Positions 1 through 64,000 of a DNA stretch of 64,000 bases are shown piece by piece. The stretch comes from Bacteroidota bacterium (GTDB lineage: Bacteria > Bacteroidota > Bacteroidia > Bacteroidales > GCA-2748055). A program made the translations under genes and the position numbers. The stretch is from NCBI GenBank assembly GCA_039714915.1, contig JBDLIM010000007.1, positions 13,437 through 77,436 on the forward strand, written 5' to 3'. Position 1 is the stretch's first letter. The number at the start of each line of letters is the position of its first letter. The notes beneath the pieces are model-generated. The model did no database searches. It was given only the letters and a program-made list of their open reading frames with translations, and had not been told where the DNA came from.

Positions 1-982
1 TTGTATCTATGTGGCCATTGGACAGAAGGGTTCCACTGTGGCCAATATTCAGAAAACCCTGGAAGCAGCCGGTGCCATGGATTATACAGTTATTGTATCG
101 GCTACAGCTTCGGATCCGGCCGCACTTCAATTCTATGCGCCCTTTGCAGGTTGCTCCATTGGAGAGTATTTCCGTGATACAGGTCGCCCGGCATTGATTA
201 TTTACGATGATCTCTCCAAGCAGGCTGTCTCTTACCGGGAAGTTTCCCTGCTTTTGAGGCGCCCTCCCGGACGGGAAGCCTATCCTGGTGATGTGTTCTA
301 CCTTCACTCACGTTTGCTGGAGCGGGCTGCCAAGATCATTAAGTCCGATGAAATAGCTAAAAAGATGAATGATCTGCCCCCACAGCTTAAACCCCTTGTA
401 AAAGGAGGCGGATCCCTGACTGCCCTGCCCATCATTGAGACCCAGGCGGGTGACGTTTCCGCATACATTCCAACCAATGTGATCTCCATTACCGATGGAC
501 AGATCTTCCTGGAATCCAACCTGTTTAATGCAGGTGTACGGCCAGCCATTAATGTGGGGATCTCTGTTTCGAGGGTAGGAGGAAATGCCCAGATCAAATC
601 CATGAAGAAGATCGCCGGAACCCTGAAAATTGATCAGGCTTTGTTCCGGGAGCTGGAAGCTTTTGCCAAGTTCGGATCGGACCTGGATGCCGGTACCCTG
701 GCTGTGCTTGATAAGGGACGAAAGAATGTGGAGATTCTGAAACAGGATCAATATGCACCCATGCCCGTGGAGAAACAGGCCGCTATTATTTATTGCGGTA
801 CACAGGGACTGTTAGGCGAGATCCCGGTGGATAAGGTAAAAGAATTCGAAACCGATTTCCTTGAATATTTGGAACTGAAACACAAGGATACGCTGGCAGC
901 CCTTGCTCAGGGAAAGTTTTCGGACGATATCACCGGTGTAATTGAAAGTGCAGCAAAAGAAATCGTTGAGAAATTTAAATAG
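1..982 (+). CDS. atpA: F0F1 ATP synthase subunit alpha, 5'-truncated by the window edge (C-terminal ~2/3)
   Basis: The frame is open from position 2 ([14 protein letters not shown]...), upstream of the ORF-track Met at 11. It contains the conserved alpha-subunit stretches [48 protein letters not shown] and [32 protein letters not shown]. The gamma subunit gene follows 9 nt downstream. Confidence 0.95.
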
Positions 983-991
983 CAATCCTAC

Positions 992-1879
992 ATGGCGAGT
1001 TTGAAGGAGATAAGGGAACGTAAGGTATCTGTGGCTTCCACCATGCAGATTACCAGTGCCATGAAGATGGTTTCTGCTGCCAAGCTGAAGAAGGCCCAGG
1101 ATGCCATCGTTCAGTTCAGGCCCTATGCTGATAAACTTAAAGAAATCCTTGCCAGCGTGGGTGATAGCATAAAGGATGATGAGGATAACATCTATGCCGA
1201 ACAGAGGGATAAGGAACGAATCCTTCTTGTATTGATTACTTCCAACCGGGGTTTATGCGGGGCTTTCAACTCCAACGCCATCAAAGCAACCATTCAAAGG
1301 GCTCTGACCCGGTATGATACGCAGATGATGGGCAGGCAGGTGGATTTTGTGGCTATTGGTAAAAAGGGAGCTGAATTTCTGCGAAAGAAAGGCTACAATG
1401 TGATTTTCGACGGCAGTGAGGTTTTCGATGACCTGAGCTTTGAACGTGTTGCAAGCATTGCAACTATGATCATGGGGCTTTTCACCGATAAGGAATATGA
1501 TCATGTGGATGTTATCTACAACCAGTTCAAGAATGCAGGAACTCAGATTCTCACCGTAGAACAATTCCTTCCCATTCAGGTGGATGATCTGACCGAAGCT
1601 GCAGGGACAGTCACCTTTGTGGATTACATTTTCGAACCTTCCAAAGCGTATATCGTGGAGGAGTTAATTCCAAGATCACTCAAACTACAGTTTTATAAAG
1701 CGATACTTGATTCCCATGCATCTGAACATGGGGCGCGCATGACGGCCATGCATAAAGCAACAGATAATGCCACCGAACTGTTGAAAGAGTTGAGTCTCCA
1801 GTTCAACAAGGCACGTCAGGCTTCCATCACCAAGGAAATTCTTGAGATTGTAAGTGGAGCAGAGGCCTTGAAGGGCTAA
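992..1879 (+). CDS. atpG: F0F1 ATP synthase subunit gamma
   Basis: 295 aa. The N-terminus MASLKEIRERKVSVASTMQITSAMKMVSAAKLKKAQ and the C-terminus HGARMTAMHKATDNA...QFNKARQASITKEILEIVSGAEAL are classic gamma-subunit helices. It lies directly after atpA. Confidence 0.95.
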   Translation: MASLKEIRERKVSVASTMQITSAMKMVSAAKLKKAQDAIVQFRPYADKLKEILASVGDSIKDDEDNIYAEQRDKERILLVLITSNRGLCGAFNSNAIKATIQRALTRYDTQMMGRQVDFVAIGKKGAEFLRKKGYNVIFDGSEVFDDLSFERVASIATMIMGLFTDKEYDHVDVIYNQFKNAGTQILTVEQFLPIQVDDLTEAAGTVTFVDYIFEPSKAYIVEELIPRSLKLQFYKAILDSHASEHGARMTAMHKATDNATELLKELSLQFNKARQASITKEILEIVSGAEALKG

Positions 1880-4596
1880 AGAGAAATCAGGACCATCACA
1901 GTACCATCTCCGGAGCTTGATGAACTTACTGCCTTACCTATAATGGCATTGCGTCTTCGCTCGTTTTCAGCAAGTAAAGATTTCAGTTCGGCAAAATCTT
2001 TTGCTTCATTCACATCCTTAAGCGTCCATTTCATGGCATGTCCCGGAGTGGAGGAGGTGGTAAGCAGATCACCGGGCTCGATGGGGCCATTCTCCTCAGT
2101 GATCTTGACAGGAACACGGCCTGTGAGGGCCAGCCTGGTGGCACTTACCCCCGGGATTGGTTCACCGGTTTCTTCGTTGATAACCAGATCCATGCCCATT
2201 ACCATATGGGGATCGGTGGTGACCACTCCCAGAACCGATGTCTGGTAGGCTTGTTGTGATTTAATCACACTCTCATCCTTATTTTTATCTGCCACCAGCA
2301 CATCTCCTGCTTCTGTATCTCCGTGGGTATCGTAAATATATTCAGCCACATCTATCGCTCCTCCGCTCCGCTGGTCAGCATAAAAACCAAGGTAATTGCC
2401 ATCAGAGCCTGTATCATAGAAGTAACCACTCCAATAGTTGGTGCCTGGCTTGTTCCTTGAAATAATGCCCATGATTCCATAAGCGTTCGAAGACGGATAG
2501 CTGGCATCGGTCTTGCTATATACATACAGGCCGTAATAAGAATTGGAGGGATAGATGTAGGTTCCTCCGTTCTTGTGTACCCTGAAGGCATCATGTTGCT
2601 CTGACACATCAGAGCCGGTGCCATTGCCAATCTGGAACAGGGGATCGGTACCAACCCATTCGGTGGCATTTCCATAGGAACGGTTGTAGACACCAATGGC
2701 AAATGAGTTCATGGATGCGGCACTGGTATAGCGGCCAAATGCAGTGGCGAATTGTCCTTCTGTCTTATTGGCAAATCCTGCTGCCAGGGAAAAAGGTGCA
2801 ATGGCCTGGTTACCAAAACCCACAGCCGTAGAGTAGATATCCAGGGCATCGTTATAAACCCCCAGCGAGATTCCTCCGTTTTCGGAGCGGTTTCCATTTC
2901 CAAGTGCAATGGAATAAGTACCAATGGCCTGGTTGTTTCGGTCAGCAAACAGGGGAAGTGAAACAAAGCTTCCTTTTGCAGCATCTGGCTGTTTACCTGA
3001 TTCTGTCTCCGGATCCAGCCCCTTTGGAAAGAGGGGGGGGATAATTATTATAGGAGGTAGGAAGATCAGGGATTTGTAGTAATGGGCTCCCATGGATATG
3101 GATTTGGAGCCCTCAGCTATCGCATTATATCCGATGGCTGTGGCCAGTTGATAGGATGCAATGCTACCGGTTCCAATGGCCACTGCATTCGGACCGGAAG
3201 CCTCTGCTCCTGATCCAATACTGATGGCCGTATCACCGGTTGCAACTGCATTGGCACCTATGGACAGGGCATAGGGTGCACTGGCCACACTTGAATACCC
3301 AAGGCTTAACGACCTTAAACCACTTGAGGTGGCGATCATCCCGAGTGCCATGGATCTTTCTCCTGTGGCTCTCGCATAGAGACCGAAGGAGTGGGAGTAG
3401 AGACCTGAAGCTTCAGACCTGTAACCAATAGCTGTGGAATAATCATTAAGTGCATCACTTCCGGTACCCAGGCCCATGGAAGAGACACCTGTGGCACTGG
3501 ATCCCACTCCTATGGCAAAAGAACGGTAGCCTGAGGCAACCGCCCCGGAACCCAGGGCATATGAATCTTCCCCTTTTGCGATACTCCTGTTGCCAAAGGA
3601 GGTGGAGAAGTTCCCTATGGACATGCTCCTGTATCCAAAAGCCTGTGAGTAATTACCCATGGCGACTGACTTATATCCCATGGCTGTGGAATTCTGACCC
3701 ACACTATCCACCGAACCGATCTGGATATTCCCGGCCAGGAAGGCTTCTTTGCGGGGATACCACATAATCTGTGATTTATCTTTTACCACATCCACAGCCT
3801 CTTGCCCTGACACGTTCAGGTAGATATCGTCCTGAAAACCCTTTGCGGACGAAGGCTTATATCCGCCTACTGCAAATCCGCCTTTCACTCCCTTGTTCCG
3901 GGGATCGGAATCAATGTAGATCCGTACACTATCGGAAGAAACCCGCAAATATTCTTCGGTTACTCCTTTTACCGGATTGTATCCTCCAACGGCAAAGCCA
4001 CCCTTGGCTCCTTTAGCTGCATTGGGATCCGAATAGACCCAGACCATATCCTCGTATACGGCAAAGACCGGTTGTCCGTCTTTCCGCCTCACCATGAACA
4101 GGGCTTCGCCAGGCAGAGGATCTTCGTTGGGCTGAACACTGAAAGAACCTGCTGCACTTTTGGCCGAAGTTGCATATTGTGCCAGTGGTACGGTCTGGAC
4201 CGCAGAGCCGCCCATATCCATAAAATCGTTGTCGACTTTCAGATATACCCTAAGAAAGTAAGGGAAGGCTGACCAGTCAATCTGGTTAAAAGCTTTTGCA
4301 CTTCCGCCCTGATTCATGGCTTTTGGATCACCTACCGTCAGGGTAAACAAACCAAAGGGACTCGTAAGGACATCGTGTTCCTCGCTCCATATTAATTCTC
4401 CATCGATCCCGTATGCATGAATGGCAATTCTGACGGTCAGGTTTTGATCACCGAGGGGAGTACCTGAAAGGTCCCTGGCAACTGCCTGGTAAGTGAATCC
4501 CTGTTCTGTTTGAGCAAAGAGTTTTCCCGATGTGAGCAGTGCGAAAAACAGGAAAACAATGGCAAACCTATTAAATTTAGGAGCTGGCATCATCAT
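1876..4596 (-). CDS. Secreted surface protein with YadA-head/Hep_Hag-like degenerate repeats and a tail-fibre/pre-neck-appendage-like C-terminal domain
   Basis: 906 aa with a signal peptide (MMMPAPKFNRFAIVFLFFALLTSGKLFAQ). The central ~400 aa consist of G-x-x-S-x-A-x-G type repeats (AMGYKSVAMGNYSQAFGYRSMSIGNFSTSFGNRSIAKGEDSYALGSGAVASGYRSFAIG...). These are followed by LFQIGNGTG...HDAFRVHKNG, and the C-terminus has AIDVAEYIYD...SVLGVVTT...GDLLTTSSTPGHAMKW. That layout resembles phage appendage or autochaperone-type ends; this is recognised from memory and was not searched. Confidence 0.7.
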   Translation of the reverse strand: MMMPAPKFNRFAIVFLFFALLTSGKLFAQTEQGFTYQAVARDLSGTPLGDQNLTVRIAIHAYGIDGELIWSEEHDVLTSPFGLFTLTVGDPKAMNQGGSAKAFNQIDWSAFPYFLRVYLKVDNDFMDMGGSAVQTVPLAQYATSAKSAAGSFSVQPNEDPLPGEALFMVRRKDGQPVFAVYEDMVWVYSDPNAAKGAKGGFAVGGYNPVKGVTEEYLRVSSDSVRIYIDSDPRNKGVKGGFAVGGYKPSSAKGFQDDIYLNVSGQEAVDVVKDKSQIMWYPRKEAFLAGNIQIGSVDSVGQNSTAMGYKSVAMGNYSQAFGYRSMSIGNFSTSFGNRSIAKGEDSYALGSGAVASGYRSFAIGVGSSATGVSSMGLGTGSDALNDYSTAIGYRSEASGLYSHSFGLYARATGERSMALGMIATSSGLRSLSLGYSSVASAPYALSIGANAVATGDTAISIGSGAEASGPNAVAIGTGSIASYQLATAIGYNAIAEGSKSISMGAHYYKSLIFLPPIIIIPPLFPKGLDPETESGKQPDAAKGSFVSLPLFADRNNQAIGTYSIALGNGNRSENGGISLGVYNDALDIYSTAVGFGNQAIAPFSLAAGFANKTEGQFATAFGRYTSAASMNSFAIGVYNRSYGNATEWVGTDPLFQIGNGTGSDVSEQHDAFRVHKNGGTYIYPSNSYYGLYVYSKTDASYPSSNAYGIMGIISRNKPGTNYWSGYFYDTGSDGNYLGFYADQRSGGAIDVAEYIYDTHGDTEAGDVLVADKNKDESVIKSQQAYQTSVLGVVTTDPHMVMGMDLVINEETGEPIPGVSATRLALTGRVPVKITEENGPIEPGDLLTTSSTPGHAMKWTLKDVNEAKDFAELKSLLAENERRRNAIIGKAVSSSSSGDGTVMVLISL

Positions 4597-4649
4597 ATAT
4601 GTTTGTAGTTAAAGCTGCAGGTATGAATATACAAAGAATACACTAAGAG

Positions 4650-7600
4650 CTAGTATTCATCCCAACTTTTGATGGCGATATCCTCCAGGCTCATCTTACA
4701 GATGGCATAAATGAATGCCGATGCCAGCCTGGCGTTGGTGATAAGCGGAATGTTAAAATCCACCGCGCCCCGCCTGATGCTGTAATCGTTGGATAATTCG
4801 TGCGAAGACAGGTCTTTGGGAATGTTGACCACCAGGTCGATCTTTTTGGCCTTCAGGTAGTCCAACACATTGGGTTTCCGGTCCTCATCGGGCCAGGCCA
4901 GATCGATGGATTCAATACCATTTAACCTCAGGAATTCATGGGTCCCATGGGTGGCAAAAAGATGGTAGCCTTTATCGACCAGCATTTTACATGAATTCAC
5001 CAGCTCCACTTTTGAGCGCATTCCACCTGTGGAAAGGAGGATGTTCTTTTTTGGAATGGTATAACCCACCGAAAGCATGGCTTTCAGAATAGCCTCGTAG
5101 TAATTGTCGCCTATGCATCCTACCTCACCGGTGGACGACATATCCACACCCAGCACCGGATCTGCTTTTTTGAGCCTCGAGAAAGAGAACTGAGGAGCTT
5201 TACACCCGATATAGTCCAGGTCGAAAATAGATTTATGTGGTTTTTCGACTGGCACCTTTAGCATGATCTTGGTGGCCTGGTCAATCAGGTTTGACTTCAG
5301 GACCTTGGAGACGAAGGGCATGCTCCGGGAGGCTCGCAGATTACACTCGATCACTTTAATGTCATTGTCTTTAGCCAGAAATTGCATGTTAAACGGACCT
5401 GAGATTTCCAGGGCTTCGGCCAGTTGCCTGGCAATTTTCTTGATTCGTCTGACCGTTTCAAAATAGATTTTCTGGGGTGGAAACACCATGGTAGCATCCC
5501 CAGAGTGCACACCGGCAAATTCTACATGCTCGGAGATGGCATAGGAAAATAACTCTCCCTCGCGGGCCACAGCATCAATTTCTATTTCTTTAGCCTGTTC
5601 AATAAATTCTGAGACCACTACCGGGTACTGTTTTGATACCCTGGCTGCCAGTGTAAGGAATCCTTCCAGTTCTTCGCTGTTAGATACCACATTCATAGCT
5701 GCACCCGACAGGACATAGGACGGTCTAACCAGCAGGGGAAAACCAACTACATCTACAAAAGAAATAATTTCATCCATGCTGCTCAGCTCCTTCCACCTGG
5801 GCTGATCAATGCCCAGCCGGTCCAGCATCATGGAAAATTTATGCCTGTTTTCAGCTTTATCTATGGATTCAGGTGAGGTACCCAGTATATGAACATCCTG
5901 ATCATGCAGGCGCATGGCCAGGTTGTTGGGGATCTGACCACCCACAGATACAATAACCCCTTTGGGCGATTCAAGATCGTAAATATCCATGACCCGTTCA
6001 TAGGATAGCTCATCGAAATAAAGGCGGTCACAAACATCATAGTCAGTGGATACAGTTTCAGGATTATAGTTGATCATAATGGAACGATATCCTTCCTCAT
6101 TCACCGTTTTCAGGGCATTTACACTGCACCAGTCAAATTCCACACTGGATCCGATTCGATAGGCACCCGATCCAAGGACAATTACCGAGCGCTGGTCGGA
6201 GAAGAATTCTATATCATGCTCAGATCCACTGTAGGTAAGGTACAGGTAATTGGTCTGAGCCGGGTATTCTGCTGCCAGGGTGTCAATTTGCTTTACACTG
6301 GGCAGAATCTTGCGTTTCTTCCGGTGCTTCCTCACCTTCTGCAGGTTCTCGGATACATCTCCCGCCATGACCAGGCGGGCCACCTGGAAGTCACTAAAGC
6401 CGGCCTTTTTGGATTGAAGCAGTAACTCATCTTCAAGCTCCTCCAGGGAGCTTACCTGTTCAAGTTCCAGCTTCAGGTCATAGATATTCTTCAGCTTCAC
6501 AAGGAACCACCTATCAATCCGGGTTAACTCGTGGATCCTGTCTATAGAGTAACCCTCCTGGAATGCCTTTTCAATAACCATGATCCTCATATCGGTAGGT
6601 TCCGAAAGCTCATGGTCAATGTTTTCAATTTCCATCTCGTGATTCCCCACAAAACCATGCATGCCCTGACCGATCATCCGTATCCCCTTCTGGATGGCTT
6701 CTTCAAAAGTGCGACCAATGGCCATCACCTCTCCCACCGATTTCATGCTCGAATCGATCAGCTTGGATACTCCCTGAAACTTATTCAGGTCCCAGCGGGG
6801 AATTTTACAGACAATGTAATCCAGTGCGGGCTCGAAGAAGGCTGAGGTGGTTTTTGTGATGGAATTCCTCAGCTGATGCAAACCAAATCCCAGCGCCAGC
6901 TTAGCCGCTACAAAAGCAAGCGGGTAACCGGTTGCCTTGCTGGCCAGCGCCGATGAACGGGAAAGCCTGGCATTTACCTCTATCACCCTGTAATCTTCCG
7001 AGTCGGGATCCAGGGCGTACTGAACATTGCATTCCCCGATAATCCCTATGTGCCGGATGATGTCTATGGAAAGCTTTCTGAGCTTGTGATATTCACTGTT
7101 GGTCAGGGTCTGAGAGGGAGCTACCACAATACTCTCGCCTGTATGGATCCCCAGGGGATCAAAATTCTCCATATTACAGACCGTAATACAGTTGTCGAAG
7201 CGGTCCCTCACCACTTCGTATTCTACCTCTTTCCACCCCTTCAGAGACTCTTCTACCAGGATCTGGGGGGAATATGAAAAAGCTTTTTTTGCCAGCTTAT
7301 CAAGATCCCCTTTATTGTAACAGAAACCACTTCCCTGGCCACCCAGGGTATAGGCAGCTCTGATGATGATGGGATAGCCAAGTTCTTCGGCCGCTTTGTG
7401 TGCATCCTCCTCTGAAGTAACGGCCATGCTGCGGGCAGTCCTTACTTTGATCTCATCCAGCTTGTCTACAAAAAGCTCCCTGTCTTCGGTATCCATGATG
7501 GCCTGAACAGGAGTACCAAGTACCTTTACATTGTGGTCTTCCAGAATTCCCGATTTGTACAGTGCCACTCCGCAATTTAAGGCAGTCTGACCACCAAAGG

Positions 7601-7859
7601 CCAGCAGTATACCGTCGGGTTTTTCTTTCTTGATGACCCTTTCCACAAAATGAGGAGTTACGGGAAGGTAATATATCTTATCGGCTACTTCCTCGGAAGT
7701 CTGTACTGTAGCGATGTTGGGATTGATCAATACTGTAAAAACATCTTCTTCCCGGAGGGCTTTCAGGGCCTGGGAGCCTGAATAATCGAATTCACCGGCT
7801 TCCCCGATTTTTAATGCGCCTGATCCAAGGATCACCACTTTTTTGATTGAGTCGTTCAT
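4650..7859 (-). CDS. carB: Carbamoyl-phosphate synthase large subunit
   Basis: 1069 aa. It shows duplicated ATP-grasp architecture: VVILGSGALKIGEAGEFDYSGSQA near the N-terminus and VIVLGSGAYRIGSSVEFDWCSV at mid-protein, with an MGS-like C-terminal domain. Confidence 0.97.
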   Translation of the reverse strand: MNDSIKKVVILGSGALKIGEAGEFDYSGSQALKALREEDVFTVLINPNIATVQTSEEVADKIYYLPVTPHFVERVIKKEKPDGILLAFGGQTALNCGVALYKSGILEDHNVKVLGTPVQAIMDTEDRELFVDKLDEIKVRTARSMAVTSEEDAHKAAEELGYPIIIRAAYTLGGQGSGFCYNKGDLDKLAKKAFSYSPQILVEESLKGWKEVEYEVVRDRFDNCITVCNMENFDPLGIHTGESIVVAPSQTLTNSEYHKLRKLSIDIIRHIGIIGECNVQYALDPDSEDYRVIEVNARLSRSSALASKATGYPLAFVAAKLALGFGLHQLRNSITKTTSAFFEPALDYIVCKIPRWDLNKFQGVSKLIDSSMKSVGEVMAIGRTFEEAIQKGIRMIGQGMHGFVGNHEMEIENIDHELSEPTDMRIMVIEKAFQEGYSIDRIHELTRIDRWFLVKLKNIYDLKLELEQVSSLEELEDELLLQSKKAGFSDFQVARLVMAGDVSENLQKVRKHRKKRKILPSVKQIDTLAAEYPAQTNYLYLTYSGSEHDIEFFSDQRSVIVLGSGAYRIGSSVEFDWCSVNALKTVNEEGYRSIMINYNPETVSTDYDVCDRLYFDELSYERVMDIYDLESPKGVIVSVGGQIPNNLAMRLHDQDVHILGTSPESIDKAENRHKFSMMLDRLGIDQPRWKELSSMDEIISFVDVVGFPLLVRPSYVLSGAAMNVVSNSEELEGFLTLAARVSKQYPVVVSEFIEQAKEIEIDAVAREGELFSYAISEHVEFAGVHSGDATMVFPPQKIYFETVRRIKKIARQLAEALEISGPFNMQFLAKDNDIKVIECNLRASRSMPFVSKVLKSNLIDQATKIMLKVPVEKPHKSIFDLDYIGCKAPQFSFSRLKKADPVLGVDMSSTGEVGCIGDNYYEAILKAMLSVGYTIPKKNILLSTGGMRSKVELVNSCKMLVDKGYHLFATHGTHEFLRLNGIESIDLAWPDEDRKPNVLDYLKAKKIDLVVNIPKDLSSHELSNDYSIRRGAVDFNIPLITNARLASAFIYAICKMSLEDIAIKSWDEY

Positions 7860-7982
7860 TTTAATGGCCTAAGTGACTGTTAATTTGTGGATCAGGAGGA
7901 CCCTGCAGGGGGGTTCCGGAGTCCATGTATTCCGGGGTGTAAAAATAGAAAAAAAAGCTGAGAGATTGGTGTAAAACCAAAT

Positions 7983-8021
7983 TAATGTATAAATTTGCAT
8001 CCCTAATGTATAAATATACAA
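7983..8021. promoter_or_regulatory. Pair of candidate ARG boxes (ArgR operators) in the carB/argR divergent region
   Basis: There are two 18-bp boxes, TAATGTATAAATTTGCAT (7983-8000) and TAATGTATAAATATACAA (8004-8021). Their starts are 21 bp apart, so they are 18-mers separated by 3 bp. The core of box 2, TGTATAAATATACA, is an inverted repeat and matches the classical TGAAT-wwww-ATTCA ARG-box core at 12 of 14 positions. The boxes lie immediately upstream of the argR start at 8023. Confidence 0.5.
7990..7997 (+). promoter_or_regulatory. Candidate Bacteroidota -7 promoter element (TAnnTTTG) for argR
   Basis: TAAATTTG sits 26 nt upstream of the argR GTG start and is embedded in ARG box 1, which is compatible with autoregulation. 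Confidence 0.35.
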
Positions 8022-8022
8022 A

Positions 8023-8502
8023 GTGAAAAACAGGAACGAAAGATTGATGGAGATTCGCAGGCTTATAGGAAGCCGGAATATTTCCAGTCAGGAAGAACTG
8101 ATGAACCTCCTGCTTAAGGAGGGATATGAGCTCACCCAGGCCACGCTGTCGAGAGATCTTAAATACCTGAGAGTGGCTAAGATGCCCGACGAGAAGGAAG
8201 GTTATGTGTATATATTGCCCGATAAGGAGCAGGCGGTAGAAGAGGCGGTAGCGAACGGGTCAGGAATGAGCGGACTGATTTCCATTGATTTTGCACAGGG
8301 TATGGCGATTTTAAAAACCCTGCCGGGTCATGCAGGGATGATTGCCTATACCATTGACAACCTGGGAGCCTATGAGATTGCAGCCACCATTGCTGGCGAC
8401 GATACCATTTTACTGGTTCCCCGGGACGGGGTTTCAAGGACTGATGTGGTAAATGCGCTTAAGGTAAAGATGCCGGGCTTGATTCAGGACTACGTGCACT
8501 GA
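8023..8502 (+). CDS. argR: Arginine repressor
   Basis: 159 aa with a GTG start. It has a winged-helix N-terminus with SQEELMNLLLKEGYELTQATLSRDLKYL, and the C-terminal oligomerisation and arginine-binding part has AGDDTILLV. It heads an arginine biosynthesis cluster. Confidence 0.9.
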   Translation: MKNRNERLMEIRRLIGSRNISSQEELMNLLLKEGYELTQATLSRDLKYLRVAKMPDEKEGYVYILPDKEQAVEEAVANGSGMSGLISIDFAQGMAILKTLPGHAGMIAYTIDNLGAYEIAATIAGDDTILLVPRDGVSRTDVVNALKVKMPGLIQDYVH

Positions 8503-8523
8503 TCGCTTTTAAACAGGAAAAGA

Positions 8524-9123
8524 ATGATACACGATATAGAGATTACCATCGCCTCAGGGGTACACCTTAACTATGTGCAGGAGATAGAACAGGCACTGCT
8601 GATAGCTTCACAGCAGAAGGGAACGGGAATTGCAGTCAGAAGCAGGGAATACCTGACCGGCAAGATTGATGAAGGGAAAGCCGTGATTGCCCTGAGCGGA
8701 GAAGGCAAATGGGCCGGATTCTGCTACATTGAATCCTGGGGTCATAATAAGTTTGTGGCCAATTCCGGATTGATAGTTTCTCCCGGTTACAGGGGAGTGG
8801 GGCTGGCCAATGAAATAAAGAGACGGGCCTTTGAATTATCTGCGACGCTTTTTCCGGGAGCCAGGCTATTTGGTTTAACCACCAGCCTGGCCGTGATGAA
8901 AATCAACAGCGGACTGGGATATAAACCTGTGACCTTTTCTGAGCTGACCGATGACGAGCAGTTCTGGAAGGGCTGTGAAACCTGCCCCTATTACGATATC
9001 CTGGTCAGGACCAGAAGAGATGACTGCCTGTGCACAGCCATGATCATGGATCCGGCGGAGAAGCAGAAGGTAAACGGAAAGGCCAGTAAAGCCGGAATCA
9101 AAGTGAATATTAACCACACCTGA
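8524..9123 (+). CDS. GNAT family N-acyltransferase (candidate N-acyl-glutamate synthase of the arginine pathway)
   Basis: 199 aa with a GNAT acyl-CoA motif (IVSPGYRGVGLANEIKRRAFEL). Its position between argR and argG is typical of Bacteroidota arg clusters. The substrate (acetyl versus succinyl) cannot be told from the sequence. Confidence 0.75.
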   Translation: MIHDIEITIASGVHLNYVQEIEQALLIASQQKGTGIAVRSREYLTGKIDEGKAVIALSGEGKWAGFCYIESWGHNKFVANSGLIVSPGYRGVGLANEIKRRAFELSATLFPGARLFGLTTSLAVMKINSGLGYKPVTFSELTDDEQFWKGCETCPYYDILVRTRRDDCLCTAMIMDPAEKQKVNGKASKAGIKVNINHT

Positions 9124-9133
9124 TAAACAAGCC

Positions 9134-10345
9134 ATGGAAAATAAAAAAGCATTATTAGCCTTCAGCGGAGGTTTGGATACTTCTTTCTGTGCCATCTACC
9201 TTGCCAAAGAAAAGGAGTTGGAAGTACATTCAGCCATAGTAAATACAGGAGGATTCGAGGAGGAAGATCTGAAACAGATCGCCAATCACGCACAACGACT
9301 TGGTATGCTCACTCACAATGTTCTGGATGTAACGGCTGATTACTATAACAGCTGCATACGTTATATGATTTTTGGTAATGCCTTAAGAAACCGGAGTTAT
9401 CCCTTGTCGGTCAGTTCGGAACGTACCTTCCAGGCCATTGCACTGGTTAACTATGCCAAGAAGGAAGGTTTCAAATACATTGCCCACGGGTCCACCGGTG
9501 CAGGGAATGACCAGGTACGCTTCGACCTGGTGATCCAGGTGCTGGCACCCGAAATTGAAGTCATCACACCCATCAGGGACCTGAAGATCTCCAGGGAAGA
9601 TGAAATTGAATACCTGAAGAGCGAAGGCATAGTTATGAACTGGAATAAGGTCAAGTATTCCATTAATCAGGGACTGTGGGGAACAAGTGTTGGCGGAAAG
9701 GAAACCTTAACTTCCACGGATGAACTTCCCGATGAGGCCTATCCCACACCGGTGAAAAAGTCAGGTTCCGAGCTGCTAAGCATCGGATTTGAAGAGGGGG
9801 AACCCGTGAGTCTGAATGGCCAGAAAATGGAACCAGTCGTAGTGATCAGGGAACTGGAATTGCTGGCTTCCCCCTGGGGAGTGGGCCGGGATGTGCATGT
9901 GGGAGATACCATTATAGGGATCAAGGGAAGGGTTGGCTTTGAGGCTGCCGCAGCAAAAATTATTATTGATGCCCACCTGGCCCTGGAAAAGCATGTACTT
10001 TCCCGCTGGCAGCTTCACTGGAAAGAACAGATCGGGCAATGGTATGGCATGTTTGTGCATGAGGCCCAGTACCTGGAACCGGTGATGCGTGACATAGAGT
10101 CCTTTCTCGATTCATCCCAGAAGAATGTTACAGGTACAGTGAACGTACGGCTGAGACCTTACAGTTTTACAGTGACCGGAGTAGATAGTCCTTACGACCT
10201 GATGACCTCTTCTTTTGCATCCTACGGGGAGATGAACCGGGCATGGACCGCCGAGGAAGTTGATGGTTTTACAAAGATCCTTGGGAATCAGCAAAAGATC
10301 TGGTATGCAGTAAATGGAAAAAAGAATAAAGAAAATAATGCCTGA
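9134..10345 (+). CDS. argG: Argininosuccinate synthase
   Basis: 403 aa. It has the N-terminal PP-loop AFSGGLDTS, then AHGSTGAGNDQVRFD and the YSINQGLWGTS signature. Confidence 0.95.
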   Translation: MENKKALLAFSGGLDTSFCAIYLAKEKELEVHSAIVNTGGFEEEDLKQIANHAQRLGMLTHNVLDVTADYYNSCIRYMIFGNALRNRSYPLSVSSERTFQAIALVNYAKKEGFKYIAHGSTGAGNDQVRFDLVIQVLAPEIEVITPIRDLKISREDEIEYLKSEGIVMNWNKVKYSINQGLWGTSVGGKETLTSTDELPDEAYPTPVKKSGSELLSIGFEEGEPVSLNGQKMEPVVVIRELELLASPWGVGRDVHVGDTIIGIKGRVGFEAAAAKIIIDAHLALEKHVLSRWQLHWKEQIGQWYGMFVHEAQYLEPVMRDIESFLDSSQKNVTGTVNVRLRPYSFTVTGVDSPYDLMTSSFASYGEMNRAWTAEEVDGFTKILGNQQKIWYAVNGKKNKENNA

Positions 10346-10349
10346 GATT

Positions 10350-11138
10350 ATGAAGAAAGTTGGAATAATAGGAGCAGGAAACATTGGAATGGCCATTGCC
10401 AAAGGATTGGTTTCTTATAAAAAAATGCATCCCTCGGAAGTATTTCTGTCCAGAAAAAAAGTTGAGTTACTGGCCGATCAGGATAAGGAGGGATTCAATG
10501 TAACTGATAACACGAGCCTGGTTAGAAAGAGTGATTACATCCTCCTGGCAGTGCTTCCCGGTCAGGCTAAGGAGGTGGTAGAGGAAATCAAAACTTTACT
10601 TGAAGGCGAACAAAAGATACTGGTGAGTGTGGTATCGGCAGTGAGCATTCAGGAACTGGAGGAATGGACCGGTCACAAGGCGAGAATAGTCAGAATCATG
10701 CCAAATACAGCTGTGGAGTATGGAGCCAGCATGACCTGTATTTCGGGAGAAGAAGATCAGGCGGTGAAGGAAATCAAAGACTTGTTCGAACCCATGGGTC
10801 AGACCATGGTGATCAAGGAACAACTTATGCCTGCAGCCACCATTCTTGCAGCCTGCGGCATCGCTTTTTTTCTCAGGTTTATCCGGGCTGTTTCCCAGGG
10901 AGGCATTCAAATTGGATTTCATGCGGAAGAAGCCGGACTTATTGCTGCACAGACCGCCCGGGGAGCAGCCGAACTGTTAATGCAGACAGACCATCATCCG
11001 GAAACCGAGATCGACCGGGTGACCACGCCCATGGGTTGTACCATATCAGGTCTCAATGAAATGGAGCATTGGGGACTGAGTTCGTCCATGATCAAAGGAA
11101 TTGTTAAATCTTACTCAGGAATCAGTGATCTGAAATAA
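10350..11138 (+). CDS. proC: Pyrroline-5-carboxylate reductase
   Basis: It has a Rossmann N-terminus (MKKVGIIGAGNIGMAIAKGL), then RIMPNTAVEYGASMT, and a C-terminal VTTPMGCTISGLNEME. The start is placed at the ATG 4 nt after the argG stop. The ORF track extends to 10314 and an ATG at 10338 is also possible. Confidence 0.88.
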   Translation: MKKVGIIGAGNIGMAIAKGLVSYKKMHPSEVFLSRKKVELLADQDKEGFNVTDNTSLVRKSDYILLAVLPGQAKEVVEEIKTLLEGEQKILVSVVSAVSIQELEEWTGHKARIVRIMPNTAVEYGASMTCISGEEDQAVKEIKDLFEPMGQTMVIKEQLMPAATILAACGIAFFLRFIRAVSQGGIQIGFHAEEAGLIAAQTARGAAELLMQTDHHPETEIDRVTTPMGCTISGLNEMEHWGLSSSMIKGIVKSYSGISDLK

Positions 11139-12193
11139 TGAGCTCAAAATTTGCATATACAGATCTTTTAATGGAAATGCTGGCTATTCCGGCCCTAAGC
11201 AGGAATGAAGAGCATCGCTCCGATTTTCTTGAAGCTTTCATCAAGGATCTGGGATATGAGGTGAAAAGGATCCACAACAATCTGCTTGTAGGAAATCTGA
11301 CAGCAGAAGACGCAAGGCCGCGAATCCTGTTGAATTCACATATGGATACGGTTGCTCCTGTGGAAGAATGGAAAACGGATCCTTATAAACCTGTGATGCA
11401 GGGAGAGAAGATCACAGGTCTGGGCAGCAACGATGCCGGAGCATCTGTGGTGTGCATGATCGCTGCCATGGAGGCCATGAAAAGCAACCTGGAGGAGCAC
11501 ATGGACCTGCTTCTGCTGATCAGTGCGGAGGAGGAGGTTTCGGGACCATACGGGATCACGGCTGTATTACCCGAACTGGAGGATCTGGATGGAGTGATTG
11601 TGGGAGAACCCACAGGCATGCACCCGGCAGTGGCCGAACGTGGTCTGATGGTCCTGGATGGAGAAGCAAAGGGAAAGGCAGGACATGCAGCCAGGGAGGA
11701 AGGAAAGAATGCCATTTATAAGGCCATCAGGGATATAGAAAGTATTAAAGCCTTAAAGTTTGACAGGGAGTCTTACTGGCTGCCCGCACCCGGTGCCCAG
11801 GTGACTCTGATATCGGCCGGGACAAATCACAATGTGGTTCCGGATGTATGCCGTTTTGTGGTGGATGTGCGAAGCAACGACCGCTATGGGAACGAAGCCC
11901 TGCTGGAAATCATCAGGGAAACATGTGCAGCTGAACTGCATCCCCGCAGCACACGCCTGAAGCCTTCGGGCCTTCCAAAAGATCATTTCCTGATGGAAGC
12001 CATACGCACTTGCAAGCTGGAGCCCTTTGGATCATCCACCCTTTCAGATATGGCCCTGATTCCCTACCCATCCATAAAAATGGGTCCCGGGGATTCAGCA
12101 CGCTCCCATACGGCCGGTGAGTACATATTAAAAAGTGAACTGGAAGAAGGCATTGAAATCTATGGTCACTTTCTGGATAAGCTAAAAGTCTGA
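11138..12193 (+). CDS. argE: M20 family metallohydrolase, acetyl(succinyl)ornithine deacylase-like
   Basis: 351 aa with M20 metal-binding motifs (LLNSHMDTV, GSNDAGASV, SAEEEVSG). The start overlaps the proC stop (TAATG). It sits between proC and argH. Confidence 0.8.
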   Translation: MSSKFAYTDLLMEMLAIPALSRNEEHRSDFLEAFIKDLGYEVKRIHNNLLVGNLTAEDARPRILLNSHMDTVAPVEEWKTDPYKPVMQGEKITGLGSNDAGASVVCMIAAMEAMKSNLEEHMDLLLLISAEEEVSGPYGITAVLPELEDLDGVIVGEPTGMHPAVAERGLMVLDGEAKGKAGHAAREEGKNAIYKAIRDIESIKALKFDRESYWLPAPGAQVTLISAGTNHNVVPDVCRFVVDVRSNDRYGNEALLEIIRETCAAELHPRSTRLKPSGLPKDHFLMEAIRTCKLEPFGSSTLSDMALIPYPSIKMGPGDSARSHTAGEYILKSELEEGIEIYGHFLDKLKV

Positions 12194-12270
12194 CACTGTT
12201 ATGAAACGTCCATGATAATATTATTGTGGTAAGTTACACGAGACCAATTTAATAACTAAATTATATTCGA

Positions 12271-13617
12271 GTGAAACTGTGGGATAAAGAGATATCGACC
12301 GAACAAAGAATCCTGGCTTTTACCACCGGCAAGGATCCGGTGTATGATCTGGAACTTGCACCCTATGATGTGCTTGGTTCCATGGCGCATACCCTCATGC
12401 TTGCCGAGGTGGGACTGATAAAAAAGGAGGATGCAGCCAAACTTGTGGATGAACTGGCCAACATTTACAGCGATGCCAGTAAAGGAAAACTCCACCTGGA
12501 AGAGGGGGTGGAGGATATCCATTCTCAGGTGGAGATGATGCTCACAAAAAAGCTGGGCGATTTGGGCAAAACCGTTCACACCGGGCGTTCCAGAAACGAC
12601 CAGGTGATGGTGGATATCAAGCTCTTCCTCAGGGATGAGCTTCAGGAGATAGTTAATGAGGTTCATGACCTGGCTTCGGTTCTGGAAAAACAGGCCGGAG
12701 TATACGGCGATGTACTGATGCCCGGTTATACCCATATGCAGGTGGCCATGCCCTCGTCTTTTGGTTTGTGGTTCGGAGCCTATGCAGAAGCCCTGGCCGA
12801 TGACCTGACCTTCCTCCAGGGGATTTACAGCGTGATAAACCAGAATCCATTGGGATCGGCAGCGGGATTTGGATCCTCCTTCCCGGTAAACAGGGAACTT
12901 ACTACCAGTCTCCTGGCCTTTGAAAACATTCATATCAGTTCAGTTAATGCCCAGATGAACCGGGGAAAAACAGAATGGTATGTGGCTACCGGGATAAGTG
13001 CTATTGCTTCTTCCCTTGCCCGCATGGCCATGGATTCAGTTCTCTTTATGAGTCAGAATTTTTCTTTCATTTCCCTGCCCTCCGAGCTTACTACGGGATC
13101 GTCCATCATGCCCCATAAAAAAAATCCGGATGTACTCGAGCTCCTCAGGGCCAAATGCAACCGGCTTACCCAACTTCCTTCAAGTATCTCCGCAGTGACA
13201 GGAAACCTGATCTCAGGCTATCACCGTGATTATCAGATCCTTAAGGAGATTCTGCACCCGGCACTGGAAGAATTGAAAGATTGCCTGTCCATGATGAAAT
13301 ATGTGATGGAGCGAATCAGGGTCAACAGGGATATCCTGGAGGACGAGACCTACCAGTATATCTTCTCCGTTGAAGAGGTCAACAAGAAAGTCAAAGAGGG
13401 GATCCCATTCAGGGATGCCTACAAAGAAGTTGCTTCAGAGATAGATAAAGGTCGTTATAGGCCTGGCCGGGATCATAGCTATACCCATCTGGGGAGTATA
13501 GGAAATCCCGGCATTGCAGCAATCAAAGCGAAACTGGACACGGCTTATGCCGGATTTCGTTTTGTGAATACTTCAAAACTTGTAGATCAATTAAGTACCT
13601 ATTTTGAAAAGTCATGA
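12271..13617 (+). CDS. argH: Argininosuccinate lyase
   Basis: 448 aa with a GTG start. It has fumarate-lyase family signatures: HTGRSRNDQV, and GSSIMPHKKNPDVLE as the SS-loop. Confidence 0.95.
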   Translation: MKLWDKEISTEQRILAFTTGKDPVYDLELAPYDVLGSMAHTLMLAEVGLIKKEDAAKLVDELANIYSDASKGKLHLEEGVEDIHSQVEMMLTKKLGDLGKTVHTGRSRNDQVMVDIKLFLRDELQEIVNEVHDLASVLEKQAGVYGDVLMPGYTHMQVAMPSSFGLWFGAYAEALADDLTFLQGIYSVINQNPLGSAAGFGSSFPVNRELTTSLLAFENIHISSVNAQMNRGKTEWYVATGISAIASSLARMAMDSVLFMSQNFSFISLPSELTTGSSIMPHKKNPDVLELLRAKCNRLTQLPSSISAVTGNLISGYHRDYQILKEILHPALEELKDCLSMMKYVMERIRVNRDILEDETYQYIFSVEEVNKKVKEGIPFRDAYKEVASEIDKGRYRPGRDHSYTHLGSIGNPGIAAIKAKLDTAYAGFRFVNTSKLVDQLSTYFEKS

Positions 13618-14429
13618 CACACAGAAAATATTTAAAGAATAAGAAAAAAATCGTTGTAAAGGTGGGCACCAGCCTGCTGGCCTACGACAACGGGAAAATC
13701 AACCTGCAACGCATGGAAAAGCTGGTGAGGGTCCTGGCCGACTTGCACAACAGCGGAAAGGAAGTGATTCTGGTTTCTTCCGGTGCTGTGGGTGTGGGTG
13801 TGGGAATGATCGGACTGGCTGAAAAACCCACCGATCTGGTAAAGAAGCAGGCTCTGGCAGCCATTGGTCAGGTGGGCTTGCTCCGTTTATACCAAAAGTT
13901 CTTTGATGAGTATAACAAGACTGTGGCCCAGTTATTGCTTACAAGGGATGGCATTGAAAACAGCCTTCGCAGGAAGAATGCAAGAAATACCCTTAACCAG
14001 CTGCTTGAAATGGGAATCATACCCGTGATAAATGAAAATGACACCGTCATTACCGATGAAATCGAGTTTGGGGATAACGATACGCTTTCAGCTTGTGTTG
14101 CCACACTGATCCATTCCGAATTGCTCCTGATCCTGACCGATACGGATGGTGTTTTTACTGCTGATCCGCATATACATCGATCGGCTCAGAAAGTACCTAA
14201 AGTAATGAAGGCAAGTGATGATTTAAAAGATATAGATATAGAAGGGTCTTCCAAAATGGGATCCGGAGGCATGGCTTCAAAAATCGCAGCAGCTGAATTG
14301 TGCAGAGAGCATAATGTGGATGTGGTCATAGCAGACGGTTCCGATCCGTCCACCATCATGGATGTACTTGAAGGCAAGGATCTGGGAACCTTTTTTGTGT
14401 CTGATGCCACAAATCAGCTGGCAAGCTGA
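13614..14429 (+). CDS. proB: Glutamate 5-kinase (short form without PUA domain)
   Basis: 271 aa with IVVKVGTSLL, VILVSSGAVGVG and NENDTV...EFGDNDTLSA motifs of ProB-type amino-acid kinases. It has an ATGA overlap with the argH stop. Confidence 0.9.
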   Translation: MTHRKYLKNKKKIVVKVGTSLLAYDNGKINLQRMEKLVRVLADLHNSGKEVILVSSGAVGVGVGMIGLAEKPTDLVKKQALAAIGQVGLLRLYQKFFDEYNKTVAQLLLTRDGIENSLRRKNARNTLNQLLEMGIIPVINENDTVITDEIEFGDNDTLSACVATLIHSELLLILTDTDGVFTADPHIHRSAQKVPKVMKASDDLKDIDIEGSSKMGSGGMASKIAAAELCREHNVDVVIADGSDPSTIMDVLEGKDLGTFFVSDATNQLAS

Positions 14430-14433
14430 TTTG

Positions 14434-14471
14434 AGTCAAAAGTCAAAAGTCAAAAGTCAAAAATTGAAAGT
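14434..14471. repeat. Heptanucleotide tandem repeat (AGTCAAA)x4 plus a degenerate tail, filling the proB-proA spacer
   Basis: There are four perfect 7-nt units at 14434-14461, followed by AATTGAAAGT, which ends at the proA ATG (14472). Confidence 0.85.
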
Positions 14472-15719
14472 ATGGAAGAGTTAATTGAGATTGGGAAGAA
14501 GGCTAAGAAGGCTGCGGGACAGCTGGCCCATTTAAATACAGAGCAGAAGAACAAGATCTTGTTGCTGGTGGCCGAGTTGCTTGAGAAGAATAGCGCTCAG
14601 ATCCTGGAAGCCAATGCTGTGGATCTTGTGCAGGGAAAAGAGATGGGATTGAAGGGGGCCATTGTGGACCGGCTGACCCTGTCCAAAGAACGGATAAGCG
14701 GGATTGCAGAAGGTCTCAGGGAGGTCGTGCAGCTGGAAGATCCCATCGGGGAAATTGAAGAGATGAAAAAGCGACCCAATGGCTTGTTGATAGGAAAGAA
14801 AAGGGTAGCCCTGGGTGTGGTGGGGGTGATTTATGAATCCAGGCCCAATGTAACAGCCGATGTGGCCGGGCTTTGCATTAAAACCGGAAATGTTTGCGTG
14901 CTAAGGGGAGGAAAGGAAGCTTTTCAGAGCAACAATGCCATTGTGAAGATCTTTCACAAAGCCATCGAAAGTTGCGGACTGGACCGGAATATGGTCCAGC
15001 TGGTTCAGAATACCACCAGGGAAAGTGCCGTGGCCATGATGAAGCTGAATGACTACCTGGATATCCTGATCCCCAGGGGCGGAGCCGGATTAATTCAGGC
15101 CGTGGTACAGAACAGTACGGTGCCCGTGATCGAAACAGGGGTGGGGAACTGCCATATTTATGTGGATGAAGCGGCCGACCTGGAGAAGGCGGTGGCCATT
15201 ATATACAATGCCAAAACCCATCGTCCCGGGGTTTGCAATGCGGCCGAAAGCCTGCTGGTGCATGAAAAGGTGGCATACGATGTACTGCCTGCCATTGGCA
15301 AGTCACTGGCAGAAGGCGGCGTGGAGATCCGCGGCGATGATAACACCTGTGTCCTTATCCCGGAGGCCGTTTCTGCCACGGAAGAAGATTGGGGTACGGA
15401 GTACCTGGATCTGGTGATCTCTTCGAAAGTGGTGAAATCGCTGGAAGAGGCTGTGGAACACATCAACAGGTATGGATCCATGCATTCGGAAAGCATTGTC
15501 ACCGAAAATTACAGCCATGCCCAGTACTTTCTGGACAGGGTGGATTCCGCCGCTGTATATGTAAATGCCTCCACCCGCTTTACGGATGGTTTTGAATTTG
15601 GCTACGGAGCAGAAATTGGAATCTCTACACAGAAACTACATGCCCGGGGACCCATGGGTCTGAAAGAACTCACCACCAGTAAATATATCATTTACGGATC
15701 TGGACAGATTAGGAAATAA
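14472..15719 (+). CDS. proA: Glutamate-5-semialdehyde dehydrogenase (gamma-glutamyl phosphate reductase)
   Basis: 415 aa with VIYESRPNVTADVAGLCIKTGN, the catalytic region VCNAAESLLVH, and C-terminal ASTRFTDGFEFG. Confidence 0.95.
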   Translation: MEELIEIGKKAKKAAGQLAHLNTEQKNKILLLVAELLEKNSAQILEANAVDLVQGKEMGLKGAIVDRLTLSKERISGIAEGLREVVQLEDPIGEIEEMKKRPNGLLIGKKRVALGVVGVIYESRPNVTADVAGLCIKTGNVCVLRGGKEAFQSNNAIVKIFHKAIESCGLDRNMVQLVQNTTRESAVAMMKLNDYLDILIPRGGAGLIQAVVQNSTVPVIETGVGNCHIYVDEAADLEKAVAIIYNAKTHRPGVCNAAESLLVHEKVAYDVLPAIGKSLAEGGVEIRGDDNTCVLIPEAVSATEEDWGTEYLDLVISSKVVKSLEEAVEHINRYGSMHSESIVTENYSHAQYFLDRVDSAAVYVNASTRFTDGFEFGYGAEIGISTQKLHARGPMGLKELTTSKYIIYGSGQIRK

Positions 15720-15740
15720 GTCGATAGGCAAAAGTACTAT

Positions 15741-16820
15741 CTACAACCGACTCTTTTCAATGTTTTCTAGGAATACATCGAAAAGAAAAGCCGTATCGGT
15801 GGGTCCGCCTGAGGCCTCCGGGTGGAATTGAGTGGAGAAGAAAGGCTTTGAAAGGTGCTTCATCCCTTCGTTGGTGTTGTCGTTGAGGTTATTGAACAGA
15901 GGCTCCCAGCCTTTCGGAAGGGTTTCATTGTCGATGGCGAAACCGTGATTTTGTGAGGTGATGTAGGCTTTATCGGTCCCCAGTTCGAGCACCGGCTGGT
16001 TGTGACTGCGGTGTCCGTATTTTAATTTGTAGGTGTCGGCACCGGCGGCAAGGGCCATCAGCTGGTTTCCCAGACAGATGCCAAAAATGGGGGTATTGGA
16101 TTTGTAGGCATTGGAAAGATTGTTGATGGTGATTTCACACTGCTTGGGATCGCCCGGTCCGTTTGAAATAAACAGGCCGTCGTATTCTTCCTGGCTGAAA
16201 TCGTAGTCCCATGGAACCCTGATCACCGTGGTATCTCTTTCAAGCAGGTAGCGAATAATGTTGTATTTTACTCCGCAATCGATCAGGAGGATCCGGTATT
16301 TTCCAGTACCGTAAACGGTTTTTTCTCCCACGCTTACCTGGGCTACCAGGTTTTCCTGGTTGGGATCGTAGGTTTCGGGTTCCTTTTCGTCAAATACGAT
16401 TTTTCCAAGCATGGAACCCTTCTCCCGGAGGATCTTGGTAATTCGGCGTGTGTCCACATCAAAAATACCGGGGATCTTATGTTGTTTCAGCCAGTCGCCC
16501 AGGCTGCGTTCGGCATTCCAGTGGGAGTACTCGGTGGAGTAGTCCGAAATGATCAGGGCCGAGATATGTAGCTGATCCGATTCAAAAAACTTGTACATAT
16601 CATTCTCCAAATCCTCGCGGGGTACGCCGTAGTTACCCACAAGGGGATAGGTCAGAACCAGGAGCTGACCCTTGTAGGAAGGGTCGGTCAGGCTCTCGGG
16701 GTAGCCGGTCATCGCAGTGTTAAAAACCACTTCACCTGCAATGCTGCCTTCGTAGCCAAATGATTTTCCGGAAAATGTGGATCCGTCTTCGAGGATTAGT
16801 TTGATAGATTTGAAATCCAT
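15741..16820 (-). CDS. carA: Carbamoyl-phosphate synthase small (glutaminase) subunit
   Basis: It starts at MDFKSIKLILEDGSTFSGKSFGY. The glutamine amidotransferase triad region is PIFGICLGNQL ... FSTQFHPEASGGP. The start is placed at the first ATG (16820). The ORF-track start at 16847 is a TTG and would overlap the upstream gene. Confidence 0.93.
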   Translation of the reverse strand: MDFKSIKLILEDGSTFSGKSFGYEGSIAGEVVFNTAMTGYPESLTDPSYKGQLLVLTYPLVGNYGVPREDLENDMYKFFESDQLHISALIISDYSTEYSHWNAERSLGDWLKQHKIPGIFDVDTRRITKILREKGSMLGKIVFDEKEPETYDPNQENLVAQVSVGEKTVYGTGKYRILLIDCGVKYNIIRYLLERDTTVIRVPWDYDFSQEEYDGLFISNGPGDPKQCEITINNLSNAYKSNTPIFGICLGNQLMALAAGADTYKLKYGHRSHNQPVLELGTDKAYITSQNHGFAIDNETLPKGWEPLFNNLNDNTNEGMKHLSKPFFSTQFHPEASGGPTDTAFLFDVFLENIEKSRL

Positions 16821-16824
16821 GGAA

Positions 16825-18318
16825 TTATGAATTGTTTTTTGATTCAATTTGGATCAGGTTATTGATAATTCGCTCGGCCTGCTCCGGCGTAATCCGCTTG
16901 GCCACAATCTTCTTGTCATGGTCCAGTACAAAGAGCTGGGGGTAGCTCTGCAGGTTATATGAAATCCTGAACTCGTTGCTGTAGGGACTCCAGCTGTTGA
17001 TCCAGTCGTACAAGTGATGTTCATTCACAAAGTCCACCCATTTCTCCTTCCCTTCCAGGGTGTTGATCGCATGTACCGATATTACCTCCACGCCTTGTTC
17101 TTTCAACCTGGAATAGATCTCGTGCAGGACTGGTGTAGTTTTCTGGCAATGCCCACAATCGGCTTCCCAGAAATAAAGGATGGTATAGCTGGCTTCCGTA
17201 TCGTAAAGGAAAAAATCGTGCCCGATGTGCGGATCCCTTTTAATGGCTGTATCCTGGGCCGCCATTTCAAAATGCTCACCGGGAACCTGTCGAAGTATCA
17301 GGTTCGGGGCCTTCTGCCCGATCAGGGTGGGCTTATTTTTCTCCAGATTGTCTTTCAGTTTGCCGATAAACTCCTCGCTGCTCCAGCTGGCATCGGGAAT
17401 GTAATAGTACTCGGCTATGTGGAAGTAGACCACATCCATTCCCATGAATTTACTTTCTGCAAAATGGTTGAAGAGTGTAATGAGCATGTACCTGTACAGA
17501 TCCTCGTCCACTTTGGATCCCTCCAGGAGAAAATCCGATGCAGCAATAAGTGAATCCGGGTGCTGGACCACAGCACGCGACAGGTAGTTCATGATTTTAT
17601 TTTCATAGAGGGGCGTATGCAGCAACCTCACATTAAAGGGATCGAAACGGTCAAAGTAGTGTTCCCTGTAATAAAAATAATGGATCGAATCATCATGTCT
17701 CTTCTGGCCATTCAATAACTCGTCCGGAGGGAGGGCTTCCCTGGTGGCCCCGATAAAATCATTTACAAACAGGGAGGCATGCTCCGCTTCAATCCGGTCC
17801 ATGTAGAATTCCATTTCCCCGTTTATCTCTTCCTGTTTTTCTTTGATCTGAGCAGTGTCCGAAGCGGATCCTGCTCCGGCCAGCAAGGATTGCTGATGCT
17901 GCAACTCTTCTCTTTTTTGCTGGAGAAAGTCCTTATAATCCTGAAAGACCTGGTTATTTTTCGATCCTGTGAATTTCACCGTACCCGCCAGATCAGAGGT
18001 ATCTGCAGTCAGGGCAAACTCCTGGTCATCACCAAGCAACATATCAAAGTAATAACGTGAGCTGTAATAAACCAGGTAAAGTCCTCCCACAAATGCAGTC
18101 TCTCCCTCAAAGACTCCCCTTCCCTTCTGGTCCACCACAATGGTATCTTTGGGAACCATCCTGGAAGTAAAGTATTCACCTAAAATCACCGTATCCCCGG
18201 CGAGGCCCTGGACTTGAATTTCAATCCGGTATCCCTGTGCTGAAAGTGAAGAAGGCAACAGAAAAATAAATCCTGCCAGAATGGAGCGCAATCCCTTATA
18301 AAATGACATCAAATGCAT
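16825..18318 (-). CDS. TlpA-like thioredoxin-fold thiol:disulfide oxidoreductase with a large N-terminal domain
   Basis: It has a signal peptide (MHLMSFYKGLRSILAGFIFLLPSSLSAQG). The C-terminal redoxin domain carries a CxxC motif (YFWEADCGHCQK). The start is placed at the first ATG; the ORF-track start at 18336 is a TTG. Confidence 0.75.
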   Translation of the reverse strand: MHLMSFYKGLRSILAGFIFLLPSSLSAQGYRIEIQVQGLAGDTVILGEYFTSRMVPKDTIVVDQKGRGVFEGETAFVGGLYLVYYSSRYYFDMLLGDDQEFALTADTSDLAGTVKFTGSKNNQVFQDYKDFLQQKREELQHQQSLLAGAGSASDTAQIKEKQEEINGEMEFYMDRIEAEHASLFVNDFIGATREALPPDELLNGQKRHDDSIHYFYYREHYFDRFDPFNVRLLHTPLYENKIMNYLSRAVVQHPDSLIAASDFLLEGSKVDEDLYRYMLITLFNHFAESKFMGMDVVYFHIAEYYYIPDASWSSEEFIGKLKDNLEKNKPTLIGQKAPNLILRQVPGEHFEMAAQDTAIKRDPHIGHDFFLYDTEASYTILYFWEADCGHCQKTTPVLHEIYSRLKEQGVEVISVHAINTLEGKEKWVDFVNEHHLYDWINSWSPYSNEFRISYNLQSYPQLFVLDHDKKIVAKRITPEQAERIINNLIQIESKNNS

Positions 18319-18444
18319 CTTTTTAAAATCGGTCAAAGTTAATGATTCTATTTTAAAACATATTGTTCAATCTCCATGCCAATCCTGTCCGAAAATCACT
18401 ACCTTGTTCAAGACAATTGCATGTTCATATGACCTTAATTACAG

Positions 18445-19419
18445 ATGTATACACTGCTTGAAGCTCAGAACCTGATTGAAAAACATATTCAGAATCTGTC
18501 CATTCCCGATGCTCCCCCGGAATTATACGAACCGGTTAAATATGTCCTTTCCCTGGGAGGGAAGCGCATCCGGCCTGCTCTGGTAATTCTTTCATGCGAT
18601 TTATTTTCTGGAGCGGTGGAATCTGCCCTGATACCGGCTGTGGCCATTGAGGTCTTTCACAATTTCACCCTTGTGCACGACGACATTATGGACCGCTCGG
18701 AGATTAGGAGAGGACAGGCTACAGTGCACATTAAGTACAATAAAAATGTGGCCATACTTTCGGGCGATGTAATGTCCATCCTGGCCAGCCGCCTGATCAA
18801 CCAGTCGCCCGGAGTGGTGCTGAATACGGTACATGATATATTCACAAAGACCGCCATGGAGGTATGCGAAGGACAGCAGATGGATATGAATTTCGAGGAT
18901 CAGCTTATGGTTTCAGGAGAAGAGTACATGCGAATGATACAGTTGAAAACAGCAGTTCTGATTGCAGCCAGCCTGAAAATTGGTGCCATCCTGGGAGGCG
19001 CCTCCCAGACCGATGCCAATGATCTGTATGAATTTGGAAAGAACCTGGGAATGGCTTTCCAGCTGCAGGATGACCTGCTGGATACTTACGGGGATCCCGG
19101 GATCATGGGGAAACAGCTGGGAACCGATATTGTGGATAACAAGAAGACCTTCCTGATGATCACGGCCCTGGAAAACAGTTCACCCGATCAGAAAAAAGAG
19201 CTTATCGACTGGATCACCAACAAGTACTTTAACAGGGAAGAGAAAGTCTCTGCAGTTACAGCTATTTTCGATGACCTGGGAATCAAAGAGCTTACGGAAA
19301 TCCGCATCAGGGAATTCTATGAAAAAGCCCTGGCCAACCTGTCCCACCTGAACAGACCGGAAGAAAGAAAAACCCAGTTATTTAATTTTGCTTCTTTTCT
19401 AATGAATCGCAATAAGTAG
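18445..19419 (+). CDS. Polyprenyl diphosphate synthase (trans-isoprenyl diphosphate synthase family)
   Basis: 324 aa with the first and second Asp-rich motifs (LVHDDIMD and FQLQDDLLD) and GKRIRP near the N-terminus. Product chain length cannot be determined by eye. Confidence 0.9.
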   Translation: MYTLLEAQNLIEKHIQNLSIPDAPPELYEPVKYVLSLGGKRIRPALVILSCDLFSGAVESALIPAVAIEVFHNFTLVHDDIMDRSEIRRGQATVHIKYNKNVAILSGDVMSILASRLINQSPGVVLNTVHDIFTKTAMEVCEGQQMDMNFEDQLMVSGEEYMRMIQLKTAVLIAASLKIGAILGGASQTDANDLYEFGKNLGMAFQLQDDLLDTYGDPGIMGKQLGTDIVDNKKTFLMITALENSSPDQKKELIDWITNKYFNREEKVSAVTAIFDDLGIKELTEIRIREFYEKALANLSHLNRPEERKTQLFNFASFLMNRNK

Positions 19420-19431
19420 TAATTCAGTTTA

Positions 19432-22400
19432 TTAGCCCGGAACACCAGGTCCTGCATTGCTTAATCCAAGCTCCAGCATCAAATCCTGCTGCTCGTATTT
19501 TTGCAGCAGGATCCTTAATTCTTCAAGCTGGTACCTTACCTCGCTGTTTTCCCGTTGAATGGAAGATTTATGCCGGGATTTCATGCCGTTAAAGTAAGAG
19601 AATTCAGCCGCCAGCATCAGGTAGTACTCCTTAAGAATGGTATTGGCTTTTTCTGTCTCCCCGCAGAGGTAATAGGCTTCAATGATTCCCTCGTGATGGA
19701 TAATCCCACCCTGCCGGTCAGGAAGAGTGATACCTGTGATATACTGGTCGAAGGGAAGCACGTGAGAAGGGGACAGATCCATACAGCGATCCAGAACCTC
19801 CACCGCTTTTTCTTTTTTACCCTCATCCAGCAGTTTTATGGCCAGGCGGATATGAATGCCCCTGAAACGTATCACAGACAGGGTACGGATGGTATAATAA
19901 TCAAGCTGAACATCCTCTGCATTCATCCTGCCCCACTGAAATTTATTCATTACGCGATCATACAGGATATCTGTATCTATGTCACCCATTTCCAGAATAC
20001 TCTGGTAAGGAGTTGATACGGGTACCACGCGGTAAGCCAATCCTTCTGAACGGTAGTATTCCTCCAGTCCCAGGGATCCGTCAAAACCGCCTGAGGTATA
20101 GTAAATGGGACGCTTCCATTTATTGGCTCCAAGGATATCCAGCTGTCCCAGGGTGCCCTTCAGGATCTGACTGTTGGGTTTCAGCTGGATCCGGATATTC
20201 TTTGCCAGCCTGTGGGCATCTTTGGTCCTGAGGGTTCCATTGCCAAGTACCCGGGCCGAATCCACAGGAAGTATGAGTTTGTGGGTGGGTATGAAATCCA
20301 CTTTTTCTCCGCTTCTCAGGGGCAACTTGGTTCGTGGATCGTTGCTGGTCATGAATGTGGAGATGTAGTCCACCGTGGCCGACTTTTCATTCTCCCTGAC
20401 GTAGATGGTGTTCCCGGGAACTTTATCATAGGTCGACTGGGGGATGGAAAGGGGCAGGGGCGCTGAGCTGTAATTCTGCCATCTCATCTGATCGATATAC
20501 CAGTTCATATTAAACAGCATTGTGTTGACTATACGGACATCCTCGCGAACTCCTTCCACATCCTGGACGTACCAGAGGGGGAAGGTATCGTTATCGCCGA
20601 CGGTAAATAGAATGGCATCGGCATCACAAGAGTTCAGGTAATTGCGGGCAATATCCCTGGCAATGTACCGGCCCGAACGGTCGTGGTCGTCCCAGTTTTC
20701 CATGGCCAGCATGGCAGGTACGGCAAGCATACTAAGGATCAGTGCAGTAAAGGCAGACAGGTTTGCCTTGAGTCTGGACCGCAGGATCTGGAATATTCCT
20801 GCCACGCCGATACCGATCCAGATGCTGAATGCATAGAAGGAACCCGCATAGGCGTAATCCCGTTCCCGGGGCTGATATGGAGTTTGATTCAGGTAAAAAA
20901 CAATGGCCAGGCCCGTAAGAAAAAACAGGCTCATGACCACCCAGAAATCGCGTACATTCTTATCCAGCTGAAAGAACAGGCCCACCAGGCCCAGGAGGAG
21001 GGGAAGAAAATAATAGGTATTTCTGGCAGGATGGTCCTTCATGTGTCCGGGGAGGAGCTTTTGAGGGCCTATCCGGGCAGAATCGAATGCCTTGATCCCG
21101 CTGATCCAGTTCCCGTTCAGCACATTGCCATGTCCCTGCTTGTCGTTTTGTTTCCCCGCAAAATTCCACATGAAGTATCTGAAATACATATGTCCGATCT
21201 GATAGCGGAACAAAAATTCCAGGTTATCCAGGTAGCTTGGATTGGCCGGATCGCTGATGGTAGCGAATTCCTGATAGGCCTGCCTGTGCCTGGAATCCCT
21301 GCTGTACATCCTGGGAAGCAAGACCTTATTTCCCTTCATGATCACATCGGGTTTGTAATAGGCTATTTCGTACTGATTCTTTTCCTTATTCAGAATATGT
21401 ACAGGCTTTTTATACACATAGTCTTCCAGTTCTGCATTATAGAGGTGGCCTTTTACCAGGGGCCTGTCCCCGTATTGTTCCCGGTTCAGGTAGGACAGGA
21501 GCGCAAAGATATTTTCGGGACGGTTCTCATTCATGGGGGGCCCTGCCAGGGACCTGATCACAATAAGCGAGTAGGAGGAGTACCCGATGATGATCACCGT
21601 AATCCCTACCAGGATGGTATTCCAGATCACGTTTTTCTTTACAAACTGAGTTCTGTAAATTCCATAGACCAATCCGCCCAGCAAGAGGGCTACGTAGATC
21701 ACTACACCCACGTTGTAATGCAGGCCGACGGTATTGGTAAAGAATTTTTCCACGACGGTGGCCACTTTGACCAGGCCCGGAATAATCCCGTACATGATGG
21801 AGAGCAGGATGGCAAAGGAGATGGCCAGGGCATAAATGACGCCTTTGCGTGTGACCGTTTTATTCATTTTAAAATAGTACACCAGCACCAGGGCAGGAAT
21901 GGTCAGGAGGTTCAGCAGGTGAACACCGATGGAGAGGCCCATCAGGTAGGCAATAAGGATGATCCAGCGATTGGCTCCCGGTTCATGGGCTACATTTTCC
22001 CATTTGAGCATGGCCCAGAAGACCAGCGCGGTAAAAAGCGAGGAGGTCGCATACACTTCGCCTTCCACGGCAGAAAACCAGAAGGTATCGGAAAATGTGT
22101 AGGCCATGGCTCCAACGAAAGAACCTCCCAGCACCACCATCAGATTTGCCCTGGAGGATTTGTCATCTTCAGTGTCCTGGCTAAGCAATAACTTTTTGAG
22201 GAGGTGGGAGATGGTCCAGAACAGGAACATGATGGTAAATGCACTGGCAAAAGCCGATACTGCATTGATCATCATTGCCACCTTCTCTGTATTGGAAGTG
22301 AAGAGTGAGAAGACCCGTCCAATAATTAAAAACAGAGGTGCTCCGGGAGGGTGTCCTACCTGTAATTTATAGGAGCTTGCAATAAATTCTCCACAGTCCC

Positions 22401-22497
22401 AAAGGCTCACGGTGGGCTCGAGGGTAAGAAGGTAAACGATCAGGGCAATGGCAAAACTGATCCAGCCCAGTATGAGATTTATTTTCTTGAATTGCAT
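19432..22497 (-). CDS. DUF2723-type polytopic membrane protein (glycosyltransferase-C-like) with a C-terminal TPR-like region
   Basis: 1021 aa. The N-terminus FAIALIVYLLTLEPTVSLWDCGEFIASSYKLQVGHPPGAPLF is the hallmark start of the DUF2723 family. There are many TM helices, followed by a large soluble C-terminal part. Confidence 0.8.
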   Translation of the reverse strand: MQFKKINLILGWISFAIALIVYLLTLEPTVSLWDCGEFIASSYKLQVGHPPGAPLFLIIGRVFSLFTSNTEKVAMMINAVSAFASAFTIMFLFWTISHLLKKLLLSQDTEDDKSSRANLMVVLGGSFVGAMAYTFSDTFWFSAVEGEVYATSSLFTALVFWAMLKWENVAHEPGANRWIILIAYLMGLSIGVHLLNLLTIPALVLVYYFKMNKTVTRKGVIYALAISFAILLSIMYGIIPGLVKVATVVEKFFTNTVGLHYNVGVVIYVALLLGGLVYGIYRTQFVKKNVIWNTILVGITVIIIGYSSYSLIVIRSLAGPPMNENRPENIFALLSYLNREQYGDRPLVKGHLYNAELEDYVYKKPVHILNKEKNQYEIAYYKPDVIMKGNKVLLPRMYSRDSRHRQAYQEFATISDPANPSYLDNLEFLFRYQIGHMYFRYFMWNFAGKQNDKQGHGNVLNGNWISGIKAFDSARIGPQKLLPGHMKDHPARNTYYFLPLLLGLVGLFFQLDKNVRDFWVVMSLFFLTGLAIVFYLNQTPYQPRERDYAYAGSFYAFSIWIGIGVAGIFQILRSRLKANLSAFTALILSMLAVPAMLAMENWDDHDRSGRYIARDIARNYLNSCDADAILFTVGDNDTFPLWYVQDVEGVREDVRIVNTMLFNMNWYIDQMRWQNYSSAPLPLSIPQSTYDKVPGNTIYVRENEKSATVDYISTFMTSNDPRTKLPLRSGEKVDFIPTHKLILPVDSARVLGNGTLRTKDAHRLAKNIRIQLKPNSQILKGTLGQLDILGANKWKRPIYYTSGGFDGSLGLEEYYRSEGLAYRVVPVSTPYQSILEMGDIDTDILYDRVMNKFQWGRMNAEDVQLDYYTIRTLSVIRFRGIHIRLAIKLLDEGKKEKAVEVLDRCMDLSPSHVLPFDQYITGITLPDRQGGIIHHEGIIEAYYLCGETEKANTILKEYYLMLAAEFSYFNGMKSRHKSSIQRENSEVRYQLEELRILLQKYEQQDLMLELGLSNAGPGVPG

Positions 22498-22609
22498 AGG
22501 GAAAAATGTAGGTCTAGCGTTTTGATTGGCACGAATTTAACTCTTTTTTTATCACCTGCATGAAAAAACAAATGTTTTGAAAAGAGTTGACAGGTATTAA
22601 AATGGAATA

Positions 22610-22617
22610 TATATTTG
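22610..22617 (+). promoter_or_regulatory. Candidate -7 promoter element TATATTTG upstream of the SUI1-like gene
   Basis: It matches TAnnTTTG and lies 23 nt upstream of the ATG at 22640. A TTGACA lies about 19 bp further upstream. Confidence 0.35.
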
Positions 22618-22639
22618 TGGTTCACTAAATCCAAAAGTC

Positions 22640-22987
22640 ATGACTTTAAAAGGAATGAACGACCTGGATCACACCCTCTACACAGATTACCCCGAATTTG
22701 AATTTGAATACGCCAATAAGAAGGAACCCAATACATTGCCTCCTGAGAAACAAGCCCTGATAGTAGGTCTCGATAAACGACATGCGGATGACAAAGTCAT
22801 TACCTTTATTATGGGTTTTGTGGGAAGGCGTATTGATCTGAAGAAGATAGAAGAAGAATTGCAGGGCGTTTGTCATACCTGTGCATCATCCAAAATGTAT
22901 GATATCATGCTTACCGGAGATGTGCGGAAGCGTGCCTATGTGTATTTGCGTTCCTGTGGATATAAGGTAAAATTTGCAGAAAATTAA
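22640..22987 (+). CDS. SUI1/eIF1-family translation initiation factor-like protein (YciH-like, divergent)
   Basis: 115 aa. The C-terminal 70 aa follow the SUI1 pattern (KVITFIMGFVGRRIDLKKIEEELQGVC...IMLTGDVRKRAYVYLRSCGYKVK). The usual GxGG segment is replaced by HTCASS. Confidence 0.6.
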   Translation: MTLKGMNDLDHTLYTDYPEFEFEYANKKEPNTLPPEKQALIVGLDKRHADDKVITFIMGFVGRRIDLKKIEEELQGVCHTCASSKMYDIMLTGDVRKRAYVYLRSCGYKVKFAEN

Positions 22988-23021
22988 GCACTTCATATAT
23001 GATCACTTTGTCAAAGGCAGG

Positions 23022-25883
23022 ATGGTTCTCATCCTGCTTTTGTTCTTTTCTGCCGGACTGAATGCCCAGTTTTATGAGTATGGACAGGATGCAGGAAGCC
23101 TGAAATGGCGTCAGTTTAAGACTCCCCATTACAGGGTGATTTATCCCGGGGGACTGGATAGTCTGGCCGGGGCATTTGCAAATCGTCTGGAATATTTCTA
23201 TCCTCATTTAGGGGCCTCCCTCGACCATAAGCACAGTCCCATGCCTGTGATCATTCATAACGAATCCTCTTTTTCAAACGGGGTATTTGTATGGGCTCCC
23301 AAACGTCTGGAAATATTCACCAATCCGGATCCCAATGGCTACCACCAGGACTGGCTTAGCCAGCTGGCTCTTCATGAGGGGAGACATGCTTTTCAAATTG
23401 ACAAATTAAATCAGGGCTTAAGCAAGGTACTTTCCTATTTAGGAGGAGAGCAAATGGTAGGGGCCATGGCTGTTTTCCTTCCTTACTGGTACCTTGAGGG
23501 AGATGCAGTGGATGCAGAGACCAGGCTGTCAAATACGGGCAGGGGACGACAACCCTCATTTGAAATGGGACTGAAAGCCCAGTTGCTTGAAACCGGAAGG
23601 GTATATTCCTTCTCGAAGGCTGCCATGGGATCGTACCGTCACTACATACCCAATCATTACGAGCTAGGCTACCTGATGGTGCAGCACGGTCGCAGAAACT
23701 ACGGGGATACCTTCTGGATCGATTTTCAACAATATGCTGCCCGGAAGCCCTACCTGCTGAATCCAACCTACTTCAGCATGAAAAAGTACGGTTTTCGTTC
23801 CAAAAAACAGTTTTATGAGGAGGCGCTTGATGAATACAAGCTGCACTGGATGGTAAACGCCACCGGGCGGTCCCTTTCTCCTTTTACCGACTGGAATGTG
23901 AAGCGCACCCGTCATTTCACCTCTTATACTTTTCCGCATGATATTTCCAGCTCCATGGTATTTGCCCTGAAAAAGGGCATTGACCAGATCCCAGAGTTTA
24001 TTTTCCTGGGTAAGAATGGGGAGGAAAAACGCATTTATCGACCGGGTTTTCTGAATTCGGGCAGGGTAAGCTATTCCGGAAGTCACGTGGTCTGGGATGA
24101 ATTTGTACCCGATATCCGTTGGAGCAACCGGAATTATTCGGTGATCAGAAGTCTGGAAATAGCCACAGGAAAAGTGAAAAATCTGGGTCGAAAGACCAGG
24201 TACTATTCGCCCTCTCTTTCCAAAGACGGATCCAGAATCGCGGCCGTTGAGCAAACAGAAGACCAGCACTTTAACCTGGCCATACTGGGGATTGACGGAA
24301 GGGTGCGGGAGATCATAGCTTCACCAGAGAACCGGTTTTTACAGCACCCGGCATGGATGGAAAAAGATTCGGCCCTTGTCATGATGGTTTCTGAAAAATC
24401 AGGAAAGTCCCTTTACAGCTACACCCCGGCTTCAGGATCCTGGGTCAGGCTGTTTGAAGCTGAATTTGATGATATATCCTACCCGGTGGTGGCAGGGCAT
24501 CGTATCTATTTTGGTGGGACCTTTTCCGGGATTGACAACATTTATTGTCTCGACCTGAGTAAGAATCAATGCTACCAGGTTACTTCGGCCCGTTTTGGTG
24601 CATTTTATCCTCAGCTCTCGGGGGATGGGAAGGTATTATACTATTCCAACTATTCGGCCCTTGGGAACGGGATTGCTTCCTTGCAGGTGAAAGACGGGTT
24701 GTGGAAACCCCTGGAAGAAGCACGTACTCATACCGAGCAAATTAATCACAGCCAGACCCCGGCTGAAAAGGAGGTAATCGACGGTACCTACTCAAACGAT
24801 ACTTTGCAATATACGTCCGGCAGGTATATTAAGGGCCTGCACCTTTTTAATTTCCACTCGTGGCTGCCCCTGTATTTTGACTACCTGAATCCTGAGCTGG
24901 AATTTGATCCTGATCATCTGCCTGTGAGCCCCGGAATCTCCTTGATTTCACAGAACCGGCTGAGTACTGCAGTCAGTCAGCTGGCTTATGAGTACAGGAA
25001 TGGCCACCACATGTTCCATTCCGGGATCAAAATGAAGGGTAAATACCCGGTACTGAACCTTTACTTCGACTACGGTGGCGAGCCCAATGTGCTCTTAATG
25101 GCCGAGGGAGATTCGCTTATATCTTTGCCCAACGATCTGCGGCTTACGGCCCAGACCTATGTACCCCTGCGCTTTAATACGGGAAAATTCCTTTCTCTTG
25201 TTCAACCCCGGATTGACTATAGCTACCGGAGGGATGTTCAGTATGATGAGAACCAGGAAAACTACCGGGTCGGTGCACATTATTTCTATTACAGCCTGTA
25301 TGCATCGACCTACCTGCGAAAAGGCAGGAAGGAGATCCTGCCCCGCCTGGGACTGGTCACCACAGCCGGATATTACCATGCGCCTTTTGAACACCAGCTG
25401 TATGGCTCAGTGGCCAGCGGAGGGATTACCGCTTACCTGCCCGGTGCGCTTAAGCACCAGACCATAAGGCTATCCCTTCGGCACCAGAAACAATATCCCC
25501 TGGACATGTCACGTCCGGCTTTCATCAACCTGATGGGTCTTCCCAGGGGATTGCATGGCATCTATGGGGAGGAGCTTACCCTGCTTAGTGCCGACTATGT
25601 ATTTCCCATCCTGTATCCCGACCTGGAGCTTGGCGCACTCATGTATGTGAAAAGAATCCGGGGAGCCCTGTGGGGAGATAAGATGAGCGGTACCAATGTG
25701 ATCATCAGGCATCCCGATCCCCATTATGAAGATAAGTCCTATTCCACAGTCGGTTTTGACCTGGTGGCGGATGTGAACTTGCTTCGCATCTCATTTCCTC
25801 TTTCGCTGGGAGGACGCTTTATCTACGAGCCTGATACGGGATGGTGGAAGCTTGAGGGGATTTTCTCCGTGGATATCAACTAG
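23022..25883 (+). CDS. Large envelope protein: HExxH metallopeptidase-like N-domain, TolB-like beta-propeller repeats, Omp85-like C-terminal region
   Basis: It has a hydrophobic signal (MVLILLLFFSAGLNAQ) and an HExxH motif (LALHEGRHAFQ). PD40-like repeats are present (YYSPSLSKDGSRIAAV, FYPQLSGDGKVLYYSN). The C-terminal ~330 aa have alternating beta-strand character and a YVFPILYP...IRGALWGD segment reminiscent of Omp85 barrels. The ORF track starts at a TTG (22974); I place the start at the first ATG. Confidence 0.65.
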   Translation: MVLILLLFFSAGLNAQFYEYGQDAGSLKWRQFKTPHYRVIYPGGLDSLAGAFANRLEYFYPHLGASLDHKHSPMPVIIHNESSFSNGVFVWAPKRLEIFTNPDPNGYHQDWLSQLALHEGRHAFQIDKLNQGLSKVLSYLGGEQMVGAMAVFLPYWYLEGDAVDAETRLSNTGRGRQPSFEMGLKAQLLETGRVYSFSKAAMGSYRHYIPNHYELGYLMVQHGRRNYGDTFWIDFQQYAARKPYLLNPTYFSMKKYGFRSKKQFYEEALDEYKLHWMVNATGRSLSPFTDWNVKRTRHFTSYTFPHDISSSMVFALKKGIDQIPEFIFLGKNGEEKRIYRPGFLNSGRVSYSGSHVVWDEFVPDIRWSNRNYSVIRSLEIATGKVKNLGRKTRYYSPSLSKDGSRIAAVEQTEDQHFNLAILGIDGRVREIIASPENRFLQHPAWMEKDSALVMMVSEKSGKSLYSYTPASGSWVRLFEAEFDDISYPVVAGHRIYFGGTFSGIDNIYCLDLSKNQCYQVTSARFGAFYPQLSGDGKVLYYSNYSALGNGIASLQVKDGLWKPLEEARTHTEQINHSQTPAEKEVIDGTYSNDTLQYTSGRYIKGLHLFNFHSWLPLYFDYLNPELEFDPDHLPVSPGISLISQNRLSTAVSQLAYEYRNGHHMFHSGIKMKGKYPVLNLYFDYGGEPNVLLMAEGDSLISLPNDLRLTAQTYVPLRFNTGKFLSLVQPRIDYSYRRDVQYDENQENYRVGAHYFYYSLYASTYLRKGRKEILPRLGLVTTAGYYHAPFEHQLYGSVASGGITAYLPGALKHQTIRLSLRHQKQYPLDMSRPAFINLMGLPRGLHGIYGEELTLLSADYVFPILYPDLELGALMYVKRIRGALWGDKMSGTNVIIRHPDPHYEDKSYSTVGFDLVADVNLLRISFPLSLGGRFIYEPDTGWWKLEGIFSVDIN

Positions 25884-25915
25884 TGCCTATGTGGGCGTCC
25901 GGTCATGATTCAGCC

Positions 25916-26500
25916 CTAATTTCCGGAACTGAAATCCTGGGAGATGGAAAAAAACCCGGGATAAGAAATGCTTTGTCCTCCGACCAGCACACTGGGCTTG
26001 ATCTTCATAACTATCCGGGAAGGCTGATCCCCAGCCCCGAGAAGGTTCATAGCAAAGTTCATCATGGCCTGGGGATTATCTCCCTCCAGGTATTCGATCA
26101 GGTCTGCATGTACCTTGAGCGGAACAATAGCGAGTCCTCCTGAAGGAGCAAGCTCAATGGGACGGTCTAATACTCCGGTGGCAAGCTCCAGCTCATCGAT
26201 ATAAGCCTGCCATTCGATGGAATTCACGGCTGCAGTGCTCGTTCCCGGATTTCTCACTTCCACATTAACCGTAATATCGAAAGGAAGTTCCCCTCTTAAC
26301 AGGTTTGTACCAATTAGCTGTGCATCCATAAAACTGAAATCGGACCAGGAACTGCGGTGGCTGATGTCGATGCCGCACACAGCCGGATCCTGAAAGGAAT
26401 AGAGCCTGAATTCGCACTTTTTAAATGCAGAAAGTTCTGTCAGCACAGAACAGCCGGATACGACCAGCAGGAACAGGGTATATACCAGTATTTTCTTCAT
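25916..26500 (-). CDS. Lipoprotein, LEA_2/WHy (LEA14-like) domain candidate
   Basis: 194 aa with a lipobox (LLVVSGCS). The beta-rich region has ITVNVEVRNPG...IEWQAYIDELELATG, resembling the WHy/LEA type 2 fold. The family call is tentative. Confidence 0.5.
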   Translation of the reverse strand: MKKILVYTLFLLVVSGCSVLTELSAFKKCEFRLYSFQDPAVCGIDISHRSSWSDFSFMDAQLIGTNLLRGELPFDITVNVEVRNPGTSTAAVNSIEWQAYIDELELATGVLDRPIELAPSGGLAIVPLKVHADLIEYLEGDNPQAMMNFAMNLLGAGDQPSRIVMKIKPSVLVGGQSISYPGFFSISQDFSSGN

Positions 26501-26575
26501 GCAAACTTCATGTATTAATGTAAAATAAAAAGAAACACTTCCACGTAATGTAAATGTATATAATTTTGTAGCTGG

Positions 26576-27343
26576 GTGGAAGATATATTTTCATATGGCT
26601 GGTCCGGAATTAAAAAGTTCCTTAGGGACAACCGGATTGCGATCCTGTATACGGTGATCATTCACCTGGTGATCCTGATTATCATGGTATTTGTGAAGGT
26701 TGAAGGATTGAAGAATGGCCGGGAACTGGGCATCGAACTGGAATTTGAAGAGCTTAGCCTGGAAGAAAAAATAGCAGAGGAGATGGAGGAAATCCCGGCT
26801 GATTGGCTGGAACAAATTCTGCTGAAAAGAGAACTTGCCAGCAACAGGGCGGTGAATATGAATGCTGAAAATGAATTCAACAACGATATTTCTACGGACG
26901 AATATGTCAGGGATCTGCTCGATCAGATAGAGCAGGCCAGGAAGGAAGAAGACAAAGAGAAGCTGGAAGAGCTTCAGGCCATTCTGGCCACAGCTGATTA
27001 CGAACCCCCGGCTTCTGAAAACCAGGAACGGGAAGAAAGTGAATATTCGGGTCCTACCACCATTACCTACGAATTCCTGGAGGAACCAAGGAGCAGGGGG
27101 AAGATCATGCTTACCATCCCGGTGTACAGGTGCCAGGGATCGGGTGTGGTAAGAGTGGAAGTGCATGTGGCTCCCGATGGAACAGTGCGCGATGCGCAGG
27201 TGAAGCAACCCATTGAAGGAAACGACAAGGTTTGTTTTGGAGATGCAGCGCTGGCTGCAGCACTTTCCTCAAAATTCAGGATCGAGCTAAGCGGTCCGAC
27301 CAGGCATAAGGCCCTGATTACCTACACTTTCATTGCCCAGTAA
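26576..27343 (+). CDS. TonB-like energy-transducer family protein
   Basis: 255 aa with a GTG start. It has one N-terminal TM helix, a Glu/Lys-rich linker, and a C-terminal ~80 aa with a TonB-C-like pattern (IPVYRCQGSGVVRVEVHVAPDGTVRDAQV ... AALAAALSSKFR ... ITYTF). A TAATTTTG box lies at 26561-26568. Confidence 0.5.
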   Translation: MEDIFSYGWSGIKKFLRDNRIAILYTVIIHLVILIIMVFVKVEGLKNGRELGIELEFEELSLEEKIAEEMEEIPADWLEQILLKRELASNRAVNMNAENEFNNDISTDEYVRDLLDQIEQARKEEDKEKLEELQAILATADYEPPASENQEREESEYSGPTTITYEFLEEPRSRGKIMLTIPVYRCQGSGVVRVEVHVAPDGTVRDAQVKQPIEGNDKVCFGDAALAAALSSKFRIELSGPTRHKALITYTFIAQ

Positions 27344-27346
27344 ACG

Positions 27347-28330
27347 CTAGAAGAGCTGGTTGGCTGCCTCTGCAATTCCTTCAAGATCCTGATCCATCAT
27401 GCATTTGAAATGCTTTTTCGGACATTTCTGATATCCGATTTTTGAGCAGGGACGGCAGCTGAGAGCTTGCACTTCGAATTGCATGGAAGCAGGATGCGAT
27501 CTGAAGGGAAACATTCCAAATTTCGGCACTGTATTTCCCCATACGGACAGGATTTTTTTGTGGAATGCCGCTCCCACATGCATGAGACCCGTATCGTGAG
27601 TAATCAGCACATGGGCCTGTCTGACCAGTGAGGCCGATTGGTGGATCCTGTATTGGCCACAGCTGTTGAGGATGGTTTTTTCGGGGACTGCAGATACCAG
27701 GGCCTCGCCTGTTTCCCTGTCGGTGGGCCCCCCCAGAACAATTACCGGATGCCTGAGCTTTTTACAAAGTTCGATCAGCAATGCTACCGGGAGCTTCTTG
27801 GTCTCGTGCTGAGCGCCAATGGACAGGCCAATGTATCCGTTTTGAAATTCTTTGGGAAGTGTGGAAAGATCTACTGCTTCCCTCCCGGGAATGAAATAAT
27901 CCAATCCTCCCTGATCCCTTTCCGATATGAAGCCTGATATGGTATCCAGGTTACGGTCCACCATATGCCGGTATGGCATCCGGTCCAGTTTCAGGTTTAC
28001 AAAAAGCCACTTCTTCCAGTTTAGCTTGCGTACTGTGAAATCCATCCGTTTAAGGCCGTATTTCAAGCGGGCCGACCTGGCGTTGTGATGGAGGTCAATG
28101 ATGTAGTCGATCTGAAAGGTCTTAAGATCCCTGATGCATTTCTTCATATCCCCGTCAAAGGAATGGATTCTGTCCACAAAAGGATTGGCTTCCAGAAGAG
28201 AGGCGTAATCAGATTTGGTAAGGAAATGAATTTCGGCATCTTCCACCTCTTGCTTCAGGTGGCGCATTACAGGTGTGGTCAGGATAATGTCCCCAATTGA
28301 ACTGAAGCGGACTACAAGGAATTTAACCAT
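27347..28330 (-). CDS. Glycosyltransferase family 9 (LPS heptosyltransferase-like)
   Basis: It has a GT9 N-terminus (MVKFLVVRFSSIGDIILTTPVMRHLK) and C-terminal HDTGLMHVGAAF. The ATG at 28330 shares one base with the stop of the upstream hydrolase gene (TGATG). Confidence 0.85.
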   Translation of the reverse strand: MVKFLVVRFSSIGDIILTTPVMRHLKQEVEDAEIHFLTKSDYASLLEANPFVDRIHSFDGDMKKCIRDLKTFQIDYIIDLHHNARSARLKYGLKRMDFTVRKLNWKKWLFVNLKLDRMPYRHMVDRNLDTISGFISERDQGGLDYFIPGREAVDLSTLPKEFQNGYIGLSIGAQHETKKLPVALLIELCKKLRHPVIVLGGPTDRETGEALVSAVPEKTILNSCGQYRIHQSASLVRQAHVLITHDTGLMHVGAAFHKKILSVWGNTVPKFGMFPFRSHPASMQFEVQALSCRPCSKIGYQKCPKKHFKCMMDQDLEGIAEAANQLF

Positions 28331-29079
28331 CAAATAAGATTCTTAAAAAAAAGAATCAGCGCTAACCAGTATTCTGAGTTGTACTTGTTTTCTTCTGTTA
28401 ATGCACGTGACCCCCTTCCCCCGTCTCCAAGTGCCGGCTCAAAAAGTGTGAGATACTGGGCAGGTATACTGGAGGCAAGCTCGCTTGCATAGGGGAATTC
28501 AGGCTTGCTGGAAGTTATAAAGACTGGTTTTTCCAGATGGGCAGCAATTTCCTGGATCTTCAGTTCGGGTAAAAAATATTCACCCGGACTAAGGGCAATC
28601 ACTGCCCTGACGTTGTCATTTTCACCTGCTATTTTCAGACACAGGGAACCATTGGCACCACTTCCTAATATTATAACCGGCTTGTTGGATTTAGTCAGGG
28701 CATATTCAATGGCAGCCAGCATATCCATTTCCACATTATTTATTCCCTGTGCACATCTGCTTTCCCTGCAACGCTTGGCTGTCTCGTTGGATACATTGTT
28801 GCTATTTCCCCCATTCCGGGTATCAATTGCAAGGCAATTATAGTCCATCTTACACAGTCGTTGGGCAATGCTTATAAACTCACCACGGCTCGACTCCTGC
28901 TCATGAAACAGAAGAATGAAAGGAAGTGTGTCGGAAACGAAATACTGATCTGCAGTGATTTCAAGACCGTCTGAAGAGGTAAATGTGGCCGTACTGACCC
29001 TTACCACATTGAAGGAGCTTAATAACAGGAATAATAAAACAATTATTCCCAAATACTTATATGTTAGCAGTTTCCGCAA
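28330..29079 (-). CDS. Secreted alpha/beta-hydrolase-fold (dienelactone-hydrolase-like) protein
   Basis: 249 aa with a signal peptide. It has the layout FILLFHEQ...VIILGSGANGS...ALSPGEY. The nucleophile-elbow position reads GSGANG rather than GxSxG, so activity is uncertain. The only possible start is a TTG, and it overlaps the atpC 3' end by 23 nt. Confidence 0.55.
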   Translation of the reverse strand: MRKLLTYKYLGIIVLLFLLLSSFNVVRVSTATFTSSDGLEITADQYFVSDTLPFILLFHEQESSRGEFISIAQRLCKMDYNCLAIDTRNGGNSNNVSNETAKRCRESRCAQGINNVEMDMLAAIEYALTKSNKPVIILGSGANGSLCLKIAGENDNVRAVIALSPGEYFLPELKIQEIAAHLEKPVFITSSKPEFPYASELASSIPAQYLTLFEPALGDGGRGSRALTEENKYNSEYWLALILFFKNLI

Positions 29080-29305
29080 GTACTATGATTTTGTTGTTTT
29101 TTGCTTCAATTACTCCACCGTCCACATCAAAAAAGCTAATTCCGCCTTTCTGATCGACAATCTTTATTTTTCCCCGATCCAGGGTAGAGATTATGGGAGC
29201 ATGATTTCTAAGGATCTGAAATGAACCCTTGGATCCGGGTACCTGAATCAGGTCTACTTCTCCAGAGTATAATTTTTGATCCGGTGCAATGATCTCAAGC
29301 AACAT
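29057..29305 (-). CDS. atpC: F0F1 ATP synthase subunit epsilon (short, beta-sandwich only)
   Basis: 82 aa. MLLEIIAPDQKLYSGEVDLIQVPGSKGSFQILRNHAPIISTL is the typical epsilon N-domain. It lies directly downstream of atpD. The C-terminal helical hairpin is absent, as in other Bacteroidota. Confidence 0.85.
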   Translation of the reverse strand: MLLEIIAPDQKLYSGEVDLIQVPGSKGSFQILRNHAPIISTLDRGKIKIVDQKGGISFFDVDGGVIEAKNNKIIVLAETANI

Positions 29306-29311
29306 AAATCC

Positions 29312-30835
<1,524 letters not shown>

Positions 30836-30869
30836 TTATGTTTTAAAAAGCGATTTTATTAGGGAAACA

Positions 30870-30877
30870 CAAATTTA
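30870..30877 (-). promoter_or_regulatory. Candidate -7 promoter element (TAAATTTG on the minus strand) for atpD
   Basis: The plus strand reads CAAATTTA, which is TAAATTTG on the minus strand, about 47 nt upstream of the atpD ATG. Confidence 0.35.
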
Positions 30878-30904
30878 GTACTTTTTTATCGTCAACAAGC
30901 TAAA

Positions 30905-30955
30905 AAAGTTAGAAAGTCTAAAGTCTAAAGTCTAAAGTTTGAAAGTCTAAAGTCA
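30905..30955. repeat. Heptanucleotide tandem repeat array (AAAGTCT-type, ~7 units) in the atpD/OMP divergent region
   Basis: The units are AAAGTTA-G-AAAGTCT-AAAGTCT-AAAGTCT-AAAGTTT-G-AAAGTCT-AAAGTCA. The unit is related to the proB-proA array (AAAGTCA). Confidence 0.85.
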
Positions 30956-31044
30956 TAATAGCCATGAGGAATATGAACTAAAAGTATGTAACTATTCGAC
31001 CCAATAAATCGTAGAACTAAAATTGGTACCCTGAAAATGATGCA

Positions 31045-31635
31045 GTGAAAGAAAGAAGATCAGTTAAATGCATGCTTATAGCCTTGTGTTTTACCCTGAT
31101 AATCAGCGTGGGTTCCAAGGCCCAGATACATCGGGTGGGAGGAGGATTGTCATTTTCATCAGGTGTGGATTTTAATTATGGAGAAACCGGGAATCCGGGA
31201 TTGACATTCAGATCCTGGCTGGCAGTTAATAAACCGAGTACACTGCATGTGGTACCTTCTGTTACGGTTTATAACCGTTTCAGGCGGGAGACAGGTTACT
31301 CCATTCTGTCAAATTATATGTTGCAGGGAGATTTAAACCTGCAATATGCGTTCTTCAGTGAGACATCGGTGAAAGCTGTGGCCTTTGGGGGTGGGAACTT
31401 CACGTTTCTTAGTTCCACTTTTGAAGCTCTTATAGACACAAATAATGAAAATATAGCCGATAGAAATGATTATGCCTTTGGTGGAAATATAGGGGCAGGC
31501 CTGGAATTGAGCATGGCCCCCAAACTGGATTTTAATGTATCGGCAAAATACCTGTTTTCAACCTACTCGCAGTTTATAATTTCGGTACAGGTGGTGTACT
31601 TTTTTAAAGTGAGACGCAGGGCATACAGGCGATGA
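31045..31635 (+). CDS. Outer-membrane beta-barrel protein (small porin/OmpW-like class)
   Basis: 196 aa with a signal peptide ending SKAQ and alternating beta-strand pattern. The C-terminus is unusual: QVVYFFKVRRRAYRR. The start is either GTG 31045 or ATG 31072. Confidence 0.5.
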   Translation: MKERRSVKCMLIALCFTLIISVGSKAQIHRVGGGLSFSSGVDFNYGETGNPGLTFRSWLAVNKPSTLHVVPSVTVYNRFRRETGYSILSNYMLQGDLNLQYAFFSETSVKAVAFGGGNFTFLSSTFEALIDTNNENIADRNDYAFGGNIGAGLELSMAPKLDFNVSAKYLFSTYSQFIISVQVVYFFKVRRRAYRR

Positions 31636-31696
31636 TTTTTTTTTATCTTTAGTCACTATATATTGAGTATTAACCAGTTTCAGAATTTTAACTAAT

Positions 31697-32872
31697 ATGG
31701 CAAGCTTAAGCTTTTTACTTGGAATGGTACCCGGTACCGAAAAGGTAGAAACAGCACAAGACCAGCTACGGGCTGATTTTCAATCTTATAAAGAATACGA
31801 GAATTCGGATGAATTGAGGCACTACCTGGAACTTGAGAAGGAAATAAAATCAGGTAATTTCGCGCTTCGAAAGAAAAAAATACTCAGGGAAAAATACAAG
31901 GCTTCAGAGGCCTTCCGGAAGGAAGAACGCTATAACAAACTTCTCAAGAGACAGAAAGGGAATGAGAAATCAGAAGAGCTTAATAAGCTGGAAGAATATA
32001 TGTCTTCTGAGGAATTTATTAAGCAGAAGCAATACCTAACCATGAAGCCTGCCGAAAGGTATGAGACCACTGAGGAGTACCAGAAAGAAACAGAGTATCA
32101 GAGCTTAAAAAAATCTGAGAAGGTCCTGTGGTACTTCAAAACCAAAAAGAAGTATCCTTTCAAAGAACTGGAAAAGTGGGATATGACTTTTGAAGAGACT
32201 TTCAAAGGCGGATCGCTGGACAGGGGGAAATGGATGACCCGCTATTATTGGGGGGATGAAACCATGGATTCTTCCTTTGTTCTGGAAGATGATAAAAGCT
32301 TCATCACCGATGGAGACAACATCGATTTTTATGATAATAAGGCCAGGATTGTTACCAAGGCAACTAAGGCTGAAGGACTGGCCTGGAGGGCAGAGCAGGG
32401 TTTTGTCATGGAAGATTTTGATTTCACATCAGGTCTGATCAGTACCTCAAAAAGTTTCAAGCAGAAGTATGGTGTTTTCAAGGCAAAAGTTAAAATGGCG
32501 GGAGGATCGGTGGCCCAGTCTTTCTGGATGGTTTCGGAAACCATGCTCCCCCATATTGATGTGGCCAGGTTTGAAGACGGCAAGCTCTATGCAAATTATT
32601 TCTGGGGAAAGGGTGCTTCACCCAGTAAGTCACTTTCAAAAACAGGGGGCGCCAAATACGCCGATGAGTACTTTATTTACACCCTGGAGTGGACGCCAAA
32701 CAAACTGGTATGGAAGATCAACGACAAGGTATTTAAAACCCAGACCTCCGGAATCCCTCAGGACGAGATGAGCATCAACTTTTCGGCCAATCTGAAAAAG
32801 GATGCTTCAGAAAGCGGCCTTCCGGCAGCCATGGAGATTGACTGGATCAGGGTGTACAAGTTGAAAAGTTAG
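31697..32872 (+). CDS. GH16-like (concanavalin-A-like fold) protein with a Lys/Glu-rich N-terminal repeat region and a degenerate catalytic motif
   Basis: 391 aa. The C-terminal ~220 aa show GH16-like strands (FTSGLISTSKSF, YGVFKAKVKM, SFWMVSE, YTLEWTPNKLVWKINDKVF, MEIDWIRVYK). No signal peptide is evident. Confidence 0.6.
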   Translation: MASLSFLLGMVPGTEKVETAQDQLRADFQSYKEYENSDELRHYLELEKEIKSGNFALRKKKILREKYKASEAFRKEERYNKLLKRQKGNEKSEELNKLEEYMSSEEFIKQKQYLTMKPAERYETTEEYQKETEYQSLKKSEKVLWYFKTKKKYPFKELEKWDMTFEETFKGGSLDRGKWMTRYYWGDETMDSSFVLEDDKSFITDGDNIDFYDNKARIVTKATKAEGLAWRAEQGFVMEDFDFTSGLISTSKSFKQKYGVFKAKVKMAGGSVAQSFWMVSETMLPHIDVARFEDGKLYANYFWGKGASPSKSLSKTGGAKYADEYFIYTLEWTPNKLVWKINDKVFKTQTSGIPQDEMSINFSANLKKDASESGLPAAMEIDWIRVYKLKS

Positions 32873-32881
32873 CACTCTGTA

Positions 32882-32916
32882 GAAAGTGGAAAGTAGAAGG
32901 TAAAAAGTGTGAAGGG
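32882..32916. repeat. Degenerate heptanucleotide repeat (GAAAGTG GAAAGTA GAAGGTA AAAAGTG TGAAGGG)
   Basis: There are five consecutive 7-nt units related to GAAAGTN, immediately 3' of the GH16-like gene and 5' of a terminator hairpin. Confidence 0.55.
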
Positions 32917-32946
32917 CCCCGTTCATTGATTTGGATGGGGTTTTTT
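32917..32946 (+). terminator. Rho-independent terminator after the GH16-like gene
   Basis: The stem CCCCGTTCA / TGGATGGGG has 9 pairs including 2 G-U, with a 6-nt loop, followed by TTTTTT (32941-32946). Confidence 0.6.
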
Positions 32947-33208
32947 CATTCTTTTTGATGCAATTCCTCGTTTTCATGTATCAATTCATGTTCTTGTGGA
33001 GTAGGGATAATAACCGTTTGTGTCTGTTTATAGTAATAATTTGACTATTCGCAGACTTTTTTTGTCCGTCGACTAACCGTTTATGTCAGGAAATAGTCAA
33101 AAATCTGCCCATTTGCGGAACTTTTTTATCAGGTATCCTGTTCCGTTTCATTCTCTGTTTTGTATTTTTCGTTCGACAATCAGTTCAACCATCACATAAA
33201 CAAAAGAT

Positions 33209-34897
33209 ATGAAAAAGACGGTACTAAGTTTGGGCCTGATGGCCCTGATGGTTTTGGGATACTGCCAGGACAGGCTTACCGGCAAAGCATTTGCCACCAG
33301 GTCGGAAGTGATTGCGCAGCATGGCATGGCCTGTACCAGTCAGCCCCTGGCTACCCAGGTGGCCCTGGATGTGTTAAAGGCGGGTGGGAATGCCATTGAT
33401 GCAGCCATTGCAGCCAATGCAGTGCTTGGATTGGTGGAACCTACGGGGAATGGCATTGGAGGCGATCTGTTCGCCATTGTATGGGATGCCAAAACCGCAA
33501 GGCTATATGGATTGAATGCCAGTGGCCGGTCACCAAAAGCATTGAGCCGCGATTATTTTATTGAAAACGGCTACGATAAAATCCCCTCCTATGGACCCTT
33601 GCCTGTTTCCGTTCCAGGATGTGTGGATGGATGGTTTGAATTGCATGAAAAATTTGGAACAAAAGAGATGGAAGAGATCCTTCAGCCGGCCATTAGCTAC
33701 GCCAGGGAAGGATTCCCGGTTACCGAGTTAATTGCAACCTACTGGGCAGGGGGAGCCAGGGCCCTGAGTCGTTTTCCCAATGTGGCAGAGGTCTATATGC
33801 CAGGAGGGAAGGCTCCTGCGAAAGGGGAAATATTTAAAAACCCATACCTGGCCAGTACCCTGGAAAAGATAGCAAAGGGAGGACGTGATGCCTTCTATAA
33901 AGGAGAGATTGCTCATGCCATCGATAAGTTTATGAAGGAGCAGGGGGGATTCCTCTCCTATGAAGATCTGGCCAGGCATAACTCTGAGTGGGTGGAACCT
34001 GTGAGCACCAATTACAGGGGATATGACGTATGGGAATTACCACCGAATGGACAGGGAATAGCCGCACTTCAAATATTGAATATCCTGGAAGCTTATGACA
34101 TAGCAGGGATGGAGTTTGGATCAGCTGAATATATACATCACTTTGTGGAAGCTAAAAAACTGGCCTTTGAGGACAGGGCTAAATATTATGCCGATCCGGA
34201 TTTCAATGATTTACCTGTGGATGAATTAATATCCAAGGAATATGCTTCTGAAAGAAGGGCACTGATCAATCCCAACAGGGCCTCCCGGACCCTTGACGCA
34301 GGTAAGATAGAGCATGGAAATACCATTTACCTGACCGTTGCCGACGGAGAGGGAAATATGATCTCCTTAATACAGAGCAATTACCGGGGACTTGGCTCCG
34401 GGATGTGTCCTCCCGGGCTGGGCTTCATTTTGCAGGACCGGGGAGAATTATTCAGCCTGGAAGAAGGGCATAACAACGTATATGAGCCAGACAAAAGACC
34501 CTTTCACACCATTATTCCGGCCTTTATCACCAGGGAGGGCAAGCCCTGGATGAGCTTTGGGGTCATGGGTGGATCCATGCAACCCCAGGGACATGCCCAG
34601 ATTGTGGTGAACCTGATTGATTTTGGCATGAACCTGCAGGAGGCGGGCGATGCACCACGCATCCGACATGGAGGTTCTTCGCAACCCACAGGAGAACAGA
34701 TGACCGATGGGGGCGTTGTCTACCTGGAGTCGGGCTTTGATTATGAAAGTATCCGGGGATTGATGCGACGGGGCCACAAAGTTCAGTTTTCGAACGGGGC
34801 TTATGGGGGATACCAGGCAATTCTGTGGGATGAAGAGAAGGGGGTATATTTCGGGGCATCTGAGTCCAGAAAAGATGGTCAGGCTGCAGGGTATTAG
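33209..34897 (+). CDS. ggt: Gamma-glutamyltransferase
   Basis: 562 aa with a signal peptide. It has the GGT signatures GGNAIDAA, GIGGD, an autoprocessing site near GNTIYLTVADGEGNM (Thr nucleophile context), and C-terminal GGSMQPQGHAQ. Confidence 0.93.
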   Translation: MKKTVLSLGLMALMVLGYCQDRLTGKAFATRSEVIAQHGMACTSQPLATQVALDVLKAGGNAIDAAIAANAVLGLVEPTGNGIGGDLFAIVWDAKTARLYGLNASGRSPKALSRDYFIENGYDKIPSYGPLPVSVPGCVDGWFELHEKFGTKEMEEILQPAISYAREGFPVTELIATYWAGGARALSRFPNVAEVYMPGGKAPAKGEIFKNPYLASTLEKIAKGGRDAFYKGEIAHAIDKFMKEQGGFLSYEDLARHNSEWVEPVSTNYRGYDVWELPPNGQGIAALQILNILEAYDIAGMEFGSAEYIHHFVEAKKLAFEDRAKYYADPDFNDLPVDELISKEYASERRALINPNRASRTLDAGKIEHGNTIYLTVADGEGNMISLIQSNYRGLGSGMCPPGLGFILQDRGELFSLEEGHNNVYEPDKRPFHTIIPAFITREGKPWMSFGVMGGSMQPQGHAQIVVNLIDFGMNLQEAGDAPRIRHGGSSQPTGEQMTDGGVVYLESGFDYESIRGLMRRGHKVQFSNGAYGGYQAILWDEEKGVYFGASESRKDGQAAGY

Positions 34898-34931
34898 AGT
34901 CACCATCCACCAATCCCCAATCACTATTCCA

Positions 34932-36737
34932 CTAGAACGGCCAGAACCGGGGAATAACCAACAGAGAGATAATCAGGGCAAGGATATTCAGAGGAAGGCC
35001 AATCTTCCAGTAATCGCTGAACTTGTAGTTACCTATGCTCTGTACGATCAGGTTGGTCTGGTAGCCGATGGGGGTGGAAAAGCTTGCAGAGGCGGCCACG
35101 CATATGGTGATAAAGAAGGGCCTGGGATCCACGCCTAATTGAGTGGCTGCTGCATAGGCGATGGGGAAGGTAATAGCAGCAGCGGCGTTGTTGGTGATGA
35201 TTTCAGTAAAGACGTTGGTGATGATGAATATGGCTGCCAGCACTCCCAGGGGCCCGAATCCCTTTGAAAGATTAATGGTGGAACGGGCGATGAAATCAGC
35301 TGCCCCGGAATTTTGCAGGGCGCGGCTCACCCCGATGGCTGCAGCGATGGTAATAAGCACATCCCAGTTAATGGGTTTGGTGTATTTCTTTGGAGTGAAC
35401 ACCTTCATCAGGGCCATGAGTACCACGGTAATTGCCGCAAAGAAAAACATGTCAAGTTCATTCTTTCCCTGATGGGGAATGTACCTTCCTGCGGTTGCTC
35501 CGGCAATCATAATTACCACCAGCCCCATGGCTACCCATCTCCGGCGACGGTCCTTTGAATCATCCATTTCGCCAATCTCCGAGGCCATGTAGAATACCCG
35601 GGATTCACCCCAGTACCTGGTGAAATCTTCTGTGGTAAGCAGCATCAGGTTGTCCCCTGCTTTCATTTCCAGGTTGTCCAGGTTGGTGGTAATCCGTTCC
35701 CCATTTCTGTGGACGGCCATAACCACTGCATTGTAGTGACCGAAAAAATCAAATTCGCCCAGGGTACGTTGAATACCCGGGAAACGGGGAGCAATAACCA
35801 CTTCCACCTGGCGCAGGGATTTCTTCAGAAAATCGGAACTCACATTATCCAGGGCATGCAGTTTAATATTGGAAGATTGAGTCAGGTATCCCACATCCTC
35901 GGAACTTCCGGCCACGATGAGTTTATCATTGGCTTCCAGTTGAAAGGGAGTATTTGAGATCCGTATGTGTTTGCCGTCCCTGATGACCGTTCGTACAGTA
36001 AATTCATTCAGTCCGGACAGCCTCCTTTTCTCTATCTCTTTGCCAATGTAATTGGAGTTTTTTGGCAGGTATAAATCAAAATAGTATTCCCGGGTATCGT
36101 TGGGGAAGCTGAATCTTGGAATTTTCTCACCCGGAAGAAGCCGGTTCGAAAACAGGTTCATGTAAAGAAAGCCAAAAAAGACAATAAACAGTCCCACTTT
36201 AGCCAGTTCAAACATTCCGATTCCAGCCATTCCCCGGTCGAGCATCATTCCATGTACCAGGAGATTGGTGGAGGTGCCGATGAGGGTACAGGTGCCTCCG
36301 AATATGGTGGCATAGGATAGGGGGATCAGGAATTTCTGAGAGGGCATGCTCAGCTTATCGGCCCATTTCTTTAGCATGGGACCGAAGATGATCACTACCG
36401 GTGTATTGTTCAGGAAAGCGGAGATGGCCGAAACCGGTATCATGATCTGCATCAGGAGCCTGGGAATGGGTTTTCGCTTTTTTGGCAGAATTATCCTGCC
36501 GAACTTGTTCAGAACTCCGGATTCTTTTACCCCTTCACTAACGAGAAACAAGAGTGCAACAGTGATCATACCTTTGTTTGAGAAACCGGAGAGGGCTTCT
36601 TCTGCGGTAAGTATGTCTGCTGCAAGAAAAATAACAAGGGCCGAAAAAAGAATCAGGCCGGGACGCAGAATTTCCCGAACAAGGGCAACAATTACCAGCA
36701 GGATGATACCCAAAGCAATATAACCAGATACAGTCAT
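34932..36737 (-). CDS. SLC13/DASS-family anion permease with central TrkA-C (RCK_C) domains
   Basis: 601 aa. Polytopic N- and C-terminal halves (SNKGMITVALLFLVSEGV..., NNAAAAITFPIAYA) flank a ~170-aa soluble insert typical of TrkA-C-containing SLC13 permeases. Confidence 0.8.
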   Translation of the reverse strand: MTVSGYIALGIILLVIVALVREILRPGLILFSALVIFLAADILTAEEALSGFSNKGMITVALLFLVSEGVKESGVLNKFGRIILPKKRKPIPRLLMQIMIPVSAISAFLNNTPVVIIFGPMLKKWADKLSMPSQKFLIPLSYATIFGGTCTLIGTSTNLLVHGMMLDRGMAGIGMFELAKVGLFIVFFGFLYMNLFSNRLLPGEKIPRFSFPNDTREYYFDLYLPKNSNYIGKEIEKRRLSGLNEFTVRTVIRDGKHIRISNTPFQLEANDKLIVAGSSEDVGYLTQSSNIKLHALDNVSSDFLKKSLRQVEVVIAPRFPGIQRTLGEFDFFGHYNAVVMAVHRNGERITTNLDNLEMKAGDNLMLLTTEDFTRYWGESRVFYMASEIGEMDDSKDRRRRWVAMGLVVIMIAGATAGRYIPHQGKNELDMFFFAAITVVLMALMKVFTPKKYTKPINWDVLITIAAAIGVSRALQNSGAADFIARSTINLSKGFGPLGVLAAIFIITNVFTEIITNNAAAAITFPIAYAAATQLGVDPRPFFITICVAASASFSTPIGYQTNLIVQSIGNYKFSDYWKIGLPLNILALIISLLVIPRFWPF

Positions 36738-37918
36738 TGTTTATCCATCAAATTGGCCCATTCGGGCAGTGGTCGGATTGAAGGTTTCCGGCCGTACAAA
36801 ACATCGTCCAATTTAATGGCCAGATACCGGAAAACCAAATTATTTTTAATAGCTGCTCTGACAAGGCGATGAAACCAGTTGTCGGGGTGACTATAAGGGC
36901 AGACAGAAATACACCTTCCACAATCGGTTCCCGAGGTGGTCCAGAAGTGATAACATTTCTCGGAATTGATCTGCCACCGCTTTATCCCGCCCATTTCCAG
37001 CCTGGGACCATCAGGGATAGCAGCAGCGGGACATACATCAGCACATTTCTTACAGATGTGACAAAAGTGAAGGGTGGAGCTTTCCGGTTTGGGTGAAGAG
37101 TTTACCAAGGGCATGGAAGTACTAACCACGGAGATCCTCACACGGGGGCCCAGGTCAGGAGTCATTAACAATCCCATACGGCCCAGGGTTCCAAGTCCGG
37201 CATCCACCGCCACAAGCGGACAGATCAAATCGTAATTTCCATCAATGTGAGCGGTGGCTTCATAGCCTGATTCTCTTATCCAGGAGGCAAGTTTTAAAGC
37301 GAGTACCCCGGATTGGAGGTATTGTTCGGAGGACTCCATGACGGAAGTTCCTTCCGGAGCTGATTGCATCATCCTGTGCTTCATTTCGACGGTGATGGCA
37401 ATGGCATGTTTGTGTTTCAGCTCGATGGAATGGCCGGAAAGAGGCCCCCTGCCTTTGTGCGAATAGAGGTGATAATCCCTTAATTTTGTGATCCCAACGG
37501 AGTGAGCCCCGGTCTGCTTCATCCAGTGGGTGATAAAATTGCTGGCTTTTTGAGGGCTGATTTCTTTCCTGGAGCCGCTTATGGATCCATGTGTCAGATT
37601 CCCCAGGAAATCAATGAGCTGAAAATTGGCTTTGCTTGCTGCGAAAGTCCCCGGTTCATAGTAACGCGCTTTCTCATCCAGCAATCCCGGAGCCTTTCTT
37701 GACCGCTCGTCTGCCTCCCTGAAGTCAGGGTGTTCGGCATAGTAAGAGTCATAGCTTTTGGTTCCTGGTGTGAGCAAGCGTCGGGAAAGTACAGCATCTG
37801 CTTCATGAATTCTTCCGGAAGGAGGCTGATAGCTGAATGATCCGGCACCTTTAATTGGCAGGATGAGAATTATAAAGAATACTCCCAGGATGCTTAGAAT
37901 AACTAATGCCAGGCTCAT
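36734..37918 (-). CDS. Membrane-anchored reductive-dehalogenase-like / QueG-like Fe-S protein (two 4Fe-4S motifs)
   Basis: 394 aa with an N-terminal TM helix and no twin-arginine motif. It has CHICKKCADVCP (CxxCxxCxxxCP) followed by CYHFWTTSGTDCGRCISVCP (C-x10-CxxCxxxCP), the arrangement seen in RdhA/QueG-type enzymes. It has an ATGA overlap with the downstream SLC13 gene. Confidence 0.65.
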   Translation of the reverse strand: MSLALVILSILGVFFIILILPIKGAGSFSYQPPSGRIHEADAVLSRRLLTPGTKSYDSYYAEHPDFREADERSRKAPGLLDEKARYYEPGTFAASKANFQLIDFLGNLTHGSISGSRKEISPQKASNFITHWMKQTGAHSVGITKLRDYHLYSHKGRGPLSGHSIELKHKHAIAITVEMKHRMMQSAPEGTSVMESSEQYLQSGVLALKLASWIRESGYEATAHIDGNYDLICPLVAVDAGLGTLGRMGLLMTPDLGPRVRISVVSTSMPLVNSSPKPESSTLHFCHICKKCADVCPAAAIPDGPRLEMGGIKRWQINSEKCYHFWTTSGTDCGRCISVCPYSHPDNWFHRLVRAAIKNNLVFRYLAIKLDDVLYGRKPSIRPLPEWANLMDKQ

Positions 37919-37992
37919 GAGGTGGAATGTATATGCTGCAATAGTAAAAAAAAATCCTTAATTTGATGGGCTGACCTCACTGGAATGCATTT

Positions 37993-39807
37993 ATGAAGTT
38001 TCCCCGATATCTGTTTCCCATGCTTATTTTTACAGGGCTATGTCCTGGAATTTTTGGACAGGCGGGCTTTACCAATCAGACCAGAGCCCTTTACATTCTG
38101 GATATATCCAGATACGTGGAATTCAATGCCAGCCTGAATGAGCAGGAAGATTTCATTATTACCATTCTTGAAAAGGAGGTGGATCTGTACTGGGAGCTGG
38201 AAAGACTGGCTAAAACCAGGAAAACCATTCAGGATAAGCCCATCCGGATCCTGATGAGCTCGCAGATTTCCAAAATTCAGCCAGGGAATGTGGTATTTGT
38301 AAATAGTGAAGATGGCTATCAGATTAAGGATGTGCTTAAAGCTTTAAAGGGATCAAATACCCTGCTTATATCCGAAGGCTACCCCTTCCGTTCTTCCATG
38401 ATCAATTTTGTGGTGATTGACGGGGATCCAAAGTTTGAGGCCAACGAGGAACTAATGACCAGTGTAGGTCTTTATGTGAATGACCTTTTTCTTGCACAGG
38501 CTGTCAAAACACGCGAGGATTGGGAAGCCCTGTATGAGGTGACGGAGGGTGAATTGAAAATAGAAAAGGGAATTACCCAGCAACAGGCTCTTCTGATTGA
38601 ACAGCAGCAAAAGGAAATCGGTGATCAGGAGGCAATGATCAATGAAAACAATGCAACCCTTTCCATGCTCAGGGGAGAGATTGAGGCAAGGGAGAAGGAG
38701 ATTGAACAAAAATCGGAAGTGCTTGAGAAGCAAAAGGCAGAGATTGAGAATCAGAAGGGCACCATTGAGGATCAGGTGGCTGAAGTGGCTTTGCAAAGGG
38801 AAATCCTGTTTAATCAGGAAAGGAACATCCTGGCAAAGGAAAGCACTATTTCTGCCAGGGAGGACGAGATCAGGGTGCAGGATGAAAAAATTGTACTGCA
38901 GGCAGAGGCCATCCAGAAGCAGAAGATTATCATCATTGCGGCTGTTCTTGCCATGCTGCTTTTATTTGGCCTGGTATATTTTATCTGGAGGAATTACAGG
39001 AATAAGAAGAAAGCGAACATTCTTCTCCAGTCACAACGGGATCAGATTGCTTATCAGAAGAAGCATATTACAGACAGCATTCAATACGCGAAAAAAATAC
39101 AAACTGCCATTTTACCATCCCTGGAACTATTTACGGATAAAGTGGAGCACTTTGTGCTTTTTAAACCCAGGGATATCGTAAGCGGTGATTTTTACTGGGT
39201 GGAAGAAATTGAAGGGAATCTGATTATCATCGCAGCCGATTGTACCGGTCATGGTGTTCCGGGAGCATTTATGAGCATGCTGGGAGTAAGCATGTTGAAT
39301 GAAATTGTTTTGAATGAGGGGATTAGCAGACCGGATAAAATCCTGAATGCCCTCAGGGAAAAGATCATTGTCGCATTGAGGCAGGAACCGGATAGCATGA
39401 TCAAGGACGGGATGGATATGACCATTTGCGTTTTGGATCGATCCAGGAAAAAGCTGCTGTACAGCGGAGCGGAGAATCCACTCTGTCATATTTCAGACGG
39501 AGAACTGAATCTGGTGAAAGGAGATAAAATGCCTGTGGCCATTCACGAAGTGATGGAGCCCTTTACATTGCATGAACTGGATTTGAAAAGCGGAGACACC
39601 TTCTACACCTTCTCGGATGGCTATGCAGATCAGTTTGGCGGATCGAAGCAAAAGAAATTTATGATCAAAAACTTCAGGAACCAGCTATTAAGCATCCAGG
39701 ACCTGCCTATGATAGAGCAGGGCAGAAGGCTTGACGAGGTGTTTGAAGAGTACCGCAGCGATCTGGATCAGGTGGATGATGTGGTGGTGATCGGAGTGAA
39801 GGTCTAG
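37993..39807 (+). CDS. Transmembrane SpoIIE/PP2C-family protein phosphatase with a periplasmic YfiR/DUF4154-like domain and a long coiled coil
   Basis: 604 aa. In order it has a signal peptide, a ~170-aa domain (ALYILDISRYVEF...), a ~130-aa Q/E/K-rich coiled coil, and a TM helix (IIIIAAVLAMLLLFGLVYFIW). The PP2C domain carries SGDFYWV, DCTGHGVPGAFMSMLG and FSDGYADQFGG. Confidence 0.85.
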   Translation: MKFPRYLFPMLIFTGLCPGIFGQAGFTNQTRALYILDISRYVEFNASLNEQEDFIITILEKEVDLYWELERLAKTRKTIQDKPIRILMSSQISKIQPGNVVFVNSEDGYQIKDVLKALKGSNTLLISEGYPFRSSMINFVVIDGDPKFEANEELMTSVGLYVNDLFLAQAVKTREDWEALYEVTEGELKIEKGITQQQALLIEQQQKEIGDQEAMINENNATLSMLRGEIEAREKEIEQKSEVLEKQKAEIENQKGTIEDQVAEVALQREILFNQERNILAKESTISAREDEIRVQDEKIVLQAEAIQKQKIIIIAAVLAMLLLFGLVYFIWRNYRNKKKANILLQSQRDQIAYQKKHITDSIQYAKKIQTAILPSLELFTDKVEHFVLFKPRDIVSGDFYWVEEIEGNLIIIAADCTGHGVPGAFMSMLGVSMLNEIVLNEGISRPDKILNALREKIIVALRQEPDSMIKDGMDMTICVLDRSRKKLLYSGAENPLCHISDGELNLVKGDKMPVAIHEVMEPFTLHELDLKSGDTFYTFSDGYADQFGGSKQKKFMIKNFRNQLLSIQDLPMIEQGRRLDEVFEEYRSDLDQVDDVVVIGVKV

Positions 39808-40034
39808 TCACATACCCAATAGGTGGTAACCCCACCAACCGTAACTGGCGAAGAATTTTCCCTGTCCTTCAGATCATCCCCGCAGAAAGGTAGCGGTGTT
39901 GCATAGGTAGTCGTTCCATCTGCTTGTTCTGTTGCCAGTTTGCAATTTCCGCACTCCTCAATTAAATCACATGCCTGAAGGAATCCCAATGCAAACAGGA
40001 TGACTGCACCGATAAGTATTTTTCTTTTTCTCAT
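39804..40034 (-). CDS. Small Cys-rich lipoprotein, unknown function
   Basis: 76 aa with a lipobox (LGFLQAC) and six Cys residues. It has a 4-nt convergent overlap with the phosphatase gene stop (CTAG). Confidence 0.45.
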   Translation of the reverse strand: MRKRKILIGAVILFALGFLQACDLIEECGNCKLATEQADGTTTYATPLPFCGDDLKDRENSSPVTVGGVTTYWVCD

Positions 40035-40168
40035 TTGCTTAATACTGGTTAAGGAACAAAGATATACAGATACCAGATTTGTTATGTTTTTATACGAGGC
40101 TTTTTAATAAAAGGTTCTCTTTGGTAAAGGGCTTATTGTTAAATTCGTGGAGTGCTTTTTTCTGAAAT

Positions 40169-43100
40169 ATGAGGACAAAACGTAAATACAGGGTTCTTAG
40201 GATTCTGGGCTGGATAGTGTTGAGTTTTTTTACATTGATCCTGCTTCTTACCCTGGGCTTCTACCTGGGGCGGGATCGGATTATGAACCGGGCTGTTTCT
40301 TATCTAAATGAGAATCAACCTGGCGAGGTACAGATGGAGAAGATGAACCTGATTCCCTTTATGAATTTTCCGGATGTATCTCTTCAGTTGAGAAACTTGA
40401 GTTATTATGAAAAGGCCATACATCCCGATTCATTGTACCAGGAACCCATTCTCGGCTTAAATGAAGTTTACATTACCCTGGATGTGATTGACCTGATCAG
40501 GAAGGATATTCAGGTTTCTGAAACCAGAATCGAGAAAGGATTTCTCAGGCTCGAGATGTATGAAGATAGCATCAGCAATCTGGAAAAGGCCCTGGGCATG
40601 CGAATCAGCAAGAATGGAAAGGCTGAGGAATCTTCCGGGCTGCCTTTGTTAAGGGTTAATCTTGAAAAGATGGAGCTCACCGATATATTGCTTATCATGA
40701 ATGACCGGACCGGGAACATGCACCTGATGCTACAGGTGAATCAGCTGGAGAGCAGTTTTAGCTATCTTCCCGAAATAATTGAGGCATCTATTGAAGTAAA
40801 TATGAATATAAATAATGTTAAGTATTTGACATACAAGGATGAAACTAAAAGAAATATATTATTCGAAAGCAAGGCAACACTGAATCCGGAGTCAAAAACG
40901 ATCCATGTAAAACCCAGCAGGCTGGAAGTTTCGGGTCTGGAGCTGGAGACCTGGGGGAGCTATGCTTATTTCGATAAACCGAAGGTCGATTTCGAGTTCA
41001 GGGCAAAAAATGAAGGTCTGGAATTATTGAATTACATATTTCGGGGCATCCTGGATCTGGATGAGCTGGAACAAATTGGCGAAGGAAGCATAAATCTTTC
41101 TGGAGATATCCGGGGATTTCTGGGGGACACTCTTCCGGTGGTTCACATAACTGGCAGCGCCGATGAGCTTGGTTTCCGGATTAAATCCATTCAGAAGGAT
41201 GTCAGGGAAATTTCCTTTAAAGTAGATGCCAGCAATGGAAGCAGGATTGATTTCAGTGATGGATTTCTAAAAATTGAAAATTTCAAGGCAAAATTTCCTG
41301 AAGGAGATATCAGTGCCAATATATCAGCTGTTAACCTGGCTTCACCTGAACTAAAAGTTGAATTACAGGGAGAGGTGGATCTGCTGGGCATGGATGAGAT
41401 GATACAGACTGATCTTTTTTCCCGTCTGGAAGGCAGGGTAGCCATTGATGGGGATATGGAAGGTAGTTTAGACCGGGAAAGCGGAAAATTTCTGAATAAG
41501 CGGGGATACATCCATACCCGGCTTGAGGATGTGAGTTTTTTGCTTCATGGAGACAGTTCAACAGTGGATAGTGTGAAGCACCTGAATGGACAGTTGGACC
41601 TGGAACAGAACGTACTGGCTGGAAAGAACCTGGGATTTGAATACAATGGAAACCAGATGAATGTGGGTTTTCAAATTGAGAACATCCTGTTTTATTCAAT
41701 GGGTTTTGATAAGGATGTAAAAGCTGAACTTTCAGCTTCTGCCGATAAGCTGAAAGTCGCATCCCTGATGCAGGATACAAGCCTGACTAATTTACTCGGA
41801 GACGAGCTGAGAGGATTGCATTTTCGTGCCGGAGCATATATCACATCTGAGGAACTGGATAATTTTCTGAAATCTAAAACGCTTCCTGAACTTGAGCTCA
41901 CCCTGGATAGCTTTGGCATAGAACTCCCGGTATATGCAGATATATCGAACATGAATGCCTCTTTAAGCATCAGTGCCGATACACTCTTGTTTCATTATTT
42001 AAATGGGGTGGTAGGGGAAAGTGAATTTAGCTTCTCCGGTCATCTGGCACATTACGGGATTCTGACCGGTCAGGATTCAGCTGAGATGGTCAGTCTGGAA
42101 TTTGATATCTCCTCGGACCTGATGCTGGCAGAAGATTTCTTCACCCTGAATAATGAGTTTTTACTTCCTGAAGCCTACCAGTCTGAGTACCTGGAGGATT
42201 TTCACCTGGATGGAACTGTGGATTTACCGGCAGAAGGATTGTTAAACGATAGTCTCTCGGTTGATTTCGCTCTGAATATCCGGGACCTGGCATGGAATTT
42301 CAGGTACTATCCTCTTTCTTTCGAAAATTTCCTGATGCAGGTAAACAGGGAAGGAGAACAGCTCCATATAGAAAACTTCCAGGGAAGGGTTGGGGAAAGT
42401 AACCTGAAGATGCAGGCCAGGCTGGAGAATTTCAGGGACAGCCTGGTGGAGAACCTGAAAGGGGAATTAGTTCTTGAATCAGATCTGCTTGATTTTAACA
42501 AGTTATTGAATTACCAGGTGCCCGCTGAGATAGCTGAGGATGATTCAGTAACAATGGCTGCTAAAGAACCTCCCAGACTGGATCAGATTTCCTATCCGCA
42601 ATTCAGCTTCACGGTAGACATTGAGGAGCTCAGGTATGGAGATTTTAATTTCTATGATCTGAATGGCCGGCTCAGGTCCTCCAATGAAAAGATCTTTCAC
42701 CTGGATCAATTGTCCCTTTCCGGAAGAAGCGGAGGATCCATGGCCTTTCACGGACAGTTCAATGTGGCCAATCCGTACATGTATACATTCAGTGCCGAGA
42801 TGGACATGCAGGAGATGAACATAGATGACCTGGATATTGAGATGCAGACAGGTGATACCCTGTATACCCTGAAGGAAAATTTTGACGGACGCGTAAGTGC
42901 CGATGGCATTGCAGAGATTTTTATCACTCCCGATCTGGAGGTGGATATGGCTGCCACCACAGCCATTTTCAATGTGCGCATCGACGACGGCGCACTGATT
43001 AACTTCACACCCCTGCAGGCTGCTGCAAAATTCCTGGATAACAGAGACCTTAACTACGTGAAATTTGCCACCCTTCAAAACAGCTTTCCGCTAACATTGA

Positions 43101-43387
43101 TGGATTCAAAAATTATTGTCCCATTAATGAATGTGGAATCCACCGTCGGACAGATGTTAATTGAAGGTGAACAGGGTCTGGATAAGAGTTTCCTTTACCT
43201 TCTGAGGATACCGCCCAATCTGGCCCGTGAAGCTGCCAGAAGTGTTCTTACCGATGCAAAGGATAAGGAAGAGGAAGATCAGATACAGGAAATGAGAAGG
43301 GGAAATTTCTATAATATGACCGTTTGGAGTGATGGAATTAATTCTGATTTCAAACTTGGGGATAAACGGGATAAATTTCAGGAATGA
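40169..43387 (+). CDS. AsmA/TamB-like large envelope protein
   Basis: 1072 aa with a single N-terminal TM anchor (ILGWIVLSFFTLILLLTLGFYL), then a long repetitive beta-rich sequence. The AsmA-like start is RIMNRAVSYLNENQPGEVQMEKMNLIPFMNFPDVSLQLRNLSY. The family call is from overall pattern only. Confidence 0.55.
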   Translation: MRTKRKYRVLRILGWIVLSFFTLILLLTLGFYLGRDRIMNRAVSYLNENQPGEVQMEKMNLIPFMNFPDVSLQLRNLSYYEKAIHPDSLYQEPILGLNEVYITLDVIDLIRKDIQVSETRIEKGFLRLEMYEDSISNLEKALGMRISKNGKAEESSGLPLLRVNLEKMELTDILLIMNDRTGNMHLMLQVNQLESSFSYLPEIIEASIEVNMNINNVKYLTYKDETKRNILFESKATLNPESKTIHVKPSRLEVSGLELETWGSYAYFDKPKVDFEFRAKNEGLELLNYIFRGILDLDELEQIGEGSINLSGDIRGFLGDTLPVVHITGSADELGFRIKSIQKDVREISFKVDASNGSRIDFSDGFLKIENFKAKFPEGDISANISAVNLASPELKVELQGEVDLLGMDEMIQTDLFSRLEGRVAIDGDMEGSLDRESGKFLNKRGYIHTRLEDVSFLLHGDSSTVDSVKHLNGQLDLEQNVLAGKNLGFEYNGNQMNVGFQIENILFYSMGFDKDVKAELSASADKLKVASLMQDTSLTNLLGDELRGLHFRAGAYITSEELDNFLKSKTLPELELTLDSFGIELPVYADISNMNASLSISADTLLFHYLNGVVGESEFSFSGHLAHYGILTGQDSAEMVSLEFDISSDLMLAEDFFTLNNEFLLPEAYQSEYLEDFHLDGTVDLPAEGLLNDSLSVDFALNIRDLAWNFRYYPLSFENFLMQVNREGEQLHIENFQGRVGESNLKMQARLENFRDSLVENLKGELVLESDLLDFNKLLNYQVPAEIAEDDSVTMAAKEPPRLDQISYPQFSFTVDIEELRYGDFNFYDLNGRLRSSNEKIFHLDQLSLSGRSGGSMAFHGQFNVANPYMYTFSAEMDMQEMNIDDLDIEMQTGDTLYTLKENFDGRVSADGIAEIFITPDLEVDMAATTAIFNVRIDDGALINFTPLQAAAKFLDNRDLNYVKFATLQNSFPLTLMDSKIIVPLMNVESTVGQMLIEGEQGLDKSFLYLLRIPPNLAREAARSVLTDAKDKEEEDQIQEMRRGNFYNMTVWSDGINSDFKLGDKRDKFQE

Positions 43388-46329
43388 GGGAAGTAATTTT
43401 TGCACTTGGCTATATGCCACACCGGCTCTGGGGAAGTATTTTACAGGCCCAGTTTCTGGAAAAGGAAAGAGAGAAAGAGTTTTATATCCCCACCGAATAC
43501 ATTCAGAATGATCCGTCCACAAAGGCTTATCAAAGGCTTACACCCATGCAAAGAGCTGTAATTCAGTTTGTGGATGCCTATAGCGACCGGAACCTTCACC
43601 GGGTATTTTCAAAAAAGAAAACTGTAAAGGAGTTTCAGGACAATGTGGATCGGGATGTTATTCAAAAGCACATACGCCCCTTTATTGAGCGGCATATGTA
43701 TCAGGCCCTGGAAATAGCCCGGGATAACAGTTTACGCATATTTGTGAAGGATAAGAGCAACCGGAATGTATTTGAAGAAGATTTTATCAGGATTGAAAGA
43801 CATCCGGCTGATCCGGTATTCATTTTCAGGTACCGGAATGGCTTGTCCTATACACTGAACCTGACTCATGGACAGAACAGGCTGATCCTGAACAATAGCT
43901 TTGCTGAGATTGTCAGCCATGAGCCCTGTGCCTTGCTTCTGAGGGATTCGCTCTTCTTTATCAATGAGATTGATGGCAAGAAACTGAAACCCTTTATGGT
44001 GAAAGAGCAGGTGGAGATACCCGAAAAAGTGGAGCAAAAATATTTTGCAAGCTTTGTCCGGAACAGCCTTCGTGATTTCAAAACCCTTACGGAAGGAATA
44101 GATGTGAAAGAACTTCAAGCTGTCAAAGAAGCCGAACTGGTGCTTGAGGAGGGAATAAATAATCAGCCTGTATGGATACTTTCCTATGTATATAATGGTC
44201 AGGCCATTTATGGGGATAGCGGTATTAGCAGGTTTGTATACTATACGGGGAAGAAAGGATCTCCAGTTTTTGAACGCTTTGAAAGGGATCTTGCCTGGGA
44301 GGAAAGCAAGGCCATAGCATTAAATGAATTGGGTTTTACCTCCAGGGATGGGAAGCAGTTTACCTTGAATAAAAAGTTTAATTTAGCAAATGAAAGTTGC
44401 TTATATTCAGCTATTAATTTTGTTAATGAATCCGGGGTATACCTTGAAGAAGCAGATATTAGGCTAAGACAACGCCTGAACCAGGATTATTACCTGGAAA
44501 AAATTGATCTGCTGCTTGAGTCCAAAGAAAGGGAAGATTGGTTTGACCTGCATATGGTGGTCCGTTTTGCAACGCATGCAGTTCCTTTCTTTGAATTGAA
44601 AAAACACATCCTGGAAGGAAACAGGGAATATCTCCTTCCTGACGGAAAGGTAGCCATCCTGCCGGAAGAGTGGTTTGCGAGGTACAGGTCCATTTTCGAG
44701 TTTGGGAAAATAGAAAAAGACCGGATCCTGATCCACAAGCAGCATTTTTCAATGATGGAGGGTCCGGTCAGGGATTTTCATTCCAAAACCCTTTCCAGGT
44801 TTCAGCAGCTAAATGAAGTTGAATCGATCCCGGAGCGGGGTCTTCCCGGTGGATTGAATGCTGAAATGCGAAACTACCAGGTGGAGGGCTATAAGTGGCT
44901 GTGTTTTCTGCAGCAGAATGGTTTCGGAGGCTGCCTGGCCGACGACATGGGACTGGGAAAGACCTTACAGGCCATAGCGGTGTTATTGCGTTCCAAAGAA
45001 AACCAGAAAAACAAGCCCGAAGGTTCCGGCAGCGATGCAAAGGTTCCGTCGATACATGGACAGCTAGCCATGTTCGGGACCGGCGGTGTGAAGCTAACCT
45101 CACTGATAGTGGCCCCTGCTTCACTTATGCATAACTGGAAAAGTGAAATCAGCCGTTTTGCGCCGGGCATCAAGGTATTTACCCATACCGGTAGTCAGCG
45201 AAACAGGGAGCTTACCAATTTTTCTTACTACGATGTCATCCTGTCCACCTACCATACGGTACGTCAGGATATTTCTACTTTATCCACCTATCCCTTTCAC
45301 TATGTCATCCTGGATGAAAGCCAGATGATTAAGAATCCCTCTTCCAAGCTTTACCAGTCGATCATCGAGCTTCAGTCCGATCATAAGATCGTTTTAACCG
45401 GAACTCCCATTGAGAATTCGCTCACAGATCTCTGGTCGCAGATCAATTTTGTAAATCCCGGTTTGCTTGGGACTTTAAGTTTTTTCAAGCGCAGTTTTGT
45501 GTACTCCATTGAGAAGAAGAAGGATGAGCAGAGGGAGAAAAAACTGAAGGAACTCATAAATCCTTTTATTCTCAGGCGAACAAAGCAGGAAGTAGCTCAG
45601 GAGCTTCCCCCTGTATACGAGCAGATTCGTTATTGCAACATGACGGAAGGGCAAAGGAGGTTTTATGAAGAGGAAAAATCGCTTGCACGAAATTCCATTC
45701 TGGAGAACCTGGAAGAAATGAGCCTTGAAAAATCTTCCATGGTGGTTCTCCAGGCCTTAACCCGCCTAAGGCAGATTGCCAATCATCCTGGCCTGGTTGA
45801 GAATCCCAATGCCCTGGATTCGGGTAAATTTACGGAAGTATACCGGGATATTGAAAGTGTACTTTCCGAAGGTCATAAAGTGCTTATGTTCTCTTCTTTT
45901 GTGAAACATCTGAATCTCTTCAGGACCCGTCTTGATGAGGAGGGGCTGAACTATGCTTATCTGACGGGAGCGCAAAACCATCTGCAGAGACAAAAGGCTG
46001 TACAGGAATTTCAGAACAACCCGGGCTGTTCGCTGTTTCTGATTTCCTTAAAGGCCGGGGGTGTGGGACTGAATCTTACGGCGGCGGATTATGTATTTAT
46101 TCTGGATCCCTGGTGGAATCCGGCTGCTGAAATGCAGGCATTGAACCGGGCGCACCGGATCGGACAGGAGAAGAGTGTCTTTGTTTACAGGTTCATCTCT
46201 AACGATACCATAGAAGAGAAAATTCAAAGGCTGCAGGCGCTTAAAAGAGAATTGGCCAAGGCCTTTGTCACATCGAACAATCCTTTGAAGAGCCTGTCTG
46301 AGAAGGAACTGCTTGAACTTTTTGCTTAG
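43384..46329 (+). CDS. SNF2-family helicase/ATPase with a ~480-aa bacterial N-terminal extension
   Basis: 981 aa with helicase motif I LADDMGLGKTLQAI, motif II ILDESQMIKN, TGTPIENSL, and C-terminal motifs LISLKAGGVGLNLTAADYVFILDPWWNPAAEMQALNRAHRIGQ. It has an ATGA overlap with the AsmA-like gene. Confidence 0.9.
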   Translation: MREVIFALGYMPHRLWGSILQAQFLEKEREKEFYIPTEYIQNDPSTKAYQRLTPMQRAVIQFVDAYSDRNLHRVFSKKKTVKEFQDNVDRDVIQKHIRPFIERHMYQALEIARDNSLRIFVKDKSNRNVFEEDFIRIERHPADPVFIFRYRNGLSYTLNLTHGQNRLILNNSFAEIVSHEPCALLLRDSLFFINEIDGKKLKPFMVKEQVEIPEKVEQKYFASFVRNSLRDFKTLTEGIDVKELQAVKEAELVLEEGINNQPVWILSYVYNGQAIYGDSGISRFVYYTGKKGSPVFERFERDLAWEESKAIALNELGFTSRDGKQFTLNKKFNLANESCLYSAINFVNESGVYLEEADIRLRQRLNQDYYLEKIDLLLESKEREDWFDLHMVVRFATHAVPFFELKKHILEGNREYLLPDGKVAILPEEWFARYRSIFEFGKIEKDRILIHKQHFSMMEGPVRDFHSKTLSRFQQLNEVESIPERGLPGGLNAEMRNYQVEGYKWLCFLQQNGFGGCLADDMGLGKTLQAIAVLLRSKENQKNKPEGSGSDAKVPSIHGQLAMFGTGGVKLTSLIVAPASLMHNWKSEISRFAPGIKVFTHTGSQRNRELTNFSYYDVILSTYHTVRQDISTLSTYPFHYVILDESQMIKNPSSKLYQSIIELQSDHKIVLTGTPIENSLTDLWSQINFVNPGLLGTLSFFKRSFVYSIEKKKDEQREKKLKELINPFILRRTKQEVAQELPPVYEQIRYCNMTEGQRRFYEEEKSLARNSILENLEEMSLEKSSMVVLQALTRLRQIANHPGLVENPNALDSGKFTEVYRDIESVLSEGHKVLMFSSFVKHLNLFRTRLDEEGLNYAYLTGAQNHLQRQKAVQEFQNNPGCSLFLISLKAGGVGLNLTAADYVFILDPWWNPAAEMQALNRAHRIGQEKSVFVYRFISNDTIEEKIQRLQALKRELAKAFVTSNNPLKSLSEKELLELFA

Positions 46330-46904
46330 AATCGATAGCTGAGTGTGGCCATGGCCCCTCCTTTCAAGGGGACAATTCCAAAACCCAGAGAGCTGTAGGA
46401 ATTGTTTACCATATTTCTGGCGGTTTTAGCCCTGGAGTGTGCATAGGAAGTCATGGCTACTATACTTGCTGAACCGAAGATGGCACTGGCGATGGTTAAT
46501 GGAACTGTTGAACCCCAATCCTGGGAAAAACTATAGATCGCCAGCGAAGTGGGCACAAGCGATAATGCATAGAGGGTCCATCCCAGTTTTGCCCTGGGGT
46601 GGGAGATCTCCTTTAGAATTTCTACGGACCGGCCTCCGGCATAAATAAGGGGTGGGGCTGCAAGTATCATGACCGCCGCAGGTATTCCTACGTATGCTGC
46701 ATTCCATTCATTTACCAGTGAAGCCACAAACATGAGCGCCAGAGCCGATGGAGCTGTAACATATCCGGTAGTAACTGCTTCATCGGCCCACCCGGTGGAA
46801 AGGGTCATCTGGGGAACCGAGTCCGGCTTCGTCAGAACCTGCGCGTTCAGGATAACGCAGCTTACAAGCGTGCTGAGTATAATAACAAATGCTCTTGTCC
46901 TCAT
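46326..46904 (-). CDS. Hypothetical membrane protein
   Basis: 192 aa with a signal-like N-terminus, several hydrophobic segments, and an ending of TLSYRF. I recognise no family. Confidence 0.45.
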   Translation of the reverse strand: MRTRAFVIILSTLVSCVILNAQVLTKPDSVPQMTLSTGWADEAVTTGYVTAPSALALMFVASLVNEWNAAYVGIPAAVMILAAPPLIYAGGRSVEILKEISHPRAKLGWTLYALSLVPTSLAIYSFSQDWGSTVPLTIASAIFGSASIVAMTSYAHSRAKTARNMVNNSYSSLGFGIVPLKGGAMATLSYRF

Positions 46905-46969
46905 TTAGCTCAGTAATTTTCTTCAAGTTACTTATTTTATTCATGATTTAGGATCGCTACCTTTAACTC

Positions 46970-47371
46970 ATGCGCGAATGCCTGAAGAAGGAGCTAAACT
47001 ACCGGACCAGCAGATCCTCCGGTCCGGGTGGTCAACACGTGAATAAGACAGAGTCACGTGTGGAATTGCTGTGGCACCTTCAAAAATCTGAATGTTTAGA
47101 TGAAGCGCAAAAAAACCTGGTATATAAGCGCCTGCATTCAAGAATCTCCGATGAGGGTTGGCTGATACTGGGATGTGAAAAACACCGGTCACAACATCAG
47201 AACAGGGAGGAAGTCACAGAACGTTTTATTAGTCTGTTGCTGGCCAGCCTGGTTCCGCTCAAAAAGCGAAAAGCCACTACCCCCACCCGCACGAGCATTG
47301 AAAAAAGGATCAGCAATAAAAAGATCAGGGGGGAAGTGAAGCGTTCCCGGAGGAAGCCGCCGGAGGATTAA
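46970..47371 (+). CDS. arfB: Alternative ribosome-rescue factor ArfB (peptidyl-tRNA hydrolase, class I RF domain)
   Basis: 133 aa with the GGQ motif in RSSGPGGQHVNKTESRVEL and a basic C-terminal tail (KKIRGEVKRSRRKP). Confidence 0.85.
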   Translation: MRECLKKELNYRTSRSSGPGGQHVNKTESRVELLWHLQKSECLDEAQKNLVYKRLHSRISDEGWLILGCEKHRSQHQNREEVTERFISLLLASLVPLKKRKATTPTRTSIEKRISNKKIRGEVKRSRRKPPED

Positions 47372-47382
47372 ATATACAACTA

Positions 47383-47407
47383 AGGGGTAAGCTGATCGCT
47401 TACCCCT
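47383..47407. terminator. Hairpin between convergent arfB and the oxidase operon (possible bidirectional terminator)
   Basis: AGGGGTAAGC-tgatc-GCTTACCCCT forms a perfect 10-bp stem with a 5-nt loop. There is no clear U-tract on either side. Confidence 0.45.
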
Positions 47408-47431
47408 CTGAAGTGTAAATGGAAATATTGC

Positions 47432-49057
47432 TTATGAAGCAGGAACAAGGTCCTTGTTCTTGTTCTTTACAGGCTTGAAGATCCCGATGACACCTTCCAG
47501 ACCCACAGTCATTACTATGTTAATGAAAAAGGCCAGGAATGCGATAAGTAATAAGGCTCCACAGATCAAAGCCAGTATCATATAGAGGTCATACTCCCCG
47601 TTAAAATAAAGTGTTCTCCGGAGCATGCCTTTTAATCCGGCCATGCCCATAAAGGCTCCCATTCCAATGCCCCCTATCAGGTGACACCAGAAGTGCAGAT
47701 TGGCCAGTTTCTGGCTGTAGAGTTTTGCACCGTTGGTGAGTAAGGGTAACAATATGTAAATGGCCGCGTATAGGGTCATGGTGAGTCCCACCAGGATAGC
47801 CACATGCACATGGGGTCCCACTATCCACTGAGTGTTATGCAGAATGCGGTTCAGACCCACATCTGCCTGCATAATTCCGGCGGGTACAGCCAGGGCAAAT
47901 CCCAGGAGTCCTCCCAGCAGAAACTTCAGTTCGTTGGTCATTTTTAAAGGTCTGGCAGCCCAGAGAGTAGCCAGGGTAATAAAGAAAGCCAGGCCCTGGG
48001 TAATTAATTCAAATGCCGTAACCATTTCACCGGACAGGACTTTCAGGAATCCGGGTTGAGCCTGGTCAGAAAGAAGGTGATGCGACCATACTGTCCATGA
48101 TACGATGAGCTCAACCAGAAGGGCTGCACGGGCAATGTTTTGCATAAAGAGTTTCTTCCCGGTGATCATGGTGGCCAGCAGGTACCAGGTTCCGGCCACA
48201 AAAATAAGGACCAGACCATCAGCAATCAGATCAAGGCCCCACCAGAACCAGTTCTTATAAAGCAGGGCATCCACAGCTGTTTCCTTCAGATCATATCCGA
48301 GGATGGCTGCTACCATGTAGACAAGGATGAGCACACCCGTAAACAGGATGATTCCTGCATTCAGCGCCATATCAACTGTACCCCTGGCAATTGCTGCAAC
48401 AGGAAGGGATACCAGGTGTTCTTTGCGCTTATTTTTCTTTTTAAAGAGATTGCCGAAGCCTGCTGTCCCCAGGGCCGATCCCAGCAATTTGCCGGCAGGT
48501 TGTTTCTCCCACCCCTCTGGTGTATAGGAAATGGTCTTAAATATGTTAATAATAAAGAAAACCGAACCCAGCATGACAAGGGCAATTCCAAGTATGAAGA
48601 TGGCTCCTCCTACCGGATTGAATTGAGAGAAATCAGCCGGTAAGGGCCAGTAGAGCGTATAAAGTGGTGCATAGTGAGAAATAAATCCGGCCAGCCAGAA
48701 AATTAAGGTTCCGGCTGCGATCAGGATGAAGTTCCAGTGAGCCAGCTTCATGCTGTAGAGAGGTTTCTTCATAAGGAATGGGACCAGGAAGAGGAATGCT
48801 CCACAGACTATGGAGTAAGTCGAGCCAAAGATCCCCACCAGGGGGTGAGCTGTAAGTATGGCAAAGTACTGGACATCGGAGACCATGTCGATTTGCTCCA
48901 CTTGAATGACTCTCATAATCATTCCTTCCACCAGGACAAAGAGATAGAAGACCAGTCCGACGACTACAAAACGCAGGGTAAGTTTTTGCATGGCGGTGAG
49001 GGTTTCGGATTTGAATAATCCCTGTTCGCCTTTCATAAGGGTATTAATAAATGACAT
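47432..49057 (-). CDS. Heme-copper oxidoreductase superfamily subunit I, atypical active site (NO-reductase-like)
   Basis: 541 aa with about 12 TM helices. The conserved HCO histidines are H71 (LTAHPLVGIFG), H326/H327 (WSHHLL) and H416/H418 (LHNTQWIVGPHVHV). The helix-VI motif reads WFWWGLDLIADG, so Asp276 occupies the position of the metal-ligand His and Asp280 that of the cross-linked Tyr. Confidence 0.85.
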   Translation of the reverse strand: MSFINTLMKGEQGLFKSETLTAMQKLTLRFVVVGLVFYLFVLVEGMIMRVIQVEQIDMVSDVQYFAILTAHPLVGIFGSTYSIVCGAFLFLVPFLMKKPLYSMKLAHWNFILIAAGTLIFWLAGFISHYAPLYTLYWPLPADFSQFNPVGGAIFILGIALVMLGSVFFIINIFKTISYTPEGWEKQPAGKLLGSALGTAGFGNLFKKKNKRKEHLVSLPVAAIARGTVDMALNAGIILFTGVLILVYMVAAILGYDLKETAVDALLYKNWFWWGLDLIADGLVLIFVAGTWYLLATMITGKKLFMQNIARAALLVELIVSWTVWSHHLLSDQAQPGFLKVLSGEMVTAFELITQGLAFFITLATLWAARPLKMTNELKFLLGGLLGFALAVPAGIMQADVGLNRILHNTQWIVGPHVHVAILVGLTMTLYAAIYILLPLLTNGAKLYSQKLANLHFWCHLIGGIGMGAFMGMAGLKGMLRRTLYFNGEYDLYMILALICGALLLIAFLAFFINIVMTVGLEGVIGIFKPVKNKNKDLVPAS

Positions 49058-49084
49058 AATGAAGTTTTTTAGGTTAATATGGGA

Positions 49085-49648
49085 TTACTCAGAGATGCTG
49101 CCTTCGGGAACAACTTCCACGGCATTTTCTATGACCATGGCTACCCCCTTTGGACCTGAGTACTCGGTCGACCGAATGGTATAGACACCAGGTTTCAGAA
49201 ATTTCCAGATGATATCGTTCCGGTGACCCGGTACCACCTGCATCTGAAATAACATGGAGTTATCCTGTCTGAACAGTCCAAACCCATAGGTGAGGTCCAG
49301 AGAAGTGACATCGAATTCCACAATTTCACCGACCTCCACAATCATTTTCTCATCTGGAAGCAGGAATTCATGATTGGCCACATCGATGGCAAAACTCCTG
49401 TCGGGAGTGATCTCGTGACGTTTGAGATCCATTTCCGACCAGGGAATGGTATTATAGGTTATGATGTGCAGGGAAACTCCCAGCACGGTCAGGAATCCGA
49501 CAAAAGTGTAAAATAATGCCGGTTTCACTGTGCTTTTTCCTGGCTTGGTTATACGTAATGCGAACCATGCCATTACCAGTATAATAACCAAACTATAACA
49601 GGTATAAGCAATTGTTTGTCCTTTCAGGACGAGGGCTGAATCAACCAT
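49085..49648 (-). CDS. Oxidase subunit II-like cupredoxin protein lacking CuA ligands
   Basis: 187 aa with two N-terminal TM helices and a ~110-aa beta domain. The positions corresponding to the CuA His and the CxExCxxxH motif read DLTYGFG and RSTEYSGPKGVAM, with no Cys or His. There is no heme c motif. Confidence 0.6.
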   Translation of the reverse strand: MVDSALVLKGQTIAYTCYSLVIILVMAWFALRITKPGKSTVKPALFYTFVGFLTVLGVSLHIITYNTIPWSEMDLKRHEITPDRSFAIDVANHEFLLPDEKMIVEVGEIVEFDVTSLDLTYGFGLFRQDNSMLFQMQVVPGHRNDIIWKFLKPGVYTIRSTEYSGPKGVAMVIENAVEVVPEGSISE

Positions 49649-49718
49649 ACGACTTCCGTTTTTTAGCTTAGTTTAACATAAAATGCTACCCAATTATAGC
49701 ATATAAATATAAAAAAAA

Positions 49719-50129
49719 TCAATGTTTCATATCAGGATTTTTCATTTGAGCCAATGTAGTGTTTTTGAGCACATTAAGTAAGATTTCCCGGGTCTTGGCC
49801 CAGGGCTTATGCATGACACAGGAATGGTTAAACGGACATTGTTCTAGTCCCATTATGCAGGTTCCCAGTACATCCAGCCCTTCCACAGAGTCTATTATAT
49901 CAGCCAGGGTGATTAGGTCGGTCGACTTCTGCAATACAAATCCGCCATTTCGACCCTGTACACTGTCAATGAAACCGCTTTTTGACAGGCTTGTGAGCAA
50001 TTGTCGGAGGTAGGGCCAGGGAATTTTCAGGATCTCATTGAGCTGTTTGGCAGAGTATTTCTCACCTTTATGATCAGCCAGAAAGCTGAGGGTCATTAAG
50101 GCATATGAGGTTGTTTTGCTAAAATTCAT
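49719..50129 (-). CDS. Rrf2-family transcriptional regulator with three-Cys Fe-S ligand motif (NsrR/IscR-like)
   Basis: It has an N-terminal wHTH (MNFSKTTSYALMTLSFLADHKGEKYSAKQLNEILKIPWPYLRQLL) and the Cys cluster GTCIMGLEQCPFNHSCVMH (C-x6-C-x5-C). The start is placed at ATG 50129; the ORF-track start at 50147 is a TTG. Confidence 0.85.
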   Translation of the reverse strand: MNFSKTTSYALMTLSFLADHKGEKYSAKQLNEILKIPWPYLRQLLTSLSKSGFIDSVQGRNGGFVLQKSTDLITLADIIDSVEGLDVLGTCIMGLEQCPFNHSCVMHKPWAKTREILLNVLKNTTLAQMKNPDMKH

Positions 50130-50217
50130 ACCTGCGGGAGTGCACAATCAGATGGTGCCGATTAAATGCGATTCGAATATAGCAATTACTACGGTTATGA
50201 CGAAGTTATTACATGAT

Positions 50218-50225
50218 TATCTTTG
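50218..50225 (+). promoter_or_regulatory. Candidate -7 promoter element TATCTTTG upstream of the GT2 gene
   Basis: It matches TAnnTTTG and lies 20 nt upstream of the ATG at 50245. Confidence 0.35.
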
Positions 50226-50244
50226 TCAACAAATATCCTGATAT

Positions 50245-51258
50245 ATGTCAGTCTCTTTTCCTAAGGTCTCTGTTATTCTTCCATTCTATAATTCAGAAAG
50301 TACACTGAACAGGGCCGTTCAAAGCATATATGAACAAGAGTTCGAGGATTTTGAATGCATCATGGTTGACAACAATTCAACAGATAAAAGTGCAGAACTG
50401 GCTGAAGGCTGGACCAGGAAGGATAAGCGATTTCGCCTGCTCAAGGAAGCGCGGCAGGGAGTAATGTTTGCTTCCAACAGGGGTGCTGAGCTGAGTCATG
50501 GCGAATACCTGGCCAGGATGGATTCGGATGACCTGGCTTATCCCTGCCGCCTGCGTTTGCAGGTGGCGTTCCTGGACAAAAATCCGGAATACGGAGCAGT
50601 TGCAGGAAAGGTTAGGCATGTAGGAGAACCTGGCAGGACAGAAGGATTCAGACGCTTTGTGGAATGGAGTAATTCTCTTGTATCTTTTGAAGAAATAAAT
50701 TACCGCCGTTTTATTGAAGCACCTTTGGTAAATCCAAGTGCCATGTGGAGAAGAGATACCATGGCTCGCCATGGCATGTACCTCAGCGGGGATTTTCCTG
50801 AGGATTATGAAATGTGGCTGAGGTGGCTGGATGAGGGGGTGAAAATTGCTAAAGTGCCCGAGGTAATTCTGGACTGGCATGATTCAGACCTGCGCCTGAC
50901 CCGTACGGATCCCATCTATAGTGAAGGAGCCTTCTATGAGATCAAGAGCAAATACCTGGCTAAATGGTTGAGCCGGCACAATCCTTTTCACCCCAATGTG
51001 GCCATATGGGGTGCCAGCAGGATCTCCAGGCGTAGGGCCAGGATCCTGGAACAGCATGGAATCAGAATCAGCACCTACATTGATACCAAGAGCAGTCGCC
51101 AGATTAAAAAGGAGGTAGTTTATTATCAGGACCTTCCCCGGGCAGGAGAACACTTTGTCCTGAGCTACATCCGGCAGATGAACAATCGGGAAAAGATACA
51201 GGATTTCCTTGAGAAGCGGGGGTATCGCGAAGGAGAAAGCTACCTGCTGGTTTCCTGA
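50245..51258 (+). CDS. Glycosyltransferase family 2
   Basis: 337 aa with a GT-A N-terminus (VSVILPFYNSESTLNRAVQSIYEQEFEDFECIMVDNNSTD) and a DxD-like motif (RMDSDDLA). Confidence 0.85.
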   Translation: MSVSFPKVSVILPFYNSESTLNRAVQSIYEQEFEDFECIMVDNNSTDKSAELAEGWTRKDKRFRLLKEARQGVMFASNRGAELSHGEYLARMDSDDLAYPCRLRLQVAFLDKNPEYGAVAGKVRHVGEPGRTEGFRRFVEWSNSLVSFEEINYRRFIEAPLVNPSAMWRRDTMARHGMYLSGDFPEDYEMWLRWLDEGVKIAKVPEVILDWHDSDLRLTRTDPIYSEGAFYEIKSKYLAKWLSRHNPFHPNVAIWGASRISRRRARILEQHGIRISTYIDTKSSRQIKKEVVYYQDLPRAGEHFVLSYIRQMNNREKIQDFLEKRGYREGESYLLVS

Positions 51259-51331
51259 TGCTACAGTGGATCGGGATTTAATTTGTAATTTGGCATTTAG
51301 ATTTAATTACAAGCTCATAAAAAATTCACCT

Positions 51332-52258
51332 ATGCAACGTAGATCTTTTCTTAAAAGCAGTGCCGTGGCATCTGCAGCTCTTGTTTCGGGAGGAATGGCA
51401 CATGCCTCAGCTGCCACAGCGCTGAAAGCTTCACAAACCAGTCCCCAATTTAACTTAAAATATGCCCCGCATTTTGGAATGTTTAAGCATTCGGCCGGAG
51501 AGGACCTGCTTGATCAGCTTCAGTTTATGGCCGATGCCGGGTTTACGGCCATGGAAGACAATGGGATGAAGGGTCGTGATATATCCATGCAGGAAAAGAT
51601 TGCCGGCAAAATGGCCAAGCTGGGAATGGAGATGGGTGTATTTGTAGCCCATTCCATATACTGGAAAGAACCTAATTTAACCAGTGGCAATCCCGAGAAA
51701 CTGGATGAATTTTTAAAAGAGATTAAAGAATCGGTGGAAGTGGCAAAGAGGGTCAATGCTAAATGGATGACTGTGGTTCCCGGTCATGTGGATTTGCGTA
51801 AGGATATGGGATATCAGACCCGGAATGTAGTTGAAGCGCTCAGGCGGGCCAGCGACATCCTGGAACCCCATGGACTGACCATGGTACTGGAGCCCCTGAA
51901 TTTCAGGGATCATCCAGGTTTGTTCCTGAATAAGATCCCGCAGGGCTATCAGATCTGCCAGGCAGTGGCCAGCCCTGCTTGTAAAATTCTGGACGACCTT
52001 TATCACCAGCAAATTCATGAAGGGAACCTGATCCCTAATATGGATCTGGCCTGGGAAGAGATTGCTTACTTCCAGGTGGGAGATAATCCCGGAAGAAAAG
52101 AGCCCACCACCGGGGAGATCAATTACCTGAATGTATTTAAACACATACATGAAAAAGGATTTACAGGCATTGTGGGCATGGAACACGGGAATTCAATCCC
52201 CGGTAAAGAAGGGGAAGAAGCCCTTATCAAGGCCTATGCCAGTGTGGACAACTTCTAA
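51332..52258 (+). CDS. Tat-exported xylose-isomerase-like TIM-barrel protein (hydroxypyruvate isomerase / sugar phosphate isomerase-epimerase family)
   Basis: It has a twin-arginine signal (MQRRSFLKSSAVASAALVSGGMAHA) and a TIM-barrel family pattern (FNLKYAPHFGMF...AGFTAMEDN...VLEPLN...GIVGMEHG). The start is placed at the ATG carrying the Tat signal; the ORF track extends to 51209. Confidence 0.8.
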   Translation: MQRRSFLKSSAVASAALVSGGMAHASAATALKASQTSPQFNLKYAPHFGMFKHSAGEDLLDQLQFMADAGFTAMEDNGMKGRDISMQEKIAGKMAKLGMEMGVFVAHSIYWKEPNLTSGNPEKLDEFLKEIKESVEVAKRVNAKWMTVVPGHVDLRKDMGYQTRNVVEALRRASDILEPHGLTMVLEPLNFRDHPGLFLNKIPQGYQICQAVASPACKILDDLYHQQIHEGNLIPNMDLAWEEIAYFQVGDNPGRKEPTTGEINYLNVFKHIHEKGFTGIVGMEHGNSIPGKEGEEALIKAYASVDNF

Positions 52259-52275
52259 GAGGCGATATTACACAG

Positions 52276-52314
52276 AAAAACCGGGTGCTGCGTTGTGCAG
52301 TTACCCGGTTTTTT
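52276..52314. terminator. Bidirectional rho-independent terminator between the convergent TIM-barrel and Gfo/Idh/MocA genes
   Basis: AAAAACCGGGT-gCTGCgttgtGCAGtt-ACCCGGTTTTT forms an 11-bp outer stem plus a 4-bp inner stem. It has an A-tract 5' and a T-tract 3'. Confidence 0.7.
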
Positions 52315-52335
52315 ATACTATGAATTGCGAAATGG

Positions 52336-53685
52336 CTATTTAGGGGCTGACCCTGCAATGGGGATAACTTTTTCCATATCCACCTTTCCCATTTTCAATT
52401 CGCCTTCAGGTCCCAGTTTCCAACTGGCGCCCATCATCTCCTCCCAGCTAACTTTCTTTCCGGTATAAGCGGCCTCTCTTCCCATAATTGCAGTGAGCAC
52501 TGATTTTGCCGTTTCCTCTGCTTCCACAATCTGGTTCCCTGTACGGATGGCCGCAACCAGGTCTATGTGTTCCTGGACATAGGGATTGATTTCCAGGGGT
52601 TTGCCTTCTGCATCCACAGGAGAAGCATACTCATACAGTAGATTGTCTTCCGAATCCCAGATATGTTGATTCTGGTCCCCGGCAATCATATACCCTTTTG
52701 TACCCCTGATGTGCTCACTTACGCTGTTGGCACAATCGTTAATCTGGCGGCACATGCTGCCCATATGCACTTTCTTATCATATACAAAATCCACACTGAA
52801 ATTGTCATAGCAATCCCCGGTAGGCCTTCTGAGTCTTGAGCCCATACCCACAGCTTCAACAGGTACACCACCCACAAACCAGTTGCTTACATCAATGTTA
52901 TGCACATGTTGTTCCACAATATGGTCCCCTGAGAGCCATGTCCAGTTCACCCAGTCGCGCAGCATATGCTCCATTTCTGTCCAGCCGGCCATCAGGTCCT
53001 TGTGCCAGAGCTTGGACATATTCCAGTACACATTGGTGGCAACTATATCCCCAATCATACCTGCATCTACACGGGCCTTTAAATTCTGATAGGACCACTG
53101 GTGGCGCCTCTGGGTGCCCGTAACCACACATAGTCCGGCAGCTTCAGCCTGCTTGGAGGCAGCCATAACTGCACGTGCTCCCACCGGGTCAACAGCCACA
53201 GGTTTCTCCATAAATACATGCTTGCGGGCTTCCACACAGGCCTGAAAATGCTCTGGGCGGAAATAAGGCGGAGTGGCAAGGATCACAATATCCACATCAG
53301 ATTCAATCACCCGTTTATAGGCATCAAAACCGATGGAACACCTGGAATCCTCCAGGGTCACATTTTTCTCATCTTTCAGTTTCTGACGAAAACCGTCCAT
53401 CCTGTCCTGAAACATATCAGCAGCAGCAACAACACTCAGGCCGGATCCGGCATCCAGGAAGTTAATGGCAGCACCAGTGCCTCTTCCCCCGCAACCAATA
53501 ACACCTGCTTTAAGAGCCTGTCCTTCCGGAGCAGTGGACAGGAATGAAGGTTCTACCACATCAGCAGCGGATTCCCCGGGTGTACATGATTTGATTAACT
53601 GGCTTGCACCAATCGCGCCGATTGCACCTATGGCAGCAGTGTTCTCTAAAAATCTGCGCCGACTTGTTTTGTTTGATGGTTTCAT
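52336..53685 (-). CDS. Tat-exported Gfo/Idh/MocA-family NAD(P)-dependent oxidoreductase
   Basis: It has a twin-arginine signal (MKPSNKTSRRRFLENTAAIGAIGAIGA), a Rossmann motif (AGVIGCGGRGTGAA) and a Gfo/Idh/MocA core (HVFMEKP). The start is placed at the first ATG; the ORF-track start at 53724 is a TTG. Confidence 0.85.
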   Translation of the reverse strand: MKPSNKTSRRRFLENTAAIGAIGAIGASQLIKSCTPGESAADVVEPSFLSTAPEGQALKAGVIGCGGRGTGAAINFLDAGSGLSVVAAADMFQDRMDGFRQKLKDEKNVTLEDSRCSIGFDAYKRVIESDVDIVILATPPYFRPEHFQACVEARKHVFMEKPVAVDPVGARAVMAASKQAEAAGLCVVTGTQRRHQWSYQNLKARVDAGMIGDIVATNVYWNMSKLWHKDLMAGWTEMEHMLRDWVNWTWLSGDHIVEQHVHNIDVSNWFVGGVPVEAVGMGSRLRRPTGDCYDNFSVDFVYDKKVHMGSMCRQINDCANSVSEHIRGTKGYMIAGDQNQHIWDSEDNLLYEYASPVDAEGKPLEINPYVQEHIDLVAAIRTGNQIVEAEETAKSVLTAIMGREAAYTGKKVSWEEMMGASWKLGPEGELKMGKVDMEKVIPIAGSAPK

Positions 53686-53732
53686 ATTTGATAGTCTTTT
53701 ATAAAGTAAAGTTTGCTTAAGCAAGTTATGGT

Positions 53733-55256
53733 TTAATTGTTTACAGCTGGAGCATCGGGTTCACAAACTACCCTGAATCCCACGGACATGCAATCGGAAT
53801 ACCACCAGACGCTTTTTGGGATCTGGGGATCGGTCTTCATCCAGGGTTCTGTTTTTGTAATATTCCGGGATGCACAACGGACAAAATCAGCAGTTTCCAT
53901 AAAGGAGCCACCTCTGATCACATGTTCTTCTCCGGACGCTGGCCCGCTGGGATTTAAAACGGTTCCCTCAGGATATTGGGAATAGGCATCAGCTGCATAC
54001 CAGTCTGAACAGAACTCGGCCACATTCCCAAGCATATTGATCAGTCCAAAGGGATTCTCCCTGATCTGATCCGGACCGGCAGTTCGGGCCATGCTGTTTT
54101 CACTATAATAAATGTAACTGTTAATTCCGAAAGTATCCACACCAAATAGTTTATTTCTGATGCCTTTATTCACATATCGCTTCGGATCACCCTCGAAGAA
54201 ATAAGCTGAATTGGTACCACCCCTGGCAGCATATTCCCATTCAGCTTCTGTAGGCAGCCTGTAGGTTTTCCCTGTAATCTTTGTCAGCCACCGGCAATAT
54301 ACTTCAGCGGCATGATGGGTCATAGTAATGGCCGGCCTTCTGCCTTTGCCCCAGCCCTGATCAGGAGCGCCATAGGGAGGAGTGGGCCCCGAGATTGCAT
54401 CCACATCTCCCAGGTCCGTTTGGATAAAAGTATCTGTGGTTTTTATCTGAGATTCTGTCTGTTTAAAGAAGGCAAGGTACTCATTCCACGATACTTCAAT
54501 CTGAGCCATAAAGAAGGAATTAACCTCTACTTCCCTCACTGGTCCTTCATCGTCCTTTCGGAAGGGCTCATCCTCAGGGCTGCCCATCTGGAAGGTGCCT
54601 CCTGGGATGGCTATCATTTCAAAACTTACATTGGAGCCGGGAATATACTCTGTAAAGCTATTGAAGCCTTCCACTACTCCCGGTTCTGTATAGATTTCAG
54701 TGTCCTCCACTTCGGCAATTCCAAAATCGGTATTCTTTGCATGCAGCCGGTCCGGATCATAATGGCCAACTGTGATATGGCAATTGATGCAGTGCAGGTC
54801 ACCCTCCTGTTGTTCGTAATAAAGATGTGCCTCTCTTCCTTCAGCTGTCAGGCCCAAGGGGAAATTATTCTGGTGACAATGGATACAGGCAGCTTCGAAG
54901 CTGTGGTTTTTAGCGTATTCAATCCGGGATTTTAATTCCCAGTTGAAACTCTCCGGATCTTTAAATAACTTTCCCCAGAGATCGCGAAGACCGGTACGCG
55001 TCTTTTCTGCCAGGTATCCTTCGCCATGGGGAGGTAAATGACAGTCCACACAGTGTACATGGATTCCATGTTTATTATCATGGTGCGTGGAAAGCTTCCA
55101 GCTCTGGGTAGAGTGGGGATGGATATGGCACGAGGCACAGAAATCATCTGTGGAGGTGGCTGATATTGCCTTATTTCCAAAAAAGATGATCCCTGCAGTT
55201 AACACCACCCCGGTAAGGAAGAGCAGCCTGCCAGTATTTGTGCTTTTTAGTCTCAT
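53733..55256 (-). CDS. Fusion protein: NapC/NirT-type membrane-anchored tetraheme cytochrome c plus an FGE/SUMF1-like (sulfatase-modifying-factor fold) domain
   Basis: 507 aa with an N-terminal TM anchor and four CxxCH motifs in the first ~165 aa (CASCH, CVDCH, CIHCH, CINCH). The C-terminal ~300 aa carry FGE-family motifs (IPGGTFQMGSPEDE, VSWNEYLAF, YRLPTEAEWEYAARGG, GNVAEFCSDWY, IRGGSF). Confidence 0.8.
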   Translation of the reverse strand: MRLKSTNTGRLLFLTGVVLTAGIIFFGNKAISATSTDDFCASCHIHPHSTQSWKLSTHHDNKHGIHVHCVDCHLPPHGEGYLAEKTRTGLRDLWGKLFKDPESFNWELKSRIEYAKNHSFEAACIHCHQNNFPLGLTAEGREAHLYYEQQEGDLHCINCHITVGHYDPDRLHAKNTDFGIAEVEDTEIYTEPGVVEGFNSFTEYIPGSNVSFEMIAIPGGTFQMGSPEDEPFRKDDEGPVREVEVNSFFMAQIEVSWNEYLAFFKQTESQIKTTDTFIQTDLGDVDAISGPTPPYGAPDQGWGKGRRPAITMTHHAAEVYCRWLTKITGKTYRLPTEAEWEYAARGGTNSAYFFEGDPKRYVNKGIRNKLFGVDTFGINSYIYYSENSMARTAGPDQIRENPFGLINMLGNVAEFCSDWYAADAYSQYPEGTVLNPSGPASGEEHVIRGGSFMETADFVRCASRNITKTEPWMKTDPQIPKSVWWYSDCMSVGFRVVCEPDAPAVNN

Positions 55257-55449
55257 TGTCAGGTGGGTTAAAGAAAGTGATTTTTGCCCTCAGATTCAAA
55301 TATGATGTTTGCTGTACACTTATTTAAACAGATTCTACACGACATCTGGAAATTAGCCAGTAACCTTAGTTTTATTTTTCCGTAGATAGCAGAAGAGTGC
55401 AGAATGTAAAATGAAACAGCTTGTTTGTTGCATCCCAGCAAAAAATCGC

Positions 55450-55457
55450 TAGGTTTG
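55450..55457 (+). promoter_or_regulatory. Candidate -7 promoter element TAGGTTTG upstream of the methyltransferase/kinase operon
   Basis: It matches TAnnTTTG and lies 44 nt upstream of the ATG at 55501. Confidence 0.35.
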
Positions 55458-55500
55458 TAAACTTTAACATAATTAACAAATCTTTAATGATCCTTTAGTT

Positions 55501-56406
55501 ATGCAAAGCAAACAAACAGCCATGACCCTCAATCAACTCTCAAAAGAAGATCGTAATTTTCTAAATACACTTGTTGAAAAGGGAGGCCCTGAGCCCAATG
55601 AATACAAAGAATTCACGGCCATAGTAAACAACCTGGAAGACCAGGAACTGGAACATTTCAGAAATGTAATCCGGGAATCTCTCAATGAGAATACACTGAT
55701 CGGGCATGGATTTGTTAAACCCTATGGGTATCCCGGTGATTTTACCATTATTCACAATATATATAAGGAGTATGTAAATCCTGATGGGAAGTATAGCAAC
55801 TGGGATCGTTTTTTTCAGGATCAGGCCGGGGCACAGGCTGTGCGTAACAGGAAAGACTATTTTTTAAAACGCTGTGCAGAGATTGACAAAAAGGCAGATA
55901 AGGATAAGCATGTCCTGATCCTTGGATCTGGTCCGGCCACAGATGTGAATGAGTACCTTAAGAAGAATCCGAAAAGCAGGATTAAGTTTGATCTGGTCGA
56001 TTTTGATCAGAACGCCATCGATTTTTCCAGGATGCAGAATGAATCTTTTAAAGACGCCATTAACTATTATAAAATCAATGTACTGAGATTTAAACCCTAT
56101 CAGTGGTATGACCTGATCTGGAGTGCGGGTCTCTTCGATTACTTCAAGGACAAGCACTTTGTTTATATGGTTAATAAGTACTACAAGTACCTTACTGAGG
56201 GAGGCGAATTTATCATTGGTAATTTCTCTCACAGCAATCCAACCAAAAGGCTGATGGAAGTACTTTCTGACTGGTACCTGGTTCACAGGTCAAAGAATGA
56301 CCTGGTCAGGATGGCCCTGGAGGCTGAAGCTTCCAAAGAGCTGGTGGAAGTTGAAATGGAAGAACTTGGAGTAAATCTGTTCCTTAGAATTAAAGCAGCA
56401 TCATGA
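55501..56406 (+). CDS. Class I SAM-dependent methyltransferase, PhcB-like candidate
   Basis: 301 aa with SAM motif I (VLILGSGPATDV), post-I LVDFDQNAI, and WSAGLFDYF...LTEGGEFIIGNF. The N-terminal region has KPYGYPGDFTIIHNIY and AQAVRNRKDY. From memory these are characteristic of the methyltransferase family annotated as 3-hydroxypalmitate methyl ester (extracellular factor) biosynthesis proteins. Confidence 0.75.
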   Translation: MQSKQTAMTLNQLSKEDRNFLNTLVEKGGPEPNEYKEFTAIVNNLEDQELEHFRNVIRESLNENTLIGHGFVKPYGYPGDFTIIHNIYKEYVNPDGKYSNWDRFFQDQAGAQAVRNRKDYFLKRCAEIDKKADKDKHVLILGSGPATDVNEYLKKNPKSRIKFDLVDFDQNAIDFSRMQNESFKDAINYYKINVLRFKPYQWYDLIWSAGLFDYFKDKHFVYMVNKYYKYLTEGGEFIIGNFSHSNPTKRLMEVLSDWYLVHRSKNDLVRMALEAEASKELVEVEMEELGVNLFLRIKAAS

Positions 56407-56407
56407 G

Positions 56408-58390
56408 ATGAATCTTTCCTCCGTATTTAAAGGGAACCTCTTTGGGATGCCAACCCCAGGTCGGGACGACTGGAAGCTGAACAGGATTACCCTGGCTTTC
56501 AGTGGGGAGATCAGCCAATATGAGAGTGATTTCAGGGACGATTATTTCAATCGATCCATCGATCCCATGAGATTCTCCCTGATTCTCTCCATCTTCTTTT
56601 TTGGAATTTTCGCCTTTCTGGATGCTGTTCTCTTGCCTGAACTGAAGAACATGTTCTGGTTCATCAGGTTTGGGATCATTACTCCTTTGCTTATTGCAGT
56701 GATTGGATTCTCGCTAAGTCGCGGTTTCAAAAAGTTCATGCAGCCTGTGCTGTCAGCCACCATGTACCTGACGGGCCTTTCCATTATCGTAATGATCATT
56801 TTTGCTGCAAATGTAGCTGAACATTACACCTATTATGCCGGACTGATCCTCATTTTCATCATTGGTTATACCTTTATAAAGGCCAGGTTCATCTATGCGA
56901 CAGTGGTGGGCTGGTCCATTGTCGCAAGCTATGAAGTAGCGGCTATATGGCTTTCAGATACACCCATTGAAATTCTCATAAACAATAACTTTTTCTTTAT
57001 CAGCGCCAATGTGATTGGTATGTTTATCTCCTATTTCATGGAGCAGTCGGTTCGAAGGGATTTTTACATGCGTATCCTCCTGGAAAAAGAGCAGGAAAAA
57101 GTGAAGGCTGCCAACAATGCACTGGAAAAAAGCGTTCAGGAAAGAACGCGTCAGCTTACCCTGGCCAATAAAGACCTGAAAAAGGAGATAGAAATTCGTA
57201 AACACCACGAGAAGGAAAAAACCAAGTTGGAAGGTCAGTTGCTTCAGTTGCAAAAAATGGAAACTATTGGAACGCTTGCAGGTGGTATAGCACATGATTT
57301 CAATAACATTCTTACACCCATACTCGGATATACAGAGATGGCCCTTGAAGAACTGTCGGATGAGAGTGTTCTGCGTTATGACATTGAACAAATCAACAGT
57401 GCTGCCATCCGTGGAAAGGACCTGGTTCAGCAAATCCTTACCTTCAGCCGGCAGATGGATTTTGATAAGAAACCAATTAAACTGGATGATGTGGTCAGGG
57501 AGGTACTGAAGCTTATCAGAGCATCCTTCCCTTCAAGTATTGAGATCAAGCAGGACCTTGATTCCAACTGTGGGACGGTGCTGGCAGATTCGACACAAAT
57601 GCACCAGATTATCATGAACCTGTGTACAAATGCGTACCATGCCATGTCGAATACCGGGGGTGTGCTGAGTGTAAGCCTGGATAAGCAATCGGTTAGCCCA
57701 CGTCAGATCGGTGGATCGGTAAAGATACAGAAAGGCATATATGTCAGGCTGATTATAGCAGATACAGGTCATGGCATGGACAAAAGGACCATCGAAAGGA
57801 TCTTTGAACCCTTCTTTACAAAGAAGGAGGTTGGATCTGGTTCGGGTCTTGGCTTATCAGTGGTACATGGTATAGTGAGTAATAATAACGGTGCCATTGA
57901 AGTGGAAAGCGAACCCGGGAAGGGATCTAAATTCATTATTTACCTTCCCCAGCATTCCGAACACCAGGATTCGGAGGGGGATGTATCTCAAAAAGCAAAG
58001 AAGGGCAAGGGAAACATATTGTTTGTGGACGATGAAAAGGAAATCACCTTTATGGGTAAACGGATGCTGGAAAGCCTGGGCTATAATGTGGATATAAAAA
58101 CAGACAGTCAGACTGCTCTCCAGGATTTCAAAAAGAATCCTGAAAAGTACGATCTCCTGGTAACCGATCAGGCCATGCCCAGGATGACAGGAACTGAACT
58201 GATCGGTGAAATTAAACAGATTCGTCCCGACCTGAAGACCATCATTATTACAGGATACCAGGATTCAATTCCGGTGAATGCCACAGAACAGTACGGAATA
58301 ACAAATATAATCTCTAAACCACTTATTCTGAGCGAGTTCAGCGATCTCATCCGGACTGTTCTTAGCCAGGATATTAAAAAGGCTTCATAA
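56408..58390 (+). CDS. Hybrid sensor histidine kinase (polytopic membrane sensor, HisKA, HATPase_c, C-terminal receiver)
   Basis: 660 aa with about 6 TM segments in residues ~50-210 and a coiled coil. It has the H-box GGIAHDFNNILTPILGY, an N-box NLCTNAYHAM, G-boxes DTGHGM / GSGSGLGLS, and a receiver ILFVDDE...LLVTDQAMPRMTG. Its start is 1 nt after the methyltransferase stop. Confidence 0.9.
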   Translation: MNLSSVFKGNLFGMPTPGRDDWKLNRITLAFSGEISQYESDFRDDYFNRSIDPMRFSLILSIFFFGIFAFLDAVLLPELKNMFWFIRFGIITPLLIAVIGFSLSRGFKKFMQPVLSATMYLTGLSIIVMIIFAANVAEHYTYYAGLILIFIIGYTFIKARFIYATVVGWSIVASYEVAAIWLSDTPIEILINNNFFFISANVIGMFISYFMEQSVRRDFYMRILLEKEQEKVKAANNALEKSVQERTRQLTLANKDLKKEIEIRKHHEKEKTKLEGQLLQLQKMETIGTLAGGIAHDFNNILTPILGYTEMALEELSDESVLRYDIEQINSAAIRGKDLVQQILTFSRQMDFDKKPIKLDDVVREVLKLIRASFPSSIEIKQDLDSNCGTVLADSTQMHQIIMNLCTNAYHAMSNTGGVLSVSLDKQSVSPRQIGGSVKIQKGIYVRLIIADTGHGMDKRTIERIFEPFFTKKEVGSGSGLGLSVVHGIVSNNNGAIEVESEPGKGSKFIIYLPQHSEHQDSEGDVSQKAKKGKGNILFVDDEKEITFMGKRMLESLGYNVDIKTDSQTALQDFKKNPEKYDLLVTDQAMPRMTGTELIGEIKQIRPDLKTIIITGYQDSIPVNATEQYGITNIISKPLILSEFSDLIRTVLSQDIKKAS

Positions 58391-58776
58391 TGGCTAGAAT
58401 TTTAGTAATTGACGATGAGCCTCATATTCTTCTTATGGTAAAGAAGATGCTGGAACGGACAGGCTATAAAGTGGACATTGCATCCAATGGGAGTGAAGGA
58501 CTCCGGCTCTTTGAGATCATCAATCCTGATCTTGTTATTACGGATATCATTATGCCTGAAAAAGAGGGTTTAGAGACTATCCGGGCGATGAAAAAGAGGA
58601 GCAAGGATTTGAAAATCATCGCCATGTCGGGGGGAGGAAAAATATCGGCAGATAATTACCTGGAGACTGCCAGGGTTTTTGGAGCAGCCAGGTTAATAGA
58701 GAAACCTTTCTCACAGAAACTTTTACTTTCGTACGTGGAAGAATTATTAGGACCCGGGGATAAGCAGCAGGGCTGA
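58390..58776 (+). CDS. Single-domain response regulator (CheY-like receiver only)
   Basis: 128 aa with RILVIDDEPHIL, DLVITDIIMPEKEG and IIAMSGGG. It has a TAATG overlap with the kinase stop. Confidence 0.9.
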   Translation: MARILVIDDEPHILLMVKKMLERTGYKVDIASNGSEGLRLFEIINPDLVITDIIMPEKEGLETIRAMKKRSKDLKIIAMSGGGKISADNYLETARVFGAARLIEKPFSQKLLLSYVEELLGPGDKQQG

Positions 58777-59511
58777 TAGCAGCGTTGTAGCTATTACAAT
58801 TATTCGGAATACCTTTTCCGGCAGAAGCTTCACTACCCATATTCCCAGAAACGCTCCTGCGGCTATGGCAGGTATCATAAATACATCCAGCAAAAAAGAC
58901 TCCTTGTTAATCGTATTCCATGACCAGATGTGAAGCGGTACCTTGGAAAGGTTTATGATAAAGAAGAACCAGGCCCCTGTTCCGATGAAGATGTTTTTAG
59001 GTAGTCTCATGGAGAGCAGGTAGAGAGCCATCACCGGACCGGCAGCATTTCCAATCATAGTAGCAAAGCCTCCAAGCAGACCCAGTCCGGCAGCAAACCA
59101 CCTGGATTCGGGGATATCCAGTTTCCCTGACCTGATATCCCGCCATGCTAGTATGATGATTCCGACAATGACCATGGCAGCCAGGAGCCGGTTAAAAGAG
59201 CTGTCTGAAATGCTCTTTCCCACAAATGTGGCTAGCAGAATTCCTCCTATTGCCCAGGGCAGAAGACGGAGTATATGTTTCCACTGTGCATGCCGGTTGT
59301 ACCAGGTAACTGCAAATACATCAGCAAAGATCAGTATAGGCAACAGCAGTCCCACCGACGGGCGTCCTCCGAAGGCATTGGCAAGAAGGGGTACCACCAT
59401 CAGTCCTACTCCGGATAGACCGGTCTTTGCCATGCCTATAAGCAAACCACTGACTGCCAGCAATACCCATTGCAGAGTAGTCAGATCGTATGACTGGATA
59501 AGATCTGTCAA
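58747..59511 (-). CDS. TauE/SafE-family anion (sulfite) exporter-like membrane protein
   Basis: 254 aa with the duplicated 4-TM pattern GLLIGMAKTGLSGVGLMVVPLL ... GLLGGFATMIGNAAGPVMALYLL. The only possible start is a TTG. The 3' end overlaps the response-regulator gene by 30 nt in convergent orientation. Confidence 0.75.
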   Translation of the reverse strand: MTDLIQSYDLTTLQWVLLAVSGLLIGMAKTGLSGVGLMVVPLLANAFGGRPSVGLLLPILIFADVFAVTWYNRHAQWKHILRLLPWAIGGILLATFVGKSISDSSFNRLLAAMVIVGIIILAWRDIRSGKLDIPESRWFAAGLGLLGGFATMIGNAAGPVMALYLLSMRLPKNIFIGTGAWFFFIINLSKVPLHIWSWNTINKESFLLDVFMIPAIAAGAFLGIWVVKLLPEKVFRIIVIATTLLSALLLIPGS

Positions 59512-59517
59512 AATGAA

Positions 59518-60363
59518 TTAGAGATGTGCTGCGTAAGCAACCAGGCTTTGCCAGTATTTCGAAAAAGGATTTTCGTTGTCCTTCCCGGCAAGTTCGGCAT
59601 AGGCTATGGTGTTATCCGGTGAGCAATCCAGATAAGCACTCATCCATTCCTTCCAGTTACAGGTAAAGAGCATTTTACTGTTGACCTCAGTGACAGCCAT
59701 CATGTTGGAGAGGATGGTCACTTGAGTGGCCTTATTCTCTCTGTACTCAAGGGGCATGAAAATACCCACCGATTCGATTGCTTCTAATTCCGCTTCCATT
59801 TGACTCATCCCTTCTCCAAAATGATAAGGCATATCCACGGCAGGGATCATGCCGCTTGAAAAACCATGAGGAAAGATTTCACCGAAAGAAAAAGCTTTCA
59901 GAAGATCACTCAGGATCAATGGTTCCTTCCCCGATACCAGGGCAGGTTTTCTGGATTGCACAGTACCCCTGTATGAATCATCAATTCTGATTATCCCTTT
60001 TACAGGGATATGCATATGCAGGGCGGTGGAAAGAATGATGTTGTTAAATTCGGTAAATAGTTTGAATACCACACTGTTCAGGTCTGCAAGGTCTTCCTCA
60101 AAATAAAGCTTTGAAGAGAGAAACATCCGCTTGGAGAAATTCAGAAATTCAGGTTCAATGACCCGGAATCCCCATGAATAATTCTTCTTTCGGGTGTTAT
60201 AGATTTCCTGAGCAATCCGCTCGTAAAAGACCTGTATGGTTGAAATTTCTCCCTTATTTATAAGGTCGTGGAACCCGAGGATTTCAATGGTCGAAATTAC
60301 CCGGGATTGAGGCTGAACGGGATCATTTACAGGTGTGAATGCACTTTTAGTTGATTTCGTCAT
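59518..60363 (-). CDS. Hypothetical cytoplasmic protein, no family recognised
   Basis: It is a 281-aa ORF with ordinary composition and an ATG start, 6 nt upstream of the TauE-like gene. There are no motifs I can assign. Confidence 0.5.
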   Translation of the reverse strand: MTKSTKSAFTPVNDPVQPQSRVISTIEILGFHDLINKGEISTIQVFYERIAQEIYNTRKKNYSWGFRVIEPEFLNFSKRMFLSSKLYFEEDLADLNSVVFKLFTEFNNIILSTALHMHIPVKGIIRIDDSYRGTVQSRKPALVSGKEPLILSDLLKAFSFGEIFPHGFSSGMIPAVDMPYHFGEGMSQMEAELEAIESVGIFMPLEYRENKATQVTILSNMMAVTEVNSKMLFTCNWKEWMSAYLDCSPDNTIAYAELAGKDNENPFSKYWQSLVAYAAHL

Positions 60364-60436
60364 TTACCGAATTTTACAGCTACCAAAAAGTATACGCAAT
60401 TAGCATTATAATGTTACTCATGTGTTCATTACAGAA

Positions 60437-61552
60437 TCAGATCCGGATAAAAATCTTTTTCCTGTACATGATCAGAGCAGGAATGAAAATAATAAGCATG
60501 TAGATTAGCGCATAGAGCATGGACGAAAATTTAGGATCAAAACCCACCTGGGTCGTTCCGCTCATAAACCATTCATTTAATGAGGATCCTCCAATTTTTA
60601 ATCTGTAAAACACAAGGGTGAGCATACCCGCCAGTACATAGGATGTGATGGCATTGGCTCCGTACACTCTGCCCAGAAAGGTCCATTTTTTATATCCCCA
60701 GATGTCGACAATCAATATGCACGCAGCAAGACCCAGGGTTCCCAGACCGGCAGTATACAAAACATAAGAGCTGGTCCAGATGTTCTTATTGATGGGAAAA
60801 ATCCAGTTCCATAAACCACCTGCCAGAAACATGGAAAATCCAATGAAGAAGAGCCATACCAGCTTTTTATTCTCATCCTTTACCGTCAGGTAAAGTTTCC
60901 CGATGAGCATGCCTATAATCCCTGTAACGATGGCCGGAAATGTACTCAGGATTCCTTCAGGATCCCAGGTTTCCTGATACATGACCCCTGGTAATATAAG
61001 CGTATCCAAATGATTGGCCCAGTTGACGGCCGGAATGGACAGGTCAGGTTTGCCTATTCCGGGAATGGGGATGTAGGCCACAATGATCCAGTACAAGACC
61101 AGAATAATGGCTCCAATCCTGATTTGTTGTTTCCAGTTTGTATTTAGAAATATAAGCGCACAGGCCAGGAAAACGAAAGCTATTCGGTGGAGTACCCCCA
61201 CCCAGCGCATGGAACTGAAATCAAATTCGGGGAAGAGCACGAGAAAAAGCCCCAGCAGGTATATATTCACTGATCTGATGATGATCTTCCTGTAAATGCT
61301 TTTCCGGGAAACATTGGCTTCCAGTCTTTTCGTGTAGGCCAGTGCAATGGAAACTCCCACAATAAACAGGAAGAAAGGGAAAATCAGATCAGTGATGGTG
61401 CAGCCATTCCATTCAGCATGTCTGAGAGGCCGGTACACATGTTGCCAGCTGCCGGGATCATTGACGATTACCATGGCCGCTATGGTGAATCCCCTGAGTG
61501 CATCAAGGGCAATCAAACGTTTGGATTTTGCCGGAGAAGAAGATTCTGTCAT
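60437..61552 (-). CDS. Heparan-alpha-glucosaminide N-acetyltransferase-like (DUF5009/DUF1624) membrane acyltransferase
   Basis: 371 aa, polytopic. The N-terminal motif RLIALDALRGFTIAAMVIVNDPGSW is typical of the HGSNAT-like family. Confidence 0.75.
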   Translation of the reverse strand: MTESSSPAKSKRLIALDALRGFTIAAMVIVNDPGSWQHVYRPLRHAEWNGCTITDLIFPFFLFIVGVSIALAYTKRLEANVSRKSIYRKIIIRSVNIYLLGLFLVLFPEFDFSSMRWVGVLHRIAFVFLACALIFLNTNWKQQIRIGAIILVLYWIIVAYIPIPGIGKPDLSIPAVNWANHLDTLILPGVMYQETWDPEGILSTFPAIVTGIIGMLIGKLYLTVKDENKKLVWLFFIGFSMFLAGGLWNWIFPINKNIWTSSYVLYTAGLGTLGLAACILIVDIWGYKKWTFLGRVYGANAITSYVLAGMLTLVFYRLKIGGSSLNEWFMSGTTQVGFDPKFSSMLYALIYMLIIFIPALIMYRKKIFIRI

Positions 61553-61621
61553 GGTAGCTTTTGTTGGAGGTTTTTGTAGATTTGCTGATGCACTAAACTA
61601 CTAAAGAAAAGCATAATTGCC

Positions 61622-64000
61622 ATGAAAAAGACCTACCTATTCTTTCTGCTTGCTTTATTTACGATGTCATGTAATCAAATGAAGGACTCATCAGCCCCTG
61701 ATACCAATGAACTTGCGCTTGAATGGGAATTCACCGGAAATCATTTCCCGGAAGGATACAGCAGTGCAGTGTTTACACTAAAGAATAACAGCAATCAGGT
61801 TCTGGGTGCTACCGGATGGGCCCTCTATTTTAACCAGATGGGTCAGGGTGTAATCGGGGAATCTGTCACCGGCAATGTACAAATAGAGCACGTAAACGGG
61901 GACCTGGTCCGGATTATACCAGGCAGCGAATTCAAGCTTGCACCAGGGGAGCAGGTGGAAATCAGTTACAATAAGCCCGGTCTTGTGCTTAAGGAGAATG
62001 AAGCACCACTGGGACCCTATATGGTTTTTTACGATGAGGCTGGAGATGTGTTGTCCTCACTCGCATTTAAGGATTATACCCTTAAAGCATTTCCATCACT
62101 GGATCGGGTTTTTCCCGAGGAAAGTGCTGTGCCACTACCTGATGCTGAGTGGGTATTTGAGCAAAACAGCCAGCAGTCCCTCTTAGAAGCTGATGAAATT
62201 GGAAAAATTATTCCTTCCCCGGTAGAGCTGGTTGAATATGGGCAAACGCTAACACTGGCTGAGGATTTGGTGATACATTTTGACACTGGTCTGGACCGGG
62301 AGGCTGATTTTCTGGCTGAAAGCCTGGGCCAGGTGATGGACAAAGCTCCCGGACTTAAGGCCGGCAGTGCAGGCGGCTCAAACATCATCAGGCTGGAATT
62401 AAATGAGGATAGGGCAGAACCGGAAGCAGAAGGCTACATGCTGGATGTACATCCTGAACGGGGAGTGAGTATTGCAGGGGGCAATACAGCAGGTGTATTT
62501 TATGGGATTCAGAGTTTTTTAAGCATGCTACCGGTGGAGGTCTGGGCAAAGAAACAGGCTTCGATTCCTGTAGAGGCAATAAGGATTAAGGATAAGCCTG
62601 CCTTCGCTTACAGGGGAATGCACCTGGATATAGCCAGGAATTTTATTGAAGCTGAAGCCATCATGAAGCTGATCCGGGTAATGGGCTTCTATAAGATGAA
62701 TAAACTGCATCTTCATATTACCGATGATGAGGGATGGAGACTGGAAATTCCCTCACTACCCGAATTAACCGAGGTAGGTGCTTATCGTGGGCATACGGTC
62801 TATCACAGGGATCATATGTATCCCGCTTATGGTTCGGGTCCCCTGCCGGAACCAGGCCTGGGTCAGGGAAGCGGATTCCTTTCAAGGGAGACCTTTATCG
62901 GGATACTGAAGTTTGCTGCTGATCATCACATTGAAGTGATCCCGGAAATTAATTTTCCCGGTCATGCCCGTGCTGCCATTTATGCCATGGAAAACAGGTA
63001 TGACCGCCTGATGAAGGAGGGTAAGCAAGCGGAGGCTGAAAAATTCAGGTTGATTGATCCTGAGGATCAGTCCCTTTATAATTCGGCCCAGAATTTTAAT
63101 GACAATGTGGTTTGTGTCTGCACAGAGGCTCCTTACCTGTTTTATGAAACGGTTGTGGATGACATCATGGCCATGTATGAGGAAGCAGGATTGAAGATGA
63201 AAGTGATGCATGCGGGCGGGGATGAAGTACCTGCAGGATCATGGACTGCTTCTCCTGTATGTGAAGCTTTCATGCAGGAGCATCCGGAAATATCAGGAAC
63301 GGATAATTTGCAGGCCTATTGTGAGGGTCGCCTGTATGAGATCCTGGAGGAGAGAAAGCTGGTAATGGCTGGCTGGGAGGAGATTGCCATGAAAAAGAAT
63401 GAAGAAGGAATCTGGGTTCCCAATCCGGAATTCCTTGACAAGAAGATGCTTCCCTATGTGTGGAATAACCTGTGGGGTAACCTGGACCTGGGAAACCGTT
63501 TGGCAAATACAGGTTTTCCTGTGATCCTCTGCAATGCGACCAATTTTTACTTTGATTTGGGATACAACCATCATCCTTCTGAGCCCGGACATTACTGGGG
63601 AGGTCTGGTGAACACACGCAGGGTATTTGAATTTGTTCCTTATGATTTTTTCAAATCCTCAACAAGGGACAGGTACTGGCAGGCCATTGATACGGAAAAG
63701 GCTTTTAAAGGACAGGAAAAGCTGAAGCCTGAAGCCTATGACAATATCATAGGGATACAGGGTCAGCTGTGGAGCGAGTTTATTAAAGGAGGAGAGATGC
63801 TGGAATACTTCTACATGCCAAAAATGATCGCACTGGCGGAAAGGGCATGGTTGGGACAGCAGGAATGGGAATCCATGGACCGTGCATGGAATGAATTTGC
63901 CAATGTGGTGGGTCAAAGGGAAATGCCCCGGCTGGATTACTTGTTTGGAGGATTTAACTACAGGCTTCCACCACCGGGTGCAAAAATAGAGGAAGGCCTT
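61622..64000 (+). CDS. GH20 beta-N-acetylhexosaminidase lipoprotein, 3'-truncated by the window edge (not in the ORF track)
   Basis: The frame is open from ATG 61622 to the end of the window (793 codons). The signal and lipobox read MKKTYLFFLLALFTMSC. GH20 signatures are YRGMHLDIARNF, KMNKLHLHITDDEGWRLEIP, VIPEINFPGHARAA, MHAGGDEV and GQLWSEF. Confidence 0.88.
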   Translation, partial: MKKTYLFFLLALFTMSCNQMKDSSAPDTNELALEWEFTGNHFPEGYSSAVFTLKNNSNQVLGATGWALYFNQMGQGVIGESVTGNVQIEHVNGDLVRIIPGSEFKLAPGEQVEISYNKPGLVLKENEAPLGPYMVFYDEAGDVLSSLAFKDYTLKAFPSLDRVFPEESAVPLPDAEWVFEQNSQQSLLEADEIGKIIPSPVELVEYGQTLTLAEDLVIHFDTGLDREADFLAESLGQVMDKAPGLKAGSAGGSNIIRLELNEDRAEPEAEGYMLDVHPERGVSIAGGNTAGVFYGIQSFLSMLPVEVWAKKQASIPVEAIRIKDKPAFAYRGMHLDIARNFIEAEAIMKLIRVMGFYKMNKLHLHITDDEGWRLEIPSLPELTEVGAYRGHTVYHRDHMYPAYGSGPLPEPGLGQGSGFLSRETFIGILKFAADHHIEVIPEINFPGHARAAIYAMENRYDRLMKEGKQAEAEKFRLIDPEDQSLYNSAQNFNDNVVCVCTEAPYLFYETVVDDIMAMYEEAGLKMKVMHAGGDEVPAGSWTASPVCEAFMQEHPEISGTDNLQAYCEGRLYEILEERKLVMAGWEEIAMKKNEEGIWVPNPEFLDKKMLPYVWNNLWGNLDLGNRLANTGFPVILCNATNFYFDLGYNHHPSEPGHYWGGLVNTRRVFEFVPYDFFKSSTRDRYWQAIDTEKAFKGQEKLKPEAYDNIIGIQGQLWSEFIKGGEMLEYFYMPKMIALAERAWLGQQEWESMDRAWNEFANVVGQREMPRLDYLFGGFNYRLPPPGAKIEEGL

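Follow-up and report, generated by a model that had tools for sequence, protein, structure and literature searches.

The gNOR family of presumed NO reductases, described by Hemp and Gennis in 2008 and by Murali et al. in PNAS in 2024 (PMC11214002), is defined by the replacement of an active-site histidine with aspartate and by a cupredoxin subunit without CuA (PMC11214002), and aspartate also occupies the position of the cross-link tyrosine (PMC8756737, Table A4). Its members show kinship to A- and B-type oxidases and come from anoxic or sulfidic habitats, and none of them has been purified or biochemically characterized; according to a 2026 paper, eNOR is still alone among the new clades in having its activity confirmed. 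Curated gNOR references include Damo_1118 and proteins of Sulfurimonas and Persephonella, and Tenuifilum thalassicum (GCF_013265555.1) is a carrier in culture. The hosts belong to Bacteroidota, Chloroflexota, Thermoproteota and Actinobacteriota, of which Bacteroidota is the largest in the tables of Murali et al., and these tables place the family in Prolixibacteraceae, Paludibacteraceae, Marinilabiliaceae, Ignavibacteria and Methanomethylicia.

Several other described systems provide points of comparison. The NO reductases cNOR and qNOR (NorB) combine a heme with a non-heme metal and carry a carboxylate one helical turn past the helix VI metal ligand. In the ba3 oxidase of Thermus thermophilus, the ligand histidine, a His-Tyr cofactor and the complete CuA site are all present. 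Cytochrome bo3, an O2 reductase of the A family whose CuB site and tyrosine are intact, has a subunit II without CuA and receives its electrons from quinol. On the regulatory side, NsrR and IscR have the winged-helix Rrf2 fold, a three-cysteine cluster site and AT-rich palindromic operators beside the genes that they regulate.

Locus layout and the catalytic subunit

In the window, by which we mean the whole 64-kb stretch of DNA that was analysed, three co-directional minus-strand genes at 47432–50129 form a compact unit, as the original prediction had described, and all three open reading frames were confirmed together with their coordinates. They encode, in this order, an Rrf2-family transcription regulator of 136 aa (49719..50129), a subunit II composed of an N-terminal membrane anchor and a predicted, CuA-less cupredoxin domain (49085..49648), and a gNOR-type catalytic subunit I of 541 aa with about 12 transmembrane helices (47432..49057), with intergenic gaps of 70 nt between the first two genes and 27 nt between the second and third. 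For the Rrf2 gene, a start at the ATG at 50129 agrees with the start of its homologues (55 compared). The arrangement recurs in related loci: the subunit II gene adjoins that of subunit I in 79 of 80, and an Rrf2 gene lies immediately 5′ in 59 of the 80, with gaps down to 2–4 nt. On the 3′ side of the subunit I stop, a minus-strand hairpin with an 11-bp stem (47382..47408) is likely to be a terminator common to subunit I and the convergent arfB gene, an assignment that we keep tentative because there is no run of T after it.

Pfam COX1 recognizes subunit I at 9.3e-54, and in Foldseek the AF2 model of the protein (pTM 0.81) superimposes on oxidase subunit I with TM-scores of about 0.7; judged by this profile match and predicted fold, which it shares with the ba3 enzyme, the protein is a member of the superfamily of heme-copper oxidoreductases (HCOs). 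The pLDDT of the model falls below 50 at residues 62–72, 325–332 and 399–411, which cover the histidine ligands H71, H326, H327 and H407.

The claim that five of the six canonical HCO histidines are kept was verified, with H71, H326, H327, H416 and H418 all present. Helix VI carries the motif WFWWGLDLIADG at residues 270–281, and histidine is absent from the protein between residues 215 and 325, which means that the third one of the active site is lost in any alignment register, including any alternative helix VI register in which a ligand histidine might be sought. Four MAFFT modes place D276 (codon 48230..48232, minus strand) opposite the histidine of 11 of 12 outgroup HCOs and D280 (codon 48218..48220, minus strand) opposite their tyrosine, asparagine or glutamine, and a gapless BLASTP alignment to protein P0193 likewise sets D276 against histidine. 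The two substitutions originally proposed, Asp276 for the third histidine and Asp280 for the cross-link tyrosine, are thus borne out. HMMER and hhalign put a leucine in the helix VI histidine column, by way of gaps and in two mutually inconsistent alignments; we preferred the register of the MAFFT and BLASTP alignments, which is gapless, the region being devoid of histidine.

Both aspartates are under strict conservation. Among 20 family members from Bacteroidota, Chloroflexota, Actinobacteria and Thermoproteota, with 42–84% identity to the window protein, the invariant residues are H71, W272, D276, D280, H326, H327, E350, H407, H416 and H418, and the two aspartates are therefore shared by Bacteria and Archaea. 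Helix VII offers no tyrosine that could have migrated into the cross-link role. The cNOR equivalent of D280 is Glu211 in the P. aeruginosa structure, and D280 thereby corresponds to the carboxylate that cNOR and qNOR carry past their helix VI ligand. The FIND preprint attributes to gNOR a His-to-Glu change of a heme ligand; such a change is absent here, as H71, H416 and H418 are invariant in the family.

On this basis, H71 and H418 would be the ligands of the low-spin heme and H416 that of the high-spin heme, and the second metal site would be formed by H326, H327, D276 and probably D280. Such a carboxylate-rich site of two histidines and two aspartates would be closer to the FeB site of cNOR than to CuB, although cNOR and qNOR use three histidines and a glutamate at FeB. 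As both the ligand histidine and the cross-link tyrosine are missing, four-electron reduction of O2 is not expected, and the likely reaction is 2 NO + 2 e- + 2 H+ -> N2O + H2O, which would be shared with cNOR and qNOR, as would the pairing of a heme with a non-heme metal.

Subunit II, the electron donor and family membership

The subunit II family profile finds its best PDB matches in the CuA domain that belongs to subunit II of Thermus ba3, namely 1ehk_B at 4.3e-5 and the engineered variant 6pty_A at 8e-7. The profile alignment shows Y121 and G168 at the positions of the two histidine ligands of CuA and S160 and S164 at those of the cysteines, with M171 kept; the claim that every CuA ligand has been lost accordingly holds for four of the five side-chain ligands but not for the methionine. 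A search of subunit II for the heme c motif CxxCH found none, in agreement with the original prediction. None of the ligand histidine, the His-Tyr cofactor and the full CuA site of the Thermus enzyme is found at this locus.

As CuA and heme c are both missing from subunit II, the electrons most likely come from menaquinol, by analogy with the CuA-less bo3 oxidase, which is also the best PDB match of the subunit I family profile (1e-21). The invariant residues E44 and R49 of subunit I lie, in the HMMER alignment, opposite the aspartate and arginine of the bo3 FADAIMMR motif, and this aspartate we take to be the quinol-site residue Asp75. The analogy has its bounds: the other quinol-site residues of bo3 are not conserved in the locus subunit I, where Q63 and A66 occupy the positions of His98 and Gln101, and bo3 differs in its intact CuB site and tyrosine.

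Searched against the PDB, the subunit I family profile finds A- and B-type oxidases about equally well (1e-17 to 1e-22) and C-type enzymes less well (about 1e-9 to 1e-11), and no cNOR or qNOR chain is among its 50 matches at E<=1e-3. The nearest family is thus ba3 for subunit II and the A and B families alike for subunit I. The lineage is separate from that of cNOR and qNOR, and the locus has neither a NorC cytochrome c nor a fused quinol domain. Homologues were found in families of Bacteroidales and Ignavibacteria and in Methanomethylicia, where published tables place gNOR, and the Bacteroidales/Ignavibacteria clade is large, the search having yielded >3000 clusters of proteins and, in a one-genome-per-species collection, 391 stretches that were confirmed.

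All of the published defining features that we examined are present, namely aspartate at the histidine and tyrosine positions, a CuA-less cupredoxin partner, A/B-type relatives and a matching host range, and in the features compared the enzyme does not differ from published gNORs. At the level of sequence, this supports the conclusion that the locus encodes a gNOR, and, as these features are the published hallmarks of the family, the earlier tentative assignment was right. The accompanying description of the enzyme as novel in type does not stand: gNOR has been named since 2008, a paper by Sievert et al. of that year reportedly also treats the family, and gNORs are routinely annotated in metagenomes. 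The enzyme type is already known, and what is apparently unreported is its probable regulation by an Rrf2 protein.

The Rrf2 regulator and its candidate operators

The regulator matches Pfam Rrf2 at 1.4e-30. It had been likened to NsrR on the strength of a C-x6-C-x5-C ligand set, and these cysteines (C91, C98 and C104) are indeed present and, among 55 homologues, are kept in at least 98%; conservation also includes H107, extending the pattern to C-x6-C-x5-C-x2-H. The analogy to NsrR itself is weak, however. With the NsrR equivalog the regulator reaches 53.4 bits (cut-off 182), the models for SUF regulator and IscR give higher scores, and the regulator stays below the cut-offs of all of the NCBIfam equivalogs for SUF regulator, IscR, RirA and NsrR, which sets it apart from both NsrR and IscR proper. 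Going by its ligand pattern, the Cys3-His set is IscR-like and not NsrR-specific, and the signal that the regulator senses could be O2, iron or Fe-S status rather than NO.

A 26-bp palindrome, TAAATGATACCTATAGGTATCATTTA, marks Rrf2–gNOR operons and is present in 47 of 55 upstream regions. Counting exact 5-mer inverted repeats gave a weak signal, and the motif was found after mismatches had been allowed and a position weight matrix (PWM) built. The window contains two copies, both within the gNOR operon. The first, an operator-like imperfect palindrome 5′ of the Rrf2 gene (50163..50188; minus strand TAATTGCTATATTCGAATCGCATTTA), lies at −59 to −34 from the Rrf2 ATG and scores 17.8 bits, compared with a maximum of 15.2 in 1100 shuffled upstream regions. 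The second, between the Rrf2 and subunit II genes (49680..49705; minus strand TATATGCTATAATTGGGTAGCATTTT), scores 23.9 bits despite lying outside the training set, with the next best score in the window at 1.3; it overlaps a TATAAT-like box, and a promoter-like match extends across 49722–49693. The closest relatives (loci L001 and L003–L006) have a palindrome at the same position as this second site, and further palindromes occur farther upstream of the Rrf2 gene in loci L025, L027, L037 and L048; the PWM search found none near the downstream neighbour genes of related loci. The original prediction had suggested looking for an NsrR-type inverted repeat in 50130–50244 and 49649–49718. Both intervals do contain a palindrome, but its half-site spacing differs from that of the E. 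coli NsrR site, which is 11-1-11.

The Rrf2 gene and the palindrome are specific to the Bacteroidota/Ignavibacteria clade of gNOR, and other clades have ArsR-type, Crp/Fnr-type or archaeal HTH_10 genes nearby instead. The literature that we searched contained no mention of an Rrf2 gene and palindromic operator together with gNOR. In the mechanism that we propose, C91, C98, C104 and H107 probably bind an Fe-S cluster, and the regulator probably binds at both copies of the 26-bp palindrome, keeping its own gene and the structural genes repressed; damage to the cluster or a change in it, such as NO might cause, would end the repression.

Proposed role, alternative readings and implications

The reading that we favour, at a probability of roughly 0.6, is a self-regulated gNOR operon in which a 2-His/2-Asp NO reductase, supplied by menaquinol and controlled by the Rrf2 protein, serves NO detoxification. 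That the role in this Bacteroidales host would be detoxification and not respiratory denitrification is suggested by gene content: the 64-kb window contains no nir, nar, nap or nos genes, and most Bacteroidota gNOR genomes are without NirK or NirS (of 48 such genomes examined in the Murali et al. table, nirK or nirS is present in only 2 and absent in 46).

The neighbourhood of related loci bears on the substrate. Split YeeE/YedE sulfur-transporter genes and rhodanese genes lie 3′ of the operon in 8–9 of 63 loci and hint at sulfur rather than nitrogen chemistry, and a TusA gene occurs near the gNOR copy of another clade. Together with the published enrichment of gNORs in sulfidic habitats and the IscR-like, not NsrR-like, ligands of the regulator, these observations favour a substrate other than NO, be it in low-level scavenging of O2 or H2O2, in N2O reduction or in a sulfide- or sulfur-stress reaction, but we regard such a substrate as unlikely. 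In some loci the genes beside the operon instead encode DUF438-hemerythrin-PAS, DUF1858/DUF2249 or hemerythrin proteins, and hemerythrin, DUF438 and DUF1858 are gene types of NO-stress regulons. Complete reduction of O2 is, moreover, considered improbable in this superfamily for an enzyme without the tyrosine cofactor (PMC11214002).

A respiratory, energy-conserving NO reductase, taking the NO step in a full or partial denitrification chain, seems to us distinctly unlikely. Murali et al. did propose gNOR as a denitrification enzyme, and in their tables the genomes of Persephonella and Sulfurimonas combine it with nap, nirS and nos genes; at this locus, a NapC/NirT-type cytochrome gene lies 4 kb from the operon (53733–55256). 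Set against this are the missing denitrification genes detailed above and the character of the gNOR unit, which is a stand-alone module whose flanks change between loci and whose regulator is of a stress type.

We attach a similarly small probability to a broader proposal, in which the Bacteroidota gNOR would be a horizontally mobile three-gene cassette under an Fe-S (Rrf2) sensor, with a reaction other than plain NO detoxification. This might be a sulfide-tolerant chemistry tied to sulfur trafficking, at which the sulfidic habitats and the neighbouring YeeE/rhodanese and TusA genes hint, and, were the proposal true, ‘gNOR’ would be a misnomer for the largest clade of the family.

An ordinary cbb3-type or B-type cytochrome oxidase, which is how such proteins are publicly annotated (the NCBI name of close homologues is ‘cbb3-type cytochrome c oxidase subunit I’, and the Pfam COX1 match is common to all such oxidases), is hardly credible, given that the scores with the ccoN equivalog TIGR00780 (60.9 bits; cut-off 583) and with CtaD (102; cut-off 670) both fall short, that CcoO/CcoP heme c subunits are absent and the partner is a cupredoxin lacking CxxCH, and that the third histidine, the tyrosine and the CuA ligands (M171 excepted) are all missing.

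The public label therefore wrongly implies that the hosts respire oxygen. The gNORs are one of four proposed NO reductase families that together may explain much of the unrecognized N2O production in nature. In the Bacteroidales/Ignavibacteria clade, gNOR usually occurs alone, without a nitrite reductase, and its pairing with a dedicated Rrf2 regulator and operator argues for detoxification over denitrification in these anaerobes. The regulator and the well-defined 26-bp operator also provide a handle on the signal that induces gNOR, whether this is NO, O2 or iron/sulfur status.

The active site of subunit I and its assignment to gNOR

The 541-aa catalytic subunit (subunit I; 47432–49057, minus strand; Pfam COX1, 9.3e-54) contains all of H71, H326, H327, H416 and H418, and its helix VI motif WFWWGLDLIADG occupies residues 270–281, with the codon of D276 at 48230–48232. 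Its AlphaFold2 model (pLDDT 76.7, pTM 0.81) has about 12 transmembrane helices and gives TM-scores of about 0.7 against structures of oxidase subunit I. The original prediction placed D276 in the column of the ligand His and D280 in that of the cross-link Tyr. MAFFT bears out both placements: in four modes it aligns W272 with a conserved Trp in all 12 outgroup heme-copper oxidoreductases (HCOs) and D276 with His in 11 of them, and the outgroups show Tyr (eight), Asn (three) or Gln (one) at D280.

The residue assigned to the ligand-His column varies with the aligner: BLASTP against P0193, a homologue of 25% identity with the motif WWGLH, runs without a gap across helix VI, with His opposite D276, and HMMER and hhalign open gaps within the helix, with Leu in that column. 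We looked for a His at the ligand position in another register, and subunit I holds none between residues 215 and 325; a third His is therefore unavailable in any register, which makes the disagreement between aligners immaterial. In the gapless alignment D263 and D276 lie 13 residues apart, and Asp and His have the same spacing in the A-family motif DPILYQHLFWFFGH. Across 20 family members (42–84% identity to the window protein), W272, W273, G274, L275, D276, A279, D280 and G281 of helix VI are invariant, as are H71, H326, H327, H407, H416, H418, E44, R49 and E350. The invariance of the heme ligands H71, H416 and H418 in this alignment is unlike the His-to-Glu heme-ligand substitution claimed for gNOR in the FIND preprint (bioRxiv 10.1101/592808).

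The proposed NO reductase family gNOR is the sole HCO family in which an active-site His is swapped, for Asp; it is kin to the B family, occurs mainly in sulfidic environments, has a cupredoxin subunit without CuA residues and may oxidise quinol (Murali et al., PMC11214002). Its residue at the Tyr position is Asp (PMC8756737, Table A4). GTDB holds 156 gNORs, led by Bacteroidota (57) and followed by Campylobacterota (37), Chloroflexota (22), Thermoproteota (12) and Actinobacteriota (8) (Murali et al. preprint, Supplementary Table 2). The hosts include Prolixibacteraceae, Paludibacteraceae, Marinilabiliaceae, Lentimicrobiaceae, VadinHA17, Tenuifilum thalassicum, Ignavibacteria and Methanomethylicia (Supplementary Table 4), the same lineages in which homologues of the window protein are found. 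All testable defining features and the matching host range support what had been a tentative assignment, and on these grounds we put the probability that the enzyme belongs to gNOR at roughly 90%. The description 'novel-type' does not hold, as the enzyme type is already known, though uncharacterised; according to a 2026 paper, eNOR is the sole new clade with confirmed NO reduction.

Family extent and relatives

A protein search returned 3198 homologues of subunit I at E ≤ 1e-10, the top 120 at 81–93% identity, and, with each species represented by one genome, a scan confirmed at least 391 stretches. The best 80 of these come from metagenome-assembled genomes (MAGs) of Bacteroidales, Ignavibacteria, Chlorobiota and Saprospiraceae, with cold seeps, sulfidic caves, fens and lake sediments as the source of many. 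A set of 1.84 billion representatives at 50% identity contains only two close full-length clusters, P0121 (74%) and P0123 (47%; hosts Thermoprotei, Methanomethylicia, Actinobacteria, Anaerolineae and Dehalococcoidia), and the next full-length relatives do not exceed 33% identity. The family profile matches A-type bo3 (1e-21), B-type ba3 (4e-17) and C-type (1e-9 to 1e-11) chains, and no cNOR or qNOR chain at E ≤ 1e-3.

Two more distant HCO homologues differ in their ligands. P0193 (Nitrospinota/Nitrospirota MAGs, 472 aa; helix VI motif WWGLHSYVN) has Asn at the Tyr position and Tyr in place of the helix X high-spin-heme His (H416 in the window protein), and may represent another atypical HCO family. 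In P0213 (462 aa, Logan assembly) Arg replaces the helix VI ligand, the two His of helix VII give way to Gln and Leu, and the entire CuB-type site is apparently lost.

Subunit I scores far below the cut-offs of the CtaD, CcoN and SoxB NCBIfam equivalogs. The public name of this protein and its homologues P0013, P0022, P0055 and P0118, 'cbb3-type cytochrome c oxidase subunit I', is a misannotation that would wrongly imply oxygen respiration in these anaerobes.

Operon, partner subunit and regulator

The Rrf2 gene (49719–50129; Pfam Rrf2, 1.4e-30), the 187-aa subunit II open reading frame (49085–49648) and the subunit I gene all lie on the minus strand, separated by 70 and 27 nt, and a strong hairpin follows the last of them (47408–47382, minus strand). 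The Rrf2 start ATG at 50129 is the start in nearly all homologues. In the best 80 of the at least 391 loci, subunit II adjoins subunit I in 79 and Rrf2 stands immediately 5′ of the pair on the same strand in 59; in some the gap from Rrf2 to subunit II shrinks to 2–4 nt, which indicates one operon. The window's flanking arfB, GT2 glycosyltransferase and SNF2 helicase genes are common only to the six closest of these 80 loci; in other loci the flanks are different, so that this unit acts like a portable module. Across Bacteroidales, Ignavibacteria, Chlorobiota and Saprospiraceae in the 80 loci, the identity of subunit I to the window's is 76–91%, whereas that of the adjacent Rrf2 protein is only 24–72%; together with the differing flanks, this points to extreme constraint, to spread of the module by horizontal transfer, or to both. 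Also in the window, 46326–46904 (minus strand) encodes a predicted membrane protein of 192 aa that matches no Pfam or NCBIfam model and is kept only in the closest relatives among the loci compared; its end and the stop codon of the convergent SNF2 helicase gene overlap by 4 nt.

The best solved relative of a subunit II profile built from 16 homologues is the CuA domain of Thermus ba3 subunit II. In that alignment Y121, S160, E162, S164, G168 and M171 correspond to ba3 His114, Cys149, Gln151, Cys153, His157 and Met160. Subunit II had been said to have lost every CuA ligand: the two Cys and the two His are indeed lost, but the Met is kept. CxxCH is absent, in line with the predicted lack of a heme c motif, and the homologues share DLTYGFG and RSTEYSGP as invariant motifs.

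In the regulator, C91, C98, C104 and H107 are kept in at least 98% of 55 homologues, a ligand set that we take to be the IscR rather than the NsrR pattern. Of the proposed NsrR/IscR-type Fe–S ligand set, the Cys triad is present, but the protein reaches only 53 bits against the NsrR equivalog cut-off of 182. Upstream regions of the 55 homologues yielded a 26-bp palindrome (consensus TAAATGATACCTATAGGTATCATTTA) that mostly abuts the Rrf2 start codon. Its position weight matrix exceeds the shuffle maximum (15.2 bits, 1100 shuffles) in 47 of the 55 regions, a count that is partly circular because the matrix was trained on them. As an independent test, a scan of the entire 64-kb window gave only two matches, the next best scoring 1.3 bits: 50163–50188 (17.8 bits) and 49680–49705 (23.9 bits; outside the training set). 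They lie in the two intervals suggested for an inverted repeat, 50130–50244 and 49649–49718. The 49680–49705 site overlaps a TATAAT-like box, and the closest relatives (L001, L003–L006) likewise carry a site 54–60 nt 5′ of subunit II. In other clades the regulator genes near the subunit pair are instead of the ArsR, Crp/Fnr or archaeal HTH_10 type. In the literature searched, no paper names gNOR together with Rrf2, and Rrf2-based regulation of gNOR appears to be unreported.

Genomic context and proposed function

Among 63 loci with downstream DNA, 8–9 carry a split YeeE/YedE (Sulf_transp; two half-size genes) and rhodanese genes after the operon on the same strand (L015, L025, L031, L039, L040, L046, L053 and L064), and L086, from another clade, has TusA near its gNOR copy; these neighbours suggest a possible connection of gNOR with sulfur or sulfide chemistry. 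DUF438–hemerythrin–PAS (PAS_10; 6 of 63), ferredoxin–DUF1858–DUF2249 (4 of 63) and cupin (4 of 63) genes also occur downstream, and a stand-alone hemerythrin gene adjoins the gNOR genes in the P0123 clade; this set recurs at L023, L026, L044, L045, L057, L066 and L079, and at L081, L082 and L086.

Genes of the nir, nar, nap and nos types are absent from the 64-kb window, which otherwise carries housekeeping genes, and 46 of the 48 Bacteroidota gNOR genomes examined in Murali's table lack nirK and nirS. Elsewhere in the window, 53733–55256 (minus strand) encodes a 507-aa fusion that joins an N-terminal tetraheme cytochrome c of the NapC/NirT type (four CxxCH motifs; Pfam 4.5e-28) to a C-terminal FGE-sulfatase (formylglycine-generating-enzyme-like) domain (2.9e-44); it adjoins two proteins with TAT signals, a GFO/IDH/MocA oxidoreductase and a xylose-isomerase-like TIM-barrel protein.

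We propose that the enzyme would pair heme b with a centre of heme b3 and non-heme Fe, the latter held by H326, H327, D276 and probably D280, which stands where cNOR has the FeB-ligand Glu. It would reduce NO to N2O. Menaquinol is the likely electron donor, because CuA and heme c are lacking, Bacteroidota use menaquinone and the invariant E44 falls opposite the Asp of the motif FADAIMMR in bo3. Holo-Rrf2 would repress the operon until its cluster is modified, and the physiological role would be NO detoxification. What this locus adds to gNOR is the link to Rrf2, the operator and an argument for detoxification.

Follow-up and report, generated by a model that had tools for sequence, protein, structure and literature searches.

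A conserved pair of a Tat-signal Gfo/Idh/MocA dehydrogenase and a NapC/NirT-FGE fusion cytochrome as a candidate periplasmic dehydrogenase-to-quinone module

Periplasmic Tat-signal enzymes of the Gfo/Idh/MocA family (Gfo) are viewed in the published work as recycling their cofactor by a ping-pong reaction (PMC8121099; 10.1101/2024.03.25.586180). The electron acceptor of one of them, BT2158, is unknown (PMC8121099), and a possible role of cytochromes in re-oxidation has been suggested (10.1101/2024.03.25.586180). The published motif for flavin attachment by ApbE is D-x-x-[S/T]-G-A-[S/T] (PMC12052999). PvdO is a Cys-less protein of the FGE fold that is needed for an oxidation step in pyoverdine maturation. 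No description of a link between an exported sugar dehydrogenase and quinone was found in the literature searched.

The window analysed here is a 64,000-nucleotide stretch of DNA from a Bacteroidota bacterium. A preliminary description, made from sequence alone, had noted a Tat-signal Gfo enzyme, a Tat-signal TIM barrel and a NapC-type cytochrome; this observation held, with all three genes confirmed at their coordinates and the domain calls well over chance. The cytochrome gene (53733..55256, minus strand) encodes a fusion protein of 507 amino acids, which joins an N-terminal membrane helix and a tetrahaem cytochrome c domain of the NapC/NirT type to a Cys-less FGE-fold domain. A single N-terminal hydrophobic helix was identified, with its hydropathy peak at residues 9-27. 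The membrane anchor (approximately residues 9-30) and the tetrahaem domain (residues 11-169) lie at 54750..55232 on the minus strand. Residues 11-169 match PF03264 (NapC/NirT) above the cut-off (E 4.5e-28), and residues 213-466 match PF03781 (FGE-sulfatase; E 2.9e-44). The four CxxCH haem motifs, at residues 40, 69, 124 and 156 (CASCH, CVDCH, CIHCH and CINCH), are all kept in 7/7 fusion orthologs, in which K85 and D92 of the same domain are also invariant.

The periplasmic FGE-fold domain (approximately residues 213-499; 53760..54620, minus strand) belongs to a Gfo-associated subfamily. In structure it comes closest to PvdO (TM 0.74 on the target), followed by the FGEs (0.62-0.69). The FGE catalytic Cys pair is missing from this domain; the stretch reads GGSFMETADF..VRCA and the corresponding region is unconserved. 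A C-terminal insert, D-P-Q-x-P-K-S-x-W-W (residues 476-485), is present in 35 of 36 members of the Gfo-associated subfamily and missing from 30 of 31 generic FGE-sulfatase proteins.

A candidate ApbE flavinylation site, D286-A-I-S-G-P-T292 (54381..54401, minus strand; translation checked), is present in this domain, with T292 as the proposed bearer of the FMN. The loop D-A-[IV]-[ST]-x-[PA]-[TS], continuing -P-P-Y, is specific to the Gfo-associated subfamily and nearly invariant: across 40 sequences, the D is found in 37, S/T at position -3 in 37, P/A at -1 in 40 and T/S at 0 in 40. It is closely similar to the DAVTGATPL of the RnfD homolog of the same genome, and the exact canonical DxxSGAT is present in two orthologs (L042 and L044). 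The loop has a pLDDT below 50 in the predicted structure. At this locus it has Pro where the canonical ApbE site has Ala, and Arg-Pro replaces Gly-Ala in most stand-alone subfamily members. Canonical FGEs show D-A-V...P-W-W at the aligned position, so that part of the resemblance to a flavinylation loop comes with the fold. None of the proteins of the ApbE-linked loci contains a canonical [ST]GA[ST] motif. The T292 loop as a covalent FMN site is an inference, without biochemical evidence, and flavin attachment is untested.

The Gfo gene (52336..53685, minus strand) encodes a Tat-signal NAD(P)-dependent oxidoreductase of 449 amino acids from an ATG. An alternative TTG start lies at 53724; the ATG at 53685 is probably the true start, and the protein then opens MKPSNKTSRRRFLE. 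The intergenic gap to the fusion gene is 47 nt from the ATG, and 8 nt only with the TTG start. The protein matches PF01408, PF22725 and PF02894, and its Tat signal scores 20.2 bits with TIGR01409 (cut-off 16.7). Across 20 orthologs the RR pair does not vary, nor does the F after it; GCGxRGxGA, EKP and D..H..D are also invariant, and the NAD-binding and catalytic motifs are intact. A Cys after the h-region (LIKSC) suggests that the enzyme is probably a lipoprotein, which is inferred. The AF2 model (mean pLDDT 86.6) gave structural matches to the Gfo fold, and the BT_2158 family model scored only 20 bits against a cut-off of 750. The closest structural relatives include YjhC/NanOx (RgNanOx), aldose-aldose oxidoreductase and GFOR; these enzymes regenerate their tightly bound NAD(P) with no acceptor from outside, which is a point against the external acceptor proposed here. 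There are seven Gfo-like matches in this genome. The in-genome paralogs are 23-33% identical, and the nearest of them is paired with a 3-keto-disaccharide hydrolase and a GH92 gene.

The third gene (51332..52258, plus strand) encodes a Tat-signal xylose-isomerase-like TIM-barrel protein of 308 amino acids, of the Hyi/OtnI-like branch, that matches PF01261 (E 8.8e-31) and scores 131 bits with TIGR03234, under the cut-off of 353. The preliminary description had assigned Tat signals to both enzymes. That of the Gfo is above the cut-off, while the TIM barrel, which starts MQRRSFLK, is at or under it (16.6 against 16.7, and 21 against 22.7), though its RR motif is retained in every ortholog inspected. 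A bidirectional intrinsic terminator hairpin (52275..52314; A-run, 13-pair stem and U-run) is common to the convergent Gfo and TIM genes; it folds at -25.2 kcal/mol (z = -4.87), and 0/200 shuffles fold equally well. The TIM and Gfo genes converge and so do not form one operon here. A TIM ortholog (47-88% identity) lies within the cluster in 10/36 loci, where it is often co-directional. The TIM barrel, separately transcribed here and missing from most loci, is a frequent accessory and no fixed member.

The adjacency of the fusion and Gfo genes, their co-inheritance and their linkage to ApbE are shown by comparison across genomes. Counting related loci with enough flank, the two genes adjoin in 10/10 loci, drawn from the genus and from four further families, and their order is flipped in two (L033 and L038). 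Full-length fusion loci (L040-L048) place them together also in Prolixibacteraceae, Draconibacterium, other Bacteroidales and one Acidobacteriota MAG. In 24 sampled sister families, both were present in the same three (f11, f19 and f20) and neither was detected in the other 21. The same FGE subfamily adjoins an orthologous Tat-Gfo (38-42% identity) in Flavobacteriaceae, Pedobacter, Chitinophagaceae, Saprospiraceae and Cytophagales and, outside Bacteroidota, in Planctomycetota, Verrucomicrobiota, Gemmatimonadota and Bryobacteraceae. The adjoining Gfo is always the same ortholog (38-87% identical), and it adjoins generic FGE-sulfatase genes in 0/42 control loci. A lack of conserved co-occurrence in related genomes had been named beforehand as an outcome that would refute the module; the module survived this check.

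The FGE domain occurs fused to a NapC tetrahaem domain, fused to a PSCyt1 mono- or dihaem cytochrome c, or stand-alone. The constant partner of the dehydrogenase is thus the FGE-fold domain and not the cytochrome, which varies (NapC, PSCyt1 or none). The two independent cytochrome fusions link the FGE domain with electron transfer. In aerobic members, by comparison, a cytochrome is neither fused nor adjacent, which weighs against an external acceptor, and many subfamily members are without any cytochrome. No Gfo-FGE fusion protein was found, though the search was weak. An ApbE flavin transferase gene lies within the cluster in 9/36 loci, from at least five phyla. ApbE is present in 31/36 genomes of the genus; none was detected in this assembly (97.5% complete), which weighs against flavinylation. 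Neither a sulfatase nor a siderophore gene travels with the FGE-Gfo pair in the loci compared. The neighbours in various loci include a 3-keto-disaccharide hydrolase, ThuA, GH2 and GH88; together with the pairing of the nearest paralog, they support the earlier suggestion of a sugar pathway of the 3-keto-glycoside type. The genome itself encodes 14 PF06439 genes, TatC and cytochrome bd.

We favour, as slightly more likely than not, a route in which electrons would pass from substrate to bound NAD(P)H, a tethered FMN, the four haems and menaquinone; the substrate, flavin and direction are inferred, and nothing biochemical has been shown. The Gfo enzyme would be exported folded through Tat with NAD(P) bound, probably lipid-anchored in Bacteroidales, and would act on a secondary alcohol group of a sugar or glycoside, with a 3-keto sugar as the likeliest oxidation product. 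As the periplasm allows no exchange of the nucleotide, its hydride would be handed to an FMN that ApbE had covalently tethered to Thr292, in the flexible loop of the neighbour's FGE-fold domain. The flavin would divide the electron pair into single electrons for the haems of the fused NapC/NirT domain and the menaquinone pool, and the electrons could then reach terminal oxidases or reductases, such as the cytochrome bd encoded here. The exported Hyi-like TIM barrel, whose role is likewise inferred, may enolise the keto product for isomerisation or beta-elimination. By their established midpoint potentials, NAD(P)H should donate electrons to menaquinone; the usual reaction of NapC/NirT proteins is quinol oxidation and not quinone reduction, which counts against the proposed direction. 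The preliminary description had proposed respiratory coupling of a periplasmic NAD(P) dehydrogenase, and the linkage supports this; substrate, export, cofactor retention and electron direction remain inference. That scheme was without a relay from hydride to single electrons, which ApbE and the flavinylation-like loop could supply. If the module works in this way, an exported NAD-type sugar dehydrogenase feeds electrons from extracytoplasmic sugar oxidation into respiration.

The main rival, which we consider unlikely, is a redox-neutral Gfo whose bound NAD(P) is regenerated when the enzyme reduces a second sugar or a keto intermediate, as in GFOR, aldose-aldose oxidoreductase, NanOx and the proposed BT2158/AL3 cycle. 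In that case the cytochrome-FGE protein would not be the main acceptor; it would serve as a docking scaffold, or as a safety valve resetting stuck reduced enzyme. The best fold matches (YjhC, RgNanOx, aldose-aldose oxidoreductase and GFOR), the published ping-pong view and the absence of any cytochrome with many FGE subfamily members are consistent with this. Against it, the Gfo and its FGE-fold partner are strictly adjacent and inherited together across phyla, that partner has been fused to c-type cytochromes twice independently, and ApbE lies in the cluster; all of this is difficult to account for unless electrons leave the Gfo. A safety-valve role would be only a weaker form of the favoured explanation.

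Reverse flow appears very unlikely. Here menaquinol would feed the NapC haems, as with NrfH, NapC and CymA, and then the FGE-fold domain and a periplasmic substrate, either on that domain itself or a keto compound handled via the Gfo. NapC/NirT members are typically quinol dehydrogenases serving periplasmic reductases; the fusion's membership is shown by its profile match, and a quinol site would be consistent with the invariant K85 and D92. However, reduction of NAD(P)+ (approximately -320 mV) from menaquinol (approximately -74 mV) would be energetically very unfavourable, the Gfo retains the active site of a normal dehydrogenase, and aerobic lineages fuse the same domain to a PSCyt1-type cytochrome c or to nothing. 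Cytochrome cM552 is, moreover, a quinone-reducing relative of NapC/NirT.

Also very unlikely is a role of the FGE-fold domain as an oxidase that modifies a protein or metabolite (PvdO- or FGE-like maturation), with the haems as electron sink and the Gfo as substrate or helper rather than electron source. PvdO is the best structural match, and FGE-family enzymes are oxidases. However, the FGE Cys pair is missing and its stretch unconserved, no sulfatase or siderophore gene accompanies the pair, and the recurrent companions are ApbE and the sugar-type TIM barrel. Chance neighbourhood in a gene-dense genome, in which Gfo/Idh/MocA and TIM-barrel genes are numerous (seven Gfo-like matches here), is all but ruled out by the comparative data, as the same Gfo ortholog always adjoins (38-87% identity, against 23-33% for in-genome paralogs), the adjacency outlasts a gene-order swap, 0/42 control loci have this Gfo adjacent, and both genes are present or missing together in 24/24 sister families.

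The proposed dehydrogenase-to-quinone module can be set against five groups of described systems. Like the NapC/NirT cytochromes (NrfH, NapC, CymA, the TorC N-domain and cytochrome cM552), the fusion has one N-terminal membrane helix, four CxxCH haems, a PF03264 match above the cut-off, a conserved Lys/Asp in the first helix region and a presumed electron exchange between the quinone pool and a periplasmic partner. It differs in carrying an FGE-fold domain, in having as partner an NAD-type dehydrogenase and not a haem, Mo or Cu reductase, and in the proposed flow into the quinone pool; it scores far under the equivalog cut-offs of NrfH, NapC and TorC. With PvdO and the FGEs (PF03781) the domain shares its fold; like PvdO it is periplasmic and without the FGE Cys pair, and it lacks the catalytic cysteines of the FGEs. 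Unlike either, it has its own loop (D-A-[IV]-[ST]-x-[PA]-[TS]-P-P-Y) and insert (D-P-Q-x-P-K-S-x-W-W), and is linked to Gfo, ApbE and cytochromes and not to sulfatase or pyoverdine genes.

Like the ApbE-flavinylated carriers (the FMN_bind domains of NqrC/RnfG, NqrB/RnfD, NosR, PplA and PceC), it presents a Thr/Ser in a D-x-x-[S/T]-G-A-[S/T]-like loop, with ApbE in the cluster of relatives and a periplasmic electron-transfer context. The FGE-like carrier fold is, in contrast, absent from the folds listed in PMC8238504 and 10.1101/2024.03.13.584918, and the motif, at which flavin attachment is untested, is off-canonical at -1 and often at -2. The Gfo shares its Tat signal, fold, intact NAD site and sugar context with periplasmic Tat-Gfo enzymes with non-exchangeable NAD(P) (Zymomonas GFOR, Caulobacter aldose-aldose oxidoreductase and the Bacteroides BT2158/AL3 glycoside 3-dehydrogenase), and in BT2156-2159 the Gfo enzyme, too, is accompanied by TIM-barrel and DUF1080 enzymes. 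A second sugar is presumed to recycle the cofactor of those Tat-Gfo enzymes, whereas the Gfo here is locked to a cytochrome/FGE partner. The cytochrome c-dependent glycoside 3-dehydrogenases (LacABC/FAD-type glucoside 3-dehydrogenase; ThuAB) convert a periplasmic glycoside to a 3-keto-glycoside with electrons passing to cytochromes and the respiratory chain, as is proposed here. The catalytic subunit of LacABC is of the FAD GMC type with its own cytochrome c subunit, whereas the one here is NAD-type and is linked through an FGE-fold domain and a NapC-type quinone-pool cytochrome, an arrangement that would also serve anaerobes without a soluble cytochrome c/oxidase branch.

The three genes that the preliminary description, made from the sequence alone, had placed within 51332-55256 were all correctly identified. 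The first (53733-55256, minus strand) encodes a 507-aa protein with one N-terminal hydrophobic helix, a NapC/NirT cytochrome domain (PF03264) and a domain of the FGE-sulfatase fold (PF03781), termed here the fusion or cyt-FGE. A Gfo/Idh/MocA oxidoreductase gene (Gfo; 52336-53685, minus strand) follows after a gap of 47 nt, or of 8 nt with the upstream TTG start of Gfo, and its product has the N-terminus MKPSNKTSRRRFLE and then an h-region ending in Cys. The third gene (51332-52258, plus strand) encodes a xylose-isomerase-like TIM barrel protein with the N-terminus MQRRSFLK. As a correction to the earlier account, this gene is convergent with Gfo and so is not co-transcribed here with the other two; a strong, bidirectional hairpin terminator (52275-52314; -25.2 kcal/mol, z = -4.9) is common to the convergent genes.

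The twin-arginine signals previously proposed for Gfo and the TIM barrel protein were upheld as motifs with an h-region. The Gfo motif is SRRRFLE, with TIGR01409 above its cut-off, and that of the TIM barrel protein is QRRSFLK, with a Tat score at the cut-off. The RR pair is kept in the orthologs of both proteins, and TatC is encoded in the genome. Tat export of both is likely, the export itself being inferred from the signals. In the Gfo orthologs from Bacteroidales, a Cys stands right behind the h-region of the signal and suggests a Tat lipoprotein.

A lack of conserved co-occurrence would have refuted the original interpretation, which survived this check for the fusion and Gfo. Ten loci were sampled within the order, from the same genus and four other families, with fusions 49-82% identical and one locus (L038) truncated by a contig end. 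The fusion and a Gfo ortholog adjoin in all ten; the gene order is swapped in L033 and L038, with adjacency still kept. The TIM ortholog lies directly beside the pair in six of the ten and about 4 kb off in a seventh (L033). It is directly downstream of Gfo and co-directional in L030, and also in L032 at lower similarity. One genome from each of 24 sister families was searched with the full-length fusion and for a Gfo ortholog at E <= 1e-90. Both were present in the same three families (f11, f19 and f20), and neither was found in the single genomes of the other 21. Few genomes of the genus are without the fusion or Gfo, and in those the genome is incomplete or the gene sits at the edge of a contig. 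When one genome per species was scanned, full-length fusions were recovered in Prolixibacteraceae, Draconibacterium, other Bacteroidales, one KSB1 MAG and one Acidobacteriota MAG, with the Gfo ortholog adjoining wherever the contig goes on. The adjacency and co-inheritance of the pair are thus shown. In one Bacteroidales MAG (L046:11836-14028), cyt-FGE, Gfo and TIM genes are followed in the same direction by a gene for a 730-aa fused ResB/CcsA-type cytochrome c assembly protein.

The surrounding genes were also compared. The TIM gene is preceded, at a distance of 73 nt, by a GT2 glycosyltransferase gene (50245-51258, plus strand), a layout kept across the genus. In Prolixibacteraceae and Draconibacterium loci (L042:10808-13740; L044:10853-13709), a different GT2 and a PMT/GT39-like TPR membrane glycosyltransferase come after the cyt-FGE/Gfo pair; orthology of this GT2 with that of the window was rejected (28% identity over 92 aa). 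The fosmid with a published AL cluster is described as also bearing GT2 and GT39 genes (10.1101/2024.03.25.586180), and genes of these types could be a glycosylation set accompanying exported Gfo enzymes. The neighbouring cluster at 47432-50147 (minus strand) holds a COX1-like (gNOR-type) gene, a 187-aa partner and an Rrf2 regulator. A functional tie to this cluster was rejected, as the COX1-like gene is beside the module in no other related locus examined, the genus included; Rrf2 and GT2 genes, unlike the COX1-like gene, do adjoin the module in related loci. The COX1-like gene is probably a genome-specific insertion unrelated to the module.

The same species-level scan matched the C-terminal domain of the fusion alone, at 34-42% identity and through its C-terminal end. 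It is carried by Flavobacteriaceae (Eudoraea adriatica DSM 19308), Pedobacter, Chitinophagaceae, Saprospiraceae and Cytophagales, and also by Planctomycetota, Verrucomicrobiota, Gemmatimonadota and Bryobacteraceae, as a secreted protein of 310-400 aa. The next gene in most of these loci encodes a Tat-signal Gfo 38-42% identical to that of the window. Altogether, a Gfo ortholog adjoins in at least 25 of the 36 loci of this subfamily of Cys-less, FGE-fold domains, and contig ends truncate several of the others. The 42 lower-scoring loci with generic FGE-sulfatase domains (L078-L119) served as an internal control, and none adjoins a Gfo ortholog. Since the Gfo paralogs within the window's genome are only 23-33% identical to the window Gfo, the adjoining gene is a specific ortholog rather than any Gfo.

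The cytochrome is the variable part. In five Verrucomicrobiota and Acidobacteriota loci, NapC is replaced by a PSCyt1-type cytochrome c domain at the N-terminus, bearing one or two haems, and the forms from aerobic Bacteroidota have no cytochrome fused or adjacent. The fusions themselves are shown; from two independent fusions to different c-type cytochromes, we argue that the FGE-fold domain acts in electron transfer. The obligatory partner of Gfo is the FGE-fold domain, with a cytochrome module that varies (NapC, PSCyt1 or none). No Rosetta-stone fusion of Gfo to the FGE fold or to a cytochrome was found among longer proteins at E <= 1e-40, which is weak evidence. A Pirellulaceae MAG (L063:7812-10417) has two tandem subfamily copies of 418 and 435 aa, with no adjoining Gfo ortholog.

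The domain content of the fusion is shown by its profile matches. Its C-terminal domain matched PF03781 at 152 bits (E 2.9e-44), and a Foldseek comparison with FGE structures gave E ~1e-17. The best structural match of the model was PvdO (TM 0.74 on target), with FGEs ranking next. Alignment to the Thermomonospora curvata and human enzymes showed that the catalytic, Cu-binding Cys pair (human C336/C341) is missing: in the fusion segment GGSFMETADF..VRCA, Glu replaces the first Cys, and a gap stands opposite the second. This stretch varies between fusion orthologs. With no catalytic Cys pair and no linked sulfatase, a true FGE acting in sulfatase maturation was rejected. Two features are specific to the subfamily, namely a loop, D-A-[IV]-[ST]-x-[PA]-[TS]-P-P-[YWF] (residues 286-295 of the window fusion), and a C-terminal insert, D-P-Q-x-P-K-S-x-W-[WY] (residues 476-485). 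Both are nearly invariant in the 36 subfamily members; of 31 generic FGE-sulfatase proteins, 24-30 have gaps there. The family is abundant: of 8000 candidate database proteins scored, over 5000 reached E <= 1e-30. A profile search of 1.8 billion proteins returned mostly giant multi-repeat FGE-domain proteins and added little. One metagenomic protein (P0151, 495 aa) joins a truncated subfamily domain to an FAD-linked oxidase C-terminal domain (PF02913); it could be genuine, or have arisen from an assembly error or a frameshift.

The N-terminal part of the fusion matched the curated NapC/NirT profile PF03264 over residues 11-169 with 98.6 bits against a cut-off of 24.1 (E 4.5e-28). A single N-terminal membrane helix is indicated by the hydropathy peak at residues 9-27, and the CxxCH motifs at residues 40, 69, 124 and 156 are invariant among seven orthologs. 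The fusion scored below the NCBIfam equivalog cut-offs, with 64 bits vs 134 for NrfH, 46 vs 349 for NapC and 67 vs 478 for TorC. Residues K85 and D92 are invariant in the orthologs aligned; their spacing is like that of the quinol-site Lys/Asp of NrfH, to which they may correspond, and activity with the quinone pool is inferred. The AF2 model had a mean pLDDT of 74.7, with most of the FGE domain above 90 and a poorly modelled haem domain, as expected because the cofactors are absent.

When the neighbouring genes of the 36 loci were clustered, four families recurred: FGE-like, Gfo, the TIM barrel (in 10 loci) and ApbE (in 9). The clustered ApbE proteins match PF02424 at E 1e-65 to 1e-75 and come from Pedobacter, Saprospiraceae, Gemmatimonadota, Bryobacteraceae, Verrucomicrobiota, Sediminibacterium, Cytophagales and one Flavobacteriaceae MAG, in the orders FGE-Gfo-ApbE, FGE-Gfo-ApbE-TIM, Gfo-FGE-ApbE and ApbE-FGE-Gfo. 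This linkage is shown; covalent FMN on the FGE-fold domain is inferred. ApbE puts FMN on the last Ser/Thr of D-x-x-[S/T]-G-A-[S/T] in extracytosolic electron-transfer proteins (PMC12052999). The loop of the window fusion reads D-A-I-S-G-P-T, with Pro where the canonical motif has Ala; in two orthologs the match to the canonical motif is exact (L042, DGISGAT; L044, DGITGAT). Of 40 sequences compared, 37 have the Asp, 37 have S/T at position -3, and all 40 have P/A at position -1 and T/S at position 0; most members have Pro, not Ala, at position -1, and in most stand-alone members Arg occupies position -2 ([ST]-R-P-[TS]). The genome's own RnfD/NqrB homolog (contig C5:74061-75017, locus L120) has the canonical flavinylation site D-A-V-T-G-A-T-P-L, which is very close to the D-A-I-S-G-P-T-P-P of the fusion. 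Residues 270-295, including the loop, were modelled at pLDDT < 50, in keeping with an exposed, flexible segment.

Several observations weaken the flavinylation idea. Canonical FGEs carry D-A-V-V-P-E-A-P-W-W at the position aligned to the loop, so that D-A-[IV] and P-[YW] are in part a legacy of the fold. The FGE-like, Gfo and TIM proteins of the ApbE-linked loci contain no canonical [ST]GA[ST], and the idea therefore rests on a variant motif. A Pfam search and tblastn with seven ApbE proteins found no ApbE gene in the window's assembly, which is 97.5% complete; as 31 of 36 genomes of the genus have ApbE, an assembly gap is the likelier reason. In a Flavobacteriaceae MAG locus (L051:7827-10508), a subfamily member is followed by a YceI-like protein and then ApbE, with no Gfo, and the FGE-fold/ApbE pair may thus serve other partners.

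For Gfo, three Pfam family hits were obtained. The motifs GCGGRGTGA, EKP and GDHIVEQHVHNID are conserved in 20 orthologs, all of which retain the RR motif, the GCGxRGxGA nucleotide loop, EKP and the GDH..Q..HN.D catalytic region; these motifs are shown. The AF2 model (mean pLDDT 86.6) matched YjhC/NanOx, inositol dehydrogenases, aldose-aldose oxidoreductase, glucuronide 3-dehydrogenase, levoglucosan dehydrogenase and GFOR. Such predicted matches to sugar and cyclitol dehydrogenase folds fix the class of Gfo, not its substrate. With 20.4 bits against a cut-off of 750 for the BT_2158 family (NF058561), Gfo belongs to a different clade, with chemistry that is perhaps similar. A GH109-type NAD-dependent glycosidase was not supported, there being no GH109 structure among the sequence or fold matches. 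The TIM barrel protein is a PF01261 superfamily member nearest to the hydroxypyruvate/2-oxo-tetronate isomerase models and is not a Hyi/OtnI equivalog (TIGR03234, 131 bits vs 353; NF043033, 126 vs 325).

Gene context points to glycoside 3-oxidation as a possible reaction of Gfo, the substrate being inferred from that context. In related genomes, the nearest Gfo paralog (51% identity, also with a Tat signal and Cys) has GH92 before it and a 3-keto-disaccharide hydrolase (PF06439) after it. In L033 the module directly adjoins a PF06439 gene, genes of this family number 14 in the window's genome, and module neighbours elsewhere include GH2, GH88 and a SASA esterase. The paralog itself (L121:7578-9639, on G018:C3; similar in G001, G007, G011, G013, G014, G023 and G031) has no nearby FGE-fold partner; it may use the single cyt-FGE in trans or work redox-neutrally. 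In an uncultured Bacteroidia MAG (L041:10954-13494), the genes after the module encode another Gfo, a distant one at 23% identity, and a member of the ThuA family. The pairing of Gfo with ThuA is known from trehalose 3-oxidation.

The function of the module is inferred. On the likeliest reading, Gfo would be exported with bound NAD(P) and would oxidise a sugar hydroxyl. The hydride would pass to an FMN tethered at Thr292 of the FGE-fold domain, replacing the second sugar of a GFOR-type ping-pong reaction; single electrons would move through the four haems to menaquinone, and then to terminal oxidases or reductases. Cytochrome bd is encoded in the window's genome. The TIM barrel protein may act on the keto product by enolisation, isomerisation or beta-elimination. 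The respiratory-module reading of the preliminary description is thereby supported and refined, with its function still inferred; a bound nicotinamide needs a flavin-type converter to give single electrons to haem, and the flavin relay fills this gap in the earlier scheme. A bolder reading is that the FGE fold is an unrecognised carrier of ApbE-attached FMN which re-oxidises the non-exchangeable NAD(P)H of Tat-exported Gfo and, fused to a NapC-type cytochrome, would make periplasmic glycoside 3-oxidation energy-conserving and menaquinone-linked in anaerobic Bacteroidales and other phyla. We hold this reading tentatively, as slightly more apt to fail than to stand, with the covalent FMN inferred.

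Of the alternatives, a redox-neutral Gfo with the FGE-fold partner as a scaffold or safety valve survives best. It would accord with the forms that lack a cytochrome and leaves the cytochrome fusions to be accounted for; we consider it unlikely. A quinol-driven reductase would run the same chain backwards and is very unlikely; transfer from NAD(P)H to menaquinone is downhill, and the reverse is uphill by ~250 mV. An FGE-fold modifying oxidase with the haems as its electron sink has the fold in its favour and the missing Cys pair against it, and is likewise given very little weight. Chance neighbours are all but excluded by the recurrence of the pair across phyla.

Exported NAD(P)-containing Gfo/Idh/MocA proteins are very common in Bacteroidota, Planctomycetota and Verrucomicrobiota, and the oxidation-elimination route of breaking down glycans, a recent discovery, rests on them. 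The literature leaves openly unresolved (PMC8121099; 10.1101/2024.03.25.586180) how these proteins are re-oxidised in a compartment that lacks free nucleotides. If the proposed relay is true, it would answer how these enzymes shed electrons and would represent a new type of respiratory dehydrogenase, running from hydride to tethered flavin, haems and menaquinone. It would also give the FGE fold a new use and ApbE a new class of substrate. Anaerobic Bacteroidales of sediment and gut type would then be able to draw energy from the opening, extracytoplasmic step in glycoside breakdown. Cultivable carriers exist, including Eudoraea adriatica DSM 19308 and Pedobacter sp. Hv1, and the module is therefore directly testable.

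Literature searches on NapC/NirT with formylglycine, Gfo with NapC, and formylglycine with Gfo or ApbE returned nothing relevant, and surveys of ApbE substrates (PMC8238504; 10.1101/2024.03.13.584918) mention no FGE, sulfatase or Gfo in their main text. The literature searched holds no description of the module. Liu et al. (PMC8121099) proposed that the Tat-exported Gfo BT2158 oxidises disaccharides by means of a tightly bound cofactor, with a second substrate that was left unidentified, and argued that the short electron transport chain of Bacteroides excludes cytochrome c-dependent dehydrogenases. Nasseri et al. (10.1101/2024.03.25.586180) showed that the NAD is not exchanged. Compared with known systems, the module would be of a known kind, a periplasmic dehydrogenase wired to the respiratory chain, in which the flavin-carrier fold may be new.

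Follow-up and report, generated by a model that had tools for sequence, protein, structure and literature searches.

What a membrane-anchored tetraheme cytochrome would do with a domain of the FGE fold attached to it, and how either part relates to the exported Gfo/Idh/MocA oxidoreductase encoded next to it, is the question raised by a gene on the minus strand (53733..55256) of the window, by which we mean the whole 64-kb stretch of DNA that was analysed. The periplasm holds no NAD(P) pool. Periplasmic Gfo/Idh/MocA enzymes turn glycosides into 3-keto sugars in both gut and environmental Bacteroidota, and for the Tat-exported Bacteroides enzyme BT2158 the electron acceptor was explicitly described as unknown, with an unidentified second sugar postulated as the electron sink (PMC8121099). 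Based on the observations below, we consider it somewhat probable that the fusion and its neighbor form a periplasmic dehydrogenase of two proteins, in which the fusion, anchored in the membrane and carrying FMN on Thr292, would transfer the electrons.

Architecture of the fusion gene

The original prediction described one ORF that joins a TM-anchored tetraheme module to a complete FGE-fold domain, and this description was confirmed by the ORF and by Pfam. The gene is a single ORF that starts with ATG, ends with TAA and encodes 507 amino acids, in which Pfam places Cytochrom_NNT at residues 11-169 (E 4.5e-28) and FGE-sulfatase at residues 213-466 (E 2.9e-44). All on the minus strand, the protein consists of an N-terminal membrane anchor (aa 8-31, 55164..55235), a tetraheme quinol/quinone-interacting module of the NapC/NirT type (aa 11-169, 54750..55226), an inter-domain linker with low conservation and pLDDT values of 33-60 (aa 170-212, 54621..54749), and the FGE-fold domain (aa 213-499, 53760..54620).

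The original prediction had itself raised the possibility that an assembly error or frameshift wrongly joined two genes. The chance of such an artefact is negligible: both Pfam domains occur in all of the best 120 database matches to the fusion (70-100% identity), which come from independent sources, and the architecture is found in cultured isolates, including Carboxylicivirga spp. and Mangrovibacterium marinum DSM 28823. With a relative encoded in 374 species-representative genomes, an assembly artefact is excluded, and we conclude that the gene is real and widespread.

Tetraheme cytochrome module

The four CxxCH motifs predicted to resemble those of NapC/NirT/NrfH are located at C40/C43/H44, C69/C72/H73, C124/C127/H128 and C156/C159/H160. 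All four are invariant across 36 relatives with identities down to 36%, and H46, H58, K85, D92, H144 and H165 of the heme module are likewise invariant. The PF03264 score is 98.6 bits against a gathering cut-off of 24.1. The fusion contains one hydrophobic segment (aa 8-31), the sole region in which 19-residue windows exceed a Kyte-Doolittle value of 1.6; the AF2 model shows a helix at residues 6-34 over this anchor, which aligns to the anchor of NrfH. This NrfH-like N-terminal anchor supports the predicted placement of the hemes and the FGE-like domain in the periplasm. In addition, K85 and D92 align with the K and D of NrfH 'FKAIAGARDVY', which we take to be Lys82 and Asp89 of the menaquinol site.

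The module therefore shares with NrfH, NapC, CymA and cytochrome cM552 (PF03264) an N-terminal anchor and four CxxCH hemes within about 160 residues, and like them it would be the quinone-pool interface of a periplasmic redox enzyme. However, the fusion reached none of the NCBIfam cut-offs for the NapC/NirT subfamily, NapC, NrfH and TorC orthologue groups and scored far below them, with 58.6 bits against 310.6 for TIGR02161, 64.2 against 134.2 for TIGR03153, 66.9 against 478.2 for TIGR02162 and 45.7 against 349 for NF007906. Heme 1 is bound by CxxCHxM in NrfH but by CxxCHxH in the fusion, and a C-terminal FGE-fold domain is present in no characterised member of the NapC/NirT family.

FGE-fold domain

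The assignment of the C-terminal domain rests on a PF03781 match of 152 bits, on PDB matches to FGEs (E 6e-29 for the T. curvata FGE) and on Foldseek, whose top matches were human FGE and PvdO with TM-scores of 0.64-0.71 normalised to the target. The domain thus has its fold in common with FGE (SUMF1) and PvdO. The AF2 model of the whole protein has a mean pLDDT of 61.8, and values in the heme module and in both signature loops are below 50.

After RGGSF the fusion reads METADFVRCASRN, a segment with a single Cys, C461. In our alignment with human FGE, in a sequence that agrees with the PDB alignments, C461 corresponds to the structural Cys346, and the disulfide partner of Cys346, Cys235, corresponds to C321. 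The catalytic Cys336 is replaced by E454 and Cys341 falls in a three-residue gap; therefore the fusion lacks both catalytic cysteines and not just one of them. The PDB alignment independently pairs GGSFMET of the fusion with GGSFLCH of the T. curvata FGE. The original prediction that this is not a sulfatase-maturating FGE thus holds. Of FGE, the fusion keeps the structural disulfide, as C321-C461, and the region of the Ca site, 'GNVxE', whereas it differs from FGE by a new flavinylation-like loop and by a 16-residue C-terminal insertion (W472-S487). Within this insertion lies the subfamily signature W472..D476-P-Q-x-P-K-S-x-W-W-x-S487 (53796..53843, minus strand), which is invariant in the relatives, is common to stand-alone FGE-like relatives and, among 117 further large relatives from the FGE family, is present in just 1.

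When 36 relatives were aligned, no invariant His or Cys was found in the FGE-like domain, and Pfam detected no DinB domain, the N-terminal domain with the iron-binding His triad of EgtB/OvoA/SenA sulfoxide synthases, in the fusion. A role as sulfatase maturase was rejected for the missing catalytic Cys residues, and a role as Cu or Fe enzyme for the lack of an invariant His or Cys. The predicted kinship with PvdO, EgtB and GldK stands at the level of the fold and fails at the level of membership: the scores were 115.6 bits against a cut-off of 500 for PvdO (NF051459), 108.3 against 350 for GldK/PorK (TIGR03525), and 60-69 against 360-420 for the EgtB/OvoA/SenA families. Unlike the GldK/PorK lipoprotein, the fusion has a cytochrome anchor at its N-terminus, not a lipobox.

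Pairing with the Gfo/Idh/MocA gene

The gene at 52336..53685 (minus strand) encodes a Gfo/Idh/MocA oxidoreductase of 449 residues from its ATG, probably a lipoprotein. It lies on the same strand as the fusion, and its ATG at 53685 is 47 nt past the TAA of the fusion, as originally described; read on the minus strand, the spacer (53686..53732) is free of terminator-like hairpins. The protein has the Rossmann N-domain and the C-domain of the family above the Pfam cut-offs (PF01408, 50.6 bits; PF22725, 38.5; PF02894, 28.8), and its Tat signal scores 20.2 against a cut-off of 16.7 with TIGR01409. Among 135 Gfo orthologues, RRxF[LIVM] is present in 122 and is followed by a lipobox-like Cys in 117.

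We then compared related loci, which were picked by peptide patterns, at most 80 per query among the matches listed, with crude ORF calling. The Gfo gene is directly downstream on the same strand in 61 of the 77 NapC-type loci listed, which span several phyla, and within 500 nt in 63; among the other loci listed, it is within 500 nt in 33 of 49 with a stand-alone FGE-like gene and in 8 of 13 of the PSCyt type. The background is one Gfo-family ORF in 1.05 Mb of these loci. All 23 fusions at 38-57% identity, including those of Planctomycetota MAGs, keep the pairing in otherwise unrelated surroundings, and the reciprocal test starting from Gfo recovered the pair in 47 of 67 loci. A Gfo gene within 500 nt is missing in 14 of the 77 NapC-type loci, and SusC/SusD takes its place in one group of loci labelled Bacteroidales and Rikenellaceae. 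These counts indicate that the pairing is far too conserved for coincidence, and they bear out the relevance that the original prediction gave to this neighbor. Gfo/FGE-like gene fusions were searched for as Rosetta-stone evidence; none was found, and this line of support was dropped.

The FGE-like subfamily also occurs as a stand-alone protein and as a fusion to one or two PSCyt1 class-I cytochrome c domains, in both cases still beside the Gfo gene. Judging from the sequences, the NapC/NirT and PSCyt1 fusions are independent and parallel.

A third gene, at 51332..52258 on the plus strand, encodes a Tat-exported xylose-isomerase-like TIM-barrel protein (PF01261; TAT_signal at aa 42-58), for which M42 of a long ORF was taken as the start. 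This component is frequent and not universal, being present in 44 of the 80 close loci listed. It follows the Gfo gene co-directionally in relatives at 58-60% identity, and about 15 loci of the Chitinophagaceae type and related ones have it with 50-67% identity. An obligate third subunit was ruled out, as the TIM barrel is missing from the 23 most divergent NapC-type loci. The upstream MTase, histidine kinase and response regulator are conserved just in close relatives, so this arrangement is probably plain synteny, and they were dropped as partners.

Linkage to ApbE and the candidate flavinylation motif

An ApbE FMN-transferase gene (Pfam E 1e-62 to 1e-74) is adjacent in 35 related loci, 30 from the first set and 5 from the reciprocal Gfo set, against a background of 0 in 1.05 Mb. 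All 30 of the first set adjoin the FGE-like/Gfo pair; in one locus the order is ApbE, NapC-FGE, Gfo. When the other ORFs of the ApbE-bearing clusters were searched for the canonical motif, none carried it, which leaves the FGE-like protein as the sole candidate substrate. The Gfo neighbor was ruled out as the ApbE substrate, with the canonical motif in 0 of 135 orthologues. A dedicated, tightly conserved ApbE clade is not supported, since the cluster-associated ApbEs are 24-50% identical across phyla. ApbE adjacency is seen in 1 of 77 NapC-type loci, and the window contains no ApbE gene, nor do Bacteroidales NapC-type genes have one beside them; a housekeeping ApbE must therefore be assumed for these.

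The subfamily motif is D-[AG]-[IV]-[ST]-[G/R]-[P/A]-[T/S], and the fusion reads DAISGPT (D286-T292; 54381..54401, minus strand), which we regard as a candidate ApbE flavinylation motif. In the first set (n=179), position 292 is T in 158 and S in 21 sequences and nothing else, D286 is kept in 177, and position 291 is solely P or A. Position 292 is also T or S in 55 of 55 sequences of the second set, giving 234 sequences overall, and the restriction at positions 291 and 292 spans at least seven phyla. In the AF2 model the motif loop has a pLDDT below 50.

The canonical ApbE site [ST]GAT is present in 47 of 102 NapC-type proteins. The fusion itself has SGPT, with Pro at -1 where D-x-x-[S/T]-G-A-[S/T] has Ala, and most ApbE-adjacent relatives read [ST]RP[TS]. 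To our knowledge, no ApbE has been shown to accept Pro at -1. ApbE tolerates G-to-A and A-to-V changes at about 50% yield, and only the T/S is essential (PMC12052999). The motif was ruled out as a general trait of the FGE family by two controls: PvdO lacks it and has a deletion at that position, and of 117 other relatives from the FGE family, 8 carry the motif. The leading D-A-[IV] is ancestral to the fold, as shown by 'MDAVVPEAP' in the T. curvata FGE; it is common to canonical FGEs, so just positions 289-292 are specific to the subfamily.

Known ApbE-flavinylated proteins (FMN_bind of NqrC/RnfG/PplA, DUF2271, DUF3570, Flavodoxin_4 and FMN_red; Meheust 2021, PMC8238504, and 2024, PMC11334425) resemble the fusion in being extracytosolic, a location suggested for the FGE-like proteins by the NapC-type topology and by signal peptides on the stand-alone relatives. 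They also share clustering with apbE genes and an association with membrane cytochromes, and their motif D-x-x-[ST]-G-A-[ST] is approximated by that of the fusion, which likewise ends in an invariant T/S. They differ in fold, the FGE/C-type-lectin-like fold lying outside the published substrate classes, in position -1, which is Pro in the fusion and most of its relatives, and in their partners, here an NAD(P)-type Gfo/Idh/MocA protein and not a fumarate-reductase-like or iron-handling module. The original prediction, a redox or binding domain wired to an electron conduit of the quinone pool, is supported; the ApbE-type motif, the ApbE linkage and the parallel cytochrome fusions, which were not part of it, give the domain a concrete role.

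Proposed mechanism

We infer the covalent FMN, the physical complex, the direction of electron flow and the substrate from the genes and proteins described above. The Gfo protein would be the catalytic partner, probably exported from the cytoplasm with NAD(P) bound like Zymomonas Gfo, and would oxidise a periplasmic sugar-type alcohol to a ketone, most likely at a glycoside or cyclitol hydroxyl. ApbE would attach FMN to Thr292 of the FGE-fold domain through a phosphoester bond. This FMN would take two electrons as hydride from the reduced nicotinamide of Gfo and pass them singly to the four c-type hemes, from which the NapC/NrfH-type module would reduce menaquinone in the membrane. The FGE-like/Gfo pair of aerobic phyla would work with a fused or separate class-I cytochrome c instead of the NapC module. 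Characterised ApbE-linked FMNs act as one-electron relays, and we know of no precedent for hydride uptake by such an FMN from protein-bound NAD(P)H. The proposed direction, quinone reduction rather than quinol oxidation, is that of cytochrome cM552, a NapC-family member that reduces quinone.

In a broader form, for which our confidence is evenly balanced, the FGE fold may have been repurposed as a new ApbE-flavinylated class that forms, with a Tat-exported Gfo, an unrecognised 'nicotinoprotein-flavin-cytochrome' respiratory dehydrogenase in hundreds of species of at least seven phyla, with output to menaquinone through the NapC type in anaerobic Bacteroidales and to PSCyt1 class-I cytochrome c in aerobes. 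A literature search found no description of the fusion/Gfo system, in agreement with the original statement that no characterised example was known; the phrase 'Gfo/Idh/MocA' was possibly unmatchable in this search, so the absence is not proof.

It is also conceivable, though unlikely, that the FGE-fold domain carries no cofactor and is a docking scaffold holding Gfo against the hemes, with Thr292 having a structural or interface role and the electrons taking another route. This would fit the non-canonical SGPT of the fusion, the Bacteroidales loci without adjacent ApbE, the motif loop modelled without confidence, and the repeated reuse of the FGE fold for binding that two reports describe for T9SS PorK/GldK rings and T6SS immunity proteins (PMC12421860, bioRxiv 2021.05.21.445229). 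However, such a scaffold leaves unexplained the 35 adjacent ApbE genes against a background of 0, in clusters with no other motif-bearing protein, and the restriction to T/S at 292 and P/A at 291 across at least seven phyla. It also meets a chemical obstacle known from flavoenzymes, as NAD(P)H needs a two-electron/one-electron converter before it can pass electrons singly to heme. Far less probable is that the FGE-like domain is an enzyme in its own right, an FGE/PvdO/EgtB-type oxidase or oxygenase that depends on a metal and uses heme electrons on a small-molecule or protein substrate, with Gfo functionally unrelated. PvdO, the dihydropyoverdine dehydrogenase, is the best NCBIfam match (115.6 bits) and the nearest solved structure to the stand-alone relatives, and the NCBI name is 'SUMF1/EgtB/PvdO family nonheme iron enzyme', but both copper-binding Cys of FGE are missing, the domain has neither an invariant His/Cys nor a DinB domain, every family score falls far short of its cut-off, and the Gfo pairing is too conserved for coincidence.

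The chain might instead run backward, which we regard as improbable: the NapC module would oxidise menaquinol and send electrons via the FGE-like domain to Gfo, which would act as a periplasmic reductase, or the chain would serve only to reset a Gfo cofactor that redox-neutral catalysis of the GH109/GH4 type had left in the wrong redox state. Gfo-family enzymes are indeed capable of redox-neutral cycles (Zymomonas Gfo, discussed in PMC8121099), known flavinylated systems usually feed extracytosolic reductases (PMC8238504), and most characterised NapC/NirT/NrfH proteins are quinol dehydrogenases, as known for the family and as reflected in the NCBIfam matches. Against the reverse direction, quinone reduction has a precedent within the NapC family in cytochrome cM552, and the parallel fusions carry class-I PSCyt1 cytochromes, whose usually high potential is better suited to accepting electrons. 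By textbook potentials, menaquinol (about -75 mV) would have to give its electrons uphill to NAD(P) (about -320 mV), and ketone/alcohol couples would likewise be uphill acceptors.

Relation to periplasmic sugar oxidation

If the proposed dehydrogenase is correct, it would supply the missing electron acceptor or outlet for periplasmic Gfo-type sugar dehydrogenases, so that sugar oxidation in the periplasm would be coupled directly to respiration and the conservation of energy. The ApbE substrates would gain a new fold together with a non-canonical motif that has Pro at -1, and a function would be assigned to many proteins misnamed 'SUMF1/EgtB/PvdO family nonheme iron enzyme' or 'sulfatase modifying factor'. 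It would also caution against scoring such genes as sulfatase maturases in analyses of polysaccharide degraders.

Among the closest known systems is the 3-keto-glycoside pathway BT2156-BT2159 of B. thetaiotaomicron (Liu 2021, PMC8121099; Liou 2020), which likewise has a Tat-exported Gfo-family dehydrogenase and presents the same puzzle of how a periplasmic nicotinoprotein is re-oxidised. Genes for a xylose-isomerase-like TIM barrel and/or a DUF1080 3-keto-disaccharide hydrolase lie alongside in this pathway and in the ThuAB/LacABC glycoside 3-dehydrogenases. In contrast, BT2158 has no described FGE-like or cytochrome partner, and LacABC is a flavoprotein-cytochrome c system from another family. 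With the BT_2158 family model (NF058561), the Gfo protein scored 20.4 bits against a cut-off of 750, and relatives beside DUF1080 hydrolases were also below the cut-off. Gfo paralogues at 44-50% identity adjoin 3-keto-disaccharide hydrolases and TIM barrels.

The fusion gene and its FGE-like domain

The ORF at 53733..55256 on the minus strand encodes a protein of 507 amino acids in which, as in the original prediction, a cytochrome and an FGE domain are joined in a single reading frame. In Pfam searches, amino acids 11-169 matched NapC/NirT (PF03264, E 4.5e-28), and amino acids 213-466 matched FGE-sulfatase (PF03781, E 2.9e-44). The four CxxCH motifs predicted for the cytochrome module are located at C40, C69, C124, and C156 and are invariant across a 36-sequence alignment reaching 36% identity. 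The sole strongly hydrophobic segment, amino acids 8-31, aligns with the NrfH membrane anchor from Desulfovibrio (2j7a). An artefactual fusion was ruled out, since both domains were present in all 120 best matches from a collection of 5.8 billion proteins. Relatives are encoded by 374 species-representative genomes, including those of cultured Carboxylicivirga species and Mangrovibacterium marinum; the overall reading of the fusion was sound, and the finding is real. The AF2 model was poor for the heme module and both signature loops (pLDDT <50).

The FGE fold was identified by matches to PDB FGE structures at E 6e-29, and the top Foldseek matches of the domain were human FGE and PvdO. When we aligned the domain with human FGE, the active site was gone, as expected for a protein predicted not to be a sulfatase-maturating FGE: the catalytic Cys336 corresponds to E454, and Cys341 to a 3-residue gap. 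A single Cys had been noted after RGGSF, and C461 is indeed the only one there, but it is equivalent to the structural Cys346 and both catalytic cysteines are absent. The disulfide partner of Cys346, Cys235, corresponds to C321. No His or Cys of the FGE-like domain is invariant in the 36-sequence alignment (to 36% identity), which argues against FGE-type copper and EgtB-type iron sites, and the fusion scored far under every cut-off of the NCBIfam equivalogs PvdO, GldK, SenA, EgtB, and OvoA.

Pairing with a Tat-exported Gfo protein

The predicted Gfo/Idh/MocA gene with a twin-arginine signal (52336-53685, ATG at 53685) lies on the same strand 47 nt downstream of the fusion, and the minus strand has no terminator-like site in the spacer. 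The NapC-type loci were sampled by peptide patterns (at most 80 per query) with simple ORF calling. Of the 77 listed with enough flank, 63 have a Gfo orthologue no more than 500 nt away from the FGE-like gene, and it is directly downstream on the same strand in 61 of those 63. The background, 1.05 Mb of the same loci more than 3 kb from the FGE-like gene, contains a single Gfo-family ORF. The pairing persists to the limit of detectable similarity of the fusion: every one of the 23 loci retrieved with a fusion of 38% identity has Gfo directly downstream, including Phycisphaerae and Planctomycetales MAGs, and no other conserved neighbours surround the pair there. The reciprocal search from the Gfo protein found an adjoining FGE-like gene in 47/67 loci and brought in further fusions of the NapC type, from Calditrichota and Gemmatimonadota. 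Some NapC-type genes adjoin SusC/SusD without a Gfo gene nearby, which is a weakness of the model. We are highly confident that Gfo is the partner of the fusion.

The Tat motif RRxF[LIVM] is present in 122 of 135 Gfo orthologues and is followed by a lipobox-like Cys in 117; in the window protein (N-terminus at 53547-53685) this Cys ends the stretch ASQLIKSC. These features suggest a Tat-exported lipoprotein, and the dehydrogenase would then be tethered to a membrane near the cytochrome.

Some organisms carry two fusion copies (MAG CAZOYZ01) or two Gfo paralogues, only one of them with an FGE-like partner (Prolixibacteraceae JC049), which implies that one organism has several versions of the system for different substrates.

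Other architectures of the FGE-like subfamily

An exhaustive search with 50% clustering found the full NapC fusion in only a few clusters, together with close FGE-only relatives sharing the C-terminal signature W..DPQ.P.S.WW. Such stand-alone secreted FGE-like proteins are encoded in at least 598 species genomes, among them those of Planctomycetota, Verrucomicrobiota, Acidobacteriota, and aerobic Bacteroidota, and their genes likewise adjoin a Gfo orthologue. At least 10 loci instead have the domain joined to PSCyt1 class-I cytochrome c, in one or two copies. That two unrelated cytochrome types are fused to one subfamily is a strong argument for electron exchange between the domain and c-type hemes.

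Some Planctomycetota loci contain two tandem FGE-like paralogues (L160, 5839-7095 and 7137-8444; L124). Giant FGE-fold proteins, P0121 (4448 aa), P0123 (3008 aa), and about 115 others, contain up to 20 tandem stretches without heme motifs and almost never the flavinylation-like motif described below.

ApbE linkage and a candidate flavinylation site

In L130, L145, and L153, genes beside the FGE-like/Gfo pair encode the FMN transferase ApbE (Pfam E 1e-62 to 1e-74). When we searched ORFs of at least 150 aa in 185 loci and the window with the ApbE HMM, all 30 ApbE genes found were beside the pair, one of them in L103 with the gene order ApbE, NapC-FGE, Gfo; the reciprocal locus set contained 5 more, and the 1.05-Mb background none.

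In known ApbE substrates, FMN is bound to the final residue of D-x-x-[S/T]-G-A-[S/T] (PMC8238504, PMC12052999). This motif was found neither in other ORFs of the ApbE-bearing clusters nor in Gfo orthologues (0/135), and the FGE-like domain contains DAISGPT at D286-T292. In 179 sequences, position 286 is D in 177, 287 is A or G, 288 is I or V, 289 is S or T, 290 is G in 110 and R in 45, 291 is only P (122) or A (57), and 292 is only T (158) or S (21); in a second, independent set, position 292 is T or S in 55/55. Among 102 NapC-type proteins, 47 have exact [ST]GAT and the others [ST]GPT or VGAT. PvdO lacks the motif, and even a loose match occurs in only 8 of 117 large multi-FGE relatives. According to mutational data for ApbE, the T/S alone is essential, with T preferred, and G/A-position changes (G-to-A, A-to-V) are tolerated at about half yield (PMC12052999); the T-over-S bias at position 292 matches this preference. 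FGE, sulfatase, Gfo, and NapC go unmentioned in the text and searched supplements of two flavinylation surveys.

Several points weaken this assignment. The fusion has Pro where ApbE substrates have Ala, and D-A-[IV] is ancestral to the FGE fold, so that no more than four motif positions are subfamily-specific. Neither the 64-kb window nor the surroundings of the Bacteroidales fusions contained an apbE gene, and a housekeeping ApbE must be assumed; Bacteroidales generally have Nqr/Rnf. On balance, Thr292 is a reasonably probable candidate site for covalent FMN, judged from the motif and gene neighbourhood.

Proposed electron path

Once exported by Tat, a Gfo protein has no means of exchanging its NAD(P) in the periplasm, and Liu et al. 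thus had to postulate a second sugar as the electron sink for the Bacteroides Tat-Gfo BT2158 (PMC8121099). In the fusion, covalent FMN on the FGE-like domain would serve as a two-electron/one-electron converter between bound NAD(P)H and the hemes: electrons would pass from a substrate alcohol to Gfo-NAD(P), then to FMN-Thr292, the four hemes of the NapC/NirT module, and finally menaquinone. The NrfH-like K85/D92 site is conserved in the fusion. By textbook potentials, thermodynamics favour this direction: menaquinone lies well above the ketone/alcohol and NAD(P) couples, and class-I cytochromes c lie higher still. To our knowledge, there is no precedent for an ApbE-linked FMN that accepts a hydride from protein-bound NAD(P)H, which is a further weakness. 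We consider heme-mediated coupling to the quinone pool likely, and only slightly favour the whole Gfo-FMN-heme-menaquinone model. The data point to a specific and testable fusion/Gfo system that is apparently new to the literature.

The Gfo family is separate from the family curated as BT_2158. Gfo paralogues with 44-50% identity adjoin 3-keto-disaccharide hydrolases and TIM barrels, and on this context our best guess for the substrate is a glycoside or cyclitol hydroxyl.

Neighbouring genes

A Tat-exported xylose-isomerase-like TIM barrel (51332-52258) is a frequent but not universal third gene. Its long TTG-started ORF (extension 51209-51331) overlaps the 3' end of a GT2 glycosyltransferase gene (50245-51258); because M42 opens the Tat motif, the ATG at 51332 is probably the true start.

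Upstream of the fusion and divergent from it (55501-58776, plus strand) are genes for a SAM-methyltransferase-like protein, a 660-aa hybrid histidine kinase, and a response regulator with a single domain, kept in about 21 close relatives only. Where SusC/SusD rather than Gfo follows NapC-FGE, the divergent upstream gene encodes an inosine-uridine nucleoside hydrolase-FmdE fusion (L070, 6361-7791, minus strand, 476 aa; equivalents in L042, L045, L055, L066, L071, L052, and L062), which a class-I fumarate hydratase gene adjoins.

The region 47432-50147 (minus strand) encodes a 541-aa protein that is a divergent subunit I of the heme-copper oxidases (PF00115), with all NCBIfam scores far under cut-off (CtaD 102 vs 671, ccoN 61 vs 583). 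A CoxB-like cupredoxin subunit (187 aa) and a regulator of the Rrf2 family accompany it, and several relatives (L001, L012, L014, L021, and L032) have all three genes in synteny. In this anaerobe-like Bacteroidales genome, the oxidase could be of the nitric-oxide-reductase type or otherwise unusual.
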